A stretch of DNA of 64,000 bases, taken from Patescibacteria group bacterium (GTDB lineage: Bacteria; Patescibacteriota; Minisyncoccia; Moranbacterales; JAKLHP01). How positions within the stretch are numbered: position 1 is the stretch's first letter; the number at the start of each line of letters is the position of its first letter. The stretch lies in contig JAZDKA010000010.1 of NCBI GenBank assembly GCA_043803385.1, positions 989 through 64,988 of the forward strand, in the 5' to 3' direction. Position numbers and translations under genes: made by a program. Positions 1 to 64,000 of the stretch are shown piece after piece. Below the pieces are notes generated by a model, which was given only the letters and a program-made list of their open reading frames with translations, searched no databases and had not been told where the DNA came from.

Positions 1-117
1 ATCAATGGTATCATTTTGTCAACCTCCTTTTTGGCTTATTAGAGTATTAAATAGTTTTAAAACTCTATCAAACTTTAAAGGAGGAACTATTCTGTATAGC
101 AGAAAATCATATCGATG

Positions 118-1275
118 TCAAACGGCAATATTATTGATAACTTCCAGAAACTCTTCCGCGGTTTTTTGCCAGTTAAATTTTTGTGCTTGCTTCAAGCCCT
201 TTTCTCGAAGTTTATTTCTCAAGTTTTTATTTAAAAGTATTTCTTTCATCGCTTGGTAAATTTCATCCGGTTTTTCCGGATCGATTAAGATTCCCGCGTC
301 CCCCACTATTTCCGGAAGCGAAGAATTATTAGAAACTATAACCGGAACTCCGCAATTCATCGCTTCCAGCGGAGGAAATCCAAATCCTTCAAAAAATGAA
401 GGATAAACAAAAAGCGATGCCAGGTTGTATAAATAAGGCTTTTCATCCGCTTCTATGAATCCTAGTTCCAAAATGTCTTTTCTAAAAGGAGAACTTTCTA
501 TTTCTTCGAATATTTTTTTCTCTTTCCATCCCTTTGCTCCGGCGATTACAAGCTTAAATTTGTCCAAATCCTGATTTTTTAGCTTGCGAAGCTGGTTATA
601 AGCTTTGACTATACTGGCAATATTTTTTCTTGGTTCCATTGCTCCCAGAAAAAGAATGAAATAATAAGGAAGATTGTAGTTGTCTTTTATTTCCAAAAGT
701 CTCGTATTGTTCCTGTCTATTAATCCAAAACTTCCTGACGCGGCGCTATGAATGGCAGTTATTTTTTGAGGATTTACACCGTAATAAAAGCTCAAATCTT
801 TTTTTGTCGAATCCGAAACCGCTATTATTTTTGAGGCTTTTTGGCAAAGTTTTTTGGGATTAATAAGAAAGTGCCAAAGCCTTGTCTTCCAGGGAAAATA
901 TTCCGGAAATATTTCAAAAGAAAGGTCATGAACGGTTAAAATTAGCTTGGTTTTTTTGGAAAATGAGCCAAAGTTTATATTGGGCATCCAAAAAACATCA
1001 ACTCCTCTGATCAGACTGTCTATTTTGGGCCAGTTGAAATACCATACGAACAAATTGAAGAATTTATTGGGATAACGGAAACTTTTTATTCTGGCATTGG
1101 GATATTTTTTTATCCATTCAAGATCAAGGCTTTTCCCTTTCAGCGAATTTAAAAAAAGAACATATTCGTTCTCTTTGTCCAATTCGAAAATATTCGTCAG
1201 AAGATTCAAAGCATATTCCTCTACTCCTGTTTTTCTTCCCTCTTCCAAGCATCTGATATCAATCCCTATTTTCAT
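118..1275 (-). CDS. Glycosyltransferase family 1 (GT4)
   Basis: 385-aa ORF; C-terminal EGFGFPPLEAMNCGVPVI..S motif typical of GT4 retaining glycosyltransferases. Confidence 0.8.
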   Translation of the reverse strand: MKIGIDIRCLEEGRKTGVEEYALNLLTNIFELDKENEYVLFLNSLKGKSLDLEWIKKYPNARIKSFRYPNKFFNLFVWYFNWPKIDSLIRGVDVFWMPNINFGSFSKKTKLILTVHDLSFEIFPEYFPWKTRLWHFLINPKKLCQKASKIIAVSDSTKKDLSFYYGVNPQKITAIHSAASGSFGLIDRNNTRLLEIKDNYNLPYYFILFLGAMEPRKNIASIVKAYNQLRKLKNQDLDKFKLVIAGAKGWKEKKIFEEIESSPFRKDILELGFIEADEKPYLYNLASLFVYPSFFEGFGFPPLEAMNCGVPVIVSNNSSLPEIVGDAGILIDPEKPDEIYQAMKEILLNKNLRNKLREKGLKQAQKFNWQKTAEEFLEVINNIAV

Positions 1276-1294
1276 AACTCCTTATATCAGTTAT

Positions 1295-1915
1295 CTATTC
1301 CCTAGTCAAATAATGCTTGATTAGCACTGTCCAAATTCCAAGAAAAATTCCGATTACGGCTGATATTGACAAAACATTTTTCCAAGGAATTTTATTCTCT
1401 TTTATTACTGGTTCTTCTCCGATAACCCTAAACCAGTTGTCTTCTTTTTGGGATTCATTAAGTTTTTTGGCTTCTCGGTTAATAATTTTGGAAACTGATT
1501 CGGAAATGTCCTGGGCCAGCCTCACATTTGCAGTGTTGAATTTTAGCTCAACAGTTTGCGAAGATACCCTCTTTACTTTGAAAATCTTTGAAAGGTCTCT
1601 GATTCCAATATCTCCTGAAGGTATTCCTGTTTCCGTGTATATGTCCGTTACTATTCTGGGAGATTCAAGCCATCTCACGACCGTATCGGCAAATCTTTCA
1701 TCAGCCTGGAGGCGATAGAAATCATCATAGCGATAATCAGGAGTGCTTTGAATTCCCGAGCGGGTGATGTTTATAAGCAAATAAACCTGATAATCAATTG
1801 GCTTTGAATTTTTATAGGCCTTATATCCCGCTCCCGCGCCAACAATAATAAAAACTGTTATCAGAAACAAAAAAATATTTTTCCAGAAAATTTTTAGATA
1901 GTTTTTTAAGTCCAT
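1295..1915 (-). CDS. Bitopic membrane protein, possibly a Wzz-like polysaccharide chain-length determinant
   Basis: 206 aa with N- and C-terminal TM helices flanking a soluble domain; sits between two GT4 genes. Confidence 0.35.
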   Translation of the reverse strand: MDLKNYLKIFWKNIFLFLITVFIIVGAGAGYKAYKNSKPIDYQVYLLINITRSGIQSTPDYRYDDFYRLQADERFADTVVRWLESPRIVTDIYTETGIPSGDIGIRDLSKIFKVKRVSSQTVELKFNTANVRLAQDISESVSKIINREAKKLNESQKEDNWFRVIGEEPVIKENKIPWKNVLSISAVIGIFLGIWTVLIKHYLTRE

Positions 1916-1920
1916 AAAAT

Positions 1921-3036
1921 TTATAATTTAAAATTTTCTAACTCTCTCTCAACGTACTCCTTTATTTTACCTTTAAATATTTCCTTGTCAAATCGCAATG
2001 ATTTTGATCTAATATAGTTTTTGTCAAAATTAGCGCTATTGAATTTTTTTACTGCCTTAATGATGTCTTCTGGCGTTTGTTTTTCGAAAAATATTCCCAT
2101 TTTTTCATCCATATGCTCCGGGATGTCTCCGCCCCGAAAAGCAATAACAGGCCTTCCTGACGCGAAAGCTTCAATAGCGACAATTCCAAAATCTTCCTCT
2201 TGGGGAAAAACAAAGGCTTGGCACTCGGAATAATATTTAGCGAGTTCTTCGTCCGGAATTCTGTTCAGAAATTCAATATTGGATGTTGCCATTTTTTTAA
2301 GCCGTTTCATTTCTGGCCCTCTCCCAATTATTTTAAGAGGCAACCCCAATTTATTAAAAGCTTCAATAGCGGTATCGTGGCGCTTGTAGGCGATCAGCCT
2401 TCCCACCATCAAGAAATAGCCTTTTTGGTTTTCGCTCACGTAAAAGTTATTTATTGAAACTGGAGGATTAATCACTTCAGAATTTTTTCCGTAATATTTT
2501 TTGATTCTCTTGGCAACAAAATTAGAGTTGGCAATAAATTTATCTACCCGGTCAGCGCTTAATTTGTCCCAAAGTCGGATATAATTCATGAAATAAGGAA
2601 TAACTTTTTTGATTAAATGGGGAAATCCGAAATCAGCGGTATATTTCTGGCAATCGTCCCAGGCATAGCGCATCGGCGTGTGCATATAACAGATATGGAG
2701 AGTTTCCGGACCGGTGATGATTCCTTTGGCATAGCTTGATGAATCCGAAAGCACAACGTCATATTTGGAAAAATCAAATTGTTCAACCGCTGAAGGCATT
2801 AGGGGCGGAAACAATCTGTGCTGCTTGCTGGCAAAGGGAATTTTTTGAAGATAGGATGTCCGGATATCTTTCCCTCCAAAAACTCCATGCATTGCTTCTT
2901 TATCGTAAACTAGAGTATAGATCGGCGCATAAGGGAAGAGCTCCGAAAAGCATTCCAGCACTCTTTCCGCGCCTCCATATTGGACTAAATAATCATGGAC
3001 TAAAGCAATACGCATAATTTTATGATAATCCGACAA
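1921..3036 (-). CDS. Glycosyltransferase family 1 (GT4)
   Basis: 371 aa; EDFGIVAIEAFASGRPVIA motif; N-terminal GT4 domain. Confidence 0.8.
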   Translation of the reverse strand: MSDYHKIMRIALVHDYLVQYGGAERVLECFSELFPYAPIYTLVYDKEAMHGVFGGKDIRTSYLQKIPFASKQHRLFPPLMPSAVEQFDFSKYDVVLSDSSSYAKGIITGPETLHICYMHTPMRYAWDDCQKYTADFGFPHLIKKVIPYFMNYIRLWDKLSADRVDKFIANSNFVAKRIKKYYGKNSEVINPPVSINNFYVSENQKGYFLMVGRLIAYKRHDTAIEAFNKLGLPLKIIGRGPEMKRLKKMATSNIEFLNRIPDEELAKYYSECQAFVFPQEEDFGIVAIEAFASGRPVIAFRGGDIPEHMDEKMGIFFEKQTPEDIIKAVKKFNSANFDKNYIRSKSLRFDKEIFKGKIKEYVERELENFKL

Positions 3037-3937
3037 TTATCGCTCCGGCTACCATTATAACGGTCGCAATCAGTTTTTTTAAAATATTTGTTCTCTCTTT
3101 GAAATAAATAAAACCTATCAAAAATGCAAATACCGGCATAGTTCTTTTAATGGCAATTACGTATGAAACTGGGGCATATTTCAGGGCTGTATTAATGCTT
3201 ACGATTTGAATCGCTATGGCTATTCCAGCTAATAAAATCGCTATAATAAAATTTCTTTTCTCATTATTTTTAAAATTATTTAAAGCATTCTTTATTTTTT
3301 CAGAATCTTTAAATAGATATATTAGCAACATAAAAGAAATTCCGCAGAGGAAATTTACGAGAGCTGAAACCAAAACTGGAGATCCCGCTAAAACAGCTAC
3401 TTTTGTCATTGGAGTAGAAAATGTCCAGCATACGGCAGTTATTATAAATAATAATTTTCCCTTCCGATTGTTTTTAATCTTTTCTTTATCTGAATTATCG
3501 TTATTACTATTCCTTTTTCTATAATCAATTAAAATTGCTCCCGCTATCACTAAAATTATTCCAGCTATTGCCTGAAATGAAGGTATTTCTTTGAACAAAA
3601 AAATTGGGGGAATTATTACCGACAGAGATATGAAAGCAAAAAACGGCATTAAATAACTAAGTTCTGTAAGATCCAAAGCTTTATACAGGGAATAATTTGC
3701 AATAACATTTAAAATTACAGTTGCGATAACTCCCTCCCAAAATTTAAAATTATCCTTGATTAGAAAAGAGTTTTCGTTGATTGTTAAAAGAACGACTGCT
3801 CCCAAAATTAACCCCGCAAAAGTAAACGCTAAAAATCCGATAAAATTATTCATCCCCTTCACTTGCAAAGCTTTCTTCTTGATTGCCATTTCCGTGGCTT
3901 GCGTGAAAGCTCCAATTATTGAATACAAGATCCACAT
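3020..3937 (-). CDS. EamA/DMT-family membrane transporter
   Basis: 305 aa, about 10 predicted TM helices, duplicated EamA-like halves. Confidence 0.55.
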   Translation of the reverse strand: MWILYSIIGAFTQATEMAIKKKALQVKGMNNFIGFLAFTFAGLILGAVVLLTINENSFLIKDNFKFWEGVIATVILNVIANYSLYKALDLTELSYLMPFFAFISLSVIIPPIFLFKEIPSFQAIAGIILVIAGAILIDYRKRNSNNDNSDKEKIKNNRKGKLLFIITAVCWTFSTPMTKVAVLAGSPVLVSALVNFLCGISFMLLIYLFKDSEKIKNALNNFKNNEKRNFIIAILLAGIAIAIQIVSINTALKYAPVSYVIAIKRTMPVFAFLIGFIYFKERTNILKKLIATVIMVAGAIIVGLS

Positions 3938-3941
3938 AAGT

Positions 3942-5645
3942 TTAATTTATTTTTAAATCAACTATCTTTAACTGGATTTTTTTGTTTCCATTCCAGTTGT
4001 CTTCGGAAATATTGAAAACGATATCGATTTTATCGCCCGTTTTCAAGCGGCTAAAGCCGTTGGTAAGATTAAAGCCGATGGCTTCAAATATTTTTGGCGT
4101 GCCATCTTGCGCTTTAAGCAATAATTTCAAATGTTTTTCGCCGCTTCCCACCTTCGTTAAATTTTCCACTAACAAATTTTTCATCAAAAACACCGGTTCT
4201 TCGTTTCCCTCTCCGAACGGTTCAAATTTTTTAAGCTGGTCCGTTAGTTCAAAATCCAAATCTTTGGGAAATATTTCCGAATCTATTTCCAGATACAAGC
4301 TTAAATCCTTTCCTGCTAGCTCTTTATTGATAACTTCCGAAAGTTTTTCGAAAAATTTATCCAAGTTTTCGTTCTTTATTGTGATTCCGGCCGCTTGGCT
4401 GTGCCCGCCGAACTTAACCAAAAATTTCGAGCATTTCTCGATAGCCTTAATAATATTAACTTGCGGAATGCTTCGAAATGATCCTTGCCCGATTTTTTCG
4501 CCTTTGTTTATTATCGCTACCGGCTTATTGAATTCGTCGGAAATTTTTCCGGCCGCCAGACCCACTATTCCAATCGGAAAATGCCCGGATACCGCGAAAA
4601 TAAAATTTTTGTCCTTAAACATATTTTCCGACACCATTCTTACTTCATTCACGATCTGCTCCGTTGCTTTTTGGCGCGCTTGATTATTTCCTTCTAATTC
4701 CAAGGCCAATTCTCTGGCCCGCGCTTGATCAGTTTCCATTATTAAATTAAAAGCGCTGTTGGCATGGTCCATTCTTCCGGCCGCGTTGATTCTGGGAGCA
4801 ATTTGAAACGAAATTTTTCTTGTGTCAGGAAAATTGTTTTCATCAATTTTGAGGCGGGCTACTTCAAAAAGCTCAAGAAGCCCTTTTCTTCTGGTTTTAG
4901 AAAGCACTATCAGCCCAAATTTTGCTATAATCCTGTTTTCTTCCACAAGCGGAACGCAATCAGCCACTGTTCCAATGGCGGCTAAATCCAGGATCCACTT
5001 CAGCTGTTCTGTCTCGCTTGGAAAAAATTCTCCATAGAGAGCTTCAATAAATTTGAAAACCACGCCTACGCCGGCAAGCTTTTGAAAAGGATAACCTGAT
5101 TTTTTAAGGTTGGGATTTATTATTGCCAAAGCTTCCGGAATATTTTCCGGGACATAATGATGGTCGGTGATAATTACATCCATTCCGTATTCCTTCGCTT
5201 TTTTTGCTTCTTCTATATTGGTAATTCCGCAATCGACAGTGATAATTAATTTCACATTCTGCTCTTTGAATTCTTCTATGGCTTTAAGATTCATTCCATA
5301 TCCCTCCAGCTTCTTGTCAGGAATATAAACGATGGTTTTTATTCCTATTTTTTCCAGAGCTTCCTTAAGAATGGCCGAAGCAGTAACGCCGTCAGCGTCA
5401 TAATCTCCAAAAATAGCCGTCAGCTCATTATTTTCCTTAGCTTTTTTTGTTCTTTCGACAACTTTTTTCATTTCGGAAAATAAAAAGGGGTCAAGAAGCC
5501 CTTTTTCATAATTTGGATAAAGAAAACCGTTTATTTTTTCTTCACTGTCAAAACCTCGGTTGAAAAGTATCTGCAAGGCTATTGGATGAAGGTTTGGCAA
5601 TTCAATATTTTCTACTCTAGTTTTTTCTTTAAGTTTCCAATTCAT
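3942..5645 (-). CDS. recJ: Single-stranded-DNA-specific exonuclease RecJ
   Basis: DHH motifs (ITVDCGI, DVIITDHH) followed by a DHHA1 region; 567 aa. Confidence 0.85.
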   Translation of the reverse strand: MNWKLKEKTRVENIELPNLHPIALQILFNRGFDSEEKINGFLYPNYEKGLLDPFLFSEMKKVVERTKKAKENNELTAIFGDYDADGVTASAILKEALEKIGIKTIVYIPDKKLEGYGMNLKAIEEFKEQNVKLIITVDCGITNIEEAKKAKEYGMDVIITDHHYVPENIPEALAIINPNLKKSGYPFQKLAGVGVVFKFIEALYGEFFPSETEQLKWILDLAAIGTVADCVPLVEENRIIAKFGLIVLSKTRRKGLLELFEVARLKIDENNFPDTRKISFQIAPRINAAGRMDHANSAFNLIMETDQARARELALELEGNNQARQKATEQIVNEVRMVSENMFKDKNFIFAVSGHFPIGIVGLAAGKISDEFNKPVAIINKGEKIGQGSFRSIPQVNIIKAIEKCSKFLVKFGGHSQAAGITIKNENLDKFFEKLSEVINKELAGKDLSLYLEIDSEIFPKDLDFELTDQLKKFEPFGEGNEEPVFLMKNLLVENLTKVGSGEKHLKLLLKAQDGTPKIFEAIGFNLTNGFSRLKTGDKIDIVFNISEDNWNGNKKIQLKIVDLKIN

Positions 5646-5651
5646 AATAAA

Positions 5652-6224
5652 TCATTTCACCTGCCATCCGCAGGAAGGACAGATTAAATAGGCTTCCATC
5701 CCTTCTTCTTTCTTGTTTCCGGTTATAATTTTAAGAATTAGTTCATCATCGCATTCAAGGCATTGAAATTTGTTGTTGAGCCCCCGATCCTGGGCAAGCT
5801 TTTGCGCGTCAAGCGAGTATTTGTTCAGCTCAAGCCGGTATTCTTTTTCTCCCAAAAACAATGATTTCACTTTTTCTACCACTTCTTTAGGTGATGTAAA
5901 TCCTCTCACTACAAAATATTTTGCTCCTAAAACATTGGCTCTTTGCCTGTCTTCCTCTCTTCCCATATGCGACGATATTATTACCGGTATATTAGCAGTA
6001 GCTAAATTTTTCTTCAAAGCTTCCATCATGGAAAAACCGTCCATTCTGGGCATTATTATTCCAGTGAAGATAACATCAGGAGATTCCGTAGTGGCTTTAT
6101 CCAGTCCTTCGACTCCATCCCCAGCTTCAGTAACCTGAAAGCCAGCATTCTTAAAAACATCGGCATACATTTCTCGCGTTGGCACATCATCGTCAACAAA
6201 CAGTATTTTTATTTTTTTATCCAT
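5652..6224 (-). CDS. Response regulator receiver-domain protein with C-terminal zinc ribbon
   Basis: CheY-like REC (VDDD...D..MP..DG); C-terminal CxxC...CPSC. Confidence 0.7.
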   Translation of the reverse strand: MDKKIKILFVDDDVPTREMYADVFKNAGFQVTEAGDGVEGLDKATTESPDVIFTGIIMPRMDGFSMMEALKKNLATANIPVIISSHMGREEDRQRANVLGAKYFVVRGFTSPKEVVEKVKSLFLGEKEYRLELNKYSLDAQKLAQDRGLNNKFQCLECDDELILKIITGNKKEEGMEAYLICPSCGWQVK

Positions 6225-6236
6225 GTTTTTGAAAAA

Positions 6237-8342
6237 TTAAATGATTATCTTGACATCGACGGCGATTGCCGGATTGTTATCATTATAAATGAGCATTGGA
6301 TTAATATCAAATTCCTTGATTCCGCCAATTTCCCCCGCCAGCATTGATAATTTTAACAGGATTTCCGAAATCTCTTCAAGGTTATATGGGTTTTGTCCGC
6401 GGTTCCCTTGGAATAAAAATCTTATCGGGCTTTTTAGAATAATATTTTTTATTTCATTCAAGCTGGCCGGAGGCAAAATAAAATCAACCATTTTGAAAAC
6501 TTCAGTATAAATTCCTCCCAGCCCGAACATCACCGCCGGGCCGGCTGTTTCATCTTTTTTTATTCCCAAAATCAGCTCTGTTTTTATTTCCTTCATCGGC
6601 TGGATAATAATATTTTCCTTGGGAAAATTTTCCGCCATTTTTTGGTAGGCTTTCCTGAAATCATCCTCATTTTTGATGTTTAAAATAACCCCTTCCCTAT
6701 CGGTTTTATGGAGCACTTTGTCACTATCTACTTTCATTACCATCGGGAAATCGATTCCCAACTCCTTTTCTGTATTAATTTCTTGGAATTCCACGGTGCT
6801 TATTTCATAAATATCCATAATTTCTTTTGTTTCCCGGAAATATAAAGCGCTTCTTCCTTCGGACTTTGCCCTTTTGATAATATCACCGGTTTTAACTATT
6901 CTATCACTGTCAAGTTCCACTGGATTTTTGCTGATTTCTACTTTGTTCCTATTAATTTCCCACTCATAATATTTATCCAAGGCATTTATGGCGTCATCGG
7001 GAAAAATATAATTGGGAATTTCGCTTTCTTTCAAATACTCTACCGATTTCTCTATTTTCTTTCCTCCCAAAAACGCCGCAACGATTGTTTTCTTGGTTTT
7101 GTTTTTGAATTCTGCTATTTTTTTGGCAATTTTTTCAGAAGGGGTGTTTTCCTGCGGGGTAAGAATGGTAATTATTGATCCGGCATCTTCTTTGCCAATT
7201 TCTTCCAGTGTTTTTTCGTAGCGTTCTTCCCCGGCATCTCCCAAGAGGTCAATAGGATTTTCCAGCGATGACTCTTGAGGTAAAAATTTCCGCAGTTTAT
7301 TTTTTGTTTCTTCATTTATTTCAGCTAGTTTTATTTCTTTTCCCCTAAAAGCATCGGTAGCAAGGACTCCGGGTCCTCCGGCATTGGTAATAACAACCGT
7401 TTTTTCATTAAGAGGAGCGTCTGTTAATGAAATTAGCTTAACTATGTCAAAAAAATCTTCCAATGTTTCAATTTCAATTATTCCCGTCTTTTTAAAAAGC
7501 GCTTTTATTATTTCTTGGCTTCCGGCCAAAGCTCCAGTATGCAATGAAATGGCTTTCAAAGATTTTTCAGTTTTTCCGGCTTTGAGAACCACGACCGGTT
7601 TTGATTTCGATACTTTTTTCGCGATTTCCTTGAATTTTACCCCATCTTTTATCCCTTCAAGATACATTCCAATTATTTTAGTTTCAGGATCTTTTTCCAA
7701 GTATTCCAATAAATCATTTTCGCCGATATCCATTTTGTTCCCGACGGAGATGATATTGGAAAATCCAACATTGTCTTGGGAGGCAATATCCAGAAGAGCG
7801 CTGATGATGGCTCCTGATTGGGAAATAAGGGAAATATTTCCGGCTTTTGGCATTCCCCCGGCAAAGGAAGCGTTCAATTTTAATCTTGGAATAATGAAAC
7901 CCAGGCAATTTGGGCCCAGGATATTCAAATCTTTTGCTTTGGCAATTTCCAAAAGTTCTTCTTCCCGATTTTCTCCTTCTTCTCCTATCTCGGAAAATCC
8001 GGCGGAAATTATAACAAAATTTCTCGCCCCCACACCAAAATGGTTCAAAGATAAATCTTTGGTGTGGGGGTGAACCTTATTTGAGGCATTTTTAACCACT
8101 TCCAAAACGAATTTAGCAGGTATGGCGATTATAGCCAAATCAACCTGCTCCTTGATTGCTTCAAGGTTGGGATAGCAGTCTTGGCCCGAAAGTTTTTCAT
8201 GCTTAGGATTTACCAAAAAAACCTTGCCCTCATAACCAAGATTCAAAAGATTATTCACAATCGCCGTTCCTACTTTCCCCTCTTCGTCCGTCGCGCCGAC
8301 AATGGCGATTGACTGGGGATTAAATAATTTTTCCAGTTCCAT
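6237..8342 (-). CDS. Acetyl-CoA synthetase (ADP-forming), fused alpha/beta
   Basis: 701 aa; N-terminal CoA-binding (IAIVGAT...GKVG), succinyl-CoA-synthetase-like and ATP-grasp regions. Confidence 0.8.
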   Translation of the reverse strand: MELEKLFNPQSIAIVGATDEEGKVGTAIVNNLLNLGYEGKVFLVNPKHEKLSGQDCYPNLEAIKEQVDLAIIAIPAKFVLEVVKNASNKVHPHTKDLSLNHFGVGARNFVIISAGFSEIGEEGENREEELLEIAKAKDLNILGPNCLGFIIPRLKLNASFAGGMPKAGNISLISQSGAIISALLDIASQDNVGFSNIISVGNKMDIGENDLLEYLEKDPETKIIGMYLEGIKDGVKFKEIAKKVSKSKPVVVLKAGKTEKSLKAISLHTGALAGSQEIIKALFKKTGIIEIETLEDFFDIVKLISLTDAPLNEKTVVITNAGGPGVLATDAFRGKEIKLAEINEETKNKLRKFLPQESSLENPIDLLGDAGEERYEKTLEEIGKEDAGSIITILTPQENTPSEKIAKKIAEFKNKTKKTIVAAFLGGKKIEKSVEYLKESEIPNYIFPDDAINALDKYYEWEINRNKVEISKNPVELDSDRIVKTGDIIKRAKSEGRSALYFRETKEIMDIYEISTVEFQEINTEKELGIDFPMVMKVDSDKVLHKTDREGVILNIKNEDDFRKAYQKMAENFPKENIIIQPMKEIKTELILGIKKDETAGPAVMFGLGGIYTEVFKMVDFILPPASLNEIKNIILKSPIRFLFQGNRGQNPYNLEEISEILLKLSMLAGEIGGIKEFDINPMLIYNDNNPAIAVDVKIII

Positions 8343-8409
8343 AGTATATATTATACATCAAAAAATAAAAAATATCACACCAACGATAAGGAACAGAATA
8401 TGTAAATTA

Positions 8410-8441
8410 ATTACACCCACATACTAGTATGTGGGTGTAAT
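8410..8441. promoter_or_regulatory. 32-bp perfect palindrome ATTACACCCACATACT|AGTATGTGGGTGTAAT
   Basis: 16+16 perfect inverted repeat in the intergenic region upstream of the acetyl-CoA synthetase gene; no adjacent U-run. Confidence 0.5.
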
Positions 8442-8482
8442 GATTCATAATGATTATAAAAAGATAATTTACAAAAATTAAA

Positions 8483-8523
8483 AGGTGATAGAGGGACTAG
8501 TATTACTTGTCCATATCACCTTT
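8483..8523. promoter_or_regulatory. Inverted repeat AAAGGTGATA-N21-TATCACCTTT containing ACTAGTAT
   Basis: 10-bp arms; shares the ACTAGTAT core with the 8410 palindrome. Confidence 0.35.
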
Positions 8524-8537
8524 GCGATCTTCCCGTG

Positions 8538-8795
8538 CTATTGACCTTGAACAACGAGACGATAAGTTTTAACTTCTATCCCATTGTTTGCGAGCTGAAA
8601 TAGTATACCATCAGCTTTTTGCATTGCCAATATCTCGTTTTCTGAAGGAAATGAGAAATAAATATTAGGGATGCAATCTATCGGCTCACATAAAAATGGC
8701 TTCGGATCGACTCCTGAAATCTTTCTCTTTATCTCTCTTCTGCTTCTTTCTTTGTCAACAGCTACTTCTAAAATGCAACGTAGAATCCAATTCAT
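8538..8795 (-). CDS. Hypothetical protein
   Basis: 85-aa ORF with AAGGAGG SD 4 nt upstream of ATG; immediately downstream of dnaJ. Confidence 0.5.
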   Translation of the reverse strand: MNWILRCILEVAVDKERSRREIKRKISGVDPKPFLCEPIDCIPNIYFSFPSENEILAMQKADGILFQLANNGIEVKTYRLVVQGQ

Positions 8796-8837
8796 CCGTT
8801 CCTCCTTTATTTAGTTTATTGTAAGACTGCATTTAAA

Positions 8838-9941
8838 CTAATCCAAACTCTTTAATTTCTCTATAATCTCTTTTTGCTCCCTTGTCAAATGTTTTGGGAT
8901 TTTGACGATAATTTTGACCAAGTGGTCGCCTCGGCCGCGCCGGTCTAAAAACGGCACGCCTTCGTCTTTGATTTTAAAAATTTCTCCTGATTGGGTTCCG
9001 GCGGGGACTTTCATCTTTAGCATTCCATTTATTGTGTCAATATCAATTTTATCTCCCAGAACCGCTTGGGAAAAGGTGATATGTTCACTGGAAATAATAT
9101 TATTTTTCTCTCTTTTAAATTTCAGATGGGGAATGACATGGATATTGACATACAAATTTCCGCTGGGCGCGCCTTTTTCTCCGGCTTCTCCCCGTTCTTC
9201 AAGCGATAGCGTTTGCCCATCCTGAATCCCAGCCGGAATATCAATTTCAATTCTCTCTTCTTCTTTTACTCTGCCATCGCCTCCGCACCTGTGGCATTTG
9301 TCAGAATTGATTTCTCCCGCTCCTTGGCAAGTCGGACAAGTTGAAACTTGAGAAAAACTTCCAAAAAAGCTTTGCATTGTTTTTCGAACTTGTCCGCTTC
9401 CATGGCAAGCCGGGCAAGTTTCTTTTTTGGCTCCCGGTTCTCCTCCGGTTCCGTGGCATCGGCCGCAAACCGCATTTTTATATAAATTAATAATTTTTGA
9501 GGCGCCCCTGACCATTTCTTCGAAAGTAATTTCTATGTCAATCTGAATATCTTTTCCGGGTTTTTTTCTGGTTTTTCTCCTGTTTCCGAAATTTCCGCCA
9601 AAAATATCAGAAAAAATATCATCGAAACCGATGTCTTGAAAATCCCAGCCTCCAGTTGGTCCGCCTTGGTTTTGATTAAATCCTTGGAATCCAGAAAAAT
9701 CGAAGCCTCCAAAACCGCCTGCTTGCCCGGCTTCAAAAGTCTGGCCGAATTGGTCGTATTGCTGGCGTTTCGCCTTGTCGGAAAGCACTTGATAAACAGC
9801 GTTTATTTCCTTGAATTTCTTTTCATCCCCGCCTGATTTGTCAGGATGATGCTTATGCGCCAGTTTCCGATAAGCCTTTTTTATCTCGTCATCCGACGCA
9901 GTCTTCGAAACGCCTAATATGTCATAATAGCTAGTAGCCAT
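8838..9941 (-). CDS. dnaJ: Chaperone DnaJ
   Basis: J-domain with HPD ([12 protein letters not shown]), Gly/Phe-rich linker, four CxxCxGxG zinc-finger repeats. Confidence 0.9.
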
Positions 9942-9969
9942 AAAAATATATTATCATAACAAATAAAAA

Positions 9970-9996
9970 TTAGCAATCCCAACCGGCGAGTGCTAA
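9970..9996. promoter_or_regulatory. CIRCE-like operator upstream of dnaJ
   Basis: TTAGCAATC-N9-GAGTGCTAA; overlaps a TTGCTA-17-TAATAT minus-strand promoter. Confidence 0.7.
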
Positions 9997-10017
9997 TTGG
10001 TAGATCGGCAAATAAAA

Positions 10018-10050
10018 TAATGAAGGTGCCCGTACGCAGACGACCACCTT
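10018..10050 (-). terminator. Intrinsic terminator of the 10058 gene
   Basis: GAAGGTG...CACCTTC hairpin followed by ATTATTTTATTT on the minus strand. Confidence 0.5.
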
Positions 10051-10057
10051 CTTTGTT

Positions 10058-10480
10058 TTACCTTATAAGATTTTTCATTGCCTTTCTTGCAAAAGAAACC
10101 ACTTCTTTTCTTTTTTCGTGTTTATGCTCTTCTAAAATATCCGTTATGTCTATTAGTACATCGCCTATTTTCATACATTTATATATGTAATCTAAAAAGG
10201 CTTCTTCCTCTGTTAGCTCTCCTTTTATGCAGCTCTTGTAACATTCGAAGGACATTATAATAACATACCTTTCAAATGATTTAGGTACCTCCTCGGTGAA
10301 TGGGGAAAATTCTTCTCCCTCTTTATAAAACCCGTATTTATCACCGATTTTTATAAGGATTATTTTTTCCTTAATACTTCCGAGTTTTGAAAAAAACTCA
10401 TCCGATTCCCCTCTTAAATAATCTCTAAGCCAATCCAGCTCTTCTTTTCTGGTTTTGGGTTTTCTTCTTAATGCTATCAT
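10058..10480 (-). CDS. Hypothetical protein
   Basis: Start chosen at MIALRRK preceded by GGGAGGG SD; AT-rich; own terminator hairpin at 10018-10050. Confidence 0.5.
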   Translation of the reverse strand: MIALRRKPKTRKEELDWLRDYLRGESDEFFSKLGSIKEKIILIKIGDKYGFYKEGEEFSPFTEEVPKSFERYVIIMSFECYKSCIKGELTEEEAFLDYIYKCMKIGDVLIDITDILEEHKHEKRKEVVSFARKAMKNLIR

Positions 10481-10682
10481 GATACCCTCCCGCAAATTTA
10501 TTTTAATTTATTTTAAAAAAACTTTCCTCCAATATCTATATTCATATCTATATCATCCCATTAAATTAATGTCAAAATTTAAAAAGCTTGCCCTGCAGCA
10601 AGCTTCTTGTCCTGTAGTCAACTTGTTGTACTACCGGGATGCTTTGCTACAGGGTTATCCACAGCCCCCTCAAATTTGACAT

Positions 10683-10710
10683 TTGACAAATTTATGCCTT
10701 GAAGTAGAAT
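10683..10710 (+). promoter_or_regulatory. Promoter TTGACA-16-TAGAAT for the 10845 secreted-protein gene
   Basis: Hexamer spacing; preceded by a duplicated AAATTTGACATTTGACA motif. Confidence 0.4.
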
Positions 10711-10844
10711 TAAGATAAGGAAGTTTTTTTGACAACTTTGTTAAAGCAAACGTATTAAAAATACTTTATGAAGGGAGGTGAACTTTTTTCGGCAGATTTG
10801 GGGAATTAACCCCAAAAAAGTTTTTCCTGAAACAAGGAGGAAAC

Positions 10845-11174
10845 ATGAAAAAAATTTTTATAGTAGTACTGTTTTTGGCTCTTATGACACTGACGTCTCA
10901 GGCGTACGCAATTGGCACAACGGGTCCTCCGGCAGACTCAATCGGGACCACAGTCGCCACATCAACCTACCCCCATGCAGGCACTAACGTTGCGACCGTG
11001 ACGGCACCCGATTGGGACAGCAGAAGCCAGAAGGTCGCCAAGGCAACTACCGTAAATAACCTGAAGAAAAGCGCGGCTGACACGGGCACTACGAATACCG
11101 AAATTGCCCCCGTCGCCGTGAATCTGGAGAAGATCAACATGAAGAGGACCGGCGGCGATTTAACGCTCGGCTGA
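10845..11174 (+). CDS. Small secreted protein (signal peptide, Thr/Ala/Gly-rich)
   Basis: AAGGAGG SD; N-terminal signal peptide ending AYA; markedly GC-richer than its surroundings. Confidence 0.6.
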   Translation: MKKIFIVVLFLALMTLTSQAYAIGTTGPPADSIGTTVATSTYPHAGTNVATVTAPDWDSRSQKVAKATTVNNLKKSAADTGTTNTEIAPVAVNLEKINMKRTGGDLTLG

Positions 11175-11206
11175 AGTGAAGGCGCCCTGGTTCAGAAGTA
11201 AAAAGT

Positions 11207-11224
11207 GGGGAGATTCGTCTCCCC
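11207..11224. terminator. GC hairpin GGGGAGA-TTCG-TCTCCCC
   Basis: Perfect 7-bp stem with tetraloop; U-run only on the minus side. Confidence 0.4.
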
Positions 11225-11225
11225 C

Positions 11226-11406
11226 GCAATACTAATTTCATTACGAACCGCCCTTCTACATCACATTTTTTGCCTGGATACCTCTGAAGGGCGGTGCAGT
11301 ACTATCTTCGGGTCTCTCTGCTATCCACCTATTACACGTAGCTTTACCACTTTATCATTAGTACCACTAGTGGAGAGGCTCACCAGCAATTCTTATACCC
11401 CGTTAT
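11226..11406 (+). ncRNA. Candidate structured noncoding region between two terminators (speculative sRNA or gene remnant)
   Basis: About 180 nt GC-richer noncoding stretch with GCCCTTC...GAAGGGC and CCACTAGTGG stems, ending at the 11407-11467 terminator; no SD or ORF. Confidence 0.2.
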
Positions 11407-11467
11407 TACAGGAGTTTCTCAAAACTAAGCGGAACTACGCTTTATTGAGAACCTCCTGTTTTTTTTA
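11407..11467 (+). terminator. Intrinsic terminator
   Basis: CAGGAGTTTCTCAA...TTGAGAACCTCCTG hairpin plus T8. Confidence 0.55.
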
Positions 11468-11490
11468 TTTCTCTTACAATTTTTTCAAGA

Positions 11491-11513
11491 CTATCGAGGT
11501 CGAACCTCGATAG
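11491..11513. repeat. 23-bp perfect palindrome CTATCGAGGTCGAACCTCGATAG (intergenic copy)
   Basis: Identical to the element inside cysS at 22222-22247. Confidence 0.7.
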
Positions 11514-11527
11514 AAGTTTTTCAATAA

Positions 11528-11560
11528 AAAACGAGGGATGCCTAAGGTATCCCTCTATTT
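11528..11560 (-). terminator. Intrinsic terminator of the 11566 gene
   Basis: GAGGGATACC-TTA-GGCATCCCTC hairpin followed by GTTTTTTATT on the minus strand. Confidence 0.6.
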
Positions 11561-11565
11561 GTGAC

Positions 11566-12213
11566 TCATTGATTTCTTTTCTGAAGCAACTTCTCCCATT
11601 GTCGCTTCAGTTCTTCGCAATTTTCCTTTGAAGGAGACTTGCCTTTCGATTTCCTGATTATTTTCCAAGCCTCATCAATAAGGGGCGGTTCCTTCAAGCC
11701 GTAGTACTTGATAATCCCCCTAAGGCTTATTTCTGAATATAGGCCAATTGGGAAAGGTCTCCCGTCGCCAATCTCGAGCAACATTACTTCCATGAAAGGC
11801 TGAGCTCTTAGTGTTATCTTTCCAGTAGCCCATTGAAGCACGGGTATGGTAAAGAATATTCCGGTCACACCTTCGATTGAAACTTTCCAGCCCATAGTTT
11901 CCCTCTTCTTCTCTTCTGTTCCAGAAAAGGAAAGGAGCTCCGATTGTATCTTCCATGAGCGTCTCATGTCCCTGACAGCTTTCTCAACGATAGCTATCAA
12001 GTTGGCTCCCAGTTTAGGTGATTGGTTTCTTATCTCTTTTCTTATACTCTCAATATCTTCATCACCCAGGGAAGCGACTCTTTCCGCTAGGTCTTTAGTG
12101 AAGATGTTTTCGCTGAAAACACCGTTGGCTCTTAGCTCAGAAAAAATGCTTACTAATCCTTTCGCCAAACTGCCAATTTCCTTCTCCGTCAATTCTTTTT
12201 GCGTTTCTTCCAT
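11566..12213 (-). CDS. Hypothetical protein
   Basis: 215-aa ORF; GC about 43%; followed by an intrinsic terminator at 11528-11560. Confidence 0.5.
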   Translation of the reverse strand: MEETQKELTEKEIGSLAKGLVSIFSELRANGVFSENIFTKDLAERVASLGDEDIESIRKEIRNQSPKLGANLIAIVEKAVRDMRRSWKIQSELLSFSGTEEKKRETMGWKVSIEGVTGIFFTIPVLQWATGKITLRAQPFMEVMLLEIGDGRPFPIGLYSEISLRGIIKYYGLKEPPLIDEAWKIIRKSKGKSPSKENCEELKRQWEKLLQKRNQ

Positions 12214-12427
12214 AATAACCTCCCTTTTTTATTTGACTCAAGAATAAAGAAACTTGTCCTAAATTTCCTTATTGTTAAGTCCAATTAAATCAAAGAACTT
12301 GATAATATAAACTAACGCTAAAAGATGGTTTTTGTCAATTAAAAAAAGCCACAAAATTAAAAGGCGGAGGAGTCGGTGTGATACCACGTATCACTTTCCA
12401 GCTCCTTCGCCATGCCCATATACTCAT

Positions 12428-12637
12428 TCATATGCCCCGTTCTCTGTAAAGATCTGCGAGGCCATCCAATAAAGTTGCATTGAGTCTTCTTCCTCTACTG
12501 GCAGCGCGTTTCCAAACTCTGCCAGAAGAAACCCTGAAAGCTCTTCTTAGTCTCCTCACTGCATTGGAGACCACAACATACTTGGTAGTACCCACTTGAA
12601 TAACTTCGTTATCGAATTTATTGCAATTCGTATTCAT
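12428..12637 (-). CDS. Hypothetical small basic protein (69 aa)
   Basis: Start MNTNCNK with GAGGAGGG SD 4 nt upstream; GC-rich; Arg-rich C-terminus. Confidence 0.45.
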   Translation of the reverse strand: MNTNCNKFDNEVIQVGTTKYVVVSNAVRRLRRAFRVSSGRVWKRAASRGRRLNATLLDGLADLYRERGI

Positions 12638-12705
12638 AAAACCCTCCTCTTCTTGGATTTTACTAAAGCATAACTCAAAAAAGAAAAAAATCAAGTTTTT
12701 AAATT

Positions 12706-12724
12706 ATCGAAGTCGGACTTCGAT
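12706..12724. repeat. Covarying variant palindrome ATCGAAGTCGGACTTCGAT
   Basis: Same architecture as ATCGAGGTCGAACCTCGAT with compensatory A/T for G/C changes. Confidence 0.5.
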
Positions 12725-12820
12725 TTTAGATTTAGATCATTTTCATTTTACCTATACTATAAAATTTAGCGTAGGCTAGAAATTATAGTATGATTTTTTA
12801 GTCTTTTGTAGTTTATATTT

Positions 12821-12852
12821 TATTCAGTATAAGTATACTAGTATACTGAATA
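12821..12852. promoter_or_regulatory. Inverted repeat TATTCAGTATA-N10-TATACTGAATA with palindromic ATACTAGTAT spacer
   Basis: 11-bp arms; intergenic. Confidence 0.35.
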
Positions 12853-12996
12853 ATTCATTTGATTATGTAATTAATTACTTACTTCAGTACGTACCAAGGT
12901 TAAACTGCTTAAATTATAATCTTTCCAATAAAAAAAGCGAGGGTGGTGAAAATCGTTATTTCCCCTCGCTTTACAAACTCTCCCGCATCTCCTTAT

Positions 12997-13446
12997 TTAG
13001 TGGCAGCATGAGTATTGGTAATCAAACCTGATTCCGTCGAGCCTGTCTTCCTTCAGCCATTCATAGTGTCCGTAGGCACAGAGTAAAAACAAAGAGTTCA
13101 TTGCAATGCAAATTGCAGCCGGCCGGACACTCTCTTCGGAAACCTGGAGAATGTCGCAGAGGATAAAGAATGCCAGTCCGCCCAGAAACCATGCGGAGAT
13201 ATTCATGACAATGAGAGTTGTCTTGATAATATCCTCGATTCTCATAATCTCACCGAGTTTATTTATCGGCAAGCGATTAACGCTAGCCGATGCAAGATGC
13301 CCGTAACATATAGCGAAGATCACACAACCCAGGATGGGAGAAATTGGATCCTTCAGATCTGAAGCCAGAAGAGAAAGGTTAAAAAAGTACAACGAGACTG
13401 CCAGTGAAACCAGTCCCAAAACAAGAAACACTCTTGCTTTATTCAT
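12997..13446 (-). CDS. Hypothetical integral membrane protein
   Basis: Start MNKARVF with AAGGAGG SD; about 4 TM helices; GC about 45%. Confidence 0.55.
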   Translation of the reverse strand: MNKARVFLVLGLVSLAVSLYFFNLSLLASDLKDPISPILGCVIFAICYGHLASASVNRLPINKLGEIMRIEDIIKTTLIVMNISAWFLGGLAFFILCDILQVSEESVRPAAICIAMNSLFLLCAYGHYEWLKEDRLDGIRFDYQYSCCH

Positions 13447-13673
13447 AACGCCTCCTTTTACCAATTTTGATTTATTTCTGATGAATAAAGAATAGCACCC
13501 TGCGGTACCAAAAGTCAATATTGTGTATTCAATTACTTACCTAATTCCCTTATTCTCCTATTCGCGCGCCCCGTAGCGTCCCGCCATGACGGGACTGCTT
13601 CTGGGGCGAATTAGAGATAGCATCTAGTATCAACAGCAAATTCTTCCAGTTTTTGGGTTGGTTGTTGGGACAA

Positions 13674-14453
13674 TTATAATTTGATTATTGTTAGTAATGA
13701 ATATAATCCAATAATAGCGGTTATAATGAGAAATAAAATATCTCCAAGTATATATCTTAACTCATCATTAAATAATCCTCGTTTACTTAGTTTTTCTATT
13801 TTCAGTAAGCATTTTATTTCATGATAACATTTATTTAAATTTGGAAATTTGCTATTAGAAAAATATTCTGGTGTGCCTATTCCGTCTATATGTATCATTT
13901 TTTTTAGAATATAAATATATCTTATGTATTTAATAATATCAAGAGATTCATTTAACCTTTCATAATCATTATTTTTAATAGTTGTATTTTTTTGTTCAGA
14001 TTCTATTTCTGTTTTTTTATTTTCTATGACATTTTCACATTCAATATAATTTCTGTTTTTTAAATTTTTTTCATAAAAATCAAATGATTTCAAAAGAATT
14101 TTTGTGTCAGAATATTTAAAAGAATTAAAATTATCAATTAAGTGATTGAATCTTTCAACAAGTTGAATGAAGTAAGTTAATTGAGAGGATAATTTAGCGC
14201 TGATAAGGCTACTATTTACGATATCTGGAACTATTGAAGTGTCAACTTTATAAACGATTTCTCCAGGATAAAACCATGCCTCTTTATTTAAATCTTTTGG
14301 ATATGAAGAAGAGAACCATTCACCTGCTGTATTTAAAAGAGCTTCAAGGGCGTTTATTATTTTTTTATATTCAGCTATCATGCTTAATCTATATATCAAC
14401 CAACCAGAAATTATCGCAATTGATGCTAAAAATATTTCTATCTTTAATTCCAT
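13674..14453 (-). CDS. Hypothetical membrane-anchored protein (N- and C-terminal TM, Lys/Asn-rich)
   Basis: 259-aa ORF, very AT-rich, TM helices at both ends. Confidence 0.45.
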   Translation of the reverse strand: MELKIEIFLASIAIISGWLIYRLSMIAEYKKIINALEALLNTAGEWFSSSYPKDLNKEAWFYPGEIVYKVDTSIVPDIVNSSLISAKLSSQLTYFIQLVERFNHLIDNFNSFKYSDTKILLKSFDFYEKNLKNRNYIECENVIENKKTEIESEQKNTTIKNNDYERLNESLDIIKYIRYIYILKKMIHIDGIGTPEYFSNSKFPNLNKCYHEIKCLLKIEKLSKRGLFNDELRYILGDILFLIITAIIGLYSLLTIIKL

Positions 14454-14509
14454 AACTTTTGTTTATATTATTTAAAGGCGGGGGATTTAACCCCGCCTAA
14501 AATTAGTCG

Positions 14510-16429
14510 TTACTTTTTTTCTTCTTTCTTTTCGGTTTTCTTTTCTGTTTCAGCTTCTTTTGGTTCTCCATCCTTCGCTGAAGCTTCGGACTGGCTAGCG
14601 CCTTCCGTAGCTTTAGCGGAGGCGGCTTGGGCAGCGGCATACAGCTTCTGGCCGATCTTTTGGGCTTCTTGGGAAAGCGCTTCAGTGGCTTTCTTAATAG
14701 CTTCCAGGTCATCGCCATTTTTTACCTTATTCAGTTCTTCGATCTTTTCCTGAACCGGTTTCTTTTCATCTTCCGTAATTTTATCTCCGGCTTCGCGCAT
14801 GGCTTTTTCGATGGTATATGCCAAAGTGTCGGCCATATTGCGCGCTTCAACTAATTCTTTCTTTTTTTTGTCTTCTTCCGCATGAATTTCCGCATCTTTT
14901 TTCATTCTCTCAATCTCATCCTTGGAAAGGCCGCTGGAAGCTTCGATTCTGATTGATTGAGTCCGTCCGGTGGCTTTGTCTTTGGCAGTGACGCTCAAAA
15001 TTCCATTGGCGTCAATATCAAAAGTAACTTCAACTTGCGGAATGCCTCTCGGAGAAGGCGGGATTCCATCCAGAATAAACCTTCCCAGCGATTTATTTCC
15101 TTCTGCCATTTCCCTTTCTCCCTGAAGCACATTAATTTCCACGCTGGGCTGGTTGTCAGCCGCGGTGGAAAATACCTGCGACTTGGAAGTCGGAACAGTG
15201 GTATTTCTGGAAATTAATGGCGTGGAAACTCCCCCTAAAGTTTCAATTCCAAAAGTCAACGGAGTAACATCGAGCAATAGCACGTCTTTAACCGAGCCTT
15301 CCAAAACTCCTCCCTGAATTGCGGCGCCTACCGCCACTACTTCATCCGGATTTACCGAAAGGTTTGGTTTCTTTCCAAAAAATTTCTCAACAGTTTTCAA
15401 TACTAGTGGCATTCTGGTCATTCCTCCGACCATAATTACTTCGTGAATATCTTTAGCTTCCAGCTTAGCATCTGCCAGCGCTTTCTTCATCGGTTCCAAA
15501 GTTTTTTCAACTAAATCGTGAACCAGTTCTTCCAGTTTGGCTCGGGAAAGCTTCATTACCAAATGCTTCGGACCGCTGGAATCGCTGGTGATGAACGGTT
15601 GGTTGATTTCGCTTTCCATAGCGGTTGAGAGCTCTATTTTTGCTTTCTCCGCCGATTCTTTGACTCTTTGAAGCGCCAAAGGGTCTTTGGACAAGTCAAT
15701 TCCTTCCTGCTTCTTATATTCGTCCAAGATCCAAGCGATTATTCTCTGGTCAAAATCGTCTCCTCCGAGATGGGTATCTCCATTGGTGGATTTTACTTCT
15801 ACAGTATCATCGCCGACTTCCAGAATGGAAATATCATAAGTTCCCCCTCCCAAATCATAAACAGCGATTTTCTCTTCTTTCTTTTTGTCAAAACCATAAG
15901 CCAGAGCGGCGGCTGTCGGTTCATTGATAATTCTTTTCACGTTGAATCCGGCAATTTCTCCCGCTTCTTTAGTGGCTTTTCTTTGAGAGTCGTCAAAATA
16001 GGCCGGAACAGTGATGACTGCGTCAGTAATTTTTTCACCAAGTTTTGCTTCCGCGTCTTGCTTTAATTTTTGGAGGATCATGGCGGAAATTTCCTGCGGA
16101 GTATATTCTTTTCCGCCCATTTCCACTTTAGTTCCGCCATTGGATTTGACAATTTTGTAAGACAGAAGTTTTAAATCTCTTTGCACTTCCGCGTCCTCAA
16201 AATGCCTGCCGATTAATCTCTTAATAGAAAACAATGTGTTTCCCGGATTGGTGACAGCTTGACGCTTAGCCAAAAGGCCGACTAGCCTTTCGTTGGTTTT
16301 GGAAATCGCCACCATTGACGGAGTGGTTCGGTTCCCTTCTTTGTTTTCGATTATTTCCGGCTTGCCTCCGGAAACTACCGCCATCGCGGAGTTGGTAGTC
16401 CCCAAATCTATTCCAAGTATCTTGGACAT
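14510..16429 (-). CDS. dnaK: Chaperone DnaK (Hsp70)
   Basis: [26 protein letters not shown] signatures; 639 aa. Confidence 0.95.
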
Positions 16430-16587
16430 ATTATTTGTTTTCTAATAAATAGCTTTGGATAGCTAATAATTAGAATAATTTAAAATTTAAATCTCAAAAT
16501 GCAAAATGACAATGTAAATGTTAAAATAATTTTTAATTTTTAACTGACATTTTGAACTTTGATTTTTTAACTTTAAACTTTTTTGGT

Positions 16588-16615
16588 TTGACAAATTACT
16601 AAGCTATGTTATATT
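16588..16615 (+). promoter_or_regulatory. Sigma-70-type promoter (TTGACA-16-TATATT)
   Basis: Near-consensus hexamers; drives the 16650 small ORF, antisense to the heat-shock operon. Confidence 0.55.
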
Positions 16616-16649
16616 GAGAGCAAAATCTATTTTGAGGAGGTAGTTCTTT

Positions 16650-16805
16650 ATGGCAAAGGGAAAAATGTTTTTAACGGACGAAAGAACCGCGGGTGTAAAC
16701 GAAAAAAATAACGTGACCGATATCCGCAGAAAAAAAGAACCCGTGAAGAAAAACTTTCGAACAAGAGGGCGACCGCATATCGCACGAGCAGGTTGCTTAA
16801 GATAA
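16650..16805 (+). CDS. Small basic ORF (51 aa), or coding part of an sRNA; expressed from the strongest promoter in the window
   Basis: TTGACA-16-TATATT promoter, GAGGAGG SD 9 nt upstream of ATG; long hairpin plus U-run at 16806-16880. Confidence 0.3.
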   Translation: MAKGKMFLTDERTAGVNEKNNVTDIRRKKEPVKKNFRTRGRPHIARAGCLR

Positions 16806-16954
16806 ACACAGACCCCATACCACCCGCATTCGCAGGTGTTCTTTATCCCCATTGAGTGTCATGCTCTTTGGGGTCTTTTTTTATCATTTATTCACTTGCC
16901 AAAAAACATTTTAATGCTTATGATAATCTTACCAAATTACTAAGGAGGTGCCCG

Positions 16955-17209
16955 ATGGACATCACGGCAGTAGATTTAAATATGTTCATCCATGATTTGC
17001 AACACAAAGATGAAAGTCATCTCACCAAAGACCAAAGAGGAAAGGTAAAATCGGCGTTATCAGAAACAGAAAAGCTTCTTAGGAGATTATCTGGTCATGA
17101 CTTTATAGCTATTCCCATAGGGAAATACAATTTTATCCAAAGGATAGCTAGCGAGAAACCAATCGTCCAAAAACCCAAACCACGATTCAATCAAATCCAT
17201 CCTTTATAG
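16955..17209 (+). CDS. Hypothetical protein (84 aa)
   Basis: AAGGAGGTG SD; followed by terminator CTCGGGA..TCCCGAG plus T7. Confidence 0.5.
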   Translation: MDITAVDLNMFIHDLQHKDESHLTKDQRGKVKSALSETEKLLRRLSGHDFIAIPIGKYNFIQRIASEKPIVQKPKPRFNQIHPL

Positions 17210-17218
17210 CTATTACGC

Positions 17219-17258
17219 TCGGGATTGCAGCCGCTTTCCCGAGAATTTTTTTGCCATT
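17219..17258 (+). terminator. Intrinsic terminator after the 16955 gene
   Basis: CTCGGGA-N11-TCCCGAG plus T7. Confidence 0.65.
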
Positions 17259-17429
17259 TTGCCATTTTTGTCTGTGAGGCACGAACAGAAACAAAAATGA
17301 GCATCCCTCATCAATTCTATTCTGTGATATTTAAATTTAAAAATACTTGAGCCGCAGGCGATTCCGTGAATTAGAGCTATGAATTATCCGTAGTCTCTAA
17401 TCGGAATTGGTGCGGGATAATTTCAATAT

Positions 17430-17987
17430 TTATCCTACAACCACTTTCACCGCCCGAATGACTTTATCTCCAATTTTATATCCTCTGCTGATAACTTTTT
17501 TAATCTTATTTCCTGATTTCTGTTCACTGTCCTCTGATTCTTGATGGACTGCTTCATGCAAATTTGGATTAAACTCATCTCCTTCTTTCGCTTCAATTTC
17601 TTCAATTCTATTGTCTTTCAGAATAGTTTCTAATTGGCGCTGGATATGCAATATCCCCTGGACCCACGCTCCATCTTTTTGGTTTTCAGGAACATGATCC
17701 AACGACATCTGAAAATTATCCACGACCGGCAGAATCTGCAACGCTAAATCTTCCAAAATCAGCTCTTTAAATTCCTTTTTTGATTCATCCTGCTTTTTTC
17801 GGTAATTCTCAAAATCCGCTTGGCAACGTTTCCATCCTTCGAGATTTTTCTGTTCTTCTGATACTTCCTCAGTTTCTTTGGTATCTTCTTTTTTCAATTC
17901 TTCCTTACTTCCGTTCTCTTTTTTATCTTCTTCAGTTTTTTTTGCTTCGCCCGTCGTAGCTTTAGCGAAGGAGGGTTTTTTAAACAT
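17430..17987 (-). CDS. grpE: Nucleotide exchange factor GrpE
   Basis: GWKR.QADFENYRKK and FNPNLHEAV motifs. Confidence 0.85.
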   Translation of the reverse strand: MFKKPSFAKATTGEAKKTEEDKKENGSKEELKKEDTKETEEVSEEQKNLEGWKRCQADFENYRKKQDESKKEFKELILEDLALQILPVVDNFQMSLDHVPENQKDGAWVQGILHIQRQLETILKDNRIEEIEAKEGDEFNPNLHEAVHQESEDSEQKSGNKIKKVISRGYKIGDKVIRAVKVVVG

Positions 17988-17989
17988 AA

Positions 17990-18781
17990 TTATCTTATTA
18001 CTAAATATAAATTACCAGCTACTATTAATACCGCTGACGAGCTTAAAAGCTTCTTCATATATTCAATCAGGGATTTATTTTTGGCGTATTTCATCCGCTT
18101 AGGGCCGATTAGCGCCAGAATTCCTTTTTCTCCTCCCTTAAGCTTGTAGGAGGAAACTACCATTGAGCAATTGGATATTCCGTCAATCGGATTTTCTTTG
18201 CCGATGTATATTTTCGTTTCATTTTCTTTGAGGTCTTTGGCGATATTTTCAAATTTTTCATCTACCACGTCCAAAACTTCCACTAATTTACAAATTTCGC
18301 CTATATCTTTAAATTCCGGCTGATTAATGAGGCTTTTTATTCCCGATTCAAAAAATTCTTCCTTTTTAGTTGCCCCCGTAAGAGCCAGCGCTCCGCTAAA
18401 TCCGGAAAGCAGTTTTACAACCGTCCTTTCCAATCTGGTATTTTTGGCTTTGAGTTTCAGAAGTTCCGCTTGAAGCTTTTTCTGTTCATTCAGGGAAAGC
18501 TCCCTATCTTTCATTATTTCTTCCACGAAATATCGGTAGCCTTCGTCAGTCGGAATTCTTCCGGCGCTGATATGGGGCTGGTATAAAAATCCGTCTTTTT
18601 CAAGATTTACCATATCGTTTCGAATCGTTGCCGTGCTAGCTTTAATCTTGTGTTTTTTTACTAAAATCTCGCTCGAAACAGGAATAGCCGTGTTGGTATA
18701 TTCCTCAATGACCGATGTTAGGATTTTCTGTTGCCTTGCGTTCATAAAGTCAGTGATCAGAGAACAGTGGCCAATGGCCAA
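17990..18781 (-). CDS. hrcA: Heat-inducible transcription repressor HrcA
   Basis: N-terminal winged HTH (RQQKILTSVIEEY...PVSS) and HrcA C-domain; CIRCE just upstream; true start may be the internal MNARQQ. Confidence 0.85.
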   Translation of the reverse strand: MAIGHCSLITDFMNARQQKILTSVIEEYTNTAIPVSSEILVKKHKIKASTATIRNDMVNLEKDGFLYQPHISAGRIPTDEGYRYFVEEIMKDRELSLNEQKKLQAELLKLKAKNTRLERTVVKLLSGFSGALALTGATKKEEFFESGIKSLINQPEFKDIGEICKLVEVLDVVDEKFENIAKDLKENETKIYIGKENPIDGISNCSMVVSSYKLKGGEKGILALIGPKRMKYAKNKSLIEYMKKLLSSSAVLIVAGNLYLVIR

Positions 18782-18824
18782 TATTTTTCTTGTTCACTGC
18801 TCACTGTTTATTATACACTGCTCA

Positions 18825-18851
18825 TTAGCAGTCGTCAAGTCCGAGTGCTAA
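18825..18851. promoter_or_regulatory. CIRCE operator (HrcA site) upstream of hrcA
   Basis: TTAGCAGTC-N9-GAGTGCTAA, one mismatch to consensus TTAGCACTC-N9-GAGTGCTAA; flanked by TTGACA-17-TATTAT on the minus strand. Confidence 0.8.
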
Positions 18852-18990
18852 TTATATAATAATACTACAGGGATACGCTGTCAATATTTCAAATAAAAAA
18901 ACCAGCAATATGTTAATTGAACTGGCTTAAGGGTTTGTCTTGGTGTTAATCACCTCCTTTGTTTAGGCAAACCCTCATTTGCACAAATAG

Positions 18991-19188
18991 CTATTCTACT
19001 TCTTCGAACCATTTGATATCTTTGTGCTTTGGCAAATGCGTTATCCCTCTTTTTCCCCAAATTATGGCTGTATTGGGATAAAAACTAATGTGAATAAGGG
19101 AATGCATTGTCTTATCATACTCCGCACCAGAAGGGATTCTTTCCCCTCCCGAGAGTTGAATAAAATCCGCACCTTCTACTCCTGTCAT
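18991..19188 (-). CDS. Hypothetical small protein (65 aa)
   Basis: GGAGGGG SD; directly downstream of yidD. Confidence 0.4.
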   Translation of the reverse strand: MTGVEGADFIQLSGGERIPSGAEYDKTMHSLIHISFYPNTAIIWGKRGITHLPKHKDIKWFEEVE

Positions 19189-19200
19189 AATTTCCCCTCC

Positions 19201-19440
19201 TTATTTTTTAATTAATGGATCGTATCCTCCGTCATTCCATGGATGGCAACGAATTATTCGCTTAAAACCCATCCAGCTTCCTCGAAATATGCCGTATTTA
19301 TCAATAGCCTGATAGGCATATTCGGAGCAGGTTGGATGAAAACGGCAAAGCCGTTCGGAATAAATATAGGATAAAAGCCCATGATCCAGAGACAATGTTT
19401 TCTGGTAAGCTCTTATTAAAAATAAAATAACTTTCCGCAT
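19201..19440 (-). CDS. yidD: Membrane protein insertion efficiency factor YidD
   Basis: [17 protein letters not shown] signature. Confidence 0.85.
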
Positions 19441-19715
19441 AATTTACTTATAGCTTATATTAAAAATTTTGGCAATCCCAGCACCAATTCCGATAAAGTT
19501 TTAGTCTAAACTTATAGATTAATTCTCGGAATCGCCTTCGGCTTATCTAATCGAACATGATAGCCACATTATAAAATTGGTACGGGATGCTCATAATTGT
19601 AGCTTCTCATTTCACTCAAAGACAATTATGGCATTAAAAAAACCAGTAACGATGTACCGGCTTTGGGATCCGTCGGATTGTTTTCCAACGAATCCCCCCT
19701 ATGAAATTCCTCTTA

Positions 19716-19928
19716 TTATGCCACCCCTGCTTGCTTAAACAACCAAGCGGAATAGGTTTTGCAATTTCCTTTTCCGATGCAATTTGGCTTCAATTGCCTG
19801 CTTTCGCAAGTATTGCGGAAATCCTTGCGGATAATATCAACCCCGCACAAACAGGTGCTATCATCCGCCACTGTTCCCTGTTGCATTACTGCACCTTTAA
19901 ATATCTGATTTTCAGTCGCAATTTGCAT
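19716..19928 (-). CDS. Hypothetical Cys-rich small protein (70 aa)
   Basis: AAGGGGGA SD, 5 Cys, hairpin plus T7 terminator downstream (19640-19665); GC-richer islet. Confidence 0.45.
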   Translation of the reverse strand: MQIATENQIFKGAVMQQGTVADDSTCLCGVDIIRKDFRNTCESRQLKPNCIGKGNCKTYSAWLFKQAGVA

Positions 19929-20118
19929 GTTTTCCCCCTTATTTTTTTTCGCACTTTAAAACATTGCACGCACTTCCCTCTGTGCATTTTCCTTCAGTAG
20001 TACTGCTGACCCACTTACCCAAGAACGGACACCTTATTTTCATCCGATTATCACCCCCTTCTTTTTTGATTTAAAATAACTGCTACGATACTTCATATAA
20101 TTTACCAAAAAGCTGATT

Positions 20119-20146
20119 TTGTCAAATAAAAAATCTAGTATATAAT
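20119..20146 (+). promoter_or_regulatory. Promoter TTGTCA-16-TATAAT for corA
   Basis: Hexamers about 40 nt upstream of ATG. Confidence 0.5.
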
Positions 20147-20185
20147 ATAAACATACAAAAAATAAAATATAAAGACAAAAATGGC

Positions 20186-21094
20186 ATGAGAGAAGTTGCG
20201 TTTAAAAAAATAACTTGGCTGGATTTTAGCAGCCCTTCGGCTGATGATATTCTTTATCTTCAGGAGAATTTTGATATCCACCCTTTGGCGATTGAAGAAT
20301 TTGTCACGCCGACAATGCGGCCAAAAGCTACTGAATACCATAACTGCTTGTTCCTCACTGTGCATATTCCTCTTTATGATGTGATTACTAAAACCACTTA
20401 CCCCGGAGAACTGGATGTTGTCATTAGCAAAGACCATCTTATAACTGGGCATAATAAGGATATCTATCAGCTCACGGAATTTTTTAATCAGCTGGAAAAT
20501 AGCGAAGGGAAAAGAAGGGTGCATATGAGCAAAACTCCCGCCCATTTGATGTATATTATCTTGGAAATCCTTTTTGAATCCTGTTTCCCGAAAGTTGACC
20601 ATATTACCGAAAAACTTAACGCTATCGAAGAAGAAATTTTCAAGGGTAACGAGAAAGAAATGGTAATGGAAATATCGGTAGTCAAGAGGGATATTTTGAA
20701 TTTTAGAAGCACCTTAAAACCGCAAAGATCTATTTTGGAATCAATTTTGCAAAAAAATTGCCCTTTGATACCCAAGGAATTAACTCCATATTTTCAGGAT
20801 CTCATCGGAACAAATGTACGCCTCTGGAATGTGTTGGAAAACAGCAAAGAAATAGTAGAATCATTGGAAGATACCAATAATTCCCTGCTCTCCAATAAGC
20901 TGGAAATGACAATGAAGATTCTCACTATCTTTTCAGCAGTGCTCCTGCCTCTTACCGTTTATTCCAATATCCTGGCAATGAGTGCTAGCATTCCTTTTGG
21001 AAATAATCCATATGGATTCTGGATCCATATGGGCATAATGCTCTTCATTGGCCTTATTACTATTGCGATTTTTAAAAAAAGAAAATGGCTGTAA
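20186..21094 (+). CDS. corA: CorA-family Mg2+/Co2+ transporter
   Basis: CorA-like N-terminal domain and two C-terminal TM helices; TTGTCA-16-TATAAT promoter upstream. Confidence 0.65.
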   Translation: MREVAFKKITWLDFSSPSADDILYLQENFDIHPLAIEEFVTPTMRPKATEYHNCLFLTVHIPLYDVITKTTYPGELDVVISKDHLITGHNKDIYQLTEFFNQLENSEGKRRVHMSKTPAHLMYIILEILFESCFPKVDHITEKLNAIEEEIFKGNEKEMVMEISVVKRDILNFRSTLKPQRSILESILQKNCPLIPKELTPYFQDLIGTNVRLWNVLENSKEIVESLEDTNNSLLSNKLEMTMKILTIFSAVLLPLTVYSNILAMSASIPFGNNPYGFWIHMGIMLFIGLITIAIFKKRKWL

Positions 21095-21184
21095 AATAAA
21101 TTTTTATTATCTCATTAACGAGTTCACGGATTAAAAATAAAAAAACTCGTTAACTCTTTAACTCGTTAATTATTTAATTACTCG

Positions 21185-22666
21185 ATGTTTAGAATTTATA
21201 ACACTTTAACTAAACAAAAAGAAGAATTTAAGCCGATTAATCCCGGTAAAGTTTCAATGTACGTTTGCGGCCCGACGGTTTATGATTTTTGTCATTTGGG
21301 GCATGCCCGAGGATATGTTGCAATTGATGTTCTTCGAAGATATTTAGAATATTCGGGATATGAAGTTCGGCATATTATGAACTACACCGATGTCGGACAT
21401 CTAGTTGATAACGCGGAAATCGGAGAAGACAAAATTGAAAAAAGGGCTAGAGCTGAAAAAATAGATCCGATTGAAATTGCCAATAAATTTATTAAATTTT
21501 GTGAAGATGATTTCGGCGTGCTTAATATCAAGCCGGCGCATTTTAATCCCAGACCGACAAAATATATCGCTCAAATTATCAAATTCAATGAAGAACTTAT
21601 CAAAAAAGGATTTGCTTATGAATCCAATGGCTCGGTATATTTTTCCGTGGACAAATTTCCGGAATATGGAAAACTTTCCGGAAAGAAAAAAGAAGATTTA
21701 CTAAGCGGCGCCAGAGTTGAAATCAATCCTGAAAAGAAAAACCCTCTTGATTTCGCGCTTTGGATAAAAGCGCCAAAGGAACACATTTTGAAATGGGAAA
21801 GTCCTTGGGGAATCGGCTATCCGGGATGGCATATCGAGTGTTCGGTAATGTCTTATGATCTTTTGGGACAGGACACTTTTGATATTCACGGAGGCGGAAA
21901 CGAAAATGCTTTTCCGCACAATGAAAATGAAATTGCCCAAAGCGAGGCGTATCTTGGCAAAAAAATGGCCAATTTTTGGTTTTTATGGAATATGGTTCAG
22001 GTTGACGGCCAAAAAATGAGCAAATCCTTGGGAAATTTCACAACTATAAAAGACGCAATTGAAAAATATGGAGCGATGGTGGTGAAACTTTGGATCTTGA
22101 GCTCCCATTACCGAAGCATTACTAATTTCAGTGAAGATGCGATTGAGCAAGCTCGTGTTAACTTTCAGCGAATTTCTGATTTTGTAAATAACCTTAAAAA
22201 TTCTGGTATCTATCGAGGTCGTATCTATCGAGGTCGAACCTCGATAGAAATTAAAAAATATCAGGAAAAGTTCGAGGAAGCGATGAATGATGATTTGAAT
22301 ACGCCTTTGGCTTTGTCAGTTTTGTATGAATTAATTACCGAAACAAATAAATCAAACCCGTCAAACACTAAAGAAATTTTGAGTTTATGGGAAAAGATGA
22401 ATAAAGTTTTTGGATTAACGATTCCGGAAAGAAAAAATATAAAAATTGGTATAGACGCAATTATCATAGAGAATGAGAATAATATTCCGCTAGATGTCGA
22501 GAAATTAATTGAAAAAAGATTCTATGCTAAAAAAATAAAAGATTTTGTTGAATCTGATAAATTACGAGAATTAATTGAAAAAAGGGGATATTCAATTGAA
22601 GATACAAAAAAAGGATTAAAAGTAAAAGTAAAACTAAAGATTAAAAATAAAATAAAGAGAAAATAA
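21185..22666 (+). CDS. cysS: Cysteinyl-tRNA synthetase
   Basis: HLGHARGY (HIGH) and KMSKSLGN motifs; carries an in-frame palindromic repeat insert (IYRGRIYRGRTSIE). Confidence 0.9.
   Translation: MFRIYNTLTKQKEEFKPINPGKVSMYVCGPTVYDFCHLGHARGYVAIDVLRRYLEYSGYEVRHIMNYTDVGHLVDNAEIGEDKIEKRARAEKIDPIEIANKFIKFCEDDFGVLNIKPAHFNPRPTKYIAQIIKFNEELIKKGFAYESNGSVYFSVDKFPEYGKLSGKKKEDLLSGARVEINPEKKNPLDFALWIKAPKEHILKWESPWGIGYPGWHIECSVMSYDLLGQDTFDIHGGGNENAFPHNENEIAQSEAYLGKKMANFWFLWNMVQVDGQKMSKSLGNFTTIKDAIEKYGAMVVKLWILSSHYRSITNFSEDAIEQARVNFQRISDFVNNLKNSGIYRGRIYRGRTSIEIKKYQEKFEEAMNDDLNTPLALSVLYELITETNKSNPSNTKEILSLWEKMNKVFGLTIPERKNIKIGIDAIIIENENNIPLDVEKLIEKRFYAKKIKDFVESDKLRELIEKRGYSIEDTKKGLKVKVKLKIKNKIKRK
22208..22247. 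repeat. Palindromic element plus 15-bp direct duplication inserted in-frame in cysS
   Basis: GTATCTATCGAGGTC GTATCTATCGAGGTC GAACCTCGATAG encodes IYRGRIYRGRTSIE. Confidence 0.7.
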
Positions 22667-22751
22667 ACTTTTTAATCTTACGTTTTGTGCGTATGCGTAA
22701 AATGTAAGATATTAATCGACTAAAAGATTTATAACTTTTGATACCTCAGGC

Positions 22752-22792
22752 AATTTTAAAGGGAGACTCGACACTGTGTAAGTCTCCCCTCT
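22752..22792 (+). terminator. Intrinsic terminator of cysS
   Basis: GGGAGACT-N12-AGTCTCCC plus CTCTTTTTT. Confidence 0.65.
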
Positions 22793-22807
22793 TTTTTGCT
22801 ATTGCCG

Positions 22808-23023
22808 TTAATAGCTAACTTCTGCTCTCTCCATCATCATTGCCTCCTGTGTTTCGACCAGTTTTTTGCATACGAAAGGGTTCTTCGCGGTATCCAAGGT
22901 CACAAGGGCAAACTCCTTGTTATCTTTTTCGCCTCGTATCTCAATTGCCATGTAAATACCCTCGTATGATATCGTTAATAGATGAGCATCAGTCTTTAAC
23001 GTAACCCGTCTTCTTGCCGCCAT
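22808..23023 (-). CDS. Hypothetical small protein (71 aa)
   Basis: AGAGGGGG SD; GC-rich islet. Confidence 0.45.
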   Translation of the reverse strand: MAARRRVTLKTDAHLLTISYEGIYMAIEIRGEKDNKEFALVTLDTAKNPFVCKKLVETQEAMMMERAEVSY

Positions 23024-23171
23024 TTAATATCACCCCCTCTGTTTAGTAGGCAACCAGTAATACAATAAATAATACATTAATTTAAATTTGTCAACCTGTT
23101 CATAAGCTCTGCATAAAGAGTGGAATTTTTAAGTTGCCTTTGGCGGGAGTACTGGGTATAATAAATCTACT

Positions 23172-24530
23172 ATGGCATCTAATAATGAAATTGAAAATTT
23201 AAAAGTTCCTCCGCATAATCTTGAAGCCGAGCAGTCGGTTTTGGGCTCTTTGATGCTGGACAAAGATGCGATTATCAAAATTGCCGATTTGGTAAGAATC
23301 GGGGATTTCTACAAGGACGATCATAATCTGATCTATGAAAAAATGCTGGATCTCTATGAAGAACGGGAACCGATCGATGTTTTGAGCGTTTCCAATAAGT
23401 TGGAAGAAATAAATAAATTGGACGGCATCGGCGGTTCGACTTATCTCGCGTCTCTCGTCAATTCTGTTCCTTCTGCTTCCAATGTCGTCCATTATGCCAA
23501 AGTTGTCCAGAAAAAAGCGACGCTTCGCCGCCTCATTAAAGCCGCCAGTGATATTTTGGAAATGAGTTACAAGGAAGGAGAAGATGTCCAGAAAACTTTA
23601 GATGAAGCTGAACAAAAATTATTTAAAGTTTCCCAAAAATACATTAAACAGGATTTTATTCCTATTAAATCAATCTTGGAGGCAGCTTTTAATCGAATCG
23701 ATGAACTACATAAAGATGGGAGCAAATTCCGCGGCGTTCCGACCGGATTTCCCGATTTAGACGGAATTTTAGCGGGACTACAAAAATCAGATTTAGTAAT
23801 TTTGGCTTCCAGGCCTTCAATCGGAAAAACAACTTTAGCTTTGGACATCGCTCGCCATATCGGAGTAAGAGAAAAAGTTCCGGTAGGAATATTTTCTTTG
23901 GAAATGTCCAGCGATCAGTTAATTGACCGGATGATTGCGGCTGAAGCGCAGGTTGATTTGTGGCGCCTTCGAACCGGAAAACTTCGAAGCGAAGGAGAAG
24001 ATAATGATTTTCAAAGGATTGGAGAAGCGATGGGCGTTCTTTCCGAAGCTCCAATATTCATCGATGATTCAGCTTCCGCCAATGTGATGGAAATGAGAAC
24101 GATGGCCAGACGGCTTCAAGCAGAACACCATTTAGGGCTTATCATAATCGACTATTTGCAGTTAATGGAAGGCAGGGGAAATGAAAATCGCGTCCAGGAA
24201 ATTTCGGAAATATCAAGATCTTTGAAAAATCTGGCTAGAGAAATAAATATTCCCATTTTAGCCCTTTCCCAGCTTTCCCGTGCTGTTGAATCCAGATCTC
24301 CGCAAATCCCAAAGCTTTCCGACCTTCGCGAATCCGGTTCTATTGAACAGGATGCCGATGTGGTATTATTCCTATACAGGGAAGACCGGGAAAAACTGGA
24401 TACGCCAAACAAAAATATCGTCGAGGTGCATATTGCCAAGCACAGAAACGGGCCAATCGGACGGTTATCTTTATACTTCGAAGAAACCTCAACGACATTT
24501 AAGTCGCTGGAAAAAGCACACACGGAGTAG
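23172..24530 (+). CDS. dnaB: Replicative DNA helicase DnaB
   Basis: N-terminal DnaB domain, Walker A SRPSIGKT, RecA-like C-terminal domain. Confidence 0.9.
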   Translation: MASNNEIENLKVPPHNLEAEQSVLGSLMLDKDAIIKIADLVRIGDFYKDDHNLIYEKMLDLYEEREPIDVLSVSNKLEEINKLDGIGGSTYLASLVNSVPSASNVVHYAKVVQKKATLRRLIKAASDILEMSYKEGEDVQKTLDEAEQKLFKVSQKYIKQDFIPIKSILEAAFNRIDELHKDGSKFRGVPTGFPDLDGILAGLQKSDLVILASRPSIGKTTLALDIARHIGVREKVPVGIFSLEMSSDQLIDRMIAAEAQVDLWRLRTGKLRSEGEDNDFQRIGEAMGVLSEAPIFIDDSASANVMEMRTMARRLQAEHHLGLIIIDYLQLMEGRGNENRVQEISEISRSLKNLAREINIPILALSQLSRAVESRSPQIPKLSDLRESGSIEQDADVVLFLYREDREKLDTPNKNIVEVHIAKHRNGPIGRLSLYFEETSTTFKSLEKAHTE

Positions 24531-24620
24531 AAGTTTAGAGTTTATAAAGTTTTTAAAGTTCGTAAAGTTGAAAAATTTAACCTTATAAACTTTTATCTTT
24601 ATGAACTTTTAACTCATTTT

Positions 24621-25208
24621 ATGTTTCCTAAATCTTTTAAAAAATTAATAGATAATTTTGCAAGTTTGCCTTCCGTTGGTCCGAAAATGGCAGAAAGGCT
24701 GGTTTTGTATTTGTTTAAGCAAGACAAGGAAAAAATCCAGGAATTCGCCGAGAATCTGGAAAATATCCAGCATATGAAAACTTGCCGGAAATGCTTTAAT
24801 ATTGCTGAAGAAGATCTTTGCGAAATTTGCAAAAATACCAAAAGGAACCAAAAGCAGATTTGCGTGATTGAAGAATCGCTGGATATCATATCTCTGGAAA
24901 AAACCGGAGCTTACCAGGGATTATATTTTGTCCTGGGTGGAACGATTTTCCAGAATAATAACGAGCAAGAACTCAAAATTCCTGAACTTTTAAAAAGAAT
25001 AAAAGATGAAAAAATTGAAGAAATTATTCTTGCTACCAATCCGACTACTGAAGGTGATGCCACGGCTCTATATTTGAAAAGAAAAATTCAACCACTAAAC
25101 ATTAAGATAACTCAACTCGCCCGTGGCTTGACAACCGGAGGCGATATAGAGTATATTGACGAATTAACTCTCAATGCGGCTATAAATAACCGCAAAGAGT
25201 TAAAATAA
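24621..25208 (+). CDS. recR: Recombination protein RecR
   Basis: HhH, C4 zinc finger (CRKC...CEIC) and Toprim. Confidence 0.9.
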   Translation: MFPKSFKKLIDNFASLPSVGPKMAERLVLYLFKQDKEKIQEFAENLENIQHMKTCRKCFNIAEEDLCEICKNTKRNQKQICVIEESLDIISLEKTGAYQGLYFVLGGTIFQNNNEQELKIPELLKRIKDEKIEEIILATNPTTEGDATALYLKRKIQPLNIKITQLARGLTTGGDIEYIDELTLNAAINNRKELK

Positions 25209-25220
25209 TAATAGGAGGAC

Positions 25221-25715
25221 ATGAACGGAGTTCTTAAAATTCGAACAATATCTACCGCACAGAGGCATTGCACTAATGTTCCGAGAAGAAGATTCCCGCA
25301 TTGATAGAATTGGAGGTTCTAATTTATCAGAAAAAACAATCTTCATAAAGACGTCCATTGCGGAAAACGACTTAAGGTTCGAAGGGCATTTCCCCGAAAG
25401 AAAGATTCTTCCGGGTCACTGGCAACTGGAAATGATGTGCCAGGCAGCAGTTATCCTGGTAAAATACCTGGACCAGAAACTAAAGGACTTCCTGCCCTAT
25501 CTCATGTTGAGAGTCTAAGGCTAGTCAGACCAGTTTTCGCTAAAATCCAGCCCGTCGAGCTTGTGGTGAAAGTTGCTCTCATGGAGATAATGGAGGAACC
25601 AAGCACATCACACTCTCTTATGTATCTTTTCAGAGGAAATTTAGAGTACGTTGGAGGAAGACTAATATCGGGAGCCAGTTTTACTGGTATGAAGCATACT
25701 CTAAAAGATAAGTAG
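25221..25715 (+). pseudogene. fabZ: 3-hydroxyacyl-ACP dehydratase FabZ-like gene disrupted by at least two frameshifts
   Basis: LPHR, FEGHFPERKILPGHWQLEMMCQAA and LRLVRPVFAKIQPVELV hotdog motifs are spread over three reading frames; GC-rich. Confidence 0.6.
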
Positions 25716-25736
25716 CCGCAGGAAAAAGGAGAGCAT

Positions 25737-26000
25737 ATGACTGAACTAGAAAGGTTAAGGGATTTTCTTTCTCAAAAAATCTTAGATTTTACAAGAAAAG
25801 AATGTGTTCCGGAAGAATTGATATCAGCACATTTCGCTGTAGATAATATGATAAGTATGCTTCAGCTCTATAATAAGAAAAGTGTTGAAGATATCAAGAA
25901 AGAATTCGGATTTCCACCGGATTCACTGGAACCAGAAAGAAAAAGTTTCTACGGGAATGATCTTCTCGAGAAATCTTTAAAAAGAGGTATCGAGGGATAA
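25737..26000 (+). CDS. Hypothetical protein (87 aa)
   Basis: AAAGGAG SD; followed by a bidirectional terminator. Confidence 0.5.
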   Translation: MTELERLRDFLSQKILDFTRKECVPEELISAHFAVDNMISMLQLYNKKSVEDIKKEFGFPPDSLEPERKSFYGNDLLEKSLKRGIEG

Positions 26001-26007
26001 ATAAAAA

Positions 26008-26050
26008 AGAAAAGGGCGGGCTCATTTAACGCTGTGAGCACCGCCCTTAT
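26008..26050. terminator. Bidirectional terminator hairpin
   Basis: AAGGGCGGGCTCA...TGAGCACCGCCCTT with T-runs on both strands; ends the plus-strand 25737 gene and the minus-strand peptide cluster. Confidence 0.6.
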
Positions 26051-26052
26051 TT

Positions 26053-26241
26053 TTATCTTTCATGCGGTTCGCCAGTCGGACCGTATTCAATTTCAATTTC
26101 AGCAGAACTGGCATCAGATTTGCGAAAGAGATTCGGAAGACAGTTAATAATCGCTGCGATAATTATAGAAATAATCACGACCGCTAAAACTACTCCCATT
26201 TTTTCACCTCCTGACCCCAGAATTTTTTCAATTATAGTCAT
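26053..26241 (-). CDS. Small hydrophobic peptide (62 aa, or 48 aa from the internal MGVV start)
   Basis: GGAGGTG SD before the internal M; one TM helix. Confidence 0.45.
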   Translation of the reverse strand: MTIIEKILGSGGEKMGVVLAVVIISIIIAAIINCLPNLFRKSDASSAEIEIEYGPTGEPHER

Positions 26242-26252
26242 GGCAATCCCCT

Positions 26253-26366
26253 TTAAGCTTCATCGATAAAACTAATCGCATCCCGATAATCCTTGTCGAA
26301 GATTATCAGGAAGCAAAAAACGATAACACCTACAATCCATAAAACCGCTTCTTTTGCAATCGTCAT
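26253..26366 (-). CDS. Small hydrophobic peptide (37 aa)
   Basis: GAGGAGGT SD 5 nt upstream; single TM helix; not in the supplied ORF track (below 60 aa). Confidence 0.4.
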   Translation of the reverse strand: MTIAKEAVLWIVGVIVFCFLIIFDKDYRDAISFIDEA

Positions 26367-26387
26367 CGCATACCTCCTCTTATCCTT

Positions 26388-26516
26388 TTAAAATATGCTT
26401 GTCATCTTTGAAAAAATCTTAGACCATCCTATATTGCAGATGGTCATCGTCATTAATAATAGCAACAGAAAAAAGATTAAGATTCCAAAAAATCTCTTTA
26501 TGAATTTTTCTACCAT
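26388..26516 (-). CDS. Small hydrophobic peptide (42 aa)
   Basis: TAGGAGGTG SD 4 nt upstream; single TM helix; not in the supplied ORF track (below 60 aa). Confidence 0.4.
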   Translation of the reverse strand: MVEKFIKRFFGILIFFLLLLLMTMTICNIGWSKIFSKMTSIF

Positions 26517-26579
26517 AAACACCTCCTAAAAATTGATAATGAACAGAAAACTATCCTCCAAAGGCAGTATTTCTATGCT

Positions 26580-26888
26580 CTATCCAATTTTAGTAATCTC
26601 TACTTCTGTGAATGGTTGTCTGTGGCCGAATTTTACCTTATATCTCTTCTTTGCCTTGTGTTTGATTCCCCAGACTTTTTTAGCTCTGTCCTGTTTTAAA
26701 ATCTTTCCTTCCACCTTCGCGCCTTTGATAAATGGAGCGCCGACTTTGGCTTCCTTTTCATTTCCAACAAAGAGAACTTTGGAAAATCCAAATTTTCCTC
26801 CAACTTCTCCTTCAATTTTTTCAATCTTGATTTTTGTTCCTTCTTTGACCAGATATTGCTTTCCTCCGGTCTTGATCACTGCTAGCAT
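26580..26888 (-). CDS. rplU: 50S ribosomal protein L21
   Basis: MLAVIKTGGKQY...FGHRQPFT signature; start chosen at the internal Met. Confidence 0.85.
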   Translation of the reverse strand: MLAVIKTGGKQYLVKEGTKIKIEKIEGEVGGKFGFSKVLFVGNEKEAKVGAPFIKGAKVEGKILKQDRAKKVWGIKHKAKKRYKVKFGHRQPFTEVEITKIG

Positions 26889-26956
26889 AATGTTTGCGAA
26901 ATATAAATTATAAATACCTGATAACCCTATCATTTAAGGCAAAAAGTGTCAATCTT

Positions 26957-27151
26957 TTAGCACTTATAATATATGCCTTTCTTTTTCATATCTTCTTCTA
27001 CTTTATAAGACTTCCTGTCGAAATTCTTTCCAACATCAGGATGATTCATTATTTTATTTACAAGTTCGCTCCTGTTCATAGTTGACATCTTCTTACTTTC
27101 TTCATACTCAAATCCTAAATTTTCTAAGTATTTTTTTACTTCATTACTCAT
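26957..27151 (-). CDS. Hypothetical small protein
   Basis: 64-aa ORF only. Confidence 0.35.
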   Translation of the reverse strand: MSNEVKKYLENLGFEYEESKKMSTMNRSELVNKIMNHPDVGKNFDRKSYKVEEDMKKKGIYYKC

Positions 27152-27229
27152 AATATTTTATTTAAAAAAAATTAATTACTCTTTAAAAATTAGTGAATAT
27201 TAATGTTAAAATTAGCGTTGATTAGCGAT

Positions 27230-27511
27230 TTATACTATCCCGTTTAATTTCTTTTTTAGAGCTTTTATATCATTATCTATCTTCATTTTATCGTTTTCGA
27301 TCCTGATAATTTCTTGTTTTTTTTCTGAAATTTTAGTTTGAAGCACAGCTAATTCCCTCATTAGCCTCTTGAGGTTCATTTTTTCCGCTTCTATTTCTGT
27401 TTCTTTTTTCTTCAAATCAGAATCAGCAATGGTAATTTCAAATTGAATGCGCTGTCTTTGAGCATGAGCATCTTGTCCGTTTGAGTCTGAATTTTGTGCG
27501 TTATCTTGCAT
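27230..27511 (-). CDS. Hypothetical coiled-coil protein
   Basis: Start at MQDNAQ; heptad-rich sequence. Confidence 0.4.
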   Translation of the reverse strand: MQDNAQNSDSNGQDAHAQRQRIQFEITIADSDLKKKETEIEAEKMNLKRLMRELAVLQTKISEKKQEIIRIENDKMKIDNDIKALKKKLNGIV

Positions 27512-28574
27512 AAAAAATAGTTCCTCCTCCCAACACTTTTCCTTTTTCTGAATAAAATACTGCCGACTGGCCGGGAGTAATGGCTCTTTGCAGTTTTTCA
27601 AATTCAACTTTGTCTTTGTTTATTATAGCACGAAATAATGGACTTTGATAGCGAGTGCGAATAAGTGTTTTGAAAGGAAATTTTGGCTTTTCTTCTACCC
27701 AATTAACTTCTTTCAGGATCATCTTCTTGCTAAAAAGTTCTTTCTTGTCTCCTACAACCAGCCTATTTTTGCCAGAATCCTTCTTTATTACGTAATATGG
27801 ACCGTTTCCGCCCAATTTTATTCCCTTTCTTTGCCCGATAGTGTAAAATGGCAACCCTTCATGATTTCCGAGAACATTTCCTTTTAAATCACAAATTTTG
27901 CCTTTCTTAGGGCTTAAACTTTTTTTCAAAAATGTTTCGAAGCCTTTTTCAGGGATAAAACAAATGTCTTGTGATTCTTTTTTATTATGGACTGGCAAAC
28001 CAAATTTCTTGGCAATTTTTCGAACCTCAATCTTGGTATAATCCCCTAGCGGAAACAAAATTTTTGACAATTGTTTCTGCGATAATTTATATAGAAAATA
28101 ACTTTGATCCTTACTTTTATCCTTCGCTTCAAACAATCCAAAACTTTTAACTTTTAACTTTTCACTTTTAACTTCGCGCGCTTGCGCGTAATGTCCCGTT
28201 GCCACAAAATCCGCTTTTAGAAGCATCATTTTTTCAAATAAAACTTTGAATTTTATTTCTTTATTGCAAACCACGCACGGATTAGGAGTATTCCCCTTTT
28301 TTAATTCATCTAAAAAAAAGTCTACGACTTTCTTTTTAAATTCATTATGAACATTTAAAACATAAAAGGGAATTCCTAAAATTTGAGCAACTTTTCTGGC
28401 GCTTTCAATCGACTCCAGTGAGCAGCACCTATTCTCATAATTTTTGTCCAGCGAAACATCTTTCCAGAAGTTCATAAAAACTCCAGTAACATCATATCCT
28501 TCTTTCTTGAGCATTACGGCAACTACTGAAGAATCAACTCCTCCAGACATTGCGACAATTACTTTCTTATTCAT
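27501..28574 (-). CDS. mnmA: tRNA-specific 2-thiouridylase MnmA
   Basis: PP-loop AMSGGVDSS, conserved Cys, MnmA C-terminal domains. Confidence 0.85.
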   Translation of the reverse strand: MNKKVIVAMSGGVDSSVVAVMLKKEGYDVTGVFMNFWKDVSLDKNYENRCCSLESIESARKVAQILGIPFYVLNVHNEFKKKVVDFFLDELKKGNTPNPCVVCNKEIKFKVLFEKMMLLKADFVATGHYAQAREVKSEKLKVKSFGLFEAKDKSKDQSYFLYKLSQKQLSKILFPLGDYTKIEVRKIAKKFGLPVHNKKESQDICFIPEKGFETFLKKSLSPKKGKICDLKGNVLGNHEGLPFYTIGQRKGIKLGGNGPYYVIKKDSGKNRLVVGDKKELFSKKMILKEVNWVEEKPKFPFKTLIRTRYQSPLFRAIINKDKVEFEKLQRAITPGQSAVFYSEKGKVLGGGTIFYAR

Positions 28575-30447
28575 CCTTGCTTTTTTTAATAAGTTGTCTT
28601 AATTCTTCTAAATTAACCGCCGGTTTTTTGTGGGTTAGTTTGAATTTTTTCGGCGCGACATACTGAAGCTGGGACAAAGCCAATGGTTTTTCCCCTGAAA
28701 CAAAAGCTTTTCTTTCAACTTTTTTTATTTCTTTCGGTTTAGTATTATTATCGCTTGATGAATTAATGATATGATGGCTTGATGACCTGTCCGCAATGCT
28801 TTGTTTAGCAATGCTAGTAAGACCAATGGCTTGATGATTCAAATCTTGCTGCTGATCCTTGGCCTTTGCCATTGCTCTTTGATAATCCTTGAAGCATTCC
28901 TTGCAAAATGTCGGACGCTGTCCATCTGGCTCAAAAGGAACTTGAATCTTTTCTCCGCAAGTATCACAAACGGTGTCATATAATTTCTTTTCTTCACTGA
29001 CTTTATTATTATCGCCTGTAATAATTTGAGGAAGATTAACTTTTGTTTTCGGAATATTTTTTGAAACAGGCTCTTCTTTTTTAGAAGCTACTACTTTTTC
29101 TCTTGGATGAACAACAATTATATTTTCTCTTTGTGGAGCTATTTTAACAGCTTCTCTCGCTTTTTCTTCAACTAGCATTCCGCTCCAGCGTTTTATCTTT
29201 TCTTCAACTTCCTCTGCTTTGGTAGTATATCTTTCCCTGGACACTTTAATCACTTTTTCCTCATTTTCTTTTGTTGTTTTGACGTCAATCGGAGCAAGGG
29301 TTGTTGCCGAAAAAGCGTTTCCGGCAATTCCGTCTATCATCAACTTTAAGTAGATATTATATTTTGGAAGATTTACAATGTCATTCATTAAAAAAATCGG
29401 ATCGAATTCTTTTTCTAATTCTTCCGCATCGCCTGCCCCAACTCTAAAAGTAATCAGGGTTCCGGCATTTCCAAATATTGCATCTTTAACTTTTTCATCT
29501 ATCTGAAGTATGTATTGGTTGGCTAGAATAATATTTAACCTATATTTTCTGGCTTCGGAAAGGATATTAGCGAAAGATTCAGTGGCAAAATTTTGAAATT
29601 CATCCACATAAAGATAAATATCTTTTCTTTCTTCTTCAGGAATATCAACCCTTCCCATTGCCGCTAACTGGATTTTTGTTATCATCATCGCGCCGATAAG
29701 CGCGCTGTTGTCTTCGCCAATCCTTCCTTTGGAAAGATTCATAATCAGTATTTTTTGATTATCCATTACTTCCCGGACATCGAAAGATGATTTGGTCTGC
29801 CCGACAATATTTCGAATCAGAGAACTGGAAAGGAACTGCCCAACTTTGTTTTGAATTGGAGAAATAACTTCTTGAAGCACTCTTTCATTCCATTTAGGGA
29901 ATTCATCTACCCAAAAAGAGCGGACGACCGGATCAGTTATTTTTTCAACTATTCTCTTAAGGTAATTTTTGTCGACCAGCATCCTAGTGACCCCTAAAAG
30001 AGTCGATCCGGGATATTCTAAAAGGGCTAAAATTGCATTTCGAAGTATATATTCAAGCCTTGGCCCCCAAGAATCCGCCCAAATTTTCTTGAAAACTCCA
30101 ACCAGTCCCGAAGCCACTAGATGGCGCTGTTTTGGATCGACGCTTTCCATCACATTAAAAGCAATGGGAAAATCTTGGTCAGCCGGATTAAAATAGATCA
30201 CGTCGTTAATCCTATTTGAAGGAATTGCTTTTATTAGTTTTTCTGCAGTGTCGCCGTGTGGATCAATAAAAACCATTCCTTTTCCGTTCTGAATGTCCTG
30301 AATAGCCATCGTTTCCAAGAGATTCGTCTTTCCCATTCCAGTTTTTCCAATAACATACATATGCCGGCGCCTATCGTCGGTTTTTATTCCAAAAACTCTT
30401 TCTTGGTTTCGAAAATTAGTTTTAGCAAAAAAAGTTATTTCATCCAT
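28567..30447 (-). CDS. VirD4/TraD-like coupling-protein family P-loop ATPase (FtsK/HerA superfamily) with C-terminal zinc ribbon
   Basis: Walker A GKTGMGKT, Walker B IYLYVDEF, TraD-like C-terminal region, CxxC-x17-CxxC. Confidence 0.6.
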   Translation of the reverse strand: MDEITFFAKTNFRNQERVFGIKTDDRRRHMYVIGKTGMGKTNLLETMAIQDIQNGKGMVFIDPHGDTAEKLIKAIPSNRINDVIYFNPADQDFPIAFNVMESVDPKQRHLVASGLVGVFKKIWADSWGPRLEYILRNAILALLEYPGSTLLGVTRMLVDKNYLKRIVEKITDPVVRSFWVDEFPKWNERVLQEVISPIQNKVGQFLSSSLIRNIVGQTKSSFDVREVMDNQKILIMNLSKGRIGEDNSALIGAMMITKIQLAAMGRVDIPEEERKDIYLYVDEFQNFATESFANILSEARKYRLNIILANQYILQIDEKVKDAIFGNAGTLITFRVGAGDAEELEKEFDPIFLMNDIVNLPKYNIYLKLMIDGIAGNAFSATTLAPIDVKTTKENEEKVIKVSRERYTTKAEEVEEKIKRWSGMLVEEKAREAVKIAPQRENIIVVHPREKVVASKKEEPVSKNIPKTKVNLPQIITGDNNKVSEEKKLYDTVCDTCGEKIQVPFEPDGQRPTFCKECFKDYQRAMAKAKDQQQDLNHQAIGLTSIAKQSIADRSSSHHIINSSSDNNTKPKEIKKVERKAFVSGEKPLALSQLQYVAPKKFKLTHKKPAVNLEELRQLIKKSKDE

Positions 30448-30450
30448 AAG

Positions 30451-31734
30451 TTATTTTATCGGCAGATTGGCCGGAGCGCCTCCCAGCTTAGCTTCGACGC
30501 GCGGAATGGAAGGAGCCATAGCGGACATATCAGGCATATGAAAGATAGTGGCAAGTTCCGCTGTGCTCATATCAAATTTTTTTCCAGTCCAATCGCGGTC
30601 AACATATCTTTGAAAAAGAATTCTTTGGCGGTATCTCAATCTTGTTTTCGTCATAAAATACCAGGCGTAGGTCTTGGTTGGATCATAGATACTTATTCCG
30701 GCTGAATGCATATCGGAAAACTGTTTCATTGCTCCCCAAAAACCGCCTACCACAACAGGCTTATCCCAATTATCCCTGGTCCCGATATAAACAAACCTAA
30801 TCTTCGTCTTGAAAAAATTCCTGCCTACATTTTCTTCCAATGCCTTGAGTTTTTCTCTTTCACCGGGCGTTAAGCGGAATTCTAATGGCTGCTCTTCTTT
30901 TTTCTCTTCTGCTGTCGCAAATTCAGGCATTTTGGAGAATCCTTTTATAATATTTCCGAGAACATCTCCAGCGTCATTCATAATTCTTTCGACTGTTGAT
31001 TTTGGCTTTGTTTTTCTCTTGGTTAAAACTTCAATAAATTCTTTTCCCTTTTTTAAAGCCTCTACTTCCTTAATTGGGGTAATAATAATCTGAAACCATA
31101 CCTTCTGGCTGGGCTTAAGATTTCCCAATATTTCCAAAACTGATGACAACGGATCAATCATTTTTCCGGTAACATCTTCCTGAAATCTCATATAAGTCTT
31201 GATTGGCAATGATTCATTTTCCCCAGAAAGTTCAGCATCAGCTCCCCATATTTCCCATTTTTTATTGGGAACTAGTCTGGGAACTTCTTTGGTGTAATCA
31301 TCTGCTTCCACAATTTGAGCATCTGGATACTGGGCATAGATATTGGCTTCTACGAGATCTCTGTCGCTTCTTGGGCCGTGTATATAAAAGTGAATTTTTC
31401 CGCTGTCTCCGACCAACTCCAAAGAAAACCATTCAATAAATCTCCCTTGGATATAAATTTCATTATTGGGAATAGTAGTGATTACTCCGTGGATTCCATT
31501 AAAAAAAGATTCCATTAATTTCGGGCTTTTTTCAATATTCTGGGGAGGAATAATTTCCAAGATAACTTTATCAACTGATCTCCAATATCCTCTGATGACA
31601 TGATCCATCCAAAGCGCTTTGAATGCCCAATATAAAAAAGGAGGCAAAACAAAATACCAAATAGAAGTAAATACTCCTCCAAGCGTAGAAGTTACGTAGG
31701 CAATATCTCTAAAAGAAGAAATTAATATATTCAT
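30451..31734 (-). CDS. Membrane protein co-operonic with the VirD4/TraD-like ATPase
   Basis: 427 aa, N-terminal TM helices; its stop lies 4 bp from the ATPase start. Confidence 0.5.
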   Translation of the reverse strand: MNILISSFRDIAYVTSTLGGVFTSIWYFVLPPFLYWAFKALWMDHVIRGYWRSVDKVILEIIPPQNIEKSPKLMESFFNGIHGVITTIPNNEIYIQGRFIEWFSLELVGDSGKIHFYIHGPRSDRDLVEANIYAQYPDAQIVEADDYTKEVPRLVPNKKWEIWGADAELSGENESLPIKTYMRFQEDVTGKMIDPLSSVLEILGNLKPSQKVWFQIIITPIKEVEALKKGKEFIEVLTKRKTKPKSTVERIMNDAGDVLGNIIKGFSKMPEFATAEEKKEEQPLEFRLTPGEREKLKALEENVGRNFFKTKIRFVYIGTRDNWDKPVVVGGFWGAMKQFSDMHSAGISIYDPTKTYAWYFMTKTRLRYRQRILFQRYVDRDWTGKKFDMSTAELATIFHMPDMSAMAPSIPRVEAKLGGAPANLPIK

Positions 31735-31797
31735 TTTTGTGAATCCGAATTAAATAACGTTGTATCTAAAGGATTTCTTTTTTGCGTTATTTCTTTG

Positions 31798-32844
31798 TTA
31801 TTTCTTTACCGAGTACTCGTTTTTCCCCACTTTTTGGAAAAAATTATTGAGATTTATCATTACGGTTGATTTTTTTACCTTTCTCATTTTCAAAGCTTGC
31901 TCCAAGATATCTTCTTTTCTCATCGGCCTTGAATTTTTTTTCAAAATATCCTCGATTACTTCTCTTACCGTCCCTTTCTCGAAACCCCATTCTGAAAGTG
32001 CATAAGTTCCTCTTCCGACTAAAATAAATCGCTTGTCCCTAATAAGTTCATTATGCACTGTTTGGGGATGGGTTCTTTTCTTTTTATTGAGCTTATATTT
32101 ATCAATTGCTTCTGCAATTTCTTTGAAGTGCATGGGTCTTCCTGTTTCTTTGAGAATTAGGTATATCTTTTCTCTGGTACCCTTCGGAGTTATTTCATCC
32201 CATGATTTGAGCCCCCACTTTTGAAACCTCCCTTTCTTTATTTCAGAGGAAACATCAAGATAATTGAAGAGTTTTTTCGGTTCAATTTCCGTACTTTTTA
32301 AATTAAGTATTTCTTTTACCAATTCCTGATCAGTAAGGGGGCGTTGTTTTTTTTCAAGAATTTCTTTAATCAAATTTTTCGTTTTTCTCCATTCATTTAA
32401 ACTGAACTCCCCATTTGACCAAGATCCTTCAACTTCTCCGAGTATTTCCCTGTACTCAATATTGTCAAAAAGATCAAGAAAAAACTTTAGGGCGCCTCTC
32501 TCTTTTAAATCAGCAGTTTGAGCCATTAATTCTTCTTCTTTAATTATACCACTTTTTTCTTTAATGGTAAACGCCAACTTATTTTTAATTTCCTCAATAA
32601 CATCACTCTTGCCTTTTTTGAGTTTTTTCAAAGTCTCCTTAATTATCTGGCGGACCCTTTCCCTGGTAATATCATACTCCCTGCCTATTTCTTCCAGTGT
32701 TTTGGGATCACCATTTTTTATGCCATATCTTCCCGAAATAATCCCTTTTGGCCTTTCTGGAAATTCCAAAAAAACCCTTTCTAGGGCCGAAAGAAAGCCA
32801 ATATTGGACTTTTTGATAGTGTTTCTAGGATTATTACTTATCAT
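31798..32844 (-). CDS. DNA-binding protein with N-terminal sigma-70 region-4-like HTH and C-terminal HARE-HTH
   Basis: TLEEIGREYDITRERVRQI (sigma region 4.2-like); C-terminal IAEAI...RFILVGRGTYALSEWG (HARE-HTH). Confidence 0.55.
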   Translation of the reverse strand: MISNNPRNTIKKSNIGFLSALERVFLEFPERPKGIISGRYGIKNGDPKTLEEIGREYDITRERVRQIIKETLKKLKKGKSDVIEEIKNKLAFTIKEKSGIIKEEELMAQTADLKERGALKFFLDLFDNIEYREILGEVEGSWSNGEFSLNEWRKTKNLIKEILEKKQRPLTDQELVKEILNLKSTEIEPKKLFNYLDVSSEIKKGRFQKWGLKSWDEITPKGTREKIYLILKETGRPMHFKEIAEAIDKYKLNKKKRTHPQTVHNELIRDKRFILVGRGTYALSEWGFEKGTVREVIEDILKKNSRPMRKEDILEQALKMRKVKKSTVMINLNNFFQKVGKNEYSVKK

Positions 32845-33123
32845 TTATTTGAAGTGTTTTAAAAATTATAAAAACGGATTTAGCCGTCAAATTAGATTAG
32901 CACATAATTGGATATTTTGTCAAGGATTAAGCGCTTTTTGCTATAATACCTGTTATTTATATATTTCTTTAATAAAATAATAAAAAAATCAATCATACTT
33001 ATCGTATGTGCTTTAATATATCCGCATTAATTGTTTAAAACAAGACGATTGGTAAATAAGTATAAATAAAAAACCGGTTATCGATATTTCGTTGATAACC
33101 GGTTAACTCTAATATTGACTTAC

Positions 33124-34200
33124 TTATTCAATTGAGATTCCGAGAATTTTAAACGTCTTTTCTTCAAGCTGTCGAACTCTTTCCCTACTAATATCTAACA
33201 ATAATCCAACAGCTTCAAGAGTTCGATATTGTCCATCAATAATCCCAAACCTATGGACTATAACCCAATACCATTTCGGATACTCATTTTCTAATTTCTT
33301 AAGACGGCCATCTCGATTGGCCAGGACAACAGCCTCCAAGTCATCAAATCGTGACAAAGGAAAGTCTAACGGCAGTTTTTCCAAACCAATCTTCTTTGCC
33401 ATTTCAACACTTTTCTTAGATATTTCAGAAAGGAAATCAGCTTGATTGAAAAAAGAACGAATACGGGAAACTCTTCTTTTGATGTTGCCAGCCATTAATG
33501 TTGCTTCCTTCCCCGCATTGAAAGTCTGATCCACATATTTAATTATAGCATTGACTCTACGAGATACTAATCCTTCGTCTTCTTTGTATCCGAATTCTTT
33601 CGCAACTAATCTCTGGGGAATGAAATCTTTTCCATTGAGACAAAAATACCTTGCGGTAATGAGAGCGGCATCAAATTTAAGAGCAATAAGCTCATCAAAT
33701 AATCTTTTTTGTTCATCTGAAAGGTTCATGAAAAAAAGAGCTTGAGCTTTGTAGAATGGTGAACGATTCTCATTATCCTTCCATGCACATTCTGGTTTCC
33801 AATGGCCAACGATAATTTTTACATTGTGGTGTTTTTCGCAAAGTTCAAGATGAGATTGAAGAAATTTTCGCCTCATGGTTGGGATAACCTGTATTATTTC
33901 AACATTTGGAGCAAGTTCAATAATTTTTTCAATTATCCAGAGAAATGGGTATCCATCAATATGAACGAGAACTGTATTTTCATTAAGGCTTTGAAAGTTG
34001 CCATGGTTTCTACCTCCCCTAGAATGGATTATGGCATAATTTTTTATCTTTTCTGATGTTAAGCAAATTGATCCATGAATCGTTTTCTCGATTCTAGCTA
34101 TCGGCTCTCTCTTTTTATTAACAGAGTGACCTCTGGAATCGCAAAAAGAACAAGAGTCTTCCATCAAGCCATGTTTACATCTTTTCTCGATCTCCATCAC
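33124..34200 (-). CDS. Protein with N-terminal Cys cluster and C-terminal sigma-70 region-4-like HTH
   Basis: CKHG...CSFC near the N-terminus; C-terminal TLEAVGLLLDISRERVRQLEEK. Confidence 0.5.
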   Translation of the reverse strand: MMEIEKRCKHGLMEDSCSFCDSRGHSVNKKREPIARIEKTIHGSICLTSEKIKNYAIIHSRGGRNHGNFQSLNENTVLVHIDGYPFLWIIEKIIELAPNVEIIQVIPTMRRKFLQSHLELCEKHHNVKIIVGHWKPECAWKDNENRSPFYKAQALFFMNLSDEQKRLFDELIALKFDAALITARYFCLNGKDFIPQRLVAKEFGYKEDEGLVSRRVNAIIKYVDQTFNAGKEATLMAGNIKRRVSRIRSFFNQADFLSEISKKSVEMAKKIGLEKLPLDFPLSRFDDLEAVVLANRDGRLKKLENEYPKWYWVIVHRFGIIDGQYRTLEAVGLLLDISRERVRQLEEKTFKILGISIE

Positions 34201-34376
34201 ATTCCTCCTTTTGTATATAATATTTGATTTTATTTCCCGTATATTAGACTAATAAGAGCTAGAAAATAGAGTAATACGAAAAAGTTGCTATGTCAATTTC
34301 TATGAAAAAACATAAACAATAAAAAAATGCCTTAATAGATAAAAAGGAAAGCTCCAAATGAATTTACAAAAATAAT

Positions 34377-36824
34377 TTATCTCCTAATTTCCACTTCAAA
34401 TTCTTTTTCCAATCCGGCAGTTATTTTTTTCATTAACTCATCTATTTCTTTATTTTGAAGAGTCCTGTCTTGAGATCCAAAGATTATATGAAAAGCAAAG
34501 CTAGTTTCTCTTTTTTCCTCAAAATCAAAAATGTCGAATAATTCAACGTCAATAATAAGATCGCCCCCCAATTTTTGGATAACTTCCAAGATGTCATCGA
34601 TTCTGGCGCTTGATCTTGAAATCATGGAAATATCCCTAATTGAAACCGGATACTTTTGAAGCGGCAAATACTCCCTTTCCTTATTGGAAATTGCCATAAG
34701 TTTTTCCATGTCGAATTCAAACATCACCACTCTCTTGTGTATATCAAAGTTTGCCAAAACCAACGGATTTATTTCTCCCATATATCCGAATTTTTCGTTT
34801 TTCCCTTCTTTTTTTATTTCTGCGTATCGAGTAGGATGCCAGAGAGCCGAAAAGCTGTCTTCCGGAGTGCATTCAAAATTATCGAAATAATAATTAATTA
34901 TCCCGAGCTTTTCAAAAAGCGCATCGATGTATCCTTTCATTTCATAGAAATTTTCTGATTTCTTGTCTTTTTCGAGAATCAAAGCTCCTATCAGCATATT
35001 TTTTTCTTCCGGAAGTTTTTTACCATCGGGCCAGAAAACTTTTCCGATTTCAAAAATATGAAGTTCGTTGAAATTTTTGAGATTTTTCCTTATGTTTTTG
35101 AGGATATTCGGAATAAGGCTCACTCTAATCAATGCCTGGCTTGGATTCATTGGGTTTTCGAGTTCCAGATGACTAACCGTTCCGAGCTGGGCAAGTCCTG
35201 CGTCTTTTTGGCTATAAAAAGAGTAATTGTAAACCTCTGAAAATCCGTCGCCCGCCAGGATATTTTTCACCATTCTCTCAAATTTTCTTTTCTCATTTAT
35301 TCTTGGAGATTTAATAGAAACAAGCGGCGCGGATGGTTTTATTTTTTCATAGCCGTATAATCTTCCGATTTCTTCGATTAGATCTTCCTGGGTTCTGATA
35401 TCTATCCTTCTTGTCGGAATTTTCACTATTATTGCTTTTCCCTTTCCTGAAGTTTCAAGTCCTAATAAATTTAATATTTTTATTGCTTCTTTTGCAGATA
35501 TTTTTTCTCCCAGTAATCTATTAACATATTCTAAATCCAATTTAACCTGCCGCGGTTTCACTTTACTTGGATAATTATCAACGATTTCATCAACTTTACC
35601 CCGATGTGGGGACGTAGCGCCAAAAGATTTGATTATTTCAATCACTCTAGCCATCGCAATTTCGCAAAGATTCGGATCAATTCCTTTTTCATAGCGATCG
35701 GATGCTTCGGTCTTAAGATTTAATCTTGTTCGACTCCTTCGTATATTCGTTGCATTAAAATTAGCCGATTCCAAAACAATAGCTGTTGTGTTTTCGCTTA
35801 TACTGGAATCTTCTCCTCCCATAATTCCGGCTAGCGCCAAACCCTTTTTTTCATTAGCTATAACAAGATTCTCCAAAGATAATTCTTTAACAGTTCCATC
35901 TAGCAATTTTATTTCCTCGCCTTCTTTAGCTCTTCGCACTATTATTCGCACTAATTCGCTTTTTATTTGCTCCTTATTCGCGAGTTTTCCAAGATCGAAG
36001 GCATGCAGTGGTTGTCCGAATTCAATCATCACAAAATTAGTCGCGTCAACAATATTATTTATCGGCTTTATTCCTAAAGCCAACAGTCTATTTTTTACCC
36101 AAGCTGGAGAAGGTTGAATTTTTATATTTTCTAAAACCGCTCCGATATATCGAGGACATAGTTTTTTATCTTTTATTTCTATTTCAAGCCGGGAAGCTTT
36201 TTGAGCAGAAAGTCTTAGTTTATTATAAAAAGGATCTATTTTCTTGTTATTTAAAGCTGCAACTTCTCGAGCCATTCCAACATGGCTTAGCGCATCATGA
36301 CCTCTGTCGGGAAGAACCTTAATTTCAAAAATCGTATCATTGAGTTCCAAGACTTCTGAAACTTTTTCTCCAACTTTAGCATCTTTTTCAAGTATTAAAA
36401 TTCCGCTATGATCTTTGCCAAGTCCCAATTCATCTTCCGCGCAAAGCATTCCAAAAGATTTTACTCCGCGAATTTCCGCTTCTTTAATTTCTAATCCTCC
36501 GGAAAGTTTCGCACCAACCAAAGCCACTGGCACTTTATCGCCAATTTTTATATTGTTTGCGCCGCAGACAATTGTAAGAGTATCCGGTATTTTGTATTTG
36601 GTATTTTGTATTTTTTCTACAAAAACTCTTACAATTTGCAATTTATCAGCGTTGGGGTGTTTTTCTATATCCTTTATTTGCCCGACGACAACACCCTCTA
36701 ATCCCTTTCCTTTTTTCTCAATTCCTTCCACTTCAAAAGAATGCATCATTAGTGCATCTGCTACTTGTTCAGGACTTTTATTTATCTTGCTTATTTCCTT
36801 AAGCCAGCTATAGGAATACTTCAT
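34377..36824 (-). CDS. pheT: Phenylalanyl-tRNA synthetase beta subunit
   Basis: 815 aa; tRNA-binding, B3/4, B5 and FDX-ACB domain order. Confidence 0.9.
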   Translation of the reverse strand: MKYSYSWLKEISKINKSPEQVADALMMHSFEVEGIEKKGKGLEGVVVGQIKDIEKHPNADKLQIVRVFVEKIQNTKYKIPDTLTIVCGANNIKIGDKVPVALVGAKLSGGLEIKEAEIRGVKSFGMLCAEDELGLGKDHSGILILEKDAKVGEKVSEVLELNDTIFEIKVLPDRGHDALSHVGMAREVAALNNKKIDPFYNKLRLSAQKASRLEIEIKDKKLCPRYIGAVLENIKIQPSPAWVKNRLLALGIKPINNIVDATNFVMIEFGQPLHAFDLGKLANKEQIKSELVRIIVRRAKEGEEIKLLDGTVKELSLENLVIANEKKGLALAGIMGGEDSSISENTTAIVLESANFNATNIRRSRTRLNLKTEASDRYEKGIDPNLCEIAMARVIEIIKSFGATSPHRGKVDEIVDNYPSKVKPRQVKLDLEYVNRLLGEKISAKEAIKILNLLGLETSGKGKAIIVKIPTRRIDIRTQEDLIEEIGRLYGYEKIKPSAPLVSIKSPRINEKRKFERMVKNILAGDGFSEVYNYSFYSQKDAGLAQLGTVSHLELENPMNPSQALIRVSLIPNILKNIRKNLKNFNELHIFEIGKVFWPDGKKLPEEKNMLIGALILEKDKKSENFYEMKGYIDALFEKLGIINYYFDNFECTPEDSFSALWHPTRYAEIKKEGKNEKFGYMGEINPLVLANFDIHKRVVMFEFDMEKLMAISNKEREYLPLQKYPVSIRDISMISRSSARIDDILEVIQKLGGDLIIDVELFDIFDFEEKRETSFAFHIIFGSQDRTLQNKEIDELMKKITAGLEKEFEVEIRR

Positions 36825-36915
36825 CTAGATGTTTACTAATTACTAATCAAATACTAATATACTAATTCTTTAAGATTTGTATATTAGTAAAATATTCGTA
36901 ATTCGTAAAGAATAC

Positions 36916-38010
36916 TCAAAATTGATTAATAAACCTTAGATCTCCGCTATGAAATAATCTGATATCATTAATTTTATATCTCATCATTGCCAGCCGTTCC
37001 AGTCCGAATCCCCAGGCAAAGCCTTGAAACTTGCCTTTTGGATAGCCTGCCGCCTCAAAAACGGCTTGGTTTACCATTCCGGCGCCTCCTAGTTCCAGCC
37101 AGCCGGCATCATTACAGGCTCTGCAGCCCTTTCCGGAGCACATCAGGCAATTAATATCAAATTCGAAACTCGGTTCCGTAAAAGGAAAAAAACTGGGCCT
37201 TAATCTTACTTTTACTTCTTTTTTAAAAAATTTTGAGAAAAACTCTTCAGCAATATATTTTAGATTTCCGACATTAATATCTTCCCCGACCATAAGGGCT
37301 TCAAATTGATAAAAAGTATGTTCATGGGTGCTGTCAGTCGCCTCTCTTCGAAAACATTTCCCCGGAGCGATTATGCGAAAAGGAGGCTTATTTTTTTGCA
37401 TATAGCGAATTTGTATAGTCGATGTCTGGCTCCTCATAACAAGCGCTGACTCACGCTGACTTAACGCTGAATTACGCTGACTATTCTTAGTTTCCGCGAT
37501 AGTCTGCGTTTCGTCCGCGTTGGTCCGCGTCTTGAGCCAAAACGTATCCTGCATATCGCGCGCCGGATGATCTTTGGGAACATTGAGCGCGTCAAAATTA
37601 TACCATTCGGTTTCCACTTCCGGACCATCGGCAATTTCAAAGCCCATTTCGGTAAAAATATCTTCTATTTCATTCTGTACTCTGCTTAAGATATGGAGAT
37701 GCCCAATTTTTACTTTTCTCCCCGGAATAGTCACATCTATTCTTTCTTTTTCAAAATCGACATTGTTTTTCTCCAACAGTTTTTGAGTTTTGTTTATGTG
37801 GTTTTGAATTCCTAACTTGGAAATATTAGCCAGCTGCCCAATTTCCCTTTTTTCTTCTTCCGGAAGATCTTTAATGCTCTTAAGTATTTGATTAAATTCG
37901 CTATTTCTTCCCAGATATTTTTTCTCCAGATCAAAAAGCTCTTCCTTGCTTTTTGCCTGGCTTATTTCTTCAATCGCTTTGGTTTTAATTTCGATTATTT
38001 TATTCTGCAT
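36916..38010 (-). CDS. pheS: Phenylalanyl-tRNA synthetase alpha subunit
   Basis: FRIIAPGKCFRRE, GFAWGFGLERLAMM motifs; contains an in-frame 7-aa tandem duplication. Confidence 0.9.
   Translation of the reverse strand: MQNKIIEIKTKAIEEISQAKSKEELFDLEKKYLGRNSEFNQILKSIKDLPEEEKREIGQLANISKLGIQNHINKTQKLLEKNNVDFEKERIDVTIPGRKVKIGHLHILSRVQNEIEDIFTEMGFEIADGPEVETEWYNFDALNVPKDHPARDMQDTFWLKTRTNADETQTIAETKNSQRNSALSQRESALVMRSQTSTIQIRYMQKNKPPFRIIAPGKCFRREATDSTHEHTFYQFEALMVGEDINVGNLKYIAEEFFSKFFKKEVKVRLRPSFFPFTEPSFEFDINCLMCSGKGCRACNDAGWLELGGAGMVNQAVFEAAGYPKGKFQGFAWGFGLERLAMMRYKINDIRLFHSGDLRFINQF
37444..37531. repeat. In-frame tandem repeats inside pheS (21-bp unit duplicated, plus CGTCCGCG direct repeats)
   Basis: AGTCAGCGT(G/A)A(G/T)TCAGCG(C/T)T x2 encodes SQRNSAL/SQRESAL, an insertion relative to canonical PheS. 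Confidence 0.6.
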
Positions 38011-38013
38011 ATT

Positions 38014-39225
38014 TTAAAATTTTATCCTCACAAAATCTTTTTTTCCGACTTTCATTACTTTCCCGTCATGTATTTCTGGAGTTAAAATTTCTTCTCCAAC
38101 GTTAATTTTCTCGCCATCTATTTCTACCGCTCCTTGCTTAATTAATCTTCGAGCATCGCTTCTGCTTGTTGCAACTTTAGCAGAAACCATAAAATCAAGC
38201 ACATTTTCATGAGCTTCATAAGCTTCTATATATTTAGGAGTCTGTTTTTTTGAAAAAGTATTTATAAAATTTTCCTGCGCTTTTTTGGCCTTGTTTTCTC
38301 CGTGATTTATTTTGGTTATTTCGTAGGCTAGTTGCAATTTGAAATCTCGGGGATTATTGCCAGAATCCTTCATTTTTTCCTTTATTTCAGCCACAACATT
38401 TACCGGTAAATTCGTGCAGAGCTCAAATCCGGGATTTATCAGTCCGTCAGACCAAGCCATAATTTGCCCAAACATATTCTCCGGAGTTTCATCTAAATTT
38501 ACCGCGTTGCCTTCGGTTTTTCCCATCTTTTTCCCGCTTTCATCGGCTAAAAGCTTCATAGTTAATACAAATTTTTCTTTTTTCTTAATTGCCTTCATTA
38601 AATCTCTTCCGCAAAGCATATTAAATGTCTGGTCATTTCCTCCGATTTCCAGATCAACACTCATCGCCACGCTGTCATAGCCCTGAAATATTGGATACAA
38701 AAATTCATGAATATAAATAGGCTTTTCTTTTTTTATCCTTTCTTGGAACATTTCTCTTTGCATCATTTGTTGGGCAGTAAAGTTAGAAGATAACTCAATC
38801 AAATCTTTAGATTTTAAGTTATCACTCCACTCGCTGTTATGCAAAACTTTGGCAGGATTTTCACCATCGAATTTCAAATATCTCGAAGCTTGCTCTTGGT
38901 AATTTTTGCTGTTTTCCAGCGCTTCTTCACGCGTCAGTTTTTTTCGAGCCGCGCTTTTATCGGTTGGATCGCCTATCATTCCGGTAAAATCACCGATTAG
39001 AAAAACAATTTCGTGCCCCAATCTTTGGAATTGCCCGAGCTTGTTGATAGTGATTGAATTTCCTATATGGAGTGCTTTGGCTGTAGGATCATATCCGCAA
39101 TAAAGCTTGATTCTTTTTCCGCTCATTAACAATTTTTTTAGTTCGTCTTTATTTGGGTAGATATTTTCTACTCCTCTGGTCAAAACCTCATCTATTAACT
39201 TTTCATCAGCAACGACTTTATTCAT
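38014..39225 (-). CDS. tyrS: Tyrosyl-tRNA synthetase
   Basis: HIGN, GDPT and KMGKT motifs; C-terminal S4 domain. Confidence 0.85.
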   Translation of the reverse strand: MNKVVADEKLIDEVLTRGVENIYPNKDELKKLLMSGKRIKLYCGYDPTAKALHIGNSITINKLGQFQRLGHEIVFLIGDFTGMIGDPTDKSAARKKLTREEALENSKNYQEQASRYLKFDGENPAKVLHNSEWSDNLKSKDLIELSSNFTAQQMMQREMFQERIKKEKPIYIHEFLYPIFQGYDSVAMSVDLEIGGNDQTFNMLCGRDLMKAIKKKEKFVLTMKLLADESGKKMGKTEGNAVNLDETPENMFGQIMAWSDGLINPGFELCTNLPVNVVAEIKEKMKDSGNNPRDFKLQLAYEITKINHGENKAKKAQENFINTFSKKQTPKYIEAYEAHENVLDFMVSAKVATSRSDARRLIKQGAVEIDGEKINVGEEILTPEIHDGKVMKVGKKDFVRIKF

Positions 39226-39421
39226 AAGATAATATTACCAATTCAAGCTGTTTTTGGCAAATGAACTTACTATTTACAATCACATTATTATCTGATAGAT
39301 TTTATGAAAATTAAAAAGGGAGGTGCTTGATATGGAAGAATTGATAATATTTTTTACATTAAAAAATCCGGATAAATACATAGTAGCTATCCGGTTTTTA
39401 ATTTTTTCAGATTACCTACGG

Positions 39422-39607
39422 CTACTTCCTTTCCCTCCATGAGTCATATTTTAAACCACCTGTTCTTATGGCCTTTTCTGCCTCTTCCTTGGTTAAAACA
39501 ACTCCATTTTCATCAACCACAATTTTCCTTTGAGGAGTAGCTTCTTTTTTATCTCCTATGATATCTTTATTCACGCCGGGTTCGAGATTTATCTTTTCCA
39601 TATCCAT
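39422..39607 (-). CDS. Hypothetical small protein
   Basis: 61-aa ORF. Confidence 0.35.
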   Translation of the reverse strand: MDMEKINLEPGVNKDIIGDKKEATPQRKIVVDENGVVLTKEEAEKAIRTGGLKYDSWRERK

Positions 39608-39673
39608 ATTTTTTTATTTTGAACAAAAGTGATTAACCCTCCTTTCTTTATTTTATAGGATTGCAATATATTG

Positions 39674-39949
39674 TCAAATCCCTAGTTTTTGCTTTATCAT
39701 TTCATATTGATCAGCTGACATTTGGCCGGAATTTTTCATATTTTCGAGCATTGGCATAATTTTGTCCTTATTTTTGGCAATATTCTCCGGAGTAAGGACT
39801 TTTTGCATCAGTTTCATTCTTTCCGCGTCGCTCATATTCATAACTTTCTTCATCATAATCCTCTGCATGAAGCCCATATTTTGAGCATCATCTTTTTTGT
39901 CGTCATCGGTATTATTTGAACTTTTACTTTTTTTGAAAGGATTCCACAT
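39674..39949 (-). CDS. Hypothetical Met/Lys-rich small protein
   Basis: 91-aa ORF. Confidence 0.4.
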   Translation of the reverse strand: MWNPFKKSKSSNNTDDDKKDDAQNMGFMQRIMMKKVMNMSDAERMKLMQKVLTPENIAKNKDKIMPMLENMKNSGQMSADQYEMIKQKLGI

Positions 39950-39984
39950 ATTAGTATTTTGTATAAAGTATAATGTATTTAGTA

Positions 39985-40884
39985 TTAAGCCTTTTTTAAT
40001 TTTAATTTATAACTTGTCACCAAAAGCGCGGAAGCGACAAATATGGAAGAATAAGTTCCGAAGAATATTCCCACTAAAAGCGCCATTGAGAAATAGCGGA
40101 TCGTTTCCCCTCCAAAAAGCACGATGGAAAATAATACTAAAATCACAGTTAGAGAGGTATTTATTGACCTGGTAATCGTTTCGTTAAGTGATTTATTGAC
40201 TATTTCTTCAAAGCTTTCGCCTTTTCCTGATTTCAAAAGATTCTCCCGAATTCGGTCATAAACGACAATTGTATCATGGACGGAAAAACCGAGAATCGTC
40301 AGAAGCGCGGCGATAAAAGAAACTCCAACCTCCACATTATGGAATCTTCCGAGGAAAACAAACACTCCGGTGGTTATCAGAACATCATGAATAAGCGCGA
40401 TAACCGCTCCAATTCCGTACTGCCAAGAAGGAACCGGACGAGAAACTTTTCGAAATGCCCAGGCAATGAAGATGCCAATTCCTATGTTGGCTAGAACAAC
40501 AGCTAAAATGGCATTTTTTTTGATTTGATTAGAAACTGAGGATCCGATAAATTCAATTCTTGTTTCTTTGTAATTTGGGTCTAACTCCTTGATTTTTTCC
40601 CGCACTTTATTATTGAGATTCTCGTCTGATGCATTGTATTTTAAAATCACGGAATTATTCTGCGAAGCCTGGACAGTAAGACTGCTTAGATTTAAATTCT
40701 TGATTTTATCCTCTATCTGCTGGTCATTTGGAATACCCTGGCTGAATTGCATTTCCATTAGCGTCCCGCCCTTGAAATCAATCCCGAACTTAAGCCCCCA
40801 GGCAAAAAGCATTATCAAACTCACTATCGTCAATGCAATGGAAAAAGTATAAAAATATTTTCTTTTATTGACTATGTCTATCAT
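39985..40884 (-). CDS. secF: Protein translocase subunit SecF
   Basis: SecF signature plus 6 TM helices. Confidence 0.85.
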   Translation of the reverse strand: MIDIVNKRKYFYTFSIALTIVSLIMLFAWGLKFGIDFKGGTLMEMQFSQGIPNDQQIEDKIKNLNLSSLTVQASQNNSVILKYNASDENLNNKVREKIKELDPNYKETRIEFIGSSVSNQIKKNAILAVVLANIGIGIFIAWAFRKVSRPVPSWQYGIGAVIALIHDVLITTGVFVFLGRFHNVEVGVSFIAALLTILGFSVHDTIVVYDRIRENLLKSGKGESFEEIVNKSLNETITRSINTSLTVILVLFSIVLFGGETIRYFSMALLVGIFFGTYSSIFVASALLVTSYKLKLKKA

Positions 40885-41023
40885 CCCGGTAGTAGAATTT
40901 CGAATGAGCTTCGCTCAATAAAAATTCTCTAAATCTTTTATTATATTTTAATTTTTATTCGTAAAGTTCCAGTAGTTTTATCGCTTATTTATTTTCGAAA
41001 TTTCACTACCGGGTCATAATTTT

Positions 41024-42709
41024 TTATTCTTCTTTATTTTTCTTATTCCTCATTACTATCCACATTCTCTCTTCCAGCCAATGAGTTCCGATGAACCGCA
41101 AAATATTCCGCACGATCACAATCGCCGAAAACAGCGAAACCAAAACTCCCAGAATCAAAGTAACTGCAAACCCTTTCACGAATCCGGTTCCGAAAAATAT
41201 CAGGATTATTGAGGTAATGATGGTTGAAAGATTTCCGTCTCTGATACTGGTCCAAGCCCTTTTAAAACCTTCTTCAATGGCGCTGGAAATATTTCTTCCT
41301 CTTCTGATTTCTTCTTTCGTCCTTTCAAAAATCAAAATGTTGGCATCCACTGCCATTCCGATGGAAAGAATAATTCCTGCTATTCCAGACAAAGTTAATG
41401 TTATTTCCCAGGGAGAATAAGCGGAAAGCTTGATTATTGAAACCATTATTGCCGTATAAACAATAAGGGCAAACGATGCGATAATGCCCAGAAATCTATA
41501 ATAAATTATCATGAAAATCATAACTGCGATTAATCCGATTATTCCTGCTTTCAAACTTTTTTGAAGCGACTCCATTCCCAGAGTCGCTTCGACGCTTTGC
41601 TGGGAAACCAAGATTAAGGGAATAGGAAGCGCTCCTTCATTAAGCCTCTGGGCTAGTTGTTTTGCTTCATCCACCGTAAAACTTCCCGTTATTACCGCGT
41701 CTCCGCTGGTGATTTCCGATTGCACTCGCGGAGTGCTGATCGGCTGGCCGTCAAGATAAATAGCAACTGTTTTCTCTAGATTTCTTTTAGTAATGTCGGC
41801 AAATAATTTAGTTCCTTCTGCATCAAATTTTATGGAAACTTCCGGTTCGGAAAGCCCTTGGTTCTGAAAAGTTACGGATGCGCTCTTGAGATTTTTTCCT
41901 GTAAGTCCGGTTGAAACATAAGCCTGGTTAGGAACGTCTTTTTCCTCTATTTTTTTGATTATGTGCCAACCGAATTGAGTTTCTACCAATTGCGGATAAA
42001 TTTGCCCGTCTTTCAAATTTCCTTCAAATAAAACTTTATCAAATTCCGGGACAAATGCTCCTTTCTGGACAAATCCCAAATCCCCTCCGGTTTCTTTTGA
42101 ACCAGGGTCGTCGCTGTTTTCTTTGGCAAGAGTTGTAAAATCTTCTCCGGCTAGAGATTTTTTAAGTATCTCTTCAGCTTTTTTCTTTTGTTCCTCGTCG
42201 TTGAGCTGGGGCTGATCACTTTCGTCAGCAGACGGCAATCCGCCATTTTTGGCAATTAATATATGCGCGGCGTGAATTTCATGGATCAGCTGATTTCCAG
42301 TTCCCTCTTCCTTGAATTCCAAAAACGGAGTATCTTTTATCCTTTGTTTGGCTTCCTCGATATCTTTTACACCCGGAAGTTCTACTATTATCAAATCATC
42401 TTTTCCGGATTTGGCCGTTTGGATAAGCGGTTCTCCGACTCCGAAAGCATTTATTCTTCTTTCAATAACATCCTGGACTCCCTGAAGCGCGTCAGTCTTT
42501 TTGCTGGAATCCAAATTGGAAGTGTCAGCTTTGTATTCCAAATGGATTCCGCCCTGCAAATCCAATCCCAAATTAACTTTGGCTTTATTGAAAAAGTTAT
42601 AAACCGGCTTAATTGGCTTTATTACTTCCGGATATGCCACAAGAACTGCCGAAACTGCCAGTCCTATTATCGTAAAAAATTTGTATCGAAGTTTCTCTCG
42701 AACATTCAT
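41024..42709 (-). CDS. secD: Protein translocase subunit SecD carrying an embedded parvulin-type PPIase domain
   Basis: SecD N- and C-terminal TM regions; internal AAHILI...GGDLGFV...FD...TQFGWHII (PpiC/parvulin signature) at about aa 135-250. Confidence 0.85.
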   Translation of the reverse strand: MNVREKLRYKFFTIIGLAVSAVLVAYPEVIKPIKPVYNFFNKAKVNLGLDLQGGIHLEYKADTSNLDSSKKTDALQGVQDVIERRINAFGVGEPLIQTAKSGKDDLIIVELPGVKDIEEAKQRIKDTPFLEFKEEGTGNQLIHEIHAAHILIAKNGGLPSADESDQPQLNDEEQKKKAEEILKKSLAGEDFTTLAKENSDDPGSKETGGDLGFVQKGAFVPEFDKVLFEGNLKDGQIYPQLVETQFGWHIIKKIEEKDVPNQAYVSTGLTGKNLKSASVTFQNQGLSEPEVSIKFDAEGTKLFADITKRNLEKTVAIYLDGQPISTPRVQSEITSGDAVITGSFTVDEAKQLAQRLNEGALPIPLILVSQQSVEATLGMESLQKSLKAGIIGLIAVMIFMIIYYRFLGIIASFALIVYTAIMVSIIKLSAYSPWEITLTLSGIAGIILSIGMAVDANILIFERTKEEIRRGRNISSAIEEGFKRAWTSIRDGNLSTIITSIILIFFGTGFVKGFAVTLILGVLVSLFSAIVIVRNILRFIGTHWLEERMWIVMRNKKNKEE

Positions 42710-42753
42710 GCTTCTTATTATACCGAAAAAGATATTTATAGCAATACCATAAA

Positions 42754-43269
42754 TTACTTATACTTCTCCACCGTAAATTCGAATAGACTGAAATTATCTT
42801 TCAGTGGATCAATATCGCCTTTTTGGCAAGCGATGTCGATTTGCTGTTCAGTTAAATCTATTCCTCCTAGATCTGGAAGCAAGAGTCCGCATCTTCTATC
42901 CGAACATTGGACGATAATTCCGTGTTTTTTGGGATTATGATTTTTAATATCCTCTACCGGTTTTGGCTCGCTTAAAATGCTCACTTCATAATTTAATTTC
43001 GGAAGCTCATCTTTAGTTATCGGAGAAAATCTATAATCTCTTGAACAAGCCGCAACTGCATTGGAAATAATTTCTTCGGCGATATTTTTTCTGGTTGGCA
43101 AAAATGTTCCAATGCAACCGCGCAGTTCTTTTCCGTTGAAGATTGTAACAAAAACTCCCGCTTTTCTATTATAAAAATCTTTCGGAAGACTATCGGGAAC
43201 TTTCATAATTTTATTATATTTTATACATTCTTCAATGGCTTTTTTTGCTAAGTTTGTGTAATTATTCAT
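42754..43269 (-). CDS. AMMECR1-domain protein (AmmeMemoRadiSam system protein A)
   Basis: RGCIG motif in an AMMECR1 fold. Confidence 0.8.
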   Translation of the reverse strand: MNNYTNLAKKAIEECIKYNKIMKVPDSLPKDFYNRKAGVFVTIFNGKELRGCIGTFLPTRKNIAEEIISNAVAACSRDYRFSPITKDELPKLNYEVSILSEPKPVEDIKNHNPKKHGIIVQCSDRRCGLLLPDLGGIDLTEQQIDIACQKGDIDPLKDNFSLFEFTVEKYK

Positions 43270-43305
43270 AATAAATTTTTGACATTGGAATTTGGAAATT
43301 TGACA

Positions 43306-44085
43306 TTACGGTTTCAGCGAAGCGACCATGTATCCTACTCCAAACGGTCCTTCATAACTCAATAAATTGAATTCATATTTCCCCTCCAAAGCGCCCAAGA
43401 GTATGGCAATGGAACGCAGTCCGCATTGACCCGCTTCCTCCACTAGATTTTCGTCAAAATTTAAAATTTCCCTTGTTTTAGCGGTTTTTAGGAGGTTTAT
43501 AAGCTTCTCGTCAAACTCTTTCCCTTTTTCCGAATATCCGGCTGGCGCGTCAGGCGTGAGCCTGTGGGACAAGTCTCCGCTCGCTATAATAGCTATTTTT
43601 TTATTCCCTTCGCAGCACATTTGGCTTAAAATTTTTCCGTATTCAAAATGGGTTTTCATATCCAGCATTGAAAAAGCTAAATGGACTATTTTTGGCTTGA
43701 TATTTTTTGTTAAATAATAGAGAGGAACCAGCGCGCCATGGTCCAAAAAACTTCCATGGAGATTAATTTCTATTTCAGATAAATTTGCACGATAAGCAAT
43801 CTTATCAATCGCTTCAAAATCGTTCTTAAAATCATATGTTTCATCCAATCCGAAATTTGTAAAACTTCCCCGAAGCGGAGAGGCGGAATTTATGGCGAAT
43901 CTTTGACTTTCCATTTCCGCATGCGGAGAAATGACTATTAAAGTTTCCGGATTGGCTTCTTTTAATTCCTCTCTCAATTTTTTCATCGCCGAAATGGTAT
44001 TCTTTATTTTTTTCCTATCCTCATCGCTTCCAATTCCGGGAATCATTATGGGAGGATGGGGAGTAATGGCGGCAAATGTTATCAT
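43306..44085 (-). CDS. Memo-like protein (AmmeMemoRadiSam system protein B)
   Basis: Memo/class-III extradiol dioxygenase-like length and motifs; gene context. Confidence 0.65.
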   Translation of the reverse strand: MITFAAITPHPPIMIPGIGSDEDRKKIKNTISAMKKLREELKEANPETLIVISPHAEMESQRFAINSASPLRGSFTNFGLDETYDFKNDFEAIDKIAYRANLSEIEINLHGSFLDHGALVPLYYLTKNIKPKIVHLAFSMLDMKTHFEYGKILSQMCCEGNKKIAIIASGDLSHRLTPDAPAGYSEKGKEFDEKLINLLKTAKTREILNFDENLVEEAGQCGLRSIAILLGALEGKYEFNLLSYEGPFGVGYMVASLKP

Positions 44086-44260
44086 ATTCTTAATTGTTAG
44101 AACTCAATTTATAGAACAATCTTTAATATTCGCGAATCAATCTAAATCCTAATTTCCAATTACCAATGTCAAATAAAGTCCTAAGCCCAAATAACCAAAT
44201 TTTTGGATTTTGAAATTGGATTTTTATTGGAAATTGGAAATTTGACATTTGGATTTTCCG

Positions 44261-45301
44261 TCAGAATCTTCCTTTAATCACAGTCCCGCACTTGGGACAT
44301 TCTCCCTTTCCTTCGATTTTTTCAACATCATATCCGGTTCTATCGATTACTTTAAATCCGCATTTGGGGCAAAAAGTGTCTTCCATATCATTATCAATAT
44401 CAATAATATTTCCGGCATAGACATACTTCAGCCCTTCTTCTTTTCCTATTTTATAAGCTCTCCTTATTTTTTCCTTTGTGGTGCTGGGAACATTTTTTAG
44501 TTTCCAGGAAATAGTTCCAAAAAATGCAGTAATATGCCAGGGGATATGATCTCCCAATTCATTTTTAATAAATCTGGCTATCCTTTTCAGCATTTCTTCG
44601 CTATCTGACATTCCGGGAATTATTAAAGTTGTAATTTCCAGCCAGACATTCTTTTTGATTATCGTTTTGCAGTTTTCAAGTATCGGATCGATTTTGGCCG
44701 CGCAATTTTTGCGGTAAAATTCATTGTCAAGGGATTTTATGTCAACATTTATTGCATCGAGATAGGGAATTACGGCATCGAGGGTTTTCGGGCTCATAAA
44801 TCCATTTGAAACCCAGACATTTTTAAGCCCTTCCTTTTTAGCAATTTTCATTGTATCTAAAGCATATTCAACCCAGATAGTCGGTTCGTTGTATGTAAAA
44901 GCGATTATTTTGCAATTATTTGCTTTGGCTTCTTTCACTATTTTTTCCGGACTCAACGGATAACCCCATTCCAAACTTCCATATTTTTCCGCTTTTCTTT
45001 TTTGCCCAAACATCTGTGAAATATCAAAATTTTGGCAATTGCCGCAGCTAAAATTGCACCCCAAAGTGCCAAAAGAATAAGCTTCTGAATCGGGATAAAA
45101 GTGATATAAGGGCTTTTTTTCAATGGGATCTATATTGGCTGCAATTGCCCTTCCGTAAGCCAAGAGATAAAGCTTGCCTTTAATGTTTTTTCTTATCCCG
45201 CAAATTCCAGTGTTTCCTTCCGGTATATGGCAAAAATGGCTGCAGTTCTGACACTGCAAAATGTCATCTTTTATTTTAACGTAATTTATGCATTCTTTCA
45301 T
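44261..45301 (-). CDS. AmmeMemoRadiSam system radical SAM enzyme
   Basis: CNFSCGNC radical-SAM cluster plus N- and C-terminal Cys clusters. Confidence 0.75.
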   Translation of the reverse strand: MKECINYVKIKDDILQCQNCSHFCHIPEGNTGICGIRKNIKGKLYLLAYGRAIAANIDPIEKKPLYHFYPDSEAYSFGTLGCNFSCGNCQNFDISQMFGQKRKAEKYGSLEWGYPLSPEKIVKEAKANNCKIIAFTYNEPTIWVEYALDTMKIAKKEGLKNVWVSNGFMSPKTLDAVIPYLDAINVDIKSLDNEFYRKNCAAKIDPILENCKTIIKKNVWLEITTLIIPGMSDSEEMLKRIARFIKNELGDHIPWHITAFFGTISWKLKNVPSTTKEKIRRAYKIGKEEGLKYVYAGNIIDIDNDMEDTFCPKCGFKVIDRTGYDVEKIEGKGECPKCGTVIKGRF

Positions 45302-45335
45302 TTGTAAAATAATACAATTATTTTTAAGTAATATT

Positions 45336-46388
45336 CTATTTTTTAAGCTCGAAAGAATTTAAAAGTTTCCCGTCCGCTGAATATGTTTTCACTGTTATGG
45401 CGTCGCTGTTAATTTCAACCATTCCAAACGCTTGGCCGATATAAAAATATTCCGCTGTTCCCGGTTTGGGCGCATCGTGATTGAACGAATCAGTATTCCC
45501 GAAGCCAAACTGATATATTCCGTTCACCTTCCTTCGGCTTTGGATATGCTCGTGGCCTGAAAAAACCGCTGTTATTTTATTATTTACCAAAATATTCCAC
45601 AATCTATCCCTGTCTTTTGGGCTTTCATCCAAGCTCTCTCCTATTTTTGAATTGGTAGGATAGGCAGGTTCGTGAAAAAATACAAAATTATAATCTTTCC
45701 TGTTGGCAGACAAATCTTTTTCCAGCCAATCAAGTTGAACCGAATTAATATCGTTTTCTTTCGGCTTGTCGCTATCCAAAACAACAAAGTGGGAATTTTT
45801 GTAATCAAAGGAATAGGCGAATTTTGCAAAACCGGCAGGTCCGTTGGCGGGAAGATAACTGAATACTCTTTGCCAGACTGCATCGGCTTTGTCTTCTCCC
45901 GTCCTATCGTGATTCCCCTGCATCACATAGGCTTTTGAGCCGAGAGGCCCGAGAGTATTTTTCCAGCTGTTAAGTTTGCTTTCGCAATCTGCTCCCCCAC
46001 CGCAGCTTGAAACCAAATCCCCTACAGCAAAAACCAAGTCGGGATTAATTTTTTTGATATTGCTTGCGGCTTTCTGGAATCCCCCATTGGATCCCGGTTT
46101 GAAATACTGGGTGTCTCCTAAAATAGCAAAGGAAAATTTATTTTCTTCCACGGGAATTTCAACCGGTTCTTCAGTGGGTTCTTTGCTATTATTTTTCTGC
46201 CCTTCGCTTACTTCTACTATATCAGCCGGCTCTGCGTTATTTAAATCTTTGCTGCTTTCGGTGTTTTCATTGCTTATCGCTTTTTGAGTTGTCCCCCCAA
46301 TTTTTTTCTCCGCAAAAAAAGCACCTCCGGTAAAAGACGCTCCGGCTAGGATAATAAGCAAGAATATTGCTAAGATATACTTTCTCAC
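45336..46388 (-). CDS. Secreted/membrane-anchored calcineurin-like metallophosphoesterase
   Basis: GD..., GNHD, GHEH motifs; N-terminal TM; apparent GTG start immediately after a TGcTATAAT extended -10. Confidence 0.7.
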   Translation of the reverse strand: MRKYILAIFLLIILAGASFTGGAFFAEKKIGGTTQKAISNENTESSKDLNNAEPADIVEVSEGQKNNSKEPTEEPVEIPVEENKFSFAILGDTQYFKPGSNGGFQKAASNIKKINPDLVFAVGDLVSSCGGGADCESKLNSWKNTLGPLGSKAYVMQGNHDRTGEDKADAVWQRVFSYLPANGPAGFAKFAYSFDYKNSHFVVLDSDKPKENDINSVQLDWLEKDLSANRKDYNFVFFHEPAYPTNSKIGESLDESPKDRDRLWNILVNNKITAVFSGHEHIQSRRKVNGIYQFGFGNTDSFNHDAPKPGTAEYFYIGQAFGMVEINSDAITVKTYSADGKLLNSFELKK

Positions 46389-46699
46389 TATGCTATTATA
46401 GCATTTTTTAAATTTTTGGTTAATCGGCAGTAAAAAATATGAAGTCGAATCTTTGAATAAGAATAGAAAAATAATTTAAACTTAAATTCCATGCTATAGC
46501 AGTAAATTTCAGTTTTTTGCTGCCAGTATAAGTTCAAAACTGTTTTATAAAAATAAAGAGCCGAGGGCATTCGCCTACGACTCATTAATCCAACTATACT
46601 GGGTATGACTATGCCTGGTAGCATAGTTCCAGAAGAGCCTGATTATATACTTCTCTCCAGGCTACTTGACACCGCTAGGGTAAAAAATCCAATAAAAAA

Positions 46700-46742
46700 G
46701 GGAGCTAAACATATTTCAGTCTAGTCCCTCAACTTGCACGAT
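46700..46742 (-). terminator. Intrinsic terminator of the 46783 gene
   Basis: GGGACTAGAC...GTTTAGCTCCC hairpin plus TTTTTTATT on the minus strand. Confidence 0.5.
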
Positions 46743-46782
46743 AACTTGTAAAGTTATTTGCGAATTACGCGATAGGCTTTCC

Positions 46783-47268
46783 TTACCTTTTGATGCCGTG
46801 GCTTTCGCGGATTCTGTTCACCTTTTTATGGGTGTTCTCTGGGATATCCTGGTCAGGAATAATCTCGACTCCAATAGCATTGCATGAAAATATGATGTCT
46901 ATCCCAGATAGCTCTATTGATCCGTCGCCATTATCTTTGATAAAGACACCTTGGCAGGTTCCACTGTCTAACCTGCTGCCAGAAACGAAATCGCCTTTTC
47001 TCAAGACAGTGCCGTCAGATGATTGAACAAAACCGAGAAGCGGGAGAAGAATCTCTCTCCAATTTTTAACCGACCCGTTAATGTCGCCGATTTCCAGCCC
47101 CTCTTCATCATAGTATATCTCAAGGTTGTTCTCTTTATGACAACCACATTTGAGAAGATACCGCGGAAGCTTTTTCCCTTTTTCTTTTCGGTGTGTTACT
47201 CGAATTGCTTTGTATCCGCTTTCTCTTTCTTCCCCCATTTTTCTCTGAATCTTAATCCCTTTTGGCAT
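46783..47268 (-). CDS. Hypothetical protein (161 aa)
   Basis: AAGGAGG SD; GC-richer; intrinsic terminator downstream (46700-46742). Confidence 0.5.
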   Translation of the reverse strand: MPKGIKIQRKMGEERESGYKAIRVTHRKEKGKKLPRYLLKCGCHKENNLEIYYDEEGLEIGDINGSVKNWREILLPLLGFVQSSDGTVLRKGDFVSGSRLDSGTCQGVFIKDNGDGSIELSGIDIIFSCNAIGVEIIPDQDIPENTHKKVNRIRESHGIKR

Positions 47269-47385
47269 TGCAGACCTCCTTAGATTATTGTCGAAATTCG
47301 ACTTATATTTGTATCATGGGAAGAATGTGAAGTCAGATATAAAAATAAAAAACGCTTTAATCAAGGGCTTTTTTTATTTTCAGCC

Positions 47386-47411
47386 AATGGCTAAATCGCG
47401 ATTTAGCCATT
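47386..47411. promoter_or_regulatory. 26-bp perfect palindrome AATGGCTAAATCG|CGATTTAGCCATT
   Basis: 13+13 perfect inverted repeat next to module copy A. Confidence 0.45.
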
Positions 47412-47422
47412 GAGTTAGCAAA

Positions 47423-47453
47423 ACACAAAAACAGGGTTTTATCCCTGCTTTTT
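47423..47453 (-). terminator. Conserved terminator module ACACAAAAACAGGGTTTTATCCCTGCTTTTT (copy 1)
   Basis: CAGGG-TTTTAT-CCCTG stem; on the minus strand followed by TTTTTGTGTT; identical flanks in copy 2. Confidence 0.6.
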
Positions 47454-47497
47454 AAATTTGTATCATAATGCTACGGCCGTCGGAAGACGACACATTT
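47454..47497. repeat. Copy A of a ~45-bp palindromic promoter/operator-like module
   Basis: AAATTTGTATCATAATGCTACGGCCGTCGGAAGACGACACATT. Confidence 0.7.
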
Positions 47498-47499
47498 TT

Positions 47500-47862
47500 T
47501 CAGCCCCGAGAAATCGGGGTTGGGTTTTTCCACGAACCTAACCGGCTGGCATAATTAAATGAGTAGAAGTAATTGCTCCAACTTTTGTCTGTAGAATTAT
47601 ATTCATTTTTAAATTCGAAATAATCAGCAAGAGTTTCTCGCAGCCTTGTCAACTCTTTGAGCCGGTTTTTATTCTTAATGTCGGAAATGGCGAGATCCAA
47701 TAGCTCGAGCGCCCGATTAAATGCCATATGAGAGTATTCCTGATTGCCTTTTCCTTTCCATTTCATTGCCCGCTCTACTTCACTGCCAATATTGGCCATC
47801 TGCTCGAAGAAAGGCATTTCTGCCCAGCGTCCGGAAGCTAATTGTTGATGCTGATAATTCAT
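47500..47862 (-). CDS. Hypothetical protein; downstream member of a TA-like overlapping pair
   Basis: 120 aa; start overlaps the upstream gene's stop by 4 bp. Confidence 0.5.
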   Translation of the reverse strand: MNYQHQQLASGRWAEMPFFEQMANIGSEVERAMKWKGKGNQEYSHMAFNRALELLDLAISDIKNKNRLKELTRLRETLADYFEFKNEYNSTDKSWSNYFYSFNYASRLGSWKNPTPISRG

Positions 47863-48203
47863 TTTGAGATTAGTTTATTGGTTATTTCCAGAATTTTCTT
47901 TCTTATTTCCGGATTATCCACACCCCGGCTTCGGTTATTTTGCGAAGGACGCAAATTGATCATTGAATCAAATTCGATAAAATCATCCTTCCCAAAAAGT
48001 TCTGGATAAATGTTAATTCCCCAAAGATTTTCCTGCTTGGAGCTATTTTCCAAAAGTAGCGCTTCCTCGTCGGAATGAAGCTCGGCATCAACCGCCATTA
48101 TTCCTTTTTTAATATCAACAACAGCCTTTATCAAATTACCGAACATCTTTCGAGACATTTCCTTGAGTTCATCTATAGTTATGTTTTTTTCTACTATTTT
48201 CAT
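47859..48203 (-). CDS. Hypothetical protein; upstream member of a TA-like overlapping pair
   Basis: 114 aa; very short leader after a TGATAGAAT -10-like element. Confidence 0.5.
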   Translation of the reverse strand: MKIVEKNITIDELKEMSRKMFGNLIKAVVDIKKGIMAVDAELHSDEEALLLENSSKQENLWGINIYPELFGKDDFIEFDSMINLRPSQNNRSRGVDNPEIRKKILEITNKLISK

Positions 48204-48240
48204 AATTTAATTCTATCAGGGATAATGGGAATGGTCAAAA

Positions 48241-48272
48241 AACACAAAAACAGGGTTTTATCCCTGCTTTTT
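48241..48272 (-). terminator. Conserved terminator module (copy 2), positioned between the module promoter and the 48203 gene start (attenuator-like)
   Basis: Identical 31-mer to copy 1. Confidence 0.6.
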
Positions 48273-48316
48273 AAATTTGTATCATAATCCTACGACCGTG
48301 GGAAAATGACACATTT
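48273..48316. repeat. Copy B of the palindromic module
   Basis: AAATTTGTATCATAATCCTACGACCGTGGGAAAATGACACATTT. Confidence 0.7.
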
Positions 48317-48320
48317 GAAA

Positions 48321-48890
48321 TCAAAATAAATTATTTTTAATAAAATCAATTGCTTTTATGGTATTTGGATCAGTAGTTATTTTTCCGGCCTCATCGGCGC
48401 TTAGCCATTTATTTTCATAAAATTCTTCAGAAAGTTTTGAAGCATCGGGATTGAATTTATTTTTATCCACCGGAACGAAATGCCATATATCATAATGAAC
48501 ACGGCAGGGTTGTTTTTCCGGATTGTAAATTTCCGTAATTGTAAGAAGCGCAGGTTTTTTGATGTTAAAATTATCGAAATCTAATCCCCATTCCTCGTCA
48601 ATTTCTCTTTTTAGCGCCTCTTTTATTATTTCTCCTTTGTCTATATGCCCACCGTTAATCAGCCAAAGTCCTGATTTTTTATGATGCCCTATGAATATCT
48701 GCTTTGCATCCGGGTCATAGGCGGAAAAATAAGCGCAAAAGTGTGATTCCGGATTTTCTTCTATGGTTAATCCACCTTGATTTATTCTCTCAATAAATTT
48801 TGAAGCTAGTTCATCACTCTTGAATCGAGAACCAATTAATTCTTCAATTTCCTGTTTTAAATTTTTTCCTTCGTTTCCCATATTGATCAA
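48321..48890 (-). CDS. NUDIX hydrolase
   Basis: Nudix box GGHIDKGEIIKEALKREIDEEWG. Confidence 0.8.
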   Translation of the reverse strand: MINMGNEGKNLKQEIEELIGSRFKSDELASKFIERINQGGLTIEENPESHFCAYFSAYDPDAKQIFIGHHKKSGLWLINGGHIDKGEIIKEALKREIDEEWGLDFDNFNIKKPALLTITEIYNPEKQPCRVHYDIWHFVPVDKNKFNPDASKLSEEFYENKWLSADEAGKITTDPNTIKAIDFIKNNLF

Positions 48891-48901
48891 ACCGCTATTT
48901 T

Positions 48902-49861
48902 TTATTTGAGTTCTTTTTCTATTATTCTTGCAACCGGTAAAAAAGTCTCTACCAGATACAAAGTATATTTTTCGGGAACATATTTTATCGGAACATGATA
49001 GAGATCAACCCAGATGTGGCTATAGATAGCATACAAAATTGATTTTTTCAGATATGCCTCCTCTTCTTTGCTCATCCTTCTTTTTCGATCATAACCAGCA
49101 ATAAATTCTTTTAAAAGCAAGCTATTTAATTTTCCTTTAAAGCAACAATTAAACATTATAGTCTTACCTACATCAACCATCAGTGGACCTAAATAGAAAT
49201 TCCCAAAATCAACAACGGCTGATAATTTTTCACCGACAAAAAGTTCATTTTTAAATCCAATATCCACATGAATCGGCCCGATGGGAAGCTTTGAGGTGGG
49301 ACGATTATCTATCACTCCTTTTTCAATTATTTTAACGACTGATTTTAAGATTGGATTTGTTTGCCTATAAGCATAAGGCTTCATTTTTTTCATTATATCC
49401 GGGCTAAGATCATAAAATCTTCTTCTTGTTTCCAGAATCTTTTTGAATTTAACACCGCGCTTGTGAAATTCTCCCAAAAACAGTCCGAGGTTATGAGCCA
49501 TTTTCGAAGTCATTTTTTTAGGCCATTTTCCGGAATAAAATTTATCAACCGTAACCCATCCGTCTTTAAATTTTTCAATATAATTTCCTTTGGCTGATTT
49601 CAGATATATCGGAACTGACATTCCTTTTAATGTTTCCAGCATATCTATTTCATACTGCAACGATTCTCTTGATTTGGCTGAAATCGTCTTTCTATTTGAT
49701 AGCTTATTTTTAGAAATGACAAATTTTCCCTTTGTGGTAATTGCTGAAACTTTTAAACATTTTCCATATCCTCGATAAAGATAAGATAATTTTTTTATCT
49801 TTCCCAGCCTATACATTTCGGCCAAAATTTGATATTCTTCATTGGTATAAAAATCAATCAT
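48902..49861 (-). CDS. Kinase-like phosphotransferase (APH/ChoK family)
   Basis: HVD...N catalytic loop, DFG motif. Confidence 0.6.
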   Translation of the reverse strand: MIDFYTNEEYQILAEMYRLGKIKKLSYLYRGYGKCLKVSAITTKGKFVISKNKLSNRKTISAKSRESLQYEIDMLETLKGMSVPIYLKSAKGNYIEKFKDGWVTVDKFYSGKWPKKMTSKMAHNLGLFLGEFHKRGVKFKKILETRRRFYDLSPDIMKKMKPYAYRQTNPILKSVVKIIEKGVIDNRPTSKLPIGPIHVDIGFKNELFVGEKLSAVVDFGNFYLGPLMVDVGKTIMFNCCFKGKLNSLLLKEFIAGYDRKRRMSKEEEAYLKKSILYAIYSHIWVDLYHVPIKYVPEKYTLYLVETFLPVARIIEKELK

Positions 49862-50874
49862 ATTTTTGTATTGAATTTTCTTCTATATTTGGCAAGTTGA
49901 TAATTTTCTTTGTCCGAAACGAGAACCTTTTCAGGATTCAGAACTTCAACTTCCATATCCTTGAGATCAGGATTTTTTTTGATCATTTCCTTCATTTCTT
50001 CTATGTCATTTTTTCCAATAAACACCCCCTTAACGTTATATTCTTTGTGATTTGATTCAAAAACAGATCCGCTTCCAATGTCCCCCTTCAGAGAATCTCC
50101 GACTACTATTAAATTTCTAGGCATACTAATTCCCATTTTTTTCAATTTATCAGCAAGAAATTCCATGGCTCCATCCTTTCCATGTCCTTCAAAATCTTTT
50201 TGATTGGCCATAGTTAAGAAAGATTCTCCTAAATTTAAAATTTTACAGATGAACTTGGCGAATGGAGGATCATTAGCTGTCATAATAACCATAGGAATGC
50301 CCAGTCTTTTATAAAGATTTACCAAATGGAAAACTGGCTTTATTTTTGCTTGTTCAAATACTTCCGGATTTTCTTTATCAATTCCTTCTGCTATCTCTGC
50401 TGATTTTGCGCTATGCTTCATGGAACATTCAGCTGCTTCATCATGTGCTTCCCCGGATTCATCGACTTCTTTTTTGTGGGTTTGGAGCCAATCTTCATAT
50501 GTTTTGAGATCTTTCCATTCACTGTGGCCATATTTATAGATTCCAAGCATGCGGTGAAAAACACGATAAGTCGTTCCCAGATGAAGGCTGCTCAAATATT
50601 CCTTTTCAATTTCATCTAATAGCTCGCCGTCCAAATTTTCTTTGTCTTCCAACATTTCTTTAAAAAGTTCTTTAATAGCCGGACCATGAGTAAAACCACA
50701 TTCGGCTAGAGTTTTATCGATATCAAAAAAAGCGATAGCCTTCGGAACCCCGTTTTCTAGAGTTATTTTTATTTCTTTATTTTCACCGCTCTTTGCCTCT
50801 ATGTCAGATTTGATGCCAACATATGCTTTTTCCTTTTCCTCTGAAATCGCTGGCCACTCATTTGAATTAGACAT
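49858..50874 (-). CDS. HAD-superfamily hydrolase
   Basis: FDIDKTL (DxDxT) motif I, GDSLKGD motif IV. Confidence 0.65.
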   Translation of the reverse strand: MSNSNEWPAISEEKEKAYVGIKSDIEAKSGENKEIKITLENGVPKAIAFFDIDKTLAECGFTHGPAIKELFKEMLEDKENLDGELLDEIEKEYLSSLHLGTTYRVFHRMLGIYKYGHSEWKDLKTYEDWLQTHKKEVDESGEAHDEAAECSMKHSAKSAEIAEGIDKENPEVFEQAKIKPVFHLVNLYKRLGIPMVIMTANDPPFAKFICKILNLGESFLTMANQKDFEGHGKDGAMEFLADKLKKMGISMPRNLIVVGDSLKGDIGSGSVFESNHKEYNVKGVFIGKNDIEEMKEMIKKNPDLKDMEVEVLNPEKVLVSDKENYQLAKYRRKFNTKI

Positions 50875-50899
50875 AATTTTGATATTTTTATGATTATTG

Positions 50900-51808
50900 T
50901 TATTTTACTTCCATCGTTTTGCCTTTGGTTGTCACCATTATTTTTTTATCATTAGTTTCACCATCTTCGACTTTAAACGCAATGCTTTCACAGTGTTTCA
51001 TGGACTCTCCAAAATTCTTATTTAGAAAATAGAGGAAAGAATTTTCATGGCTAAAACCCAGAATTTTGATATTTTTTTCAGGATTTTGTTCATTTATTTT
51101 TTCCTGGGCAAATTTTATAAGTCGCAGCATCTTCATAAACTTCAATTTATAGACTGTTTCGGCAGATTTAACATTGGGAAATATTTTTTCAATTTCTTCC
51201 GAGTAAGCGACATAATTATCGCCCCAAGTCCCCTTATTGTCAGCTTCAACTATTTTTCTGGCCACTGCCCATTTTTCCTTGGTTTCGGGGGAAACTTTAT
51301 CTCGAATTTCAGATGGAGCCTCTTCAAGATAATTATCGGGCTTGAAAATTCTTTCTCGTATCACATTCTCCAAATGATCCAGGGTTAAACATCTTATCTT
51401 TCGGATTTCTCCTTCTCCGATTTCTTCGGCTTTATTCGGGCGATTATCGGGAAATTTCTCACTTTTTTCTCGAGGCTGGATTATTTCAAAGCCTTTCCTC
51501 CTGGCCACATCCAGATAAATCTTCGCTGTTTGGGCTGCTCTGACTAAATCGCTAGAAACAAAATACAAGGCATCTTTTTGGGGATCTAAATTACTAAAAA
51601 ACTCTTCGGCTTTTTCATGTGCCAACTTAATTCCTTCCGGGGTTAAATCAGAATTGAACCATTGTTTATCCGAGCTGGGAGTAGCTTCCGGGTTATCCGA
51701 TTTTACAATTCCTTTGTGCAATTGCCCTTCAGCCTTGCTATGGCGTATGGCAAAGAATTCATCATTCTCTTCCTCTCCCCTGTTTTGATATATTTTTTCG
51801 AATGTCAT
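50900..51808 (-). CDS. Histidine phosphatase superfamily protein
   Basis: IRHSKAEG (RHG-like) near the N-terminus; GFSHEN second His. Confidence 0.45.
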   Translation of the reverse strand: MTFEKIYQNRGEEENDEFFAIRHSKAEGQLHKGIVKSDNPEATPSSDKQWFNSDLTPEGIKLAHEKAEEFFSNLDPQKDALYFVSSDLVRAAQTAKIYLDVARRKGFEIIQPREKSEKFPDNRPNKAEEIGEGEIRKIRCLTLDHLENVIRERIFKPDNYLEEAPSEIRDKVSPETKEKWAVARKIVEADNKGTWGDNYVAYSEEIEKIFPNVKSAETVYKLKFMKMLRLIKFAQEKINEQNPEKNIKILGFSHENSFLYFLNKNFGESMKHCESIAFKVEDGETNDKKIMVTTKGKTMEVK

Positions 51809-51840
51809 AGGTTTTTTATTATTTCATTTATGCGTTGATA

Positions 51841-52401
51841 TTATTTGAGCTCTTTTTTAATTTCTTCCAATAAATATTCGAATTTTGTAAATTCTGCTTC
51901 GGAATTGATGTGTCCGCCGTTTTTGATAATGATAAGATTTGTTCGGAGATAATTTGCCAAACTTTTTCCAAGTTCCAGCGGAACGTATGGATCGTTGTCC
52001 GAATTGAAAACATGGAATTTTTTGCAATTTTTTTGTATTTTGCTCCAATTAAAATTTCTGTTGACGAAAGTCTTGTTTATTTCATCAAATTTTGGATTAT
52101 TGAGTTCCCCTACCCATCCCGAAATAAAAAACGCTGACTTAATTGGATTTTTAAGATTTTCAATAACATTCAGCAAAAATCCCACTCCGATGCTATGCCC
52201 AACTATAATCGTTTCACTATTAAAATATTGCTTATATTTGGCTAAAATATTCAGCCAATTTTCCAGCGATTGGTTTTTGGGAGTTGGAAATTTGGGAATA
52301 AAAACATTTTCGCCTAATTTTTTAAGCTCATTTTTGAGCCAAGGAAACCAGTTTTCTCCAGGATTTCCATAGGCTCCATGGATTATGAAAATATTCTGCA
52401 T
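51841..52401 (-). CDS. Alpha/beta hydrolase, YdeN/RBBP9-like serine esterase
   Basis: GHSIG nucleophile elbow; 186 aa. Confidence 0.7.
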   Translation of the reverse strand: MQNIFIIHGAYGNPGENWFPWLKNELKKLGENVFIPKFPTPKNQSLENWLNILAKYKQYFNSETIIVGHSIGVGFLLNVIENLKNPIKSAFFISGWVGELNNPKFDEINKTFVNRNFNWSKIQKNCKKFHVFNSDNDPYVPLELGKSLANYLRTNLIIIKNGGHINSEAEFTKFEYLLEEIKKELK

Positions 52402-52623
52402 ATCTTTATTCTAGCACACAAAAATTCAAAATAAAAAAGCGGTTAGCTGTGAAGAATTAAACCCAACTAACCGCATGATATGAAGCTCCTGGAAAAATAC
52501 TCCGAAAGGTCTGGAGTTGAACCATGACCATTTGAGGGTAAATGAGCCCTTCTTAGGAGACCGCTTCCTTTCTTTTTCCAAGCTGCCAGAAAGAGCTGTT
52601 TAATCTTGATAATTTTATATAAA

Positions 52624-52905
52624 TTATTGCTCTATTTGCTGAAGTATTTTTATTATTATTTTCCCAACTAATGCATAAACGACTATGGCCAAGAGAGTGG
52701 TGAAGTCAAAAGTGAACCTGCCCAGATGGAGAGGAGAAATAAATGATGCGAACGGGCTTACCAATGGCGCCGACGTCTTGTTTATCCAGGAAACGATTGA
52801 CGAAGAACTTCCGATGCCAAAAAATGCCAGGATAAATTTTGCCGAAAGAAGAAATTCGACTATGCTTAATATAATGTTAATAAAAGTTCTAAGTAAACCT
52901 AACAT
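52624..52905 (-). CDS. YggT-like small membrane protein
   Basis: 93 aa, 2 TM helices, size and topology of the YggT family. Confidence 0.4.
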   Translation of the reverse strand: MLGLLRTFINIILSIVEFLLSAKFILAFFGIGSSSSIVSWINKTSAPLVSPFASFISPLHLGRFTFDFTTLLAIVVYALVGKIIIKILQQIEQ

Positions 52906-53027
52906 AAATTTGTGTTTATTATTTTTCTATTAAAGGATCGGCTATATGTTAATTATACACCAAATCGCTGAAAAGCACACTTTAATTATTTGAGATTCAT
53001 GATTTCTTTTGTGAAATCTGTAATTTT

Positions 53028-53072
53028 TTAATTTGTATCATAATTCTACAGCCGTAGGAAAATGATACATTC
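53028..53072. repeat. Copy C of the palindromic module
   Basis: TTAATTTGTATCATAATTCTACAGCCGTAGGAAAATGATACATT. Confidence 0.7.
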
Positions 53073-53107
53073 GGAAGTGCCATTTTTTATTTAGGGAAAA
53101 TAAAAAA

Positions 53108-53150
53108 GAGGGACTCAATTGCAAATTATTTCTGCAATTAAATCCCTCGC
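53108..53150 (-). terminator. Intrinsic terminator of guaA
   Basis: Long imperfect hairpin GAGGGA...AATTGCA...TGCAATT...TCCCTC plus TTTTTTATTTT on the minus strand. Confidence 0.55.
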
Positions 53151-53169
53151 TGGTCAACGTAGTAATCGC

Positions 53170-54705
53170 CTACTCGAACTCGGTCGTAGCAGGCGGCTTG
53201 TTCGTTTCATCGAAGTATACCCTATTGACTTCAGGATTTTTTGGTATCTCCCGAGATATTATCCTCCTTACTTCGGCTGGTATCTGATAACCTTCGGCGG
53301 TCATAAAATCAAGAGTATCGACTGCACGGACGACAATGGAGCCCTTATACACTCGCCCGTCGCCCTTAATGCCAACCGTATCGACGCAGTTCAGACCGAC
53401 TATAAGCTGGGAAATTTCCCTGTAGACATCGTGTTTTTCCAGTATCTTCCTGACTTCACAATCTGAACATTTGACAACCTTTACTCTTTCACGTGTCGCC
53501 GGCATTCCATTGACTCGGAGAAATATCCCCGGTCCAGGAAACGGCAACCGTTTAAAAACAGATTCCGGCATGCCGATTCCTTCCGATATATCCCTTACTT
53601 CATATTTAAATAGAATGCGCAAGGGATCGTATTTCGGAATCTTGAAATCGACCATATTGTGATGGGACTTTATGAGCGCCGACTCTCCCATTTTGCCCGA
53701 CTCGATGTGATCCGTGGCTATGCCTCCCTGAATAATTATCCCGGCTCCGACAGATTGGGCAACCATGTCCAGAATGTTGGCATAAAGAGGCTGAAAACAT
53801 TTAGTTCTCTTTATTTCAGCATCAACCACGTTAGCCATCTTGCTGAAAAAGAGATCGGAAGCCTCGATTACGATAAGTTCAACATCGGCAGCCGCTGCGT
53901 TCGCTCTCGCATCTTCCAGATCTTCTACTCTCAAACCACCAGTATCAATGAAGCAAGCATACAGCCTAGAACCGAGGATGGGAGCTAAAAGTTTACCGGT
54001 AGAGCTCGAATCAACTCCCCCACTGAAAGCAAGCAGAGCTATCTTGTCTCCGATAATTTCTCTTGCCTCTTCCTGTATTTCTCCGACTGCATCTTTCATA
54101 TTCCAGTCTCTTTCCAGTTTTGCAATACCAAAAACAAACTGGCGGAGAATTTTTTTCCCGATCTTCGTATGAGTCACTTCGGGATGAAACATAATTCCCC
54201 ACATCTTTTTTTCCTTGAAAGCTACTGCTGCAATAGACTGGGTATTGGTAGAACGGGCGATAACTTTGCAGCCGGGCGGAATTTCATCAATAATGTCCCC
54301 ATGACTTGTCCATACTTCGTGGTCTCCATTCAAATTCTGGAATAATTTATTTCCCGGCAAGGTGGTTATCATTACTTTTCCGTATTCCTTGCTCTCCAGT
54401 TTGTCCAAGCTAGGCGTGATTTTCCCTCCATGTTTATAGACAAGCAGTTGCGCACCATAGCAAATACCCAGTATTGGGACGCCGAGATTAAAAATCGATT
54501 CAGGCGGACAAGGCGCGCCTTCGTCATAGACACTGTTGAATCCGCCGGAAAGAATAATTGCTTCAGGTTTACTATTTTTCAGCCATTTTTCCGCTCCAAG
54601 TGGAGACAAAACGGCTGAACGATAACCAAGTTCACCCATTGTTCGTCGTATCACCTGTGTATACTGCGATCCCAAATCTACAATCAAAATCTTTGGCTGT
54701 TCCAT
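53170..54705 (-). CDS. guaA: GMP synthase (glutamine-hydrolysing)
   Basis: GATase-I (GICYGAQ), PP-loop SGGVDSS, GMP synthase C-terminal domain; GC-rich relative to the window. Confidence 0.9.
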   Translation of the reverse strand: MEQPKILIVDLGSQYTQVIRRTMGELGYRSAVLSPLGAEKWLKNSKPEAIILSGGFNSVYDEGAPCPPESIFNLGVPILGICYGAQLLVYKHGGKITPSLDKLESKEYGKVMITTLPGNKLFQNLNGDHEVWTSHGDIIDEIPPGCKVIARSTNTQSIAAVAFKEKKMWGIMFHPEVTHTKIGKKILRQFVFGIAKLERDWNMKDAVGEIQEEAREIIGDKIALLAFSGGVDSSSTGKLLAPILGSRLYACFIDTGGLRVEDLEDARANAAAADVELIVIEASDLFFSKMANVVDAEIKRTKCFQPLYANILDMVAQSVGAGIIIQGGIATDHIESGKMGESALIKSHHNMVDFKIPKYDPLRILFKYEVRDISEGIGMPESVFKRLPFPGPGIFLRVNGMPATRERVKVVKCSDCEVRKILEKHDVYREISQLIVGLNCVDTVGIKGDGRVYKGSIVVRAVDTLDFMTAEGYQIPAEVRRIISREIPKNPEVNRVYFDETNKPPATTEFE

Positions 54706-54880
54706 TTTTCCTCCTTATTTTATGAAATTGTAAAGTTACTTATCCCATCCTAATTTGCTCCTTAAATCTTTTAATAAAAGTTAACTTAAAAACGCTGAAA
54801 AAGCAAGTTTCGGGATAGAAATGTGCTATAATAAGAAAAACAACGAAAAACAACTAAATAAATGGAAAGGCGGGTGAATT

Positions 54881-55513
54881 ATGAAAAAATACATTATTTT
54901 GGGAATAGCTTCTTTTGCGGTGTTGATTTTGGCTGGTTGCGGAACTCAAACAAGCAAAACAATTCCGGCTAGCAATTCAACTCAAGAAAAGAAAACAGCT
55001 TTAAGCGCGGAAGGAGAAACTTGCACTGCTGATGCAAACTGTGAGACGGGCTTAAAATGTACCGGTGGAAAATGTTCATCAGGAAAGGTCAATTCGGTTT
55101 GTGCCACATACAAGGATTGCAACACTGGCCTTTACTGCGTAAAATCAGTTTGCTCCAATCCTCCGTCATATTCAAAATACTTTAATAAAATCATCATTTC
55201 CAAAATGAGGACCGGAATGCCCCCGGGACCGAAAAATATTCCTGTTCCAGCCACCGAATTTAATGCAACCACCGATGCCATAGAAATTGATGTTGAATCC
55301 AAGGCTGGCATAAATGGGGAACTATATTATGAACTTATCAATTCAACTACTGGGGAAATCGCGATGTCTTCGGCTAGCAATAAAATGAAAGTCGACCCGA
55401 GAGGAGGCGGCACTGGCTTTGGCATCCCAATGGGAACAATTGGAGATTTTGAATTGAATATTTACTTCAATAATGAACTCGTTCATACTGCTGCGGTAAA
55501 AATTAGCCAATAA
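54881..55513 (+). CDS. Cys-rich lipoprotein
   Basis: Lipobox LILAGC; repeated C...GLKC/GLYC motifs; TGTGCTATAAT promoter; terminator downstream. Confidence 0.6.
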   Translation: MKKYIILGIASFAVLILAGCGTQTSKTIPASNSTQEKKTALSAEGETCTADANCETGLKCTGGKCSSGKVNSVCATYKDCNTGLYCVKSVCSNPPSYSKYFNKIIISKMRTGMPPGPKNIPVPATEFNATTDAIEIDVESKAGINGELYYELINSTTGEIAMSSASNKMKVDPRGGGTGFGIPMGTIGDFELNIYFNNELVHTAAVKISQ

Positions 55514-55529
55514 AAAATATCGGAAAAGC

Positions 55530-55566
55530 AAAAAACAGTCCCGAGTGCTCGGGACTGTTTTTGGTA
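55530..55566 (+). terminator. Intrinsic terminator of the lipoprotein gene
   Basis: CAGTCCCGAG-TGC-TCGGGACTG plus TTTTTGG. Confidence 0.7.
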
Positions 55567-55601
55567 AAAGATTAAAAAATTTCTAAGTTTTTTTATTTTC
55601 T

Positions 55602-56927
55602 TTATAAATTAAGTTCTTCCTTGAATTTTCTGTATCTTTTGTATCCCCGATAATCTTCATACATGTCGAATAAATCCTTGGTTTCTTGATCTAATCTATC
55701 GAATTCTGATTTTTTGTCGGAACGGTGAGCTTCATATATTGCCTTCATTTTAATGAATAAAGTCAGGTCTGTTTTTTTTATCTCTTTTACTTTCCAGTAA
55801 TTTCCTTTGTGTTTTGCGCCTTTATACTCTTTTCTATAATGCCTATATTGTTTATATTTTGCTCCGTGATTATCATCATTATCATCATTATCATCAACTT
55901 CATCTTCATCATCTCCTCCTAGGATATCGTCATCAAAAAATGAAGTGGCATAATATACATTTCCCGTTCCATCCACATACCAAAATTTGTATCCGTTGCT
56001 TTCTTCCGTAAAAGAAGGAAAATAAATGGGAACGGCTTCTGAAATGGCGTGGCTATCGCCCCTGTCCCATTTAATTCCGTTGTCGTCAGGATCCGGATTT
56101 TCGGAATAAGCCACGCCTAATTTATAAATATTATCTCCATCATGCGCCGCGTACATCATTCCGAAAGTTCCATCAGAAAACTTGCCGATCATAAAAGAAT
56201 ATAATGCCCCGACATCCCAATCTCCCGGGTCCCCCATTCCAAAAACGATATTGTTATCACTGCTCCCCTGGAATTCAACATTTCCGATATGATAACTGTT
56301 ATTCCAGCTTATTCCATCCGCAGAAGTGGCATAGTTAATTCTTCTGTCTCCTGCCTCTCCGCCAACATTGGAAAATGATTGGTACCATAATTTGTAAGTT
56401 GCACCGTCTTTAATAACAAAAGGCATATGGCGACCATTATTTTCCCAGTTATGCGGCTCGATGTCAGTAAAAGTCAGCACTTCAGGCGGATCTAAGGGCC
56501 CTTCAAGTCCATTCCAATCTATTCCGTTTGCGCTTTCCGCATAACTAAGCAACCCCGTACCAGCTACTTCAAACCATATTTTATACTTGGAGTCACTTGC
56601 ATCCCAAATAACAGAAGGTTCATGACCATCTTGAATATTCGTCATATCTCCAACCGCCCAGGTTTCTCCATCGGCAGAAGTAGTGTGATAGAAAAGGTTT
56701 AAAGTAGTGTCTTCATACCACATATGATATGTCAAACCAACTTTAATCACTCGGGCATAATTAGATGCCCCCGGTCCTCCGGTAAAAACCACTCCTTCCT
56801 TGGTAATTAGTTCGCTATCGGCTCTGGCTTGAGGAACATTTTCTCCATAAAAAAATCCTGCCAAAAGCAGGAAAACAAAAACAGTAAAATGAATTAATAT
56901 TTTATTTAGTTTAGATTTTATTTTCAT
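55602..56927 (-). CDS. Secreted beta-propeller protein (GH32/43-like fold) with acidic-then-basic C-terminal tail
   Basis: N-terminal signal/TM; repeated W/D/G blade motifs; DDNDDNDD stretch. Confidence 0.45.
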   Translation of the reverse strand: MKIKSKLNKILIHFTVFVFLLLAGFFYGENVPQARADSELITKEGVVFTGGPGASNYARVIKVGLTYHMWYEDTTLNLFYHTTSADGETWAVGDMTNIQDGHEPSVIWDASDSKYKIWFEVAGTGLLSYAESANGIDWNGLEGPLDPPEVLTFTDIEPHNWENNGRHMPFVIKDGATYKLWYQSFSNVGGEAGDRRINYATSADGISWNNSYHIGNVEFQGSSDNNIVFGMGDPGDWDVGALYSFMIGKFSDGTFGMMYAAHDGDNIYKLGVAYSENPDPDDNGIKWDRGDSHAISEAVPIYFPSFTEESNGYKFWYVDGTGNVYYATSFFDDDILGGDDEDEVDDNDDNDDNHGAKYKQYRHYRKEYKGAKHKGNYWKVKEIKKTDLTLFIKMKAIYEAHRSDKKSEFDRLDQETKDLFDMYEDYRGYKRYRKFKEELNL

Positions 56928-57092
56928 TTTTTTGATTATTCCCCTATGTAAATAATATCACGTATTGCTAATTTTTGAAAGTCCTGTGCATAACTTTTAT
57001 ATGACAGCGAGACTATGCTATTTTAAATCATAAGAAAATACGCGCTTATAGCCATTGCAGCCATCTTAACAGTTGGGTAGAATAATCAACAC

Positions 57093-57118
57093 AAAAACCG
57101 CCTTTATGGGCGGTTTTT
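57093..57118. terminator. Bidirectional terminator
   Basis: AAAAACCGCC-TTTATG-GGCGGTTTTT. Confidence 0.65.
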
Positions 57119-57135
57119 ATTTTTCATATGGTTTA

Positions 57136-57780
57136 TTATTTGGCTATTTCCAATCCAGCTAGGCTAAAAAATTCTTTTTCTGTTTCTTTGTATTGGCTTT
57201 GAGCACCATTCATTTCTTTTTCAGCCGCAGCAATCTGAATCTTTAGGTCATCTATCTGCTTGATAAGATCGTTAACTGTTTTTTCATCAGCTACGCTCAT
57301 AGTTTGGGGATTTTTTTCCAAGATGCCAACCATTGCTTTCATCTTTTCAAGCATCTTGACTTGAAGGTTGTTATAGCTAATTTTGGCAGCATTTTCTTTT
57401 TTGGCTATTTCTAAAAACTTTTCAGCGCTCGTTTTTATCTTGGAATCAGTAATTTCTCCGAGCATTGATTTCAATTCAACTAATTTTTTATCAATAGAAT
57501 CTAGTTTAACAGCTGCGTCTTTTTTTCTGCCCAAAGCGCTATCAATTATTTTTAACACATCGGTATATTTTTTATCATTCATCTGCTTATCAAGAGTACT
57601 CCATTCGGGCATACTGTTTAAATCGGAAACTTTAGCTGCCTCTTTTTCCAAGGAAGCAATTTCGTTATGCTTATCAATAAATGCCTGCGGAACTTTTGAC
57701 GCAAAAAAAATCTTATAGAAGCCAATTAATATAAGTGCAACACCGGCTAAAATGGACAGGATAATTATTATTTTTTTCAT
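57136..57780 (-). CDS. Membrane-anchored coiled-coil protein
   Basis: N-terminal TM plus heptad repeats. Confidence 0.45.
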   Translation of the reverse strand: MKKIIIILSILAGVALILIGFYKIFFASKVPQAFIDKHNEIASLEKEAAKVSDLNSMPEWSTLDKQMNDKKYTDVLKIIDSALGRKKDAAVKLDSIDKKLVELKSMLGEITDSKIKTSAEKFLEIAKKENAAKISYNNLQVKMLEKMKAMVGILEKNPQTMSVADEKTVNDLIKQIDDLKIQIAAAEKEMNGAQSQYKETEKEFFSLAGLEIAK

Positions 57781-57878
57781 TTATTCACCTCGCTTTCTGT
57801 TTTATTTTTTGTTATTTTATGTATTTTTGTTTTCTGGTTTAATTTTTAAATTATTTTGATCCTGTTAAAAAAAATCCT

Positions 57879-58547
57879 CTATTTGCTAAAAAGTTTCACT
57901 GCCCAGCCGAATAAGCTGAATTTATTTTCGTTCTGGATGATAAAATTATCAATGTTCGCCTGTTCTTGTTCCAACGTCTGAATCTGTGTTTGCAATTCGG
58001 CTTTGTCTTGATCATTCTCTGCCTTGTCAGCTAATCGCTTAAGTTGTTCGATTCGGTTTCGTGTTTGCACCATCTGGCTTCGCAAATCGCCCATATTTTT
58101 GTAATCTGAGCCTATGAAGAAAGTCTTTATTTTGCTTCGGCTTTCCACAGCGGTGATTTCGCCAGCCACTTTCTCCTTGGAATCATTTTGCTGTTGGGCA
58201 ATGGCTTTTACTTGTTGTCCAATGCCTCCTTCTCGGTCAGCCACCACCAACAGGCTCTGAACAAAATTAGCCACTGTGCTTCGGTGAGATTCGGCATTTA
58301 CCTGTCCTTTATTATCTTTTGTCTTATTTTTATTTCCATTTTCTTGAATTGCGGTTGTGTCAGCAGCTTGAGCGGTATCATCAGTTGTAACCGCATTCGA
58401 ATTTTTTCCTTGAGTGCCCTTATTATTCTGGGCTTCAGTGGCTTTATCCGATTTTGCCACTGCGGCTTCTTGAGCCGAAATAGAAGAAATTAACGCTACT
58501 GTGAATGCTATTATTAGAAATACTAATAGACTTTTTTTGTTTTTCAT
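57879..58547 (-). CDS. Secreted low-complexity (Gln/Ala/Thr-rich) coiled-coil protein
   Basis: Signal peptide; TGATATAAT extended -10 about 35 nt upstream. Confidence 0.5.
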   Translation of the reverse strand: MKNKKSLLVFLIIAFTVALISSISAQEAAVAKSDKATEAQNNKGTQGKNSNAVTTDDTAQAADTTAIQENGNKNKTKDNKGQVNAESHRSTVANFVQSLLVVADREGGIGQQVKAIAQQQNDSKEKVAGEITAVESRSKIKTFFIGSDYKNMGDLRSQMVQTRNRIEQLKRLADKAENDQDKAELQTQIQTLEQEQANIDNFIIQNENKFSLFGWAVKLFSK

Positions 58548-58605
58548 AGTTTTTTGGTTATTTATTAGCTAGTTTTATTATATCACAAAACAGAGCGTTG
58601 CTACT

Positions 58606-58655
58606 ATTTTTTAATTTGTATCATAATTCTACGGCCGTGGGAAAATGATACATTT
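58606..58655. repeat. Copy D of the palindromic module
   Basis: TTTTTTAATTTGTATCATAATTCTACGGCCGTGGGAAAATGATACATTT. Confidence 0.7.
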
Positions 58656-58727
58656 GGAAAAAAGACTAATTTTTATAGAGAAAGAGCTCCGCGCAGGAGC
58701 TCAGAAATGGTTAAAATTTACTTTTTG

Positions 58728-58973
58728 CTATTCTTTGATTTTTTCGTTGTTTATTATAACTTTTTTCAAAACCACCCCTCCTATGGAAAATGTAAGTTCC
58801 ATTTTTCCAATGTGTTTTTCCTTTGAAGTTTCCTTGAAAAACTGCTCAAAAGCCTTCTTTGCTTTCTTATCTTTCTTTTCCCCAAAAGTAGTGCTGATGT
58901 TTTTTTCTTTTGTTTTTCCTTCAGTGTACGTAATTATTCCGGAAATAACATAAACCTTTTCTTCCTTTTTCAT
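58728..58973 (-). CDS. Hypothetical Lys-rich small protein
   Basis: AAGGAGGT SD. Confidence 0.45.
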   Translation of the reverse strand: MKKEEKVYVISGIITYTEGKTKEKNISTTFGEKKDKKAKKAFEQFFKETSKEKHIGKMELTFSIGGVVLKKVIINNEKIKE

Positions 58974-59052
58974 TTAAACCTCCTTAAGCAAAAAATAATT
59001 CCAACCGTTCTAAAAATTTAACACCAAATAAAAACTAAGTCAATTTAGATAA

Positions 59053-59592
59053 TTATAGCTTATTCCCATTGAAGCAGAGGATATCATTAATCTTCCAAGC
59101 ACCATTATCATTTATCAAGGATACGGTAATTGAAGGCCAGCCGGTATATACGATTACCTTAAACTTAGCCGATGCCGAATCCTTGCTTATCAAAGTTATG
59201 GATAATTTCGAGGCGTCGTCGGGAAAATCCTGGGCGCATAAAAATGGGTTGGCTGACATTTTATTCGCAGGATCTTTAACGAGCTTATTATAGGATTGAA
59301 TAATCTTCTGTGTCACAAAACTAGTGCTTAAACTATTATCCTTACTGGTCTTCCTGTTCAAATAACTTATCAGCGATTCATAATATTCTTTTACTATCTG
59401 CTCCGGAGTTTTTTCCGTCTTTTCGGCTGGAGTAGCCTGATTTTTTGCATTTGGCGTTTCTGAATTTTTTATAGCTGGCGCTTCTGAACTTTGCGTTTCC
59501 TGTTTATTTCCCAGCCAAATAAATCCGCCGACAATAGCAGCGATGATAAGAATGATTCCAATAGCTATTTCTGATTTGATAATCTTGTCCAT
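59053..59592 (-). CDS. Hypothetical membrane-anchored protein
   Basis: N-terminal TM; TGTTATAAT extended -10 upstream. Confidence 0.5.
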   Translation of the reverse strand: MDKIIKSEIAIGIILIIAAIVGGFIWLGNKQETQSSEAPAIKNSETPNAKNQATPAEKTEKTPEQIVKEYYESLISYLNRKTSKDNSLSTSFVTQKIIQSYNKLVKDPANKMSANPFLCAQDFPDDASKLSITLISKDSASAKFKVIVYTGWPSITVSLINDNGAWKINDILCFNGNKL

Positions 59593-59626
59593 TTTATTTT
59601 TATTAATTTTTACTAGCTTTATTATA

Positions 59627-59655
59627 ACACAAAAACAAGGTTTTGCCCCTGTTCC
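59627..59655 (-). terminator. Degenerate copy of the ACACAAAAACA(G/A)GG terminator module after the histidine kinase gene
   Basis: ACACAAAAACAAGGTTTTGCCCCTGTTCC. Confidence 0.45.
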
Positions 59656-59662
59656 TGGCTGG

Positions 59663-61060
59663 CTACTTTAAGGCGATATAAAAAGTCGTTCCCTTATTTT
59701 CTTCCGACTCAAACCATATTTTCCCGCCCTGGAGGCTTACTACTTTTTTAACATAATACAAGCCCAGTCCCGTCCCTGAAACAGCAAACTTTTTGGCGCT
59801 ATCGGTCCGAAAAAAACCTTGGAATATTTTAAGCCTGTCTTTATTGGAAATTCCGATTCCCTGATCCTTAAAAGAAAAAATATTGAATTTCTTTTCCATT
59901 TTGCGATCTATTTCTATTTGGGATCCCGGTTGAGAATATTTGATGGCATTGTCAATGATATTACTGAACACTCTTTTTAGTTTTTCCGGATCGCACTGAA
60001 GCATGATTTTCGGAGGCATACTTTCTTTAATTATTATCTTTATGGACTTTTTGGAAGCCATGAGATTAAGGTCATCGGCTGCCTTTTTTATGAGTTCAAC
60101 GATGTCCGCGTCTCTAACGGCTAATTTTTTTATTCCTCCAGCTTCCAGAGGCGGAATAAGCAAGAAGTCATTGATTATTCTCAAAAGATTCCGGCAACTC
60201 TCCTCAATCAGACGCAAAGAATCCAGCTTATCCTTTTCTAAACTAATAGATGATTTAGAAATTAAATTTTCCAGCGACCAGAGGATGCCGTTGAGCGGAG
60301 ACCGGATATCGTGGGAAGCAATTGAAACGAATTCAGATTTTAATTCTAATATCTTCTCTTCCTTTTTCCTGATGATCCACCCCGTGGCAATCATAGCCAA
60401 AAGAATAAGTGTAACTAAAAGCGGTAGCGAGGAATAAAGCCAGACGGTTTTCGTATAATTGAGAGCCTCAATATCCATTCCAACCACGGCGATTATCTTT
60501 TGCGTTTCTGGGTTAACTATGGGACTAAGCGCCGAAATCCAGCTTCCCCAGCGGTCTGAAACCGGTCCCTCAATCAATGGCGATCCTGTATCAAACATAG
60601 AATAGAAATCCTGCGTGGCTTCGGGATAAATTTGCCCCGGAGGCGAATAAGAATCTGACCCAGGGTCTTCGGAGTCAACCATAAAATAAACTTGCCCGTC
60701 CTTCCTCCCAGAAATATAGACAAAACGCGCATCAGGATTGATACGTTTTACGGCAACAATTTTTTCTTTAATGATGGCGTAATCGGGATTTAAAATATCG
60801 GATTCATCGCCCGAGAGACTGGCTATCCAATCAGTGTTGAGCGATTTAGATAACGTGGCGGAGCGATTAAGAAGAGACTGTTTCTCAAAACTGCTAATTT
60901 TAATATAAACATAAAAAGACGAAAAAATTCCCACAAATATCAAAATCAGCATTATGGCCGGATAATACCAGGCGAAATTTTTTGAACCAAGATGGAATAA
61001 ATTTTTCATTTTTATTAGTATACCACAAATCACCAACCGGCAAAAGCGCCGACAACACAA
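59663..61060 (-). CDS. Sensor histidine kinase
   Basis: H-box SHDIRSPLN, N-box IDNAIKYS, G-box GTGLGL; two TM helices flanking an extracytoplasmic domain; start may be the internal MKNLF. Confidence 0.8.
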   Translation of the reverse strand: MCCRRFCRLVICGILIKMKNLFHLGSKNFAWYYPAIMLILIFVGIFSSFYVYIKISSFEKQSLLNRSATLSKSLNTDWIASLSGDESDILNPDYAIIKEKIVAVKRINPDARFVYISGRKDGQVYFMVDSEDPGSDSYSPPGQIYPEATQDFYSMFDTGSPLIEGPVSDRWGSWISALSPIVNPETQKIIAVVGMDIEALNYTKTVWLYSSLPLLVTLILLAMIATGWIIRKKEEKILELKSEFVSIASHDIRSPLNGILWSLENLISKSSISLEKDKLDSLRLIEESCRNLLRIINDFLLIPPLEAGGIKKLAVRDADIVELIKKAADDLNLMASKKSIKIIIKESMPPKIMLQCDPEKLKRVFSNIIDNAIKYSQPGSQIEIDRKMEKKFNIFSFKDQGIGISNKDRLKIFQGFFRTDSAKKFAVSGTGLGLYYVKKVVSLQGGKIWFESEENKGTTFYIALK

Positions 61061-61085
61061 AAACAGGGTTTTATCCTTGCCTTTT
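61055..61085 (-). terminator. Degenerate copy of the terminator module after the APH gene
   Basis: ACACAAAAACAGGGTTTTATCCTTGCCTTTT. Confidence 0.45.
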
Positions 61086-61106
61086 CAATAAATCAAACTC
61101 TCGATT

Positions 61107-62174
61107 TTATCTCAACAAAAACTTCTCCAGCCAATCGTTTTTATAAATTACTTCAATCTTTCTTTCAACTTTATCAAGGACATTGTTGCTCCATATTCCT
61201 GCTTGAGTATCACTAACCAGCCCTATGATGTTTTCCAAAAGATACAGCCTTATTTTTTCACACAAATCGCTTGCTTCAAATAATTTAGGATAGTTTTCTC
61301 TCAATATTTTGATTTCATTTTTCGGAACATATTGAGAATAAACTGATTCCAGCCCTTCTTCTACATAATCAGCAGGCTCATAGAAATAATCCACTATTTT
61401 CCAAAGTTCATAATCCCTTGGTGCTTGGCAAGCCCAATCCCAATCAATAATTCCAGTAATTTTATCTCCAGCAAAAAAGATATTCTCAAAATGAATGTCA
61501 TTATGAATCAAGACAGATTCTTCGTTATTATTTATCAGGCTAATATTTTTTTCATAAAATTTATCTAGATATTCTATTGATTCTCTGAGATTATTGCTTA
61601 GTTTTGTTTTATCTATTTTTTCAAATTGAATTGAATTTCTAATGGCATCGTTAAAATTGGAAAACCTTTTCTTCCGACACATTGGCAAAGCGTAATCACC
61701 GAATTTTATGGAATGGATTTTTTGAAGCTGGTCTGCCAGCTGGATAAGGAAATTTTCTCTTTGGGAATCATCAAATTTTAACCATTCGTATGATAAGTTT
61801 GTTCCTTTTACTTTTTCCATCAGCAAATACTCTTTTCCATCGACTTTTCCATAATCAATAATTTTTGGCACTTTAACTCCCGCATAAAGCAATCTTTCGG
61901 TTATTTCTGGCTGATGTTTGAATAATCCTTTTTTGATTTCAATATCTCCTTCTATTTTCAGAACATACTTTCCATTAATATTGTAAACACGATTAATCTG
62001 ACCGCTGGTAAAACGAGTTATATTTTCTGAAACAGATAAATTATTCTTTCTTAGAATTTCTTGAATTATTTGTTTATCGTTATTTTCCATAAATATCAAA
62101 TGATAAAAATATTGCAATTTCTTTTCCTTTATTAGCATAATATCTGTCATTAAACCCACATACACGAAAACCAT
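61107..62174 (-). CDS. Aminoglycoside-phosphotransferase-family kinase
   Basis: HNDIHFEN and IDWDWA motifs. Confidence 0.7.
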   Translation of the reverse strand: MVFVYVGLMTDIMLIKEKKLQYFYHLIFMENNDKQIIQEILRKNNLSVSENITRFTSGQINRVYNINGKYVLKIEGDIEIKKGLFKHQPEITERLLYAGVKVPKIIDYGKVDGKEYLLMEKVKGTNLSYEWLKFDDSQRENFLIQLADQLQKIHSIKFGDYALPMCRKKRFSNFNDAIRNSIQFEKIDKTKLSNNLRESIEYLDKFYEKNISLINNNEESVLIHNDIHFENIFFAGDKITGIIDWDWACQAPRDYELWKIVDYFYEPADYVEEGLESVYSQYVPKNEIKILRENYPKLFEASDLCEKIRLYLLENIIGLVSDTQAGIWSNNVLDKVERKIEVIYKNDWLEKFLLR

Positions 62175-62207
62175 TTCTGAGATAAGTTTGTTTTCCTGGT
62201 AAATTCA

Positions 62208-63260
62208 TTAGATTTTCTTGTATCTAGCACCTCTCTTTACCCCTATCATTTCAACCAATTTTAAATCAACCAAGCGAGATAACGCCTGCTTTATGGTAGC
62301 CATCGGAATTGATTTATTGAGGAGTTTTTCAACTTCCGAAACACTCAAAGTATCAGCTTGAAATAATTGATAAATCGTAAGTTGTTTTTCTGAAAGGAGT
62401 TTCTCTGGCTGGTCTTGTTCCATAATCCCCTTAGCTCTTTTTATTTGTTCCAGAAGAGCATCCAGCAAAAAATTCAGCCACAAAGTAATGTCCTCGTTTT
62501 TTGTTTTATGTTTGGATTGGGTTTTTCGCAGAGCCAAATAATATTCAATCTTTCTTTCTTCAATAATTTCATCCAGTGAAACATAGGGAACATAAGTGTA
62601 TCCAGTTTTAAGAAGCAATAGCGTGGTCAACGCTCTTGATAGCCTTCCATTTCCATCACTAAAGGGATGAATTGCCAAAAATTCAAAGATAAAATTAGCA
62701 ATGAGGATAAGCGGATGAATTTCTTTCTTTTCCATTTCTTCAGTCAACCAAAAGAGAACATCATCCATTTCTTTCTTAGTGAGATATGGCTTAGTTGGTT
62801 CAAAAATAACAATTTCTTTTCCATCTTCCATTCTCATAACCACTTTATTATCAGTCGTCTTGTATTTGCCCTTATGTACCTTATCTTTTTGGGAAAAATT
62901 AAGAAGTATTTTGTGAAAATGCAAAATCTGCCCTTCAGTTATTTTGAAGGTTTTCCAATTATCAAAGATTCTCCCTAGCAAATCAGCGTATCCTGCCACC
63001 TCCTCCGCATCCCTTCCCTTGGGAGGTGTTGATTTCAAGCCAGCAATAAGTCTAGCTACTTCATCATCAGACATTTTTGAGCCTTCAATACGAGTAGATG
63101 CTCCTGTGCTGGTAATTAGAACGCTCCTTTTGAGCCTGCCCAGTGTTTGGGGACTAAGCCTTAGACTGCCTTTCCATAACCCCTTAAACTCATCTATTTG
63201 GGTTATCTTTTGGAGTATTTTTTGGCTTAAAATAGCCCTTTTCGCAAATCTATTTTCCAT
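62208..63260 (-). CDS. Fic-family protein with C-terminal wHTH
   Basis: HPFSDGNGRLSR Fic motif. Confidence 0.85.
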   Translation of the reverse strand: MENRFAKRAILSQKILQKITQIDEFKGLWKGSLRLSPQTLGRLKRSVLITSTGASTRIEGSKMSDDEVARLIAGLKSTPPKGRDAEEVAGYADLLGRIFDNWKTFKITEGQILHFHKILLNFSQKDKVHKGKYKTTDNKVVMRMEDGKEIVIFEPTKPYLTKKEMDDVLFWLTEEMEKKEIHPLILIANFIFEFLAIHPFSDGNGRLSRALTTLLLLKTGYTYVPYVSLDEIIEERKIEYYLALRKTQSKHKTKNEDITLWLNFLLDALLEQIKRAKGIMEQDQPEKLLSEKQLTIYQLFQADTLSVSEVEKLLNKSIPMATIKQALSRLVDLKLVEMIGVKRGARYKKI

Positions 63261-63404
63261 ATTGTTATTAGATATAAATTAACTATATCTAATTATAGCT
63301 AAATGTATCTAAAAGTCAAGTATCGCTGTTTTTCGTAACATTTATATGCTCTAATTATAACATTTATGTTACATTTAGCCGACTAAAACGGAGGTAATAA
63401 CGCA

Positions 63405-63427
63405 AAAAACACCATTTAAGGTGTTTC
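63405..63427 (-). terminator. Intrinsic terminator of the P-type ATPase gene
   Basis: AACACC-ATTTA-AGGTGTT plus TTTTTTG on the minus strand. Confidence 0.5.
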
Positions 63428-63503
63428 TGCTTCAAGCAAATCAAAATCTTTTGCGATTAGTCCGAGTCTATGCATGCCCTTGTACAAGAGGCACGGCTAC
63501 AGA

Positions 63504-64000
63504 TTATTTTGCTCGGTTTTTCCTGTGTATAACTTTTCTCAATTCCTCAACAATAACTATTGAAAAGGCGACAGTGATAATAATAAGCCAGTCTTTTCCA
63601 TTCAGGGGAACTGTCCGCAAAACTTTCTGAAAAAATGGATTGTAAACTGCCAATAATTGAAGCCCAATGACAATGCCCGTGGCTCCAACCAAAAATTTAT
63701 TGGAAAGGGGATTGGAGGTGAAAATTGATTTAATTTGAGAACGGCAATTCCAAGCGTTAAACCATTGAAAGACCGCCAAGGTCGTAAGAGAGATTGTCCA
63801 CGCTTTATGCAAGTCTGTCTGATAATTTTGGCTGAAAAGAAACAGCGTTCCAATCGCCATCGGAAGTGCCATAATAAACATTCTTAAAACCATTAACTTG
63901 TCCACAAAACCTGATTTCTTTTGAGTGAATTTCTTTCTCAGAAGATTATTTCCTTTCGGTTCCATCGCCAAGGCCACATCAAGAAATCCGTCTGTCACTA
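63504..64000 (-). CDS. P-type cation-transporting ATPase, C-terminal portion (gene continues beyond window end)
   Basis: TDGFLDVALAMEP...DWLIIITVAFSIVIVEE matches the Cation_ATPase_C TM region; the ORF runs off the edge. Confidence 0.6.
   Translation of the reverse strand, partial: VTDGFLDVALAMEPKGNNLLRKKFTQKKSGFVDKLMVLRMFIMALPMAIGTLFLFSQNYQTDLHKAWTISLTTLAVFQWFNAWNCRSQIKSIFTSNPLSNKFLVGATGIVIGLQLLAVYNPFFQKVLRTVPLNGKDWLIIITVAFSIVIVEELRKVIHRKNRAK

Follow-up and report, generated by a model that had tools for sequence, protein, structure and literature searches.

Genes dnaJ and dnaK are separated by 4,568 bp in the DNA analysed here (the window, which comprises 64 kb in full). This raises the question whether a single insertion drove the two genes apart or whether the separation is older than the genes that now lie between them. 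A sequence-only reading of the locus had assumed the former, i.e., a compositionally mosaic island that interrupted co-transcription and left dnaJ with an operator of its own.

The dnaK–dnaJ interval and its borders

ORF calls and NCBI names place five annotated hypothetical genes (V1804_01260 to V1804_01280) and an unannotated 69-aa ORF, D, in the 4.57-kb gap. Coordinates and annotation thus bear out the five to six genes of unknown function reported initially (six ORFs, A–F). The neighbouring genes within ±7 kb of the gap are housekeeping genes, and synteny of the flanks is as in relatives, the gap being bordered by hrcA-grpE-dnaK and, at its other end, by CIRCE-dnaJ-ADP-forming acetyl-CoA synthetase. 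DnaJ of the window is 58–73% identical to Moranbacteria DnaJ proteins. The flanking genes and border elements are as follows.

8838–9941, minus strand: dnaJ, 367 aa (NCBI "molecular chaperone DnaJ")
9942–9998, minus strand: dnaJ promoter region with promoter-like site TTGGGA-18-TATGAT at 9982–9953
9970–9996, no strand: CIRCE, presumed HrcA site, TTAGCAATC-N9-GAGTGCTAA; one mismatch to TTAGCACTC-N9-GAGTGCTAA
10022–10051, minus strand: terminator-like hairpin GAAGGTG...CACCTTC, then ATTATTTTATTT; 3' of gene A
14477–14497, minus strand: probable dnaK terminator, hairpin GGCGGGG-N7-CCCCGCC; immediately 3' of the dnaK stop codon
14510–16429, minus strand: dnaK, 639 aa (NCBI name); 81–86% identity to relatives
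17430–17987: grpE
17990–18781: hrcA (Pfam HrcA match, E = 9e-24)
18825–18851, no strand: second CIRCE, 5' of hrcA-grpE, overlapping TTGACG-17-TATAAT

The terminator-like hairpins 3' of dnaK and of genes A and E, like the gene C promoter mentioned below, were read directly from the sequence. The dnaK hairpin is absent from the terminator scan list because of its weak T-run.

Two CIRCE-type sites (dnaJ, hrcA) are present in the 64-kb window, compared with none expected by chance (0 in 100 shuffles); the operator first spotted at dnaJ is one of them. No CIRCE was detected for dnaK itself at up to three mismatches. The dnaJ element is located 29–55 nt 5' of the ATG and overlaps the promoter-like site, whose −10 motif lies about 10 nt ahead of the start codon; an SD was not found, and dnaJ is probably near-leaderless. 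Assignment to HrcA/CIRCE control is based on the repeat match, the promoter position at a class I heat-shock gene, and the presence of hrcA in the window. As judged from these signals, dnaJ forms an independent unit with a CIRCE in its own promoter and is presumably repressed by HrcA. The hairpin at 10022–10051 may insulate it against upstream transcription. DNA-level conservation of the gap is restricted to approximately 57 nt adjoining dnaJ (blastn matches in about 20 relatives, positions 1–57 of the presumed island).

Age of the split

For comparison, 160 loci were fetched around Patescibacteria dnaJ genes, and the clade of the window was defined by UPGMA clustering of DnaJ identities, not by a proper phylogeny. 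This clade comprises 54 Moranbacteria-type loci; dnaK and dnaJ are split in 43 and adjacent in none, the arrangement being undeterminable in the other 11. A dnaJ CIRCE is found in 44 of the 54 loci, 33–301 nt (mostly 60–130 nt) 5' of the gene, and all 44 dnaJ CIRCEs of the data set fall within the clade. The 66 loci in which dnaK and dnaJ are adjacent are all located outside it and have a dnaJ CIRCE in no case; for the 160-locus set as a whole, the figures are 0 of 71 adjacent and 39 of 63 split loci. A separate dnaJ CIRCE is thus associated with lost dnaK–dnaJ adjacency. Since split and CIRCE occur throughout the clade, both traits predate the gap content of this genome, and the operon break and dnaJ's own presumed HrcA control would be ancestral to the clade. 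Hence, the notion that the insertion broke co-transcription and caused dnaJ to gain its CIRCE had to be abandoned.

In relatives the dnaK–dnaJ gap spans 1.9–9.3 kb and differs in gene content; among its genes are those for a saccharopine-dehydrogenase-like protein and for GNAT, 23S-IVP-like, NUDIX, HD and HAD proteins. A conserved membrane protein of about 330 aa adjoins dnaJ in 11 relatives and was not found in the window. None of the six gap ORFs has a homologue among the 160 loci, and DNA conservation ends about 57 nt 5' of dnaJ, in agreement with a lineage-specific gap content. The proposed synteny check had a mixed outcome: genes do separate dnaK and dnaJ in relatives, as would be the case for an inherited arrangement, but they are mostly different ones. 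The nearest relatives share at most about 73% DnaJ identity with the window, and the timing of gene gains was deduced from composition and presence or absence. We conclude that the dnaK–dnaJ interval probably is an old operon break that turned into a gene-turnover hotspot rather than the product of a single recent insertion. Gain and loss of genes may be tolerated at this site because the terminator of dnaK and a dnaJ promoter that is self-sufficient mark its borders.

Occupants of the gap

The following features were recognized between the two borders.

10058–10480, minus strand: gene A, 140 aa; the ORF reaches 10495 with a TTG start; V1804_01260
10683–10710, plus strand: promoter-like site TTGACA-16-TAGAAT (11/12) for gene B
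10845–11174, plus strand: gene B, 109 aa; V1804_01265, singleton cluster
11175–11565, no strand: 390-nt non-coding spacer, flanked by the convergent genes B and C; five to six hairpins
11566–12213, minus strand: gene C, 215 aa; GGAGGT SD; soluble ORFan
12428–12637, minus strand: gene D candidate, 69 aa; AGGAGG SD; unannotated by NCBI
12820–12853, no strand: 34-nt palindrome TTATTCAGTATA-N10-TATACTGAATAA in the AT-rich spacer 5' of D; self inverted match
12929–12970, minus strand: terminator-like hairpin plus T7 run, 3' of gene E
12997–13446, minus strand: gene E (E149), 149 aa; four-TM membrane protein; AGGAGG SD
13568–13607, no strand: GC-rich hairpin in the F–E spacer; fold z −2.2
13674–14453, minus strand: gene F (F259), 259 aa; Ile/Leu/Lys-rich; hydrophobic segment at either end

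The mosaic composition was evident in the sliding-window GC check, which located both 300-nt extremes of the 64-kb window inside the gap (maximum 0.573 at 10901–11200, z +4.1; minimum 0.19 at 13801–14200, z −3.6), and composition varies more in this gap than in the gaps of 15 relatives. Its mean GC (0.370) equals that of the window (0.37), dnaK and dnaJ being at 0.43–0.45. The outlier genes deviate in both directions. Gene B is the strongest one (GC 0.53, GC3 0.61, z +4.5) and F an extreme AT outlier (GC 0.24, GC3 0.15, z −3.5), with GC3 values of 0.46 for C and 0.51 for E against a background of 0.355 ± 0.057. Of the several GC-rich genes said to stand out from 30–33% locally, B is a strong outlier and C, D and E are mildly rich, but the background is 0.37. 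Likewise, F alone qualifies as one of the two supposed AT-rich Lys/Asn-rich membrane proteins; gene A encodes a soluble protein rich in Glu and Lys, and its GC (0.34) is ordinary. Atypical GC3 could also reflect gene-specific constraints; the E homologue described below is likewise GC3-rich (0.45).

AGGAGG-type SDs of 5–6 nt precede five of the six gap ORFs, compared with four of 45 long window genes (Fisher p = 3e-4), strong SDs having been pointed out before for B, C, D and E; most genes of this genome lack an SD and look leaderless. Promoter-like and terminator-like signals are found between the gap genes, whose transcription units were delineated from consensus motifs only. Thus, the gap may have been filled piecemeal with six small self-contained transcription units, five of them with an SD and most with such signals.

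With respect to families, none of the gap ORFs matched Pfam, NCBIfam, PHROG or PADLOC at curated cutoffs or with convincing significance. PHROG gave only sub-threshold matches to families of unknown function, the best family match being that of E149 (E = 2.9e-5). For three of the six ORFs, a collection of 5.8e9 proteins contains no homologue, and D is absent from that collection. ORFan A, which has a GGAGG SD, and C matched only themselves there (A as V1804_01260). A separate TTGACA promoter lies about 120 nt 5' of gene C, which also has a terminator at 11533–11555; its product has no PDB match, and the AF2 model reaches a pLDDT of 46. Gene B, the sole plus-strand gene of the gap, is preceded by AGGAGG and encodes a Thr/Ala/Val/Gly-rich protein with an N-terminal signal-peptide-like segment. 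The product of D contains 17% Arg (pI 11.5), shows sub-threshold matches to SpoIIID-HTH and MatP RHH (E 0.13–0.23) and is modelled by AF2 as beta-beta-alpha-alpha (pLDDT 55); from such weak hints it may possibly be a small DNA-binding protein. It is tempting to speculate that the palindrome 5' of D is an operator.

E149 is the only gap gene with a same-locus homologue in a relative. An exhaustive protein search identified P0005 (49–52% identity over the full length), whose gene lies in the dnaK–dnaJ interval of relative L162; DnaJ and DnaK of L162 are 68% and 86% identical to those of the window. The GC-rich hairpin in the F–E spacer has no counterpart 5' of the E homologue in L162. For F259, which lacks an SD, a single homologue was identified; it is frameshifted, shows 59% and 48% identity and lies on an AT-rich contig of 936 bp from ERR7570002. 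Donor homologues were not found for any gap gene. A, C and D are without any homologue and may be native genes that evolve fast, genes born de novo or, in the case of D, no gene at all.

The spacer between B and C contains terminator-like hairpins at 11207–11224 (minus strand), 11491–11513 and 11533–11555 according to the terminator scan. Its fold z-scores are −4.65 (minus) and −4.75 (plus), with no shuffle equally stable, and a hairpin at 11491–11518 recurs at 22225–22252 of the same genome. Rfam yielded no match at gathering thresholds and only chance-level ones at E ≤ 10, and no homologue was found in the 160 loci. The spacer is possibly a structured RNA.

Origin of the gap content and relation to known systems

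As already indicated by the sequence-only reading, searches with Pfam, NCBIfam and PHROG revealed no integrase, recombinase or transposase in the six gap ORFs, and neither tRNA nor tmRNA genes occur in the whole 64-kb window. Repeats at the gap are short and at chance level, with no att-like direct or terminal inverted repeats. The gap has no blastn match in 50,697 phage records, and IMG/VR contains no relative of B, C, E or F. A prophage remnant was rejected for lack of a significant phage family or genome match, and an anti-phage defence system because PADLOC models gave no match at E ≤ 0.1.

These data bear on the idea that a single, recently acquired island split dnaK and dnaJ, broke their co-transcription and forced the gain of the CIRCE. 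While five of six ORFs missing from all sampled relatives, the GC extremes, the strong SDs atypical of this genome and the missing membrane gene next to dnaJ are compatible with it, the clade-wide split and dnaJ CIRCE are not. Moreover, E149 occurs alone of A–F in the L162 gap, the outliers point in opposite directions around a host-like mean GC, mobility genes and boundaries are missing, and phage, plasmid and viral collections contain no DNA or protein match. We therefore regard such an island as very unlikely.

It is rather unlikely that the ORFs are native, i.e., fast-evolving or de novo ORFans of an old intergenic region whose composition results from amino acid content, expression or structured RNA. 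The ORFs without homologues in 5.8e9 proteins, the vertically shared E149, the repeated terminator hairpin (11491–11518) and the highly structured 390-nt spacer fit this model, and the GC of B stems partly from its Thr/Ala/Gly/Pro-rich composition (GC2 0.51). However, the GC3 of B and F is hard to derive from amino acid content alone, and SD-led starts contrast with the mostly SD-less mode of the genome. Furthermore, the AT-rich F homologue in an unrelated sample implies that F is transferable or belongs to a wider family. Given the source, a 65.6 kb MAG contig, and abrupt GC steps at about 10.8, 11.4, 13.65 and 14.45 kb, one might think of an assembly or binning artefact in which reads of different populations were joined into a chimera. 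Several separate joins of this kind would be required. Both flanks keep the relatives' synteny, gap length is within the clade range and an independent assembly carries the E homologue at the same locus, which makes an artefact highly improbable.

According to the turnover model favored here, the occupants would be of mixed age and source, with E149 as an older resident common to L162. The GC-rich block (secreted B plus structured spacer) and AT-rich F would probably be later arrivals from different donors. The predicted products, one secreted, two membrane-bound, one basic and possibly DNA-binding and two soluble, most likely have accessory, surface or niche-related functions and no role in the chaperone system. 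More speculatively, foreign or newborn genes may be captured preferentially in the Moranbacteria dnaK–dnaJ interval and at the grpE–dnaK and dnaJ–acs junctions, without dedicated mobility machinery and as self-contained SD-led cassettes with their own promoter and terminator. Positions 11175–11480 may specify a new structured RNA of about 300 nt, and a nearby covarying hairpin that sequesters a start codon may be a new, possibly temperature-sensitive translational switch. This reading as a whole is rather unlikely. In some relatives the start-codon-sequestering element stands directly 5' of dnaJ.

Our analysis is mainly corrective in that an apparently fresh foreign insertion turns out to be, most probably, an ancient clade-wide rearrangement of a heat-shock operon with rewired regulation. 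It documents a presumably separate HrcA regulation of dnaJ in Moranbacteria (CPR) and provides a clear example of a turnover hotspot in a reduced genome whose occupants change quickly without traces of mobile elements. For the six ORFans, including secreted and membrane ones, functions in niche or host interaction are conceivable. Separate study may be worthwhile for the covarying start-codon hairpin and for the difference between accessory genes, which are SD-led, and core genes, which are not.

Like a classical genomic island, the gap contains lineage-specific, compositionally atypical genes between core genes; unlike it, the gap lacks the tested mobility hallmarks, has a host-like mean GC and harbors at least one old resident gene. 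Gene-turnover hotspots or plasticity zones between core genes are a general concept of comparative genomics, and conserved flanks, an interval of 1.9–9.3 kb, largely non-homologous content and heterogeneous composition are in line with it. By contrast, the window gap is devoid of integrase, tRNA and mobile-element remnants and consists of tiny monocistronic ORFans in a reduced CPR genome. The class I heat-shock operon hrcA-grpE-dnaK-dnaJ of the Bacillus subtilis type is under HrcA/CIRCE control. The window shares with it gene order, location on one strand, hrcA as first gene and a CIRCE (TTAGCACTC-N9-GAGTGCTAA) at the operon promoter (18825–18851). It differs in its division into three parts (hrcA-grpE, dnaK, dnaJ), with an opposite-strand ORF between grpE and dnaK and 4.6 kb from dnaK to dnaJ, and in having a further CIRCE at dnaJ and none at dnaK. 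A dnaJ gene that stands alone and carries a CIRCE of its own is found, for example, in Lactococcus lactis. There, as in the window, dnaJ is detached from dnaK and has a CIRCE-containing promoter; here, however, this is a trait common to a clade of Patescibacteria (Moranbacteria), and the CIRCE of the window overlaps the −35/−10 region of an apparently near-leaderless gene.

Age of the break between dnaK and dnaJ

The best description of the heat-shock genes in the window is a class I heat-shock operon that was split long ago and now harbours a gene-turnover hotspot. Along the minus strand the locus reads as follows (CIRCE, inverted-repeat operator and presumed binding site of HrcA).

18825-18851, CIRCE, first in minus-strand order
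17990-18781, minus strand, hrcA
17430-17987, minus strand, grpE
16430-17429, 1-kb spacer between grpE and dnaK, containing a plus-strand ORF
14510-16429, minus strand, dnaK
dnaK-dnaJ gap of 4,568 bp
9970-9996, CIRCE upstream of dnaJ
8838-9941, minus strand, dnaJ
8538-8795, minus strand, 85-aa ORF V1804_01250, an ORFan that has a strong SD and separates dnaJ from the acetyl-CoA synthetase gene
6237-8342, ADP-forming acetyl-CoA synthetase gene, after the 85-aa ORF in minus-strand order

The DnaJ protein encoded here has its best matches, at 58–73% identity, in MAGs labelled Candidatus Moranbacteria/Moraniibacteriota or Patescibacteria. Proteins of the window are on file under locus tags V1804_01250 to V1804_01285 of a 65.6-kb contig, assigned to a "Patescibacteria group bacterium" MAG and named as chaperones or hypothetical proteins, and contig look-ups with the exact sequences of DnaJ and of the 215-aa gap protein C returned no record. 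Housekeeping genes lie within about 7 kb on each side (EamA transporter, RecJ, response regulator, YidD, CorA and CysRS).

To place this order among relatives, 160 loci around dnaJ homologues were fetched from species-representative genomes and JGI metagenomes, and hrcA, grpE, dnaK, dnaJ and CIRCE were located in each. A dnaJ gene lying at most 700 nt after dnaK was called adjacent; a gap of 700 nt or more, or at least 3 kb of upstream sequence without dnaK, was called split; and CIRCE was searched within 400 nt upstream of dnaJ. The operator precedes dnaJ in 39 of 63 split loci versus none of 71 adjacent ones, which statistically bears out the view of the sequence-only reading that an operator belonging to dnaJ alone accompanies loss of co-transcription. 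All loci with enough upstream sequence whose DnaJ is at least 57% identical to that of the window are split, and nearly all of them carry CIRCE 60–220 nt before dnaJ. UPGMA on identity distances of 149 distinct DnaJ sequences placed the window in a cluster of 54 members, 43 of them split, 11 undeterminable and none adjacent. All 44 dnaJ-CIRCEs of the data set fall within this cluster, and 63 of 66 adjacent loci fall outside it and its nearest neighbours. This distribution argues that the operon break and the HrcA operator of dnaJ are probably old and of single origin, having arisen once, deep in the lineage. The present 4.5 kb did not bring about this break, which the whole cluster shares; the earlier proposal had been that an insertion separated the two genes.

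The dnaJ operator itself was confirmed: it has one mismatch, is one of two such sites in the window, and was found in none of 100 shuffles. The testable features of CIRCE/HrcA control, i.e. repeat, position and repressor gene, are all present. No CIRCE of its own was found for dnaK with up to 3 mismatches, and HrcA control of dnaK in the window is therefore uncertain.

Genes and composition of the gap

The gap contains six plausible ORFs, named A to F from the dnaJ side to the dnaK side.

10058-10480, minus strand, A: 140 aa, soluble, Glu/Lys-rich
10845-11174, plus strand, B: 109 aa, signal-peptide-like N-terminus, Thr/Ala-rich
11566-12213, minus strand, C: 215 aa, soluble
12428-12637, minus strand, D: 69 aa, 17% Arg
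12997-13446, minus strand, E: 149 aa, four TM segments
13674-14453, minus strand, F: 259 aa, hydrophobic segment at both ends

All except D are annotated by NCBI. No gap ORF came close to a curated threshold in scans against Pfam, NCBIfam, PHROG and PADLOC, so that no family was assigned. In a word-indexed search of 5.8 × 10^9 proteins A and C matched only themselves, and F had one partial homologue, a frameshifted copy on a 936-bp contig (30% GC; run ERR7570002) that likewise has a terminator-like hairpin in front of it. B and E are each alone in their clusters at 90% identity, and the exact sequence of D is absent from the protein collection. PDB sequence searches with A and C were negative, and the quality of single-sequence AF2 models was too low for a fold search (pLDDT 46 for C and 55 for D). 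No relatives of B, C, E or F appeared in IMG/VR scans, no paralogues of the gap proteins occur within the window, and tblastn of the six ORFs against the 160 loci yielded no homologue and, even at E ≤ 1, nothing beyond chance matches. Judging from their sequences, we regard A–F as probable accessory proteins, secreted or of the envelope, together with one small, basic protein resembling a regulator, each of which would be expressed independently.

An exhaustive HMMER search did retrieve a full-length homologue of E (P0005; 49–52% identity). Its gene, on JGI contig Ga0395807_0001402 (locus L162), likewise lies between dnaK and dnaJ, and E is therefore an older resident of this interval. The L162 gap measures 8.36 kb and holds 15 genes, none of which except E is shared with the window, the DnaJ and DnaK proteins of the two loci being 68% and 86% identical. 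A single island is hence rejected, as E occurs in an interval that has none of the other gap genes of the window. The GC3 of the L162 homologue is elevated too (0.45); the raised GC3 of E thus characterises the gene itself rather than pointing to recent transfer.

The mosaic composition reported for the gap is real and extreme. Among 1,275 sliding windows of 300 nt (mean GC 0.370, sd 0.050), GC exceeds 0.50 in six, all at 10801-11350 (maximum 0.573), and the seven lowest values lie at 13651-14250 (minimum 0.19), both extremes being in the gap. Relative to 47 long ORFs of the window (GC3 0.355 ± 0.057), GC3 is 0.61 in B (z +4.5), 0.51 in E (z +2.7), 0.46 in C (z +1.8) and 0.15 in F (z −3.5). 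The mean GC of the gap equals that of the window exactly, and dnaK and dnaJ have a GC of 0.43–0.45. Gap composition in the window (z +4.1 and −3.6) is more extreme than in the gaps of 15 relatives (z −3.0 to +2.4). The sequence-only reading was essentially correct in what it observed, apart from several errors of number and description: local background GC is 0.37 rather than 0.30–0.33, and of two proteins described as very AT-rich membrane proteins only F fits, A being neither.

A genomic island or integrative element, a prophage remnant and a defence system were also considered, and none of the mobility or homology features tested for them was found. As noted before, no tRNA flanks the gap; the window holds no tRNA or tmRNA gene at all. 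A repeat search found no meaningful flanking repeats and no att or IR boundaries, and nothing in the gap matched phage, plasmid or viral collections, the interval having been compared with the phage and plasmid sets by blastn.

Expression signals and structured elements

The motifs described for the gap are observed; their functions as promoters, terminators or operators are predicted from sequence. A hairpin at 14477-14497 ends dnaK and is followed by F, which lacks an SD. E has the SD AAGGAGG and a predicted hairpin plus T7 terminator (12929-12970); no conserved leader was found upstream of E and its L162 homologue. Upstream of D lies a 360-nt AT-rich spacer bearing a 34-nt palindrome (12820-12853). 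C has its own predicted TTGACA promoter, the SD GGGAGG and a predicted terminator (11533-11555), and B, convergent with C, has a predicted promoter scoring 11/12 (10683-10710). A has the SD GGGAGGG and a hairpin with T-run (10022-10051) directly before the dnaJ promoter. The latter, predicted as TTGGGA-18-TATGAT, overlaps CIRCE, and the hrcA CIRCE likewise carries a −35 box (TTGACG) within its spacer. The dnaJ −10 box about 10 nt from the ATG and the missing SD suggest a near-leaderless mRNA, whose initiation HrcA may block.

An SD of at least 5 nt precedes five of the six gap ORFs versus only 4 of 45 long genes of the window, first-ATG starts being assumed (Fisher p = 3 × 10^−4), and also the 85-aa ORF after dnaJ and an 84-aa ORF between grpE and dnaK. 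SD-led ORFs of the window are mostly small accessory ORFs. A TAnnnT box ends 4–12 nt before the ATG in 16 of the 45 long genes, suggesting that leaderless or SD-independent initiation is widespread. By these counts, the accessory ORFs of the locus use an initiation mode that is exceptional in this genome. This fits cassettes that bring a full set of signals with them, though monocistronic genes with 5' UTRs might simply look the same way.

The B–C spacer (11175-11565) is 390 nt of non-coding sequence with a GC of 0.41–0.49, predicted on either strand to fold far more stably than shuffled sequence (z about −4.7). It matched nothing in Rfam at gathering or permissive thresholds, and nothing homologous to it occurs in the 160 loci; the candidate readings are a structured RNA and a stack of terminators. 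A terminator-like hairpin at 11491-11518 (CTATCGAGGTCGAACCTCGATAG...) is repeated near the cysS 3' end at 22225-22252 (96% identity over 28 nt), so that this genome carries the hairpin sequence at a second place. The junction of the acetyl-CoA synthetase gene with the 85-aa ORF contains a perfect 16+16-nt palindrome (ATTACACCCACATACT/AGTATGTGGGTGTAAT) at 8410-8441.

A further conserved element of about 90 nt contains a 16-bp hairpin in which CAUUUUUGU pairs with ACAAAAAUG, the AUG within it being the start codon of the downstream ORF. Its copies are the following.

17255-17345, minus strand, window
19546-19640, plus strand, window
9912-10002, relative L008
684-775, relative L027
12225-12315, relative L012

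In L008 and L027 the ORF behind the element is dnaJ, and the element sits between CIRCE and the ATG. Across the five sequences 6 of 16 pairs show compensatory changes and 97% of cells are paired; none of 500 shuffles attains the covariation score. In 60 sources (0.9 Mb in total) a covariance model detected no other copy, and Rfam gave no match. The element may act as a translational or thermosensing switch; other possibilities are a small mobile element and a palindromic DNA site. The two window copies extend to about 165 nt (17255-17420 and 19475-19640; 69.5% identity) and are inverted to each other, facing outward around a 2.4-kb segment with hrcA, grpE, a 65-aa ORF and yidD. Behind each copy comes a short ORF (24 and about 36 codons), which extends in antisense into the 3' end of a small, SD-led ORF of opposite orientation.

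Probable turnover of genes in the split operon

Where dnaK and dnaJ share a contig, gaps range from 1.9 to 9.3 kb, and the 4.57 kb of the window are unremarkable. Relatives' gaps hold varied and mostly ordinary genes, including those for saccharopine-dehydrogenase-like, GNAT acetyltransferase, 23S-rRNA-IVP-like four-helix, NUDIX, HD and HAD hydrolase proteins. In 11 Moranbacteria relatives a conserved multi-TM protein of about 330 aa is encoded immediately upstream of CIRCE and dnaJ (L001, 4594-5661; L004, 8919-9893; L006, 8429-9424; and eight other loci). Its profile finds none in the 64-kb window, and none was seen among the called genes of L162; E or F as a diverged survivor of this protein was accordingly rejected. 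DNA conservation with relatives is confined to positions 1–57 of the interval, i.e. the dnaJ promoter and CIRCE. Of the interpretation given earlier, lineage-specific content, heterogeneous composition and the link between CIRCE and the split are retained; a single recent insertion, and its role as cause of the break, are not.

Other junctions of the locus vary as well. Whereas grpE and dnaK are adjacent in most relatives, they are 1 kb apart in the window, where the spacer holds the SD-led 84-aa ORF (16955-17209, plus strand) without a family match; L162 likewise has two opposite-strand ORFs at this junction. The junction between dnaJ and the acetyl-CoA synthetase gene is the third variable one, with the 85-aa ORFan in the window, a PGA_cap gene in L162 and nothing in L001.

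No paper describing this arrangement in Patescibacteria came up in a literature search. A dnaJ gene that stands alone and has a CIRCE of its own is known from other bacteria, e.g. Lactococcus lactis, and the arrangement in the window is a variation on familiar themes.

Follow-up and report, generated by a model that had tools for sequence, protein, structure and literature searches.

A flexible linker of cysteine--tRNA ligase (CysS) in a Patescibacteria genome contains a segment that is very probably a copy of a REP-like hairpin together with a duplicate of its left arm. In other genomes, the hairpins of this repeat family surround the gene of a divergent Y1 HUH transposase of the RAYT type, an arrangement known as a REPtron. 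The cysS gene is located in a 64-kb stretch of DNA, here called the window, which contains three copies of the hairpin and one half copy (Table 1). Allowing up to 2-3 mismatches, a search of all 64 kb yielded no additional copies, whether full or half.

Table 1. Location of cysS and of the REP-like palindromes in the 64-kb window.
Feature	Position	Strand	Description
cysS, cysteine--tRNA ligase	21185..22666	+	493 aa, intact, host gene of the element; translation, homology, Pfam
Extra left-arm copy in cysS (first 15-bp unit, ATCTATCGAGGTCGT)	22208..22222	+	encodes I342-R346
Full REP-like palindrome within cysS	22224..22248	+	11-bp stem and CGA loop (TCTATCGAGGT CGA ACCTCGATAGA); family core 22226-22246; encodes Y348-I354 (YRGRTSI)
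Intergenic twin	11491..11515	+	25 bases identical to the cysS copy
Covarying variant TATCGAAGTCGGACTTCGAT, intergenic	12705..12724	+	A-T replaces G-C at the variable stem pair; loop G

A search of the window identified the 23-mer CTATCGAGGTCGAACCTCGATAG as exact copies at 11491-11513 and 22225-22247, while the number of matches expected by chance is 0.00 (100 dinucleotide-preserving shuffles). The original prediction, which was made from the DNA letters, had located the first of these copies correctly and had recognised the second, although its coordinate in cysS (22222-22247) was three bases off. The two copies are 10.7 kb apart, and the identity between them spans CTATCG...GATAGAA. The 23-mer was described as palindromic, and it does form a hairpin, but the palindrome is imperfect, with a 10-bp stem and a 3-nt CGA loop. 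The related sequence ATCGAAGTCGGACTTCGAT at 12706-12724 consists of 9-nt complementary arms around a single central G and is, as predicted, a covarying variant. Folded as single-stranded DNA, the three window copies have energies of -9.7, -11.3 and -6.5 kcal/mol and z-scores of -5.0, -4.2 and -3.4, respectively, which is far better than the shuffled controls. The intergenic twin is preceded by a terminator-like hairpin of a plus-strand unit (about 11410-11470) and followed by the terminator of a minus-strand gene (11566..12213), and the variant is located about 70 nt upstream of a minus-strand ORF that starts at 12637. No tRNA or tmRNA was identified by ARAGORN. A CRISPR repeat, a tRNA fragment and a sequencing adapter were also considered as candidates and dropped, given the irregular spacing, the misfit in structure and the conserved reading frames around the element in many independent studies.

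The CysS protein is 100% identical to MFH0969127.1 at NCBI, which is from a Patescibacteria MAG, and the gene order in the window, dnaK-grpE-hrcA-...-corA-cysS-dnaB, is common to Moranbacteria-like relatives. The catalytic signatures are intact, with no variation at the HIGH, KMSKS and Zn-ligand columns in an alignment of 16 CysS homologues. Since the catalytic domain in Pfam ends at residue 324 (15-324) and the anticodon-binding domain DALR_2 starts at residue 362 (362-411), residues 343-354 are placed in the linker between the two domains, in agreement with the predicted site in front of the anticodon-binding domain. In an AlphaFold model, the element lies in the loop that connects helix 317-343 to helix 356-368, with pLDDT values below 50 for residues 342-349. 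This model was built from 16 sequences and is poor (mean pLDDT 60), and only the local helix-loop-helix around residues 343-356 was used, cautiously.

Upstream of the full palindrome, the first 15-bp unit (22208-22222) is followed in tandem by ATCTATCGAGGTCGA at 22223-22237. The two units agree at 14 of the 15 positions, and the sole difference is synonymous (CGT/CGA, Arg). A duplication of 15 bp keeps the reading frame, here as ...NSG IYRGR IYRGR TSIE IKKYQ... at residues 342-355, and both the duplication and the preserved frame had been correctly noted beforehand. In the 15-bp direct repeat, the left arm of the element itself is repeated along with 1-2 bases that flank it, and neither window copy is flanked by direct repeats. 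A check for target-site duplication had been proposed, and such a duplication is rejected on these grounds.

The length of the linker between the catalytic and DALR domains varies among the 16 CysS homologues. In the nearest homologues, which are 463 aa long and 76-79% identical in sequence, the linker consists of 12 residues versus 18 residues here, a difference of six. The segment is present in two of the 120 best CysS homologues, this one included. The suggestion of a lineage-specific insertion of 13 residues was examined in the alignment and is thereby borne out with regard to its restricted distribution, while the size was imprecise, as the linker is only six residues longer. The closest relatives lack the segment, and the element is repeated elsewhere, as opposed to a segment that is carried by all CysS proteins and found nowhere else. 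Consistently, no copies of the family were found within 21 kb around cysS in the closer relatives L120-L122.

The second carrier is the CysS of Moranbacteria RIFCSPHIGHO2_12_FULL_40_10, which has a constant length of 482 aa across many samples. At the DNA level, the corresponding linker of this gene contains three family palindromes (L119, positions 5841-5918). The 482-aa protein is 70% identical to the CysS encoded in the window, which is below the identity of the REP-free 463-aa group, the first palindrome begins three codons nearer to the NNLK anchor, and the palindrome variants differ from those in the window. Because of the lower similarity, the shifted start and the different variants, independent colonisation of one permissive linker in two CysS lineages is the simpler reading. 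The alternative, that the palindrome is ancestral in the linker and was then precisely lost in the relatives, is less simple. The Moranbacteria gene also bears on whether faulty assembly of a short repeat could have produced the 15-bp duplication or the entire copy in cysS. The window sequence comes from a single MAG and its protein cluster has one member. However, the frame and the homology of CysS continue on both sides, a 25-nt repeat gives no accidental in-frame join, and the palindromes in the corresponding linker of the independent lineage are found at the same protein length in sample after sample, which makes an artefact extremely improbable.

If the duplication is disregarded, the linker is just one residue longer than in the relative L121, and its edges (ATC... 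and ...ATA GAx) are like the native sequence of the REP-free relatives. Because of this near-native length and the native-like edge codons, a clean cut-and-paste insertion in cysS cannot be reconstructed, and neither can the ancestral empty site, because the nearest CysS proteins are only 76-79% identical. For this reason, we retain as a minor alternative that another genomic copy, for example that at 11491, was copied into a linker that was already partly similar, through ectopic gene conversion or template switching, after which the hairpin promoted the duplication. The length and edges of the linker are in line with such an event, as is the identity of the two window copies past the 21-nt core of the family. 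However, the 25-26-mer of the window recurs in two unrelated genomes, which indicates that the extended identity is a trait of the subfamily and does not speak for local copying. Moreover, indels in a variable linker are uninformative at 76-79% identity, and gene conversion would require partial homology at each of the many genes with in-frame copies. We therefore regard gene conversion as unlikely.

The preferred reading of a mobile REP-like hairpin draws on its distribution across genomes. The family was searched for in one genome per species with the pattern ATCGARGTCGRACYTCGAT. Its core of 21 nt is T-ATCGA-R-GTCG-R-AC-Y-TCGAT-A, which in the subfamily of the window is extended to TCTATCGAGGTCGAACCTCGATAGA. 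The scan matched at least 118 loci, most of them from Patescibacteria or Nitrospirota. Individual genomes have several copies: at least 13 in Nitrospira BS150m-G55 and at least a handful per Patescibacteria genome. The hosts among the matches listed include Paceibacterota, Saccharibacteria, Giovannonibacteria, Azambacteria and others, as well as Nitrospirota and Omnitrophota. The similarity between copies stops within 25-28 nt, and a 26-mer of the form TCTATCG...CGATAGAA is also present in one of the two unrelated genomes mentioned above, which belongs to the Saccharibacteria. Occasional inverted doublets were observed at five loci. The 21-nt core had no matches in viral contigs, and there is accordingly no sign of a phage vector.

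The 16 core positions were preset by the search pattern and are uninformative, and the free positions are the R/R/Y positions and the flanks. At the variable stem pair, a complementary combination is present in 114 of the 129 matches listed, versus 50% by chance. Among 102 copies aligned with flanks of 8 nt, this pair is G-C in 53, A-T in 43 and G-T in three. The core is flanked by a T...A pair in 82 of these copies, and up to four more flanking positions pair in 49-64% of the copies, as compared to 27-44% in slid controls. The bases that pair in the flanks differ by genome (aatt/aatt, aact/agtt, atct/agat, etc.), and the observed covariation was reached by none of 500 shuffles. The consensus of the 102 copies, nnT-ATCGA...TCGAT-Ann, has flanks that are variable and mutually complementary and contains no GTAG, GT[AG]G or CGTC tag. 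The flanking T/A and the covarying stem pair recur in classes of Patescibacteria, in Nitrospirota and in Omnitrophota, and are specific neither to a species nor to a genus. The pattern at the free R/Y pair and in the flanks supports selection for, or propagation of, a hairpin.

The placement of the copies relative to genes was examined for 93 covarying copies in loci with at most 52% G+C. As many as 63 of these are intergenic, even though coding sequence accounts for about 86% of the DNA. Where a spacer is unidirectional, the copies are closer to the 3' end of the upstream gene (median 38 versus 142 nt), in keeping with earlier findings on REPs (PMC3733652). The remaining copies, about one third, are located in frame inside long ORFs. 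Each strand of the palindrome has two open frames out of three, and the seven-codon core encodes small polar or charged residues (YRGRTSI, SRSNLD). The always-open frames YRxxTSI and SxSxxD dominate, while the one usually closed by a TAA or TAG stop is seldom used. According to our reading of the sequences, the host proteins with in-frame copies include MurD, UvrC, a UvrD-like helicase, PrmC, Pgk (phosphoglycerate kinase) and DnaX, and the large subunit of NiFe-hydrogenase and a family-39 glycosyltransferase contain two in-frame copies each. The many in-frame copies in intact housekeeping genes support the view that the element can be accommodated in genes without inactivating them.

These placements also have a bearing on whether the palindromes are cis-elements of the host, such as terminators, mRNA-stabilising hairpins or operators, with the copy in cysS being kept, for example, for translational pausing between the domains. 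The proximity of intergenic members to the 3' ends of upstream genes would fit such a role, and both intergenic copies in the window are terminator-like in that they pass a loose terminator consensus scan on account of the T-rich tails that follow them. Secondary roles of this sort are known for REPs in E. coli (PMC3733652). However, the copy in cysS lacks the T tract that comes directly after the G+C-rich hairpin of intrinsic terminators at the close of a transcription unit, and the orientation of the hairpin loop relative to transcription shows no preference (13/30). The same cores occur in more than one phylum, flank a transposase gene on either side and are found within unrelated coding regions, and a dimeric operator needs no covarying variable flanks. 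Searches against Rfam yielded nothing relevant, neither for the whole window at gathering thresholds nor for positions 10400-13000 at E-values up to 1. A terminator or RNA role is possible for the intergenic copies but leaves the coding copies unexplained, and as an account of the family, a host cis-element seems to us very unlikely.

The hairpins are associated with a transposase gene in other genomes, as revealed when all ORFs located up to 2.5 kb from a family match were compared with one another in an unbiased all-against-all BLAST. A single recurrent ORF family was found, at 12 loci. Eleven of these contain a protein of about 230 aa, whole or in fragments, and the twelfth encodes a different Y1 subfamily without adjoining palindromes. 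The ~230-aa family matches Y1_Tnp in Pfam (“Transposase IS200 like”) above the gathering score, but only reaches 39 bits against RayT in NCBIfam, which is below the cut-off of 80. The HxH and Y..H.NP columns are invariant in the transposase alignment. A palindrome is present within 100 bp on each side of the gene in all nine loci for which both flanks were sequenced, and in these loci one or two further palindromes are placed in frame inside the gene itself. Two contigs from Hainich groundwater contain such a gene with the exact 23-mer variant of the window on its flanks as well as within it. The protein family comprises at least 7,991 clusters at E-values up to 1e-10. Among its best 120 members, 23 contain YR[GS]xTSI near residue 159, just past the catalytic tyrosine motif, and seven contain IEVxxRY near residue 59. 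When the RAYT alignment was used as a profile to search the PDB, the transposase had no match at E-values up to 0.01. The RAYT genes were found mostly on very short contigs.

A tblastn search of the 64-kb window with the RAYT proteins identified no RAYT gene and only matched peptides encoded by the palindromes. When the accession of the window CysS, MFH0969127.1, was compared with those of ten RAYT matches, one was found in the same submission series but belonged to a different genome. We presume that a RAYT gene is encoded elsewhere in the genome studied here and has mobilised the copies in the window.

By analogy with IS200/IS605 and with TnpA_REP in E. coli, the element may fold as a hairpin in single-stranded DNA. 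The Y1 enzyme would then cut and re-ligate the hairpin, which could spread in this manner without a target-site duplication. Copies would last only where they are harmless, and those that land in surface loops can survive in genes because the frames are open and the encoded residues are small and polar or charged. Survival within genes would matter in a genome of which about 86% is coding. The copy in cysS would occupy a site of this kind, in a linker of variable length that connects the catalytic domain with the DALR anticodon-binding domain, and the insert is probably neutral. The 15-bp duplication of the left arm is most simply explained if the strands slipped at the hairpin at a later time and a single synonymous change arose subsequently. 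Slippage at the hairpin is suggested because partial arm duplications beside full copies recur at four loci elsewhere.

A more far-reaching reading, which we put forward tentatively and consider rather doubtful, is that the hairpins represent a single pan-phylum REP family that is served by a divergent RAYT clade, with motifs corresponding to subclass 2.1, and that routinely colonises protein loops in streamlined Patescibacteria. The colonised loops would then comprise those in essential genes, in the family's own transposase gene (about residues 59 and 159) and in the CysS linker in at least two lineages. Such recurrence would point to a real target preference or to the use of REP-encoded peptides as linkers.

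These results suggest that Patescibacteria harbour active selfish hairpins of the REP type, along with their Y1 transposases, despite the scarcity of intergenic space, with mobilisation presumably by RAYT, and that a sizeable share of the copies survives within essential genes. For annotation, odd inserts of 5-15 residues in Patescibacteria proteins (YRGRTSI, SKSDFD, IEVGLRY) can be recognised as derived from repeats. For assembly, the usual placement of the RAYT genes on very short contigs is of importance. For protein engineering, the natural insertion sites flag permissive loops, and for REP biology, the cross-phylum core and the clean compensatory changes provide a handy system to study hairpin recognition by RAYT.

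Finally, we compared the family with known systems. MITEs such as Correia/NEMIS, RUP and ERIC are 70-300 bp long and rely on DDE transposases, with inverted repeats at their termini and duplicated target sites. The element in cysS had been proposed to be REP/MITE-like, of which the REP-like part holds, as the family is dispersed, has covarying stems and flanks a Y1 gene elsewhere. It resembles MITEs in being a small non-autonomous repeat, but no other MITE trait was seen here: the unit is about 21-25 nt and there are no terminal inverted repeats around a body. The subterminal hairpins of IS200/IS605 are found at the ends of 1-2 kb insertion sequences with tnpA and/or tnpB, and are recognised in single-stranded DNA by the Y1 HUH enzyme without duplication of the target. 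Unlike these, the present hairpins are solitary and lack an IS body. Rickettsia palindromic elements (Ogata et al. 2000, as cited in PMC3733652) are the classical example and are reportedly selfish palindromes that are placed in frame in essential genes, at surface positions of the proteins, in a reduced genome. RPE-1 is about 100-150 bp and adds tens of residues, and we know of no link to RAYT that has been established for these elements. The present family is similar to them in that a palindrome is inserted in frame in an essential gene, but differs in its unit of 21-25 nt, which adds about seven residues.

In its organisation, the family resembles the REP/RAYT and REPIN systems of E. coli, Pseudomonas and Stenotrophomonas (PMC3333891, PMC3116915, PMC6006769), with which it shares a short dispersed hairpin, in the 20-40 nt range expected of REPs, that is mostly intergenic and placed near upstream 3' ends, a low-copy Y1 HUH gene that is flanked by the repeats (in other genomes), the lack of target-site duplication and the inverted doublets. 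The REPtron arrangement has been described for REP-associated tyrosine transposases (PMC3333891, PMC6006769). However, canonical REPs are tagged with GT[AG]G or CGTC at the hairpin base (PMC6006769, PMC3733652) and are species-specific (PMC6006769), whereas the present family has no GT[AG]G guide tetranucleotide and is almost fully symmetric, with a core that is nearly identical across phyla and a low observed copy number. The transposase is also divergent from typical RAYT proteins, as seen from its score under the NCBIfam cut-off. Its motifs NH[FY]H / LFQG / YIH[TL]NP, in a protein of about 233 aa, correspond to the signature of subclass 2.1 (PMC6006769), in a comparison based on motifs alone. 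For that subclass, no REPs were found by Quentin et al. (PMC6006769, Table 1).

No paper that connects REP/RAYT with Patescibacteria was found in the literature that could be searched, which does not prove that there is none, and nothing related was found on the hairpin sequences themselves. Di Nocera et al. 2013 (PMC3733652) described intragenic REPs that are placed in frame, with uvr and tRNA synthetase genes among the hosts, and Quentin et al. 2018 (PMC6006769) described REPs located within tnpA_REP genes of subclass 2.4. The present palindromes are similar to these in that they are placed in frame at loops in proteins such as tRNA synthetases and uvr/replication proteins, and in the transposase gene itself. 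However, the previously described intragenic REPs are tagged with GTAG or CGTC and found in Proteobacteria, Cyanobacteria, Bacteroidetes and Opitutus, while the present ones are untagged, have hosts in Patescibacteria and Nitrospirota, and are intragenic in about one third of the copies. What is known is thus that REPs occur in frame within genes, and what is new is this family, with its unusual traits of being untagged and of having a core that is conserved across phyla.

The palindromes of the REP-like family are found in frame within the RAYT-type genes that they flank in other genomes (loci L035, L047, L048, L063, L076, L101, L104 and L108; proteins P0121-P0240), where a gene's own palindrome occurs at two recurrent positions. 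The first is located at about residue 59 and encodes an IEVGLRY-type peptide, while the second, at about residue 159, encodes a YRGRTSI-type peptide directly downstream of the catalytic YIHxNP motif. In some of these transposase genes, the palindrome also supplies the stop codon (IEVEPR*).

Both intergenic copies in the window fall within the gap of roughly 4.5 kb between dnaJ and dnaK (9950-14500), which is filled with ORFs that gave no significant match to Pfam, only a single weak one below the cut-off. About 300 nt of this interval (11175-11470), lying between a 109-aa ORF with a signal peptide and the palindrome at 11491, contain no convincing ORF. The surrounding 2-kb block (10001-12000) has a G+C content of 0.41, which is among the highest in the window, and terminator-like hairpins are located at about 11207-11225 and 11410-11470. 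The segment, which had no match in Rfam, may represent either a long 3' UTR or an RNA not yet recognised. Across the whole 64 kb window, no tRNA, no tmRNA and no Rfam family at the gathering threshold was identified.

Features in the window and in the related Moranbacteria cysS gene
Feature	Coordinates	Location
32-bp perfect palindrome ATTACACCCACATACTAGTATGTGGGTGTAAT	8410-8441	~400 bp past the dnaJ 3' end
dnaJ	8838..9941	
dnaK	14510..16429	
AT-rich insert, ~15 aa, ERKNIKIGIDAIIIENENN	22427-22490	cysS, residues ~415-436
Lys-rich C-terminal tail KVKVKLKIKNKIKRK	22615-22663	cysS, residues ~478-493
28-bp perfect palindrome CAATGGCTAAATCGCGATTTAGCCATTG	47385-47412	
Conserved ~48-nt motif, four copies	47450-47497, 48269-48316, 53025-53072, 58608-58655	window
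Three tandem REP-like family palindromes	L119 5841-5918	CysS linker, Moranbacteria RIFCSPHIGHO2_12_FULL_40_10 cysS

The two long perfect palindromes bear no relation to the REP-like family. The motif of about 48 nt, with the consensus TTTTTAATTTGTATCATAATnCTACGGCCGTnGGAAAATGAyACATTT, includes a short palindrome, and one of its four copies has a CTAC...GTAG foot. The first copy, the one for which ORFs were listed, is placed between minus-strand genes and adjoins a terminator-like hairpin. The copies could form another family of small repeats, or they could mark a regulatory site common to the four loci.

Compared with its nearest homologues, the CysS protein in the window contains two further lineage-specific additions besides the palindrome segment, an AT-rich insert and a Lys-rich tail, neither of which is palindromic. 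The tandem palindromes in the Moranbacteria homolog are located in the same linker, between the catalytic and DALR anticodon-binding domains, that holds the palindrome in the window cysS, and this protein is 482 aa long, a length that does not vary over many samples. The second and third of its palindromes are able to pair with each other, and in this respect they resemble a REPIN doublet.

Follow-up and report, generated by a model that had tools for sequence, protein, structure and literature searches.

Three candidate small membrane-protein genes downstream of rplU in a Patescibacteria genome

What lies behind rplU, the gene for ribosomal protein L21, when rpmA does not? In most bacteria rplU is followed by rpmA, the gene for L27, and in Bacillota the operon reads rplU-ysxB(prp)-rpmA. 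The DNA analysed here, a 64-kb stretch from an uncultured, Moranbacteria-like Patescibacteria bacterium (hereafter the window), carries rplU on the minus strand as the first gene of a transcription unit (26891-26580, 103 aa); its product, listed at NCBI as MAG 50S ribosomal protein L21, matches Pfam PF00829 Ribosomal_L21p (E=3.2e-33) and TIGR00061 (E=2.5e-31). The original prediction placed three tandem hydrophobic ORFs, each with a Shine-Dalgarno sequence (SD), directly after this gene, "where rpmA would be expected". Having searched all six frames for the L27 motifs NGRDS and RQRG and run tblastn with L27 from B. subtilis and E. coli, we can confirm that no L27 gene follows L21 or occurs anywhere in the window, and tblastn found no match in 20 close-relative loci either. 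The expectation of rpmA, on the other hand, does not apply to this lineage. Among the matches listed, L27 lies directly downstream of rplU in 55 of 80 genome loci, all 55 of them non-CPR-labelled, and near rplU in none of the 17 CPR-labelled loci, so that rpmA is unlinked to rplU here (0 of 17 CPR-labelled and 0 of 20 close-relative loci). The missing rpmA is a lineage trait and not an anomaly.

The three short ORFs themselves were found as predicted, on the strand of rplU (minus), each preceded by an SD and each with one predicted transmembrane (TM) helix. ORF1 (26516-26388, 42 aa, MVEKFIKRFFGILIFFLLLLLMTMTICNIGWSKIFSKMTSIF) starts at TAGGAGGTGTTT-ATG with the SD GGAGG at 26526-26522, and ORF2 (26366-26253, 37 aa, MTIAKEAVLWIVGVIVFCFLIIFDKDYRDAISFIDEA), which ends in an acidic C-terminal tail, starts at GAGGAGGTATGCG-ATG with the SD GAGGAGG at 26379-26373. 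ORF3 (26241-26053), likewise with an acidic C-terminal tail (SDASSAEIEIEYGPTGEPHER), has two candidate starts: the ATG at 26241, 11 nt past the ORF2 stop and behind the weak SD AAAGGGGA, opens a frame of 62 aa, and an internal ATG at 26199 (CAGGAGGTGAAAAA-ATG), behind the strong SD CAGGAGGTG at 26212-26204, opens one of 48 aa. GGAGG stands 5-7 nt before an ATG in each of the 42-, 37- and 48/62-aa ORFs. The three fill the interval, leaving gaps of 21 and 11 nt; ORF1 and ORF2 lie in one frame, interrupted by a single TAA, and the stop codon of ORF3 falls 5 nt ahead of a terminator stem. The peptide that had been listed first in the original prediction (MTIIEKILGSGG...) is in fact the last in order of transcription, ORF3. 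A single hydrophobic stretch marks each ORF; over 17 residues its Kyte-Doolittle maximum is 2.7-3.3, a range that no other SD-led intergenic small ORF in the 64 kb reaches (the rest stay at or below 2.1). The composition profile of the window is unremarkable, a repeat search gave nothing other than hairpins, no tRNA or tmRNA genes were found, Rfam (E<=1, 25000-28000) returned sub-threshold noise only, and blastn at distant settings had no match in phage and plasmid collections. A nearby hotdog-fold gene (25276-25715) is itself frameshifted.

Could such an arrangement arise by chance? We counted GGAGG followed at 4-8 nt by ATG 25 times in the window and 7.35 +/- 2.6 times in shuffles; in 464 nt of one strand about 0.03 such sites are expected by chance, compared with three observed. 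We scored coding potential against rplU (8.3) and 141 spurious ORFs (mean -3.1, 95th percentile 2.0). ORF3, at 6.1 (48 aa) or 7.2 (62 aa), outscored every one of the spurious ORFs; ORF2 scored 3.88, the top of its six frames, a value equalled or exceeded by 2.8% of spurious ORFs; ORF1, at -1.37, was not the top of its six frames, and 28% of spurious ORFs reach the same score. Coding statistics back ORF3 and ORF2 and are ambiguous for ORF1, the weakest gene candidate of the three. Judged by their sequence, the three ORFs are very probably real translation units for single-pass membrane peptides.

We then turned to the signals that bound the block. Between rplU and ORF1 lies T1 (26572-26544, minus strand), a weakened copy of a terminator hairpin that is conserved behind rplU across the clade. 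In alignments of the relatives T1 has 12 pairs, five of them with compensatory changes, and in one relative (L161) it folds at -17.9 kcal/mol (z -5). In the window one C-G pair has become a C.A mismatch and the U-tract is broken (UUUUCUG); by inspection, the window is the only row of the alignment with a T1 pair broken in this way. Folded alone, the T1 segment of the window gives z -0.19, and the hairpin does form in a 535-nt fold. No promoter-like site was found on the minus strand between rplU and ORF1. At the far end stands T2 (26003-26047), shared with a convergent 87-aa gene that ends at 26000; folding energies of this inverted repeat on the minus strand (-25.8 kcal/mol, z -5.0) and the plus strand (-27.3 kcal/mol, z -6.45) bear out the strong bidirectional intrinsic terminator predicted to close the block. 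Two further hairpins lie within the reading frames, both on the minus strand. A terminator-like hairpin with a U-rich tract in ORF1 (26445-26422) folds at -12.6 kcal/mol (z -2.7; matched by 1 of 200 shuffles), and a strong stem-loop of 17 pairs in the ORF2 coding sequence (26314-26278) folds with its flank at -24.1 kcal/mol (z -3.98; matched by 0 of 200 shuffles), is unique in the window and is not a repeated element. With stable hairpins inside ORF1 and ORF2, part of the region could act as RNA.

Related genomes offer a view of what else this position can hold. Scans of genomes and metagenomes with L21 gave, among the matches listed, relatives of at most 75% identity, none with a comparable triplet; closer relatives, whose L21 is 82-88% identical (88% in the nearest), were reached by protein search. 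Their loci have the same synteny as the window (sigma/HARE-HTH, DUF8128, TrwB-like, mnmA, two small genes, rplU and then the slot in question), past which come a terminator and the convergent genes recR and dnaB. In the alignment of the clade AGGAGG keeps its place, about 25-30 nt downstream of T1, and in eight related lineages the slot contains one to three SD-led single-TM mini-ORFs: one in L161 (82 aa), L162 (82 aa), L169 (75 aa), L174 (54 aa) and L179 (67 aa), two in L168 (38 and 32 aa) and L172 (63 and 37 aa), and three in L166 (41, 81 and 32 aa). A clade-specific family of 54-82 aa directly downstream of rplU, recognizable by its ADYEHE and TGY[FY]N motifs, recurs in L161/L162, L166, L169, L174 and L179. 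Its members have an N-terminal TM helix, FCRPYP, the acidic ADYEHE stretch and a C-terminal TGY[FY]N..P.FF, and their dN/dS of 0.18-0.43 indicates purifying selection, from which it follows that the slot holds real, selected membrane-protein genes. Pfam found nothing significant in eight mini-ORFs of the relatives, nor did PHROGs in the slot protein of L161. The proposal that the triplet be traced in related genomes thus met with a divided outcome: the first SD is kept in position and analogous, non-homologous TM mini-ORFs occupy the slot, but the reading frames are not conserved.

The ORFs of the window, by sequence, are orphans without detectable relatives. The 62-aa form of ORF3 is deposited at NCBI as hypothetical protein V1804_01360 (MFH0969133.1) and matches itself alone among 5.8 billion clusters and, by phmmer, among 1.84 billion representatives; it is the only one of the three in the protein collection, from which ORF1 and ORF2 are absent, and a word-indexed protein search with ORF1 gave no candidate. 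Pfam, NCBIfam, PHROGs and PADLOC returned nothing significant for ORF1-3 or for a fusion of ORF1 with ORF2. Comparison of ORF1-3 with the syntenic slot of the closest relatives by tblastn and blastp yielded matches of TM composition only, a juxtamembrane cysteine common to most mini-ORFs was not significant (p ~0.08), and DNA homology to the relatives ends about 45 nt past the rplU stop. Since no homologue is detectable, even in the syntenic slot, selection on the three frames of the window is not demonstrable.

These observations bear on the possibility that the ORFs are proto-genes or translational noise, in which the conserved SD behind the leaky rplU terminator and the later SD-like sequences would drive whatever frame happens to lie downstream, the moderately T-rich sequence would give hydrophobic peptides by default, and the ORFs would be young, unselected and without a specific function. 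A first SD that keeps its position while the ORF behind it is non-homologous between genomes, the early end of DNA homology and the complete orphan status of the ORFs all agree with this explanation. ORF1 above all, whose coding score is indistinguishable from that of spurious ORFs, would then be young and unselected. Against this stand the gene-like codon structure of ORF2 and ORF3, the purifying selection on other genes in the slot, and a degree of order (three perfect SDs, tight tiling and a stop right at the terminator) beyond what drift predicts. We regard the proto-gene explanation as unlikely, albeit one to be taken seriously.

Could the ORFs instead be decayed or rearranged remnants, pseudogene fragments left by an ancestral slot gene, a member of the ADYEHE/TGY[FY]N family, and by duplicates of that gene? 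The TM segment of ORF3 (ISIIIAAI) resembles that of the family (LSVVIAAI or LSLIIAAI), a 32-nt stretch is 78% identical to L169, and the neighbouring gene at 25276-25715 has suffered a frameshift. ORF1 and ORF2, in one frame and parted by one TAA, might moreover be a two-TM protein split by a nonsense mutation or an assembly error; joined, they would give an 87-aa product, a helical hairpin with the basic loop KDKRRY. The joined protein matches no family, however, and a shared frame of two ORFs has a chance of one in three. An hmmsearch of six-frame translations with the family profile had no match in 26053-26530 at E<=10, in these or any other frames of the region, and the profile scored ORF1-3 no better than shuffles: ORF3 at 3.6-3.9 bits, ORF1 at 3.7 and ORF2 at 2.7, scores that 233-267, 222 and 954 of 2000 segment-preserving shuffles, respectively, also attained (p ~0.12, ~0.11 and ~0.48). 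Decay also does not furnish every fragment with a perfect SD and ATG, as seen here. Remnants of this kind are an improbable explanation.

Nothing supports a toxin or bacteriocin role for ORF1-3. Were they membrane peptides akin to type I toxins, as had been suggested, they would be restrained by antisense RNAs. Their size, single TM helix and charged tails do resemble Fst, TisB and YonT-type toxins, and some promoter-like hexamers lie on the opposite strand, but promoter-like sites are at chance level (10 found versus 7.2 +/- 2.5 expected) and the antisense strand of the block has no excess structure (z -0.78). The sole match to a known toxin family, between ORF3 and YonT (NF047537, E=0.089), is sub-threshold, with 12.9 bits against a cutoff of 45, and PADLOC had no match of note. 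The SDs of type I toxins are usually sequestered, whereas those of ORF1-3 are strong and the ORF1 start region with its SD is unstructured (z +1.36); the ORFs are, furthermore, co-oriented behind a ribosomal protein gene. We consider a type I toxin identity highly improbable.

Also at odds with the data is the notion that the peptides are exported, be it that ORF3 is a class II bacteriocin whose leader ends in a double glycine, or that the ORFs form an array of small subunits resembling VirB2 or type IV pilins. The first version rests on GSGG at residues 9-12 of ORF3. Leaders of class II bacteriocins comprise some 15-30 aa and close with GG; their positions -4, -7 and -12 are hydrophobic and position -8 is acidic. 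The candidate leader MTIIEKILGSGG has 12 residues, with G at -4 and K at -7, and agrees with this consensus in its E at -8 alone; what remains downstream of the GG would be an acidic peptide (net charge about -3). The glycines proposed as a leader are encoded by tcaGGAGGTgaa, which is the SD (GGAGGT) of the internal start at 26199. As for the peptidase-containing ABC exporter sought nearby, a Pfam scan of the 41 ORFs of at least 99 aa in the 64 kb found neither ABC_tran nor Peptidase_C39. Turning to pilins, bacterial type IV prepilins carry a short basic leader that ends in G, and cleavage there leaves a hydrophobic helix that has E at +5; ORF1-3 show no such G(-1)/E(+5) motif (no G/FxxxE). 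ORF3 has a weak match to the archaeal profile Pilin_N (PF07790, E=0.01), which at 17.2 bits remains below the cutoff of 25.2; NF007848 gave E=0.07. Tandem arrays of small, hydrophobic, fast-diverging VirB2-like pilins have been described in Patescibacteria; those pilins are recognized by TrbC/VirB2 or T4SS_pilin profiles, consist of two helices and are mostly encoded close to virB4 (Quinonero-Coronel et al., 2025; PMC12102498). A TrwB/VirD4-like ATPase is encoded 2 kb upstream. Yet no match to PF04956 or PF18895 was found at E<=1 for ORF1, ORF2 and the 62-aa ORF3, or at E<=10 for the ORF1-ORF2 fusion and the 48-aa ORF3; the ORFs have one hydrophobic segment each, compared with the two helices and signal peptide of VirB2, and the scanned ORFs included no virB4. 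The exported-peptide explanation is already largely refuted, and we give it hardly any credence.

On balance, we think it somewhat probable that ORF1-3, transcribed by read-through from rplU, encode small membrane proteins particular to this lineage and sit in a slot of fast turnover. The block would then be the distal part of the rplU transcription unit, consisting of rplU, a leaky T1, three short cistrons and the strong T2. RNA polymerase that passes the weakened T1 would produce an mRNA spanning the three cistrons, on which ribosomes could start independently at three strong, well-spaced SD/ATG sites, each giving one small membrane protein with a single pass (42, 37 and 48/62 aa, respectively); we infer both the translation of all three ORFs and the insertion of their products into the membrane. 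The three would be lineage-specific occupants of a fast-turnover slot between rplU and convergent recR, a "small membrane protein slot" that is present throughout the Moranbacteria-like clade. By analogy with known small membrane proteins, their products may join larger membrane proteins as accessory or modulatory subunits, and not act as toxins or exported peptides; no partner gene occupies an adjacent position.

A broader, tentative extension, to which we assign a modest and clearly lesser probability, is that the rplU 3' region of the Moranbacteria-like clade acts as a "cradle" for small membrane-protein genes. The leaky terminator and positioned SD would lend the sequence behind them low-level constitutive transcription and translation, such that single-TM cistrons might be born, duplicated, replaced and sometimes fixed, as in the ADYEHE/TGY[FY]N family. 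If so, the three ORFs of the window would be a snapshot of gene birth and turnover in a genome-reduced bacterium.

In CPR bacteria, dependence on a host is thought to rest on membrane and surface functions, and a large share of the proteome is "dark". If translated, ORF1-3 add unannotated, family-less small membrane proteins to such a genome. The more useful result is the comparative pattern: behind a terminator and SD that are conserved, different genomes carry single-TM cistrons that are not homologous, which makes the slot a compact natural case for the origin and turnover of small membrane-protein genes. Two practical lessons also emerge: an SD that happens to be translated in frame can pass for a double-glycine leader, and the absence of rpmA here reflects lineage.

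How does the block compare with known systems? Single-TM proteins of up to about 50-60 aa, such as AcrZ, MgrB, KdpF and CydX, make up the small membrane proteins of bacteria, a class defined by function and not by homology. ORF1-3 fit this class in size (at most 60 aa, the 62-aa form of ORF3 aside), in having one predicted helix and their own SD, and in operonic placement, and gene callers likewise miss ORF1 and ORF2; they differ in having no sequence kinship to any member and in standing behind a ribosomal protein gene and a putatively leaky terminator, with no obvious partner complex adjacent. With the rplU-ysxB(prp)-rpmA and rplU-rpmA operons the block shares its position straight downstream of rplU on the same strand, but it contains neither L27 nor a Prp-like protease, and CPR genomes in general lack the link between rplU and rpmA. 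Type I toxins (Fst/Ldr, TisB, YonT, Hok) are also small single-TM peptides with charged ends, whereas ORF1-3 have no above-threshold family match, have strong and accessible SDs and stand three in tandem inside a housekeeping operon. ORF3 resembles class II bacteriocins as a small peptide with GG near its N-terminus, but the leader would be too short and without the conserved hydrophobic positions, the core is acidic and no exporter was found among the scanned ORFs. Like the VirB2-like pilin arrays (PMC12102498), the block is a tandem of small, hydrophobic, diverging proteins in a CPR genome, but with one helix each, no profile match and no virB4 nearby among the scanned ORFs. The ADYEHE/TGY[FY]N family occupies the same slot on the same strand behind an SD in the same position, ends, like the block, at a terminator (facing recR in the family's case) and, like ORF3, opens with an N-terminal TM helix and continues with a basic and then an acidic stretch; ORF1-3 differ from it in carrying neither the ADYEHE nor the TGY[FY]N motif, in giving no match to its profile, and in being three genes of 37-62 aa where the family has one of 54-82 aa.

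The three small ORFs that follow the ribosomal protein L21 gene rplU (ORF1, ORF2 and ORF3, numbered in transcription order) sit in a clade-specific, fast-turnover slot, the interval between rplU and the convergent recR. Downstream of rplU (26891..26580, minus; Pfam Ribosomal_L21p, E=3e-33; TIGR00061) lie ORF1 (26516..26388, minus; 42 aa), with TAGGAGGTGTTT upstream of its ATG, ORF2 (26366..26253, minus; 37 aa), with GAGGAGGTATGCG upstream of its ATG, and ORF3, which can be read either as 62 aa (26241..26053, minus) behind a weak AAAGGGGA or as 48 aa from an internal ATG (26199..26053, minus) preceded by CAGGAGGTGAAAAA. Gaps of 21 and 11 nt separate the tiled ORFs, and 5 nt past the final stop codon begins the hairpin terminator T2 (26047..26003, both strands; -25.8 kcal/mol, z -5.0, and -27.3 kcal/mol, z -6.5), which the rplU block shares with a convergent 87-aa gene. 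ORF1-3 encode one hydrophobic segment each, and with hydropathy maxima of 2.7-3.3, compared with at most 2.1 for all others, they are the sole intergenic small ORFs of the 64 kb led by a Shine-Dalgarno (SD) sequence that reach a transmembrane (TM)-grade maximum. The original observation of tandem, SD-led, single-TM mini-ORFs between rplU and a bidirectional terminator is borne out, and in excess over chance: the window contains 25 copies of the motif GGAGG-N4-8-ATG, which most genuine gene starts in this genome use, versus 7.35 +/- 2.56 in dinucleotide shuffles, and three sites are observed in 464 nt of one strand where ~0.03 would be expected. We conclude that the three-ORF block is real and no product of chance.

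A 3-periodic Markov model built from the long ORFs of the window, stop codons left out, gave the coding scores; rplU (8.3) served as the reference gene and 141 similarly sized spurious ORFs (mean -3.1, 95th percentile 2.0) as background, and real TM-coding windows average 2.7. ORF3 (6.1 as 48 aa, 7.2 as 62 aa) exceeds 141/141 spurious ORFs, and ORF2 (3.9) scores highest among its six frames and is reached by 2.8% of them, and because of these high scores both resemble genes. ORF1 scores -1.4, a value reached by 28% of spurious ORFs, and another frame scores better; the case for it is mainly its SD and ATG, plus the unstructured RNA around its start (z +1.36).

The block had been placed where rpmA, encoding L27, would be expected, an expectation that does not apply here. 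The window has no L27 gene, and among 80 genome loci fetched by L21, 55 carry L27 directly 3' of rplU; not one of these 55 is labelled CPR/Patescibacteria. L27 was likewise absent from the rplU flanks of all 17 CPR-labelled loci and from the vicinity of rplU in all 20 loci of the closest relatives, and we conclude that the absence of rpmA beside rplU is a lineage property. One locus labelled 'uncultured Bdellovibrionales' (CAZUWR010000001.1) encodes an L21 70% identical to that of the window and, like the CPR loci, lacks rpmA beside rplU; this bin may be mislabelled or contaminated.

Collection scans with L21, which is nearest to Moranbacteria among the matches listed, yielded relatives at most 75% identical, and none of those listed carries a comparable triplet. 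Closer relatives (L21 79-88% identical) came from a protein search, their loci being taken from their contigs. The gene order is kept in these relatives: a sigma70_r4/HARE-HTH protein, DUF8128, a TrwB-like ATPase, mnmA, two small genes and rplU, then the variable slot, a terminator, convergent recR and dnaB. The first three genes (window 28567-32844, minus; DUF8128 of 427 aa, the TrwB/VirD4-like ATPase bearing a treble-clef zinc finger) form a block that all close relatives, for example L161, L166 and L169, keep upstream of mnmA-rplU; no virB4 occurs among the ORFs scanned. The two small genes (27230-27607 and 26957-27151, both minus) encode a ~93-aa coiled-coil protein and a 64-aa protein without family match, and predicted genes of similar size (86-100 and 58-85 aa) occupy the same position in all close relatives, the likeness being one of size and position.

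In eight independent lineages the slot holds one to three SD-led single-TM ORFs and ends at a terminator: 82 aa in L161 and in L162, 41, 81 and 32 aa in L166, 38 and 32 aa in L168, 75 aa in L169, 63 and 37 aa in L172, 54 aa in L174 and 67 aa in L179; L173 and L175 have none on the rplU strand. L162 additionally carries a ~103-nt insertion (5165-5296, compared with L161 5350-5373) between the conserved SD and the gene start, with an SD copy (aaggagggg), in frame with the downstream gene and with a hydrophobic stretch in another frame; it is an example of rapid slot turnover between near-identical genomes.

What precedes these changing cistrons is conserved. A terminator hairpin directly 3' of rplU, T1 (window copy 26544..26572, minus), recurs with compensatory changes in 5/12 pairs, and AGGAGG stands at a common aligned position about 25-30 nt past it. 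This pairing of a constant terminator and SD with cistrons that change from genome to genome is the most notable feature of the locus. The L161 copy of T1 folds at -17.9 kcal/mol (z -5), and the window copy is probably leakier, because one of its pairs is a C.A mismatch and its U-tract is interrupted. The slot ORFs would have to be expressed by read-through, since the distance from T1 to AGGAGG is too short for a promoter. Transcription from the rplU promoter would partly pass T1, ribosomes would start independently at the three SD/ATG sites, possibly with coupling from ORF2 to the 62-aa ORF3 start 11 nt past the ORF2 stop, and T2 would close the unit, giving three small membrane peptides in amounts below that of L21. 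We infer that ORF1-3 are translated, inserted into the membrane and functional. Within ORF2 lies a stem-loop (26314..26278, minus; z -3.98, matched by 0/200 shuffles) that is unique in the window, and within ORF1 a weaker hairpin followed by a U-tract (26445..26422, minus; z -2.7); the complete 535-nt sense RNA shows modest structure overall (z -2.0). Such structures might act as attenuators within the unit that tune expression, or as elements for processing or stability, or they might be relics.

A small membrane-protein family, family A (54-82 aa), without Pfam match, recurs in L161/L162, L166, L169, L174 and L179; its N-terminal TM helix is followed by FCRPYP, then by an acidic stretch, ADYEHE, and at the C-terminus by TGY[FY]N..P.FF. 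Its genes lie directly 3' of rplU (L161 5374-5622; L166 5547-5792; L169 5426-5653; L174 3373-3537; L179 411-614), and with dN/dS of 0.18-0.43 the family is under purifying selection, so that relatives carry selected genes analogous to ORF1-3. DNA similarity between window and relatives stops ~45 nt past the rplU stop. The ORF3 TM segment ISIIIAAI resembles LSVVIAAI of family A, and the ORF3 tail bears a loose likeness to A[DE].E.E...TG. Because ORF3, ORF1 and ORF2 score against the family-A profile only as well as shuffles preserving TM and tail segments (p ~0.12, 0.11 and 0.48) and no other frame of the region matches it, ORF1-3 are best regarded as positional analogues of the slot ORFs, homology not being demonstrable.

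On the recR side, the 87-aa 'orphan' converging on T2 (25737-26000, plus), NCBI hypothetical protein V1804_01355 of the 'Patescibacteria group bacterium' MAG, has the C-terminal motif F[FY]G.[ND]LL.KSLK[KR]GIEG in common with a convergent L179 ORF of 66 aa (E=1e-5) and is more weakly like an L174 ORF of 41 aa, so that side of the slot is occupied by a second family of small, rapidly evolving genes. Beyond it, a hotdog-fold gene (25276-25715, plus; FabZ/MaoC-like, 'FEGHFPERKILPGHW') is split into overlapping 80-aa and 92-aa frames, its N-terminal half matching an intact 164-aa gene in L173 (1181-1675, minus; E=5e-8); it is probably a pseudogene produced by a frameshift, or else reflects an error of assembly. 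Elsewhere in the window, SecD (41024-42709, minus) carries a PpiC-type peptidyl-prolyl isomerase (Rotamase) domain (residues 143-256) between SecD_1st and the P1 head subdomain, an unusual fusion of translocon subunit and foldase.

ORF1-3 belong to the general small-membrane-protein class as new members without a family. The 62-aa ORF3 is NCBI hypothetical protein V1804_01360 ('Patescibacteria group bacterium' MAG) and matched itself alone among 5.8 billion clusters and in a full phmmer scan of 1.84 billion representatives; ORF1 and ORF2 are absent from a 15-billion-protein collection, and for ORF1 no protein candidate with common 5-residue words was found. Pfam, NCBIfam, PHROGs and PADLOC gave the window ORFs sub-threshold hydrophobic matches alone (YonT, 12.9 bits versus a cutoff of 45; Pilin_N, 17.2 versus 25.2), phage and plasmid collections no match and Rfam no family. 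Of the original interpretation, the small membrane peptides stand. The double-glycine leader does not: in ORF3 the codons for GSGG are tcaGGAGGTgaa, the very sequence that forms the strong SD of the internal ATG at 26199, so that the GG is an SD read in frame; the would-be leader, 12 residues long, carries G at -4 and K at -7, and the peptide past GG would have a net charge of about -3. Bacteriocin-like peptides lack support, no ABC transporter or C39 peptidase occurring among 41 scanned ORFs of at least 99 aa. Nor are type-I-toxin-like peptides supported: no toxin family matches, the ORFs carry strong, accessible SDs, promoter-like sites on the complementary strand occur at about the frequency expected by chance, and the antisense strand folds no better than expected. 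Small membrane regulators are, by analogy, our best guess at function. VirB2-like pilin arrays have been described in Patescibacteria (PMC12102498; PMC12857230); ORF1-3 match no TrbC/VirB2 or T4SS_pilin profile, have no virB4 nearby among the ORFs scanned, and differ from those arrays in encoding one helix each.
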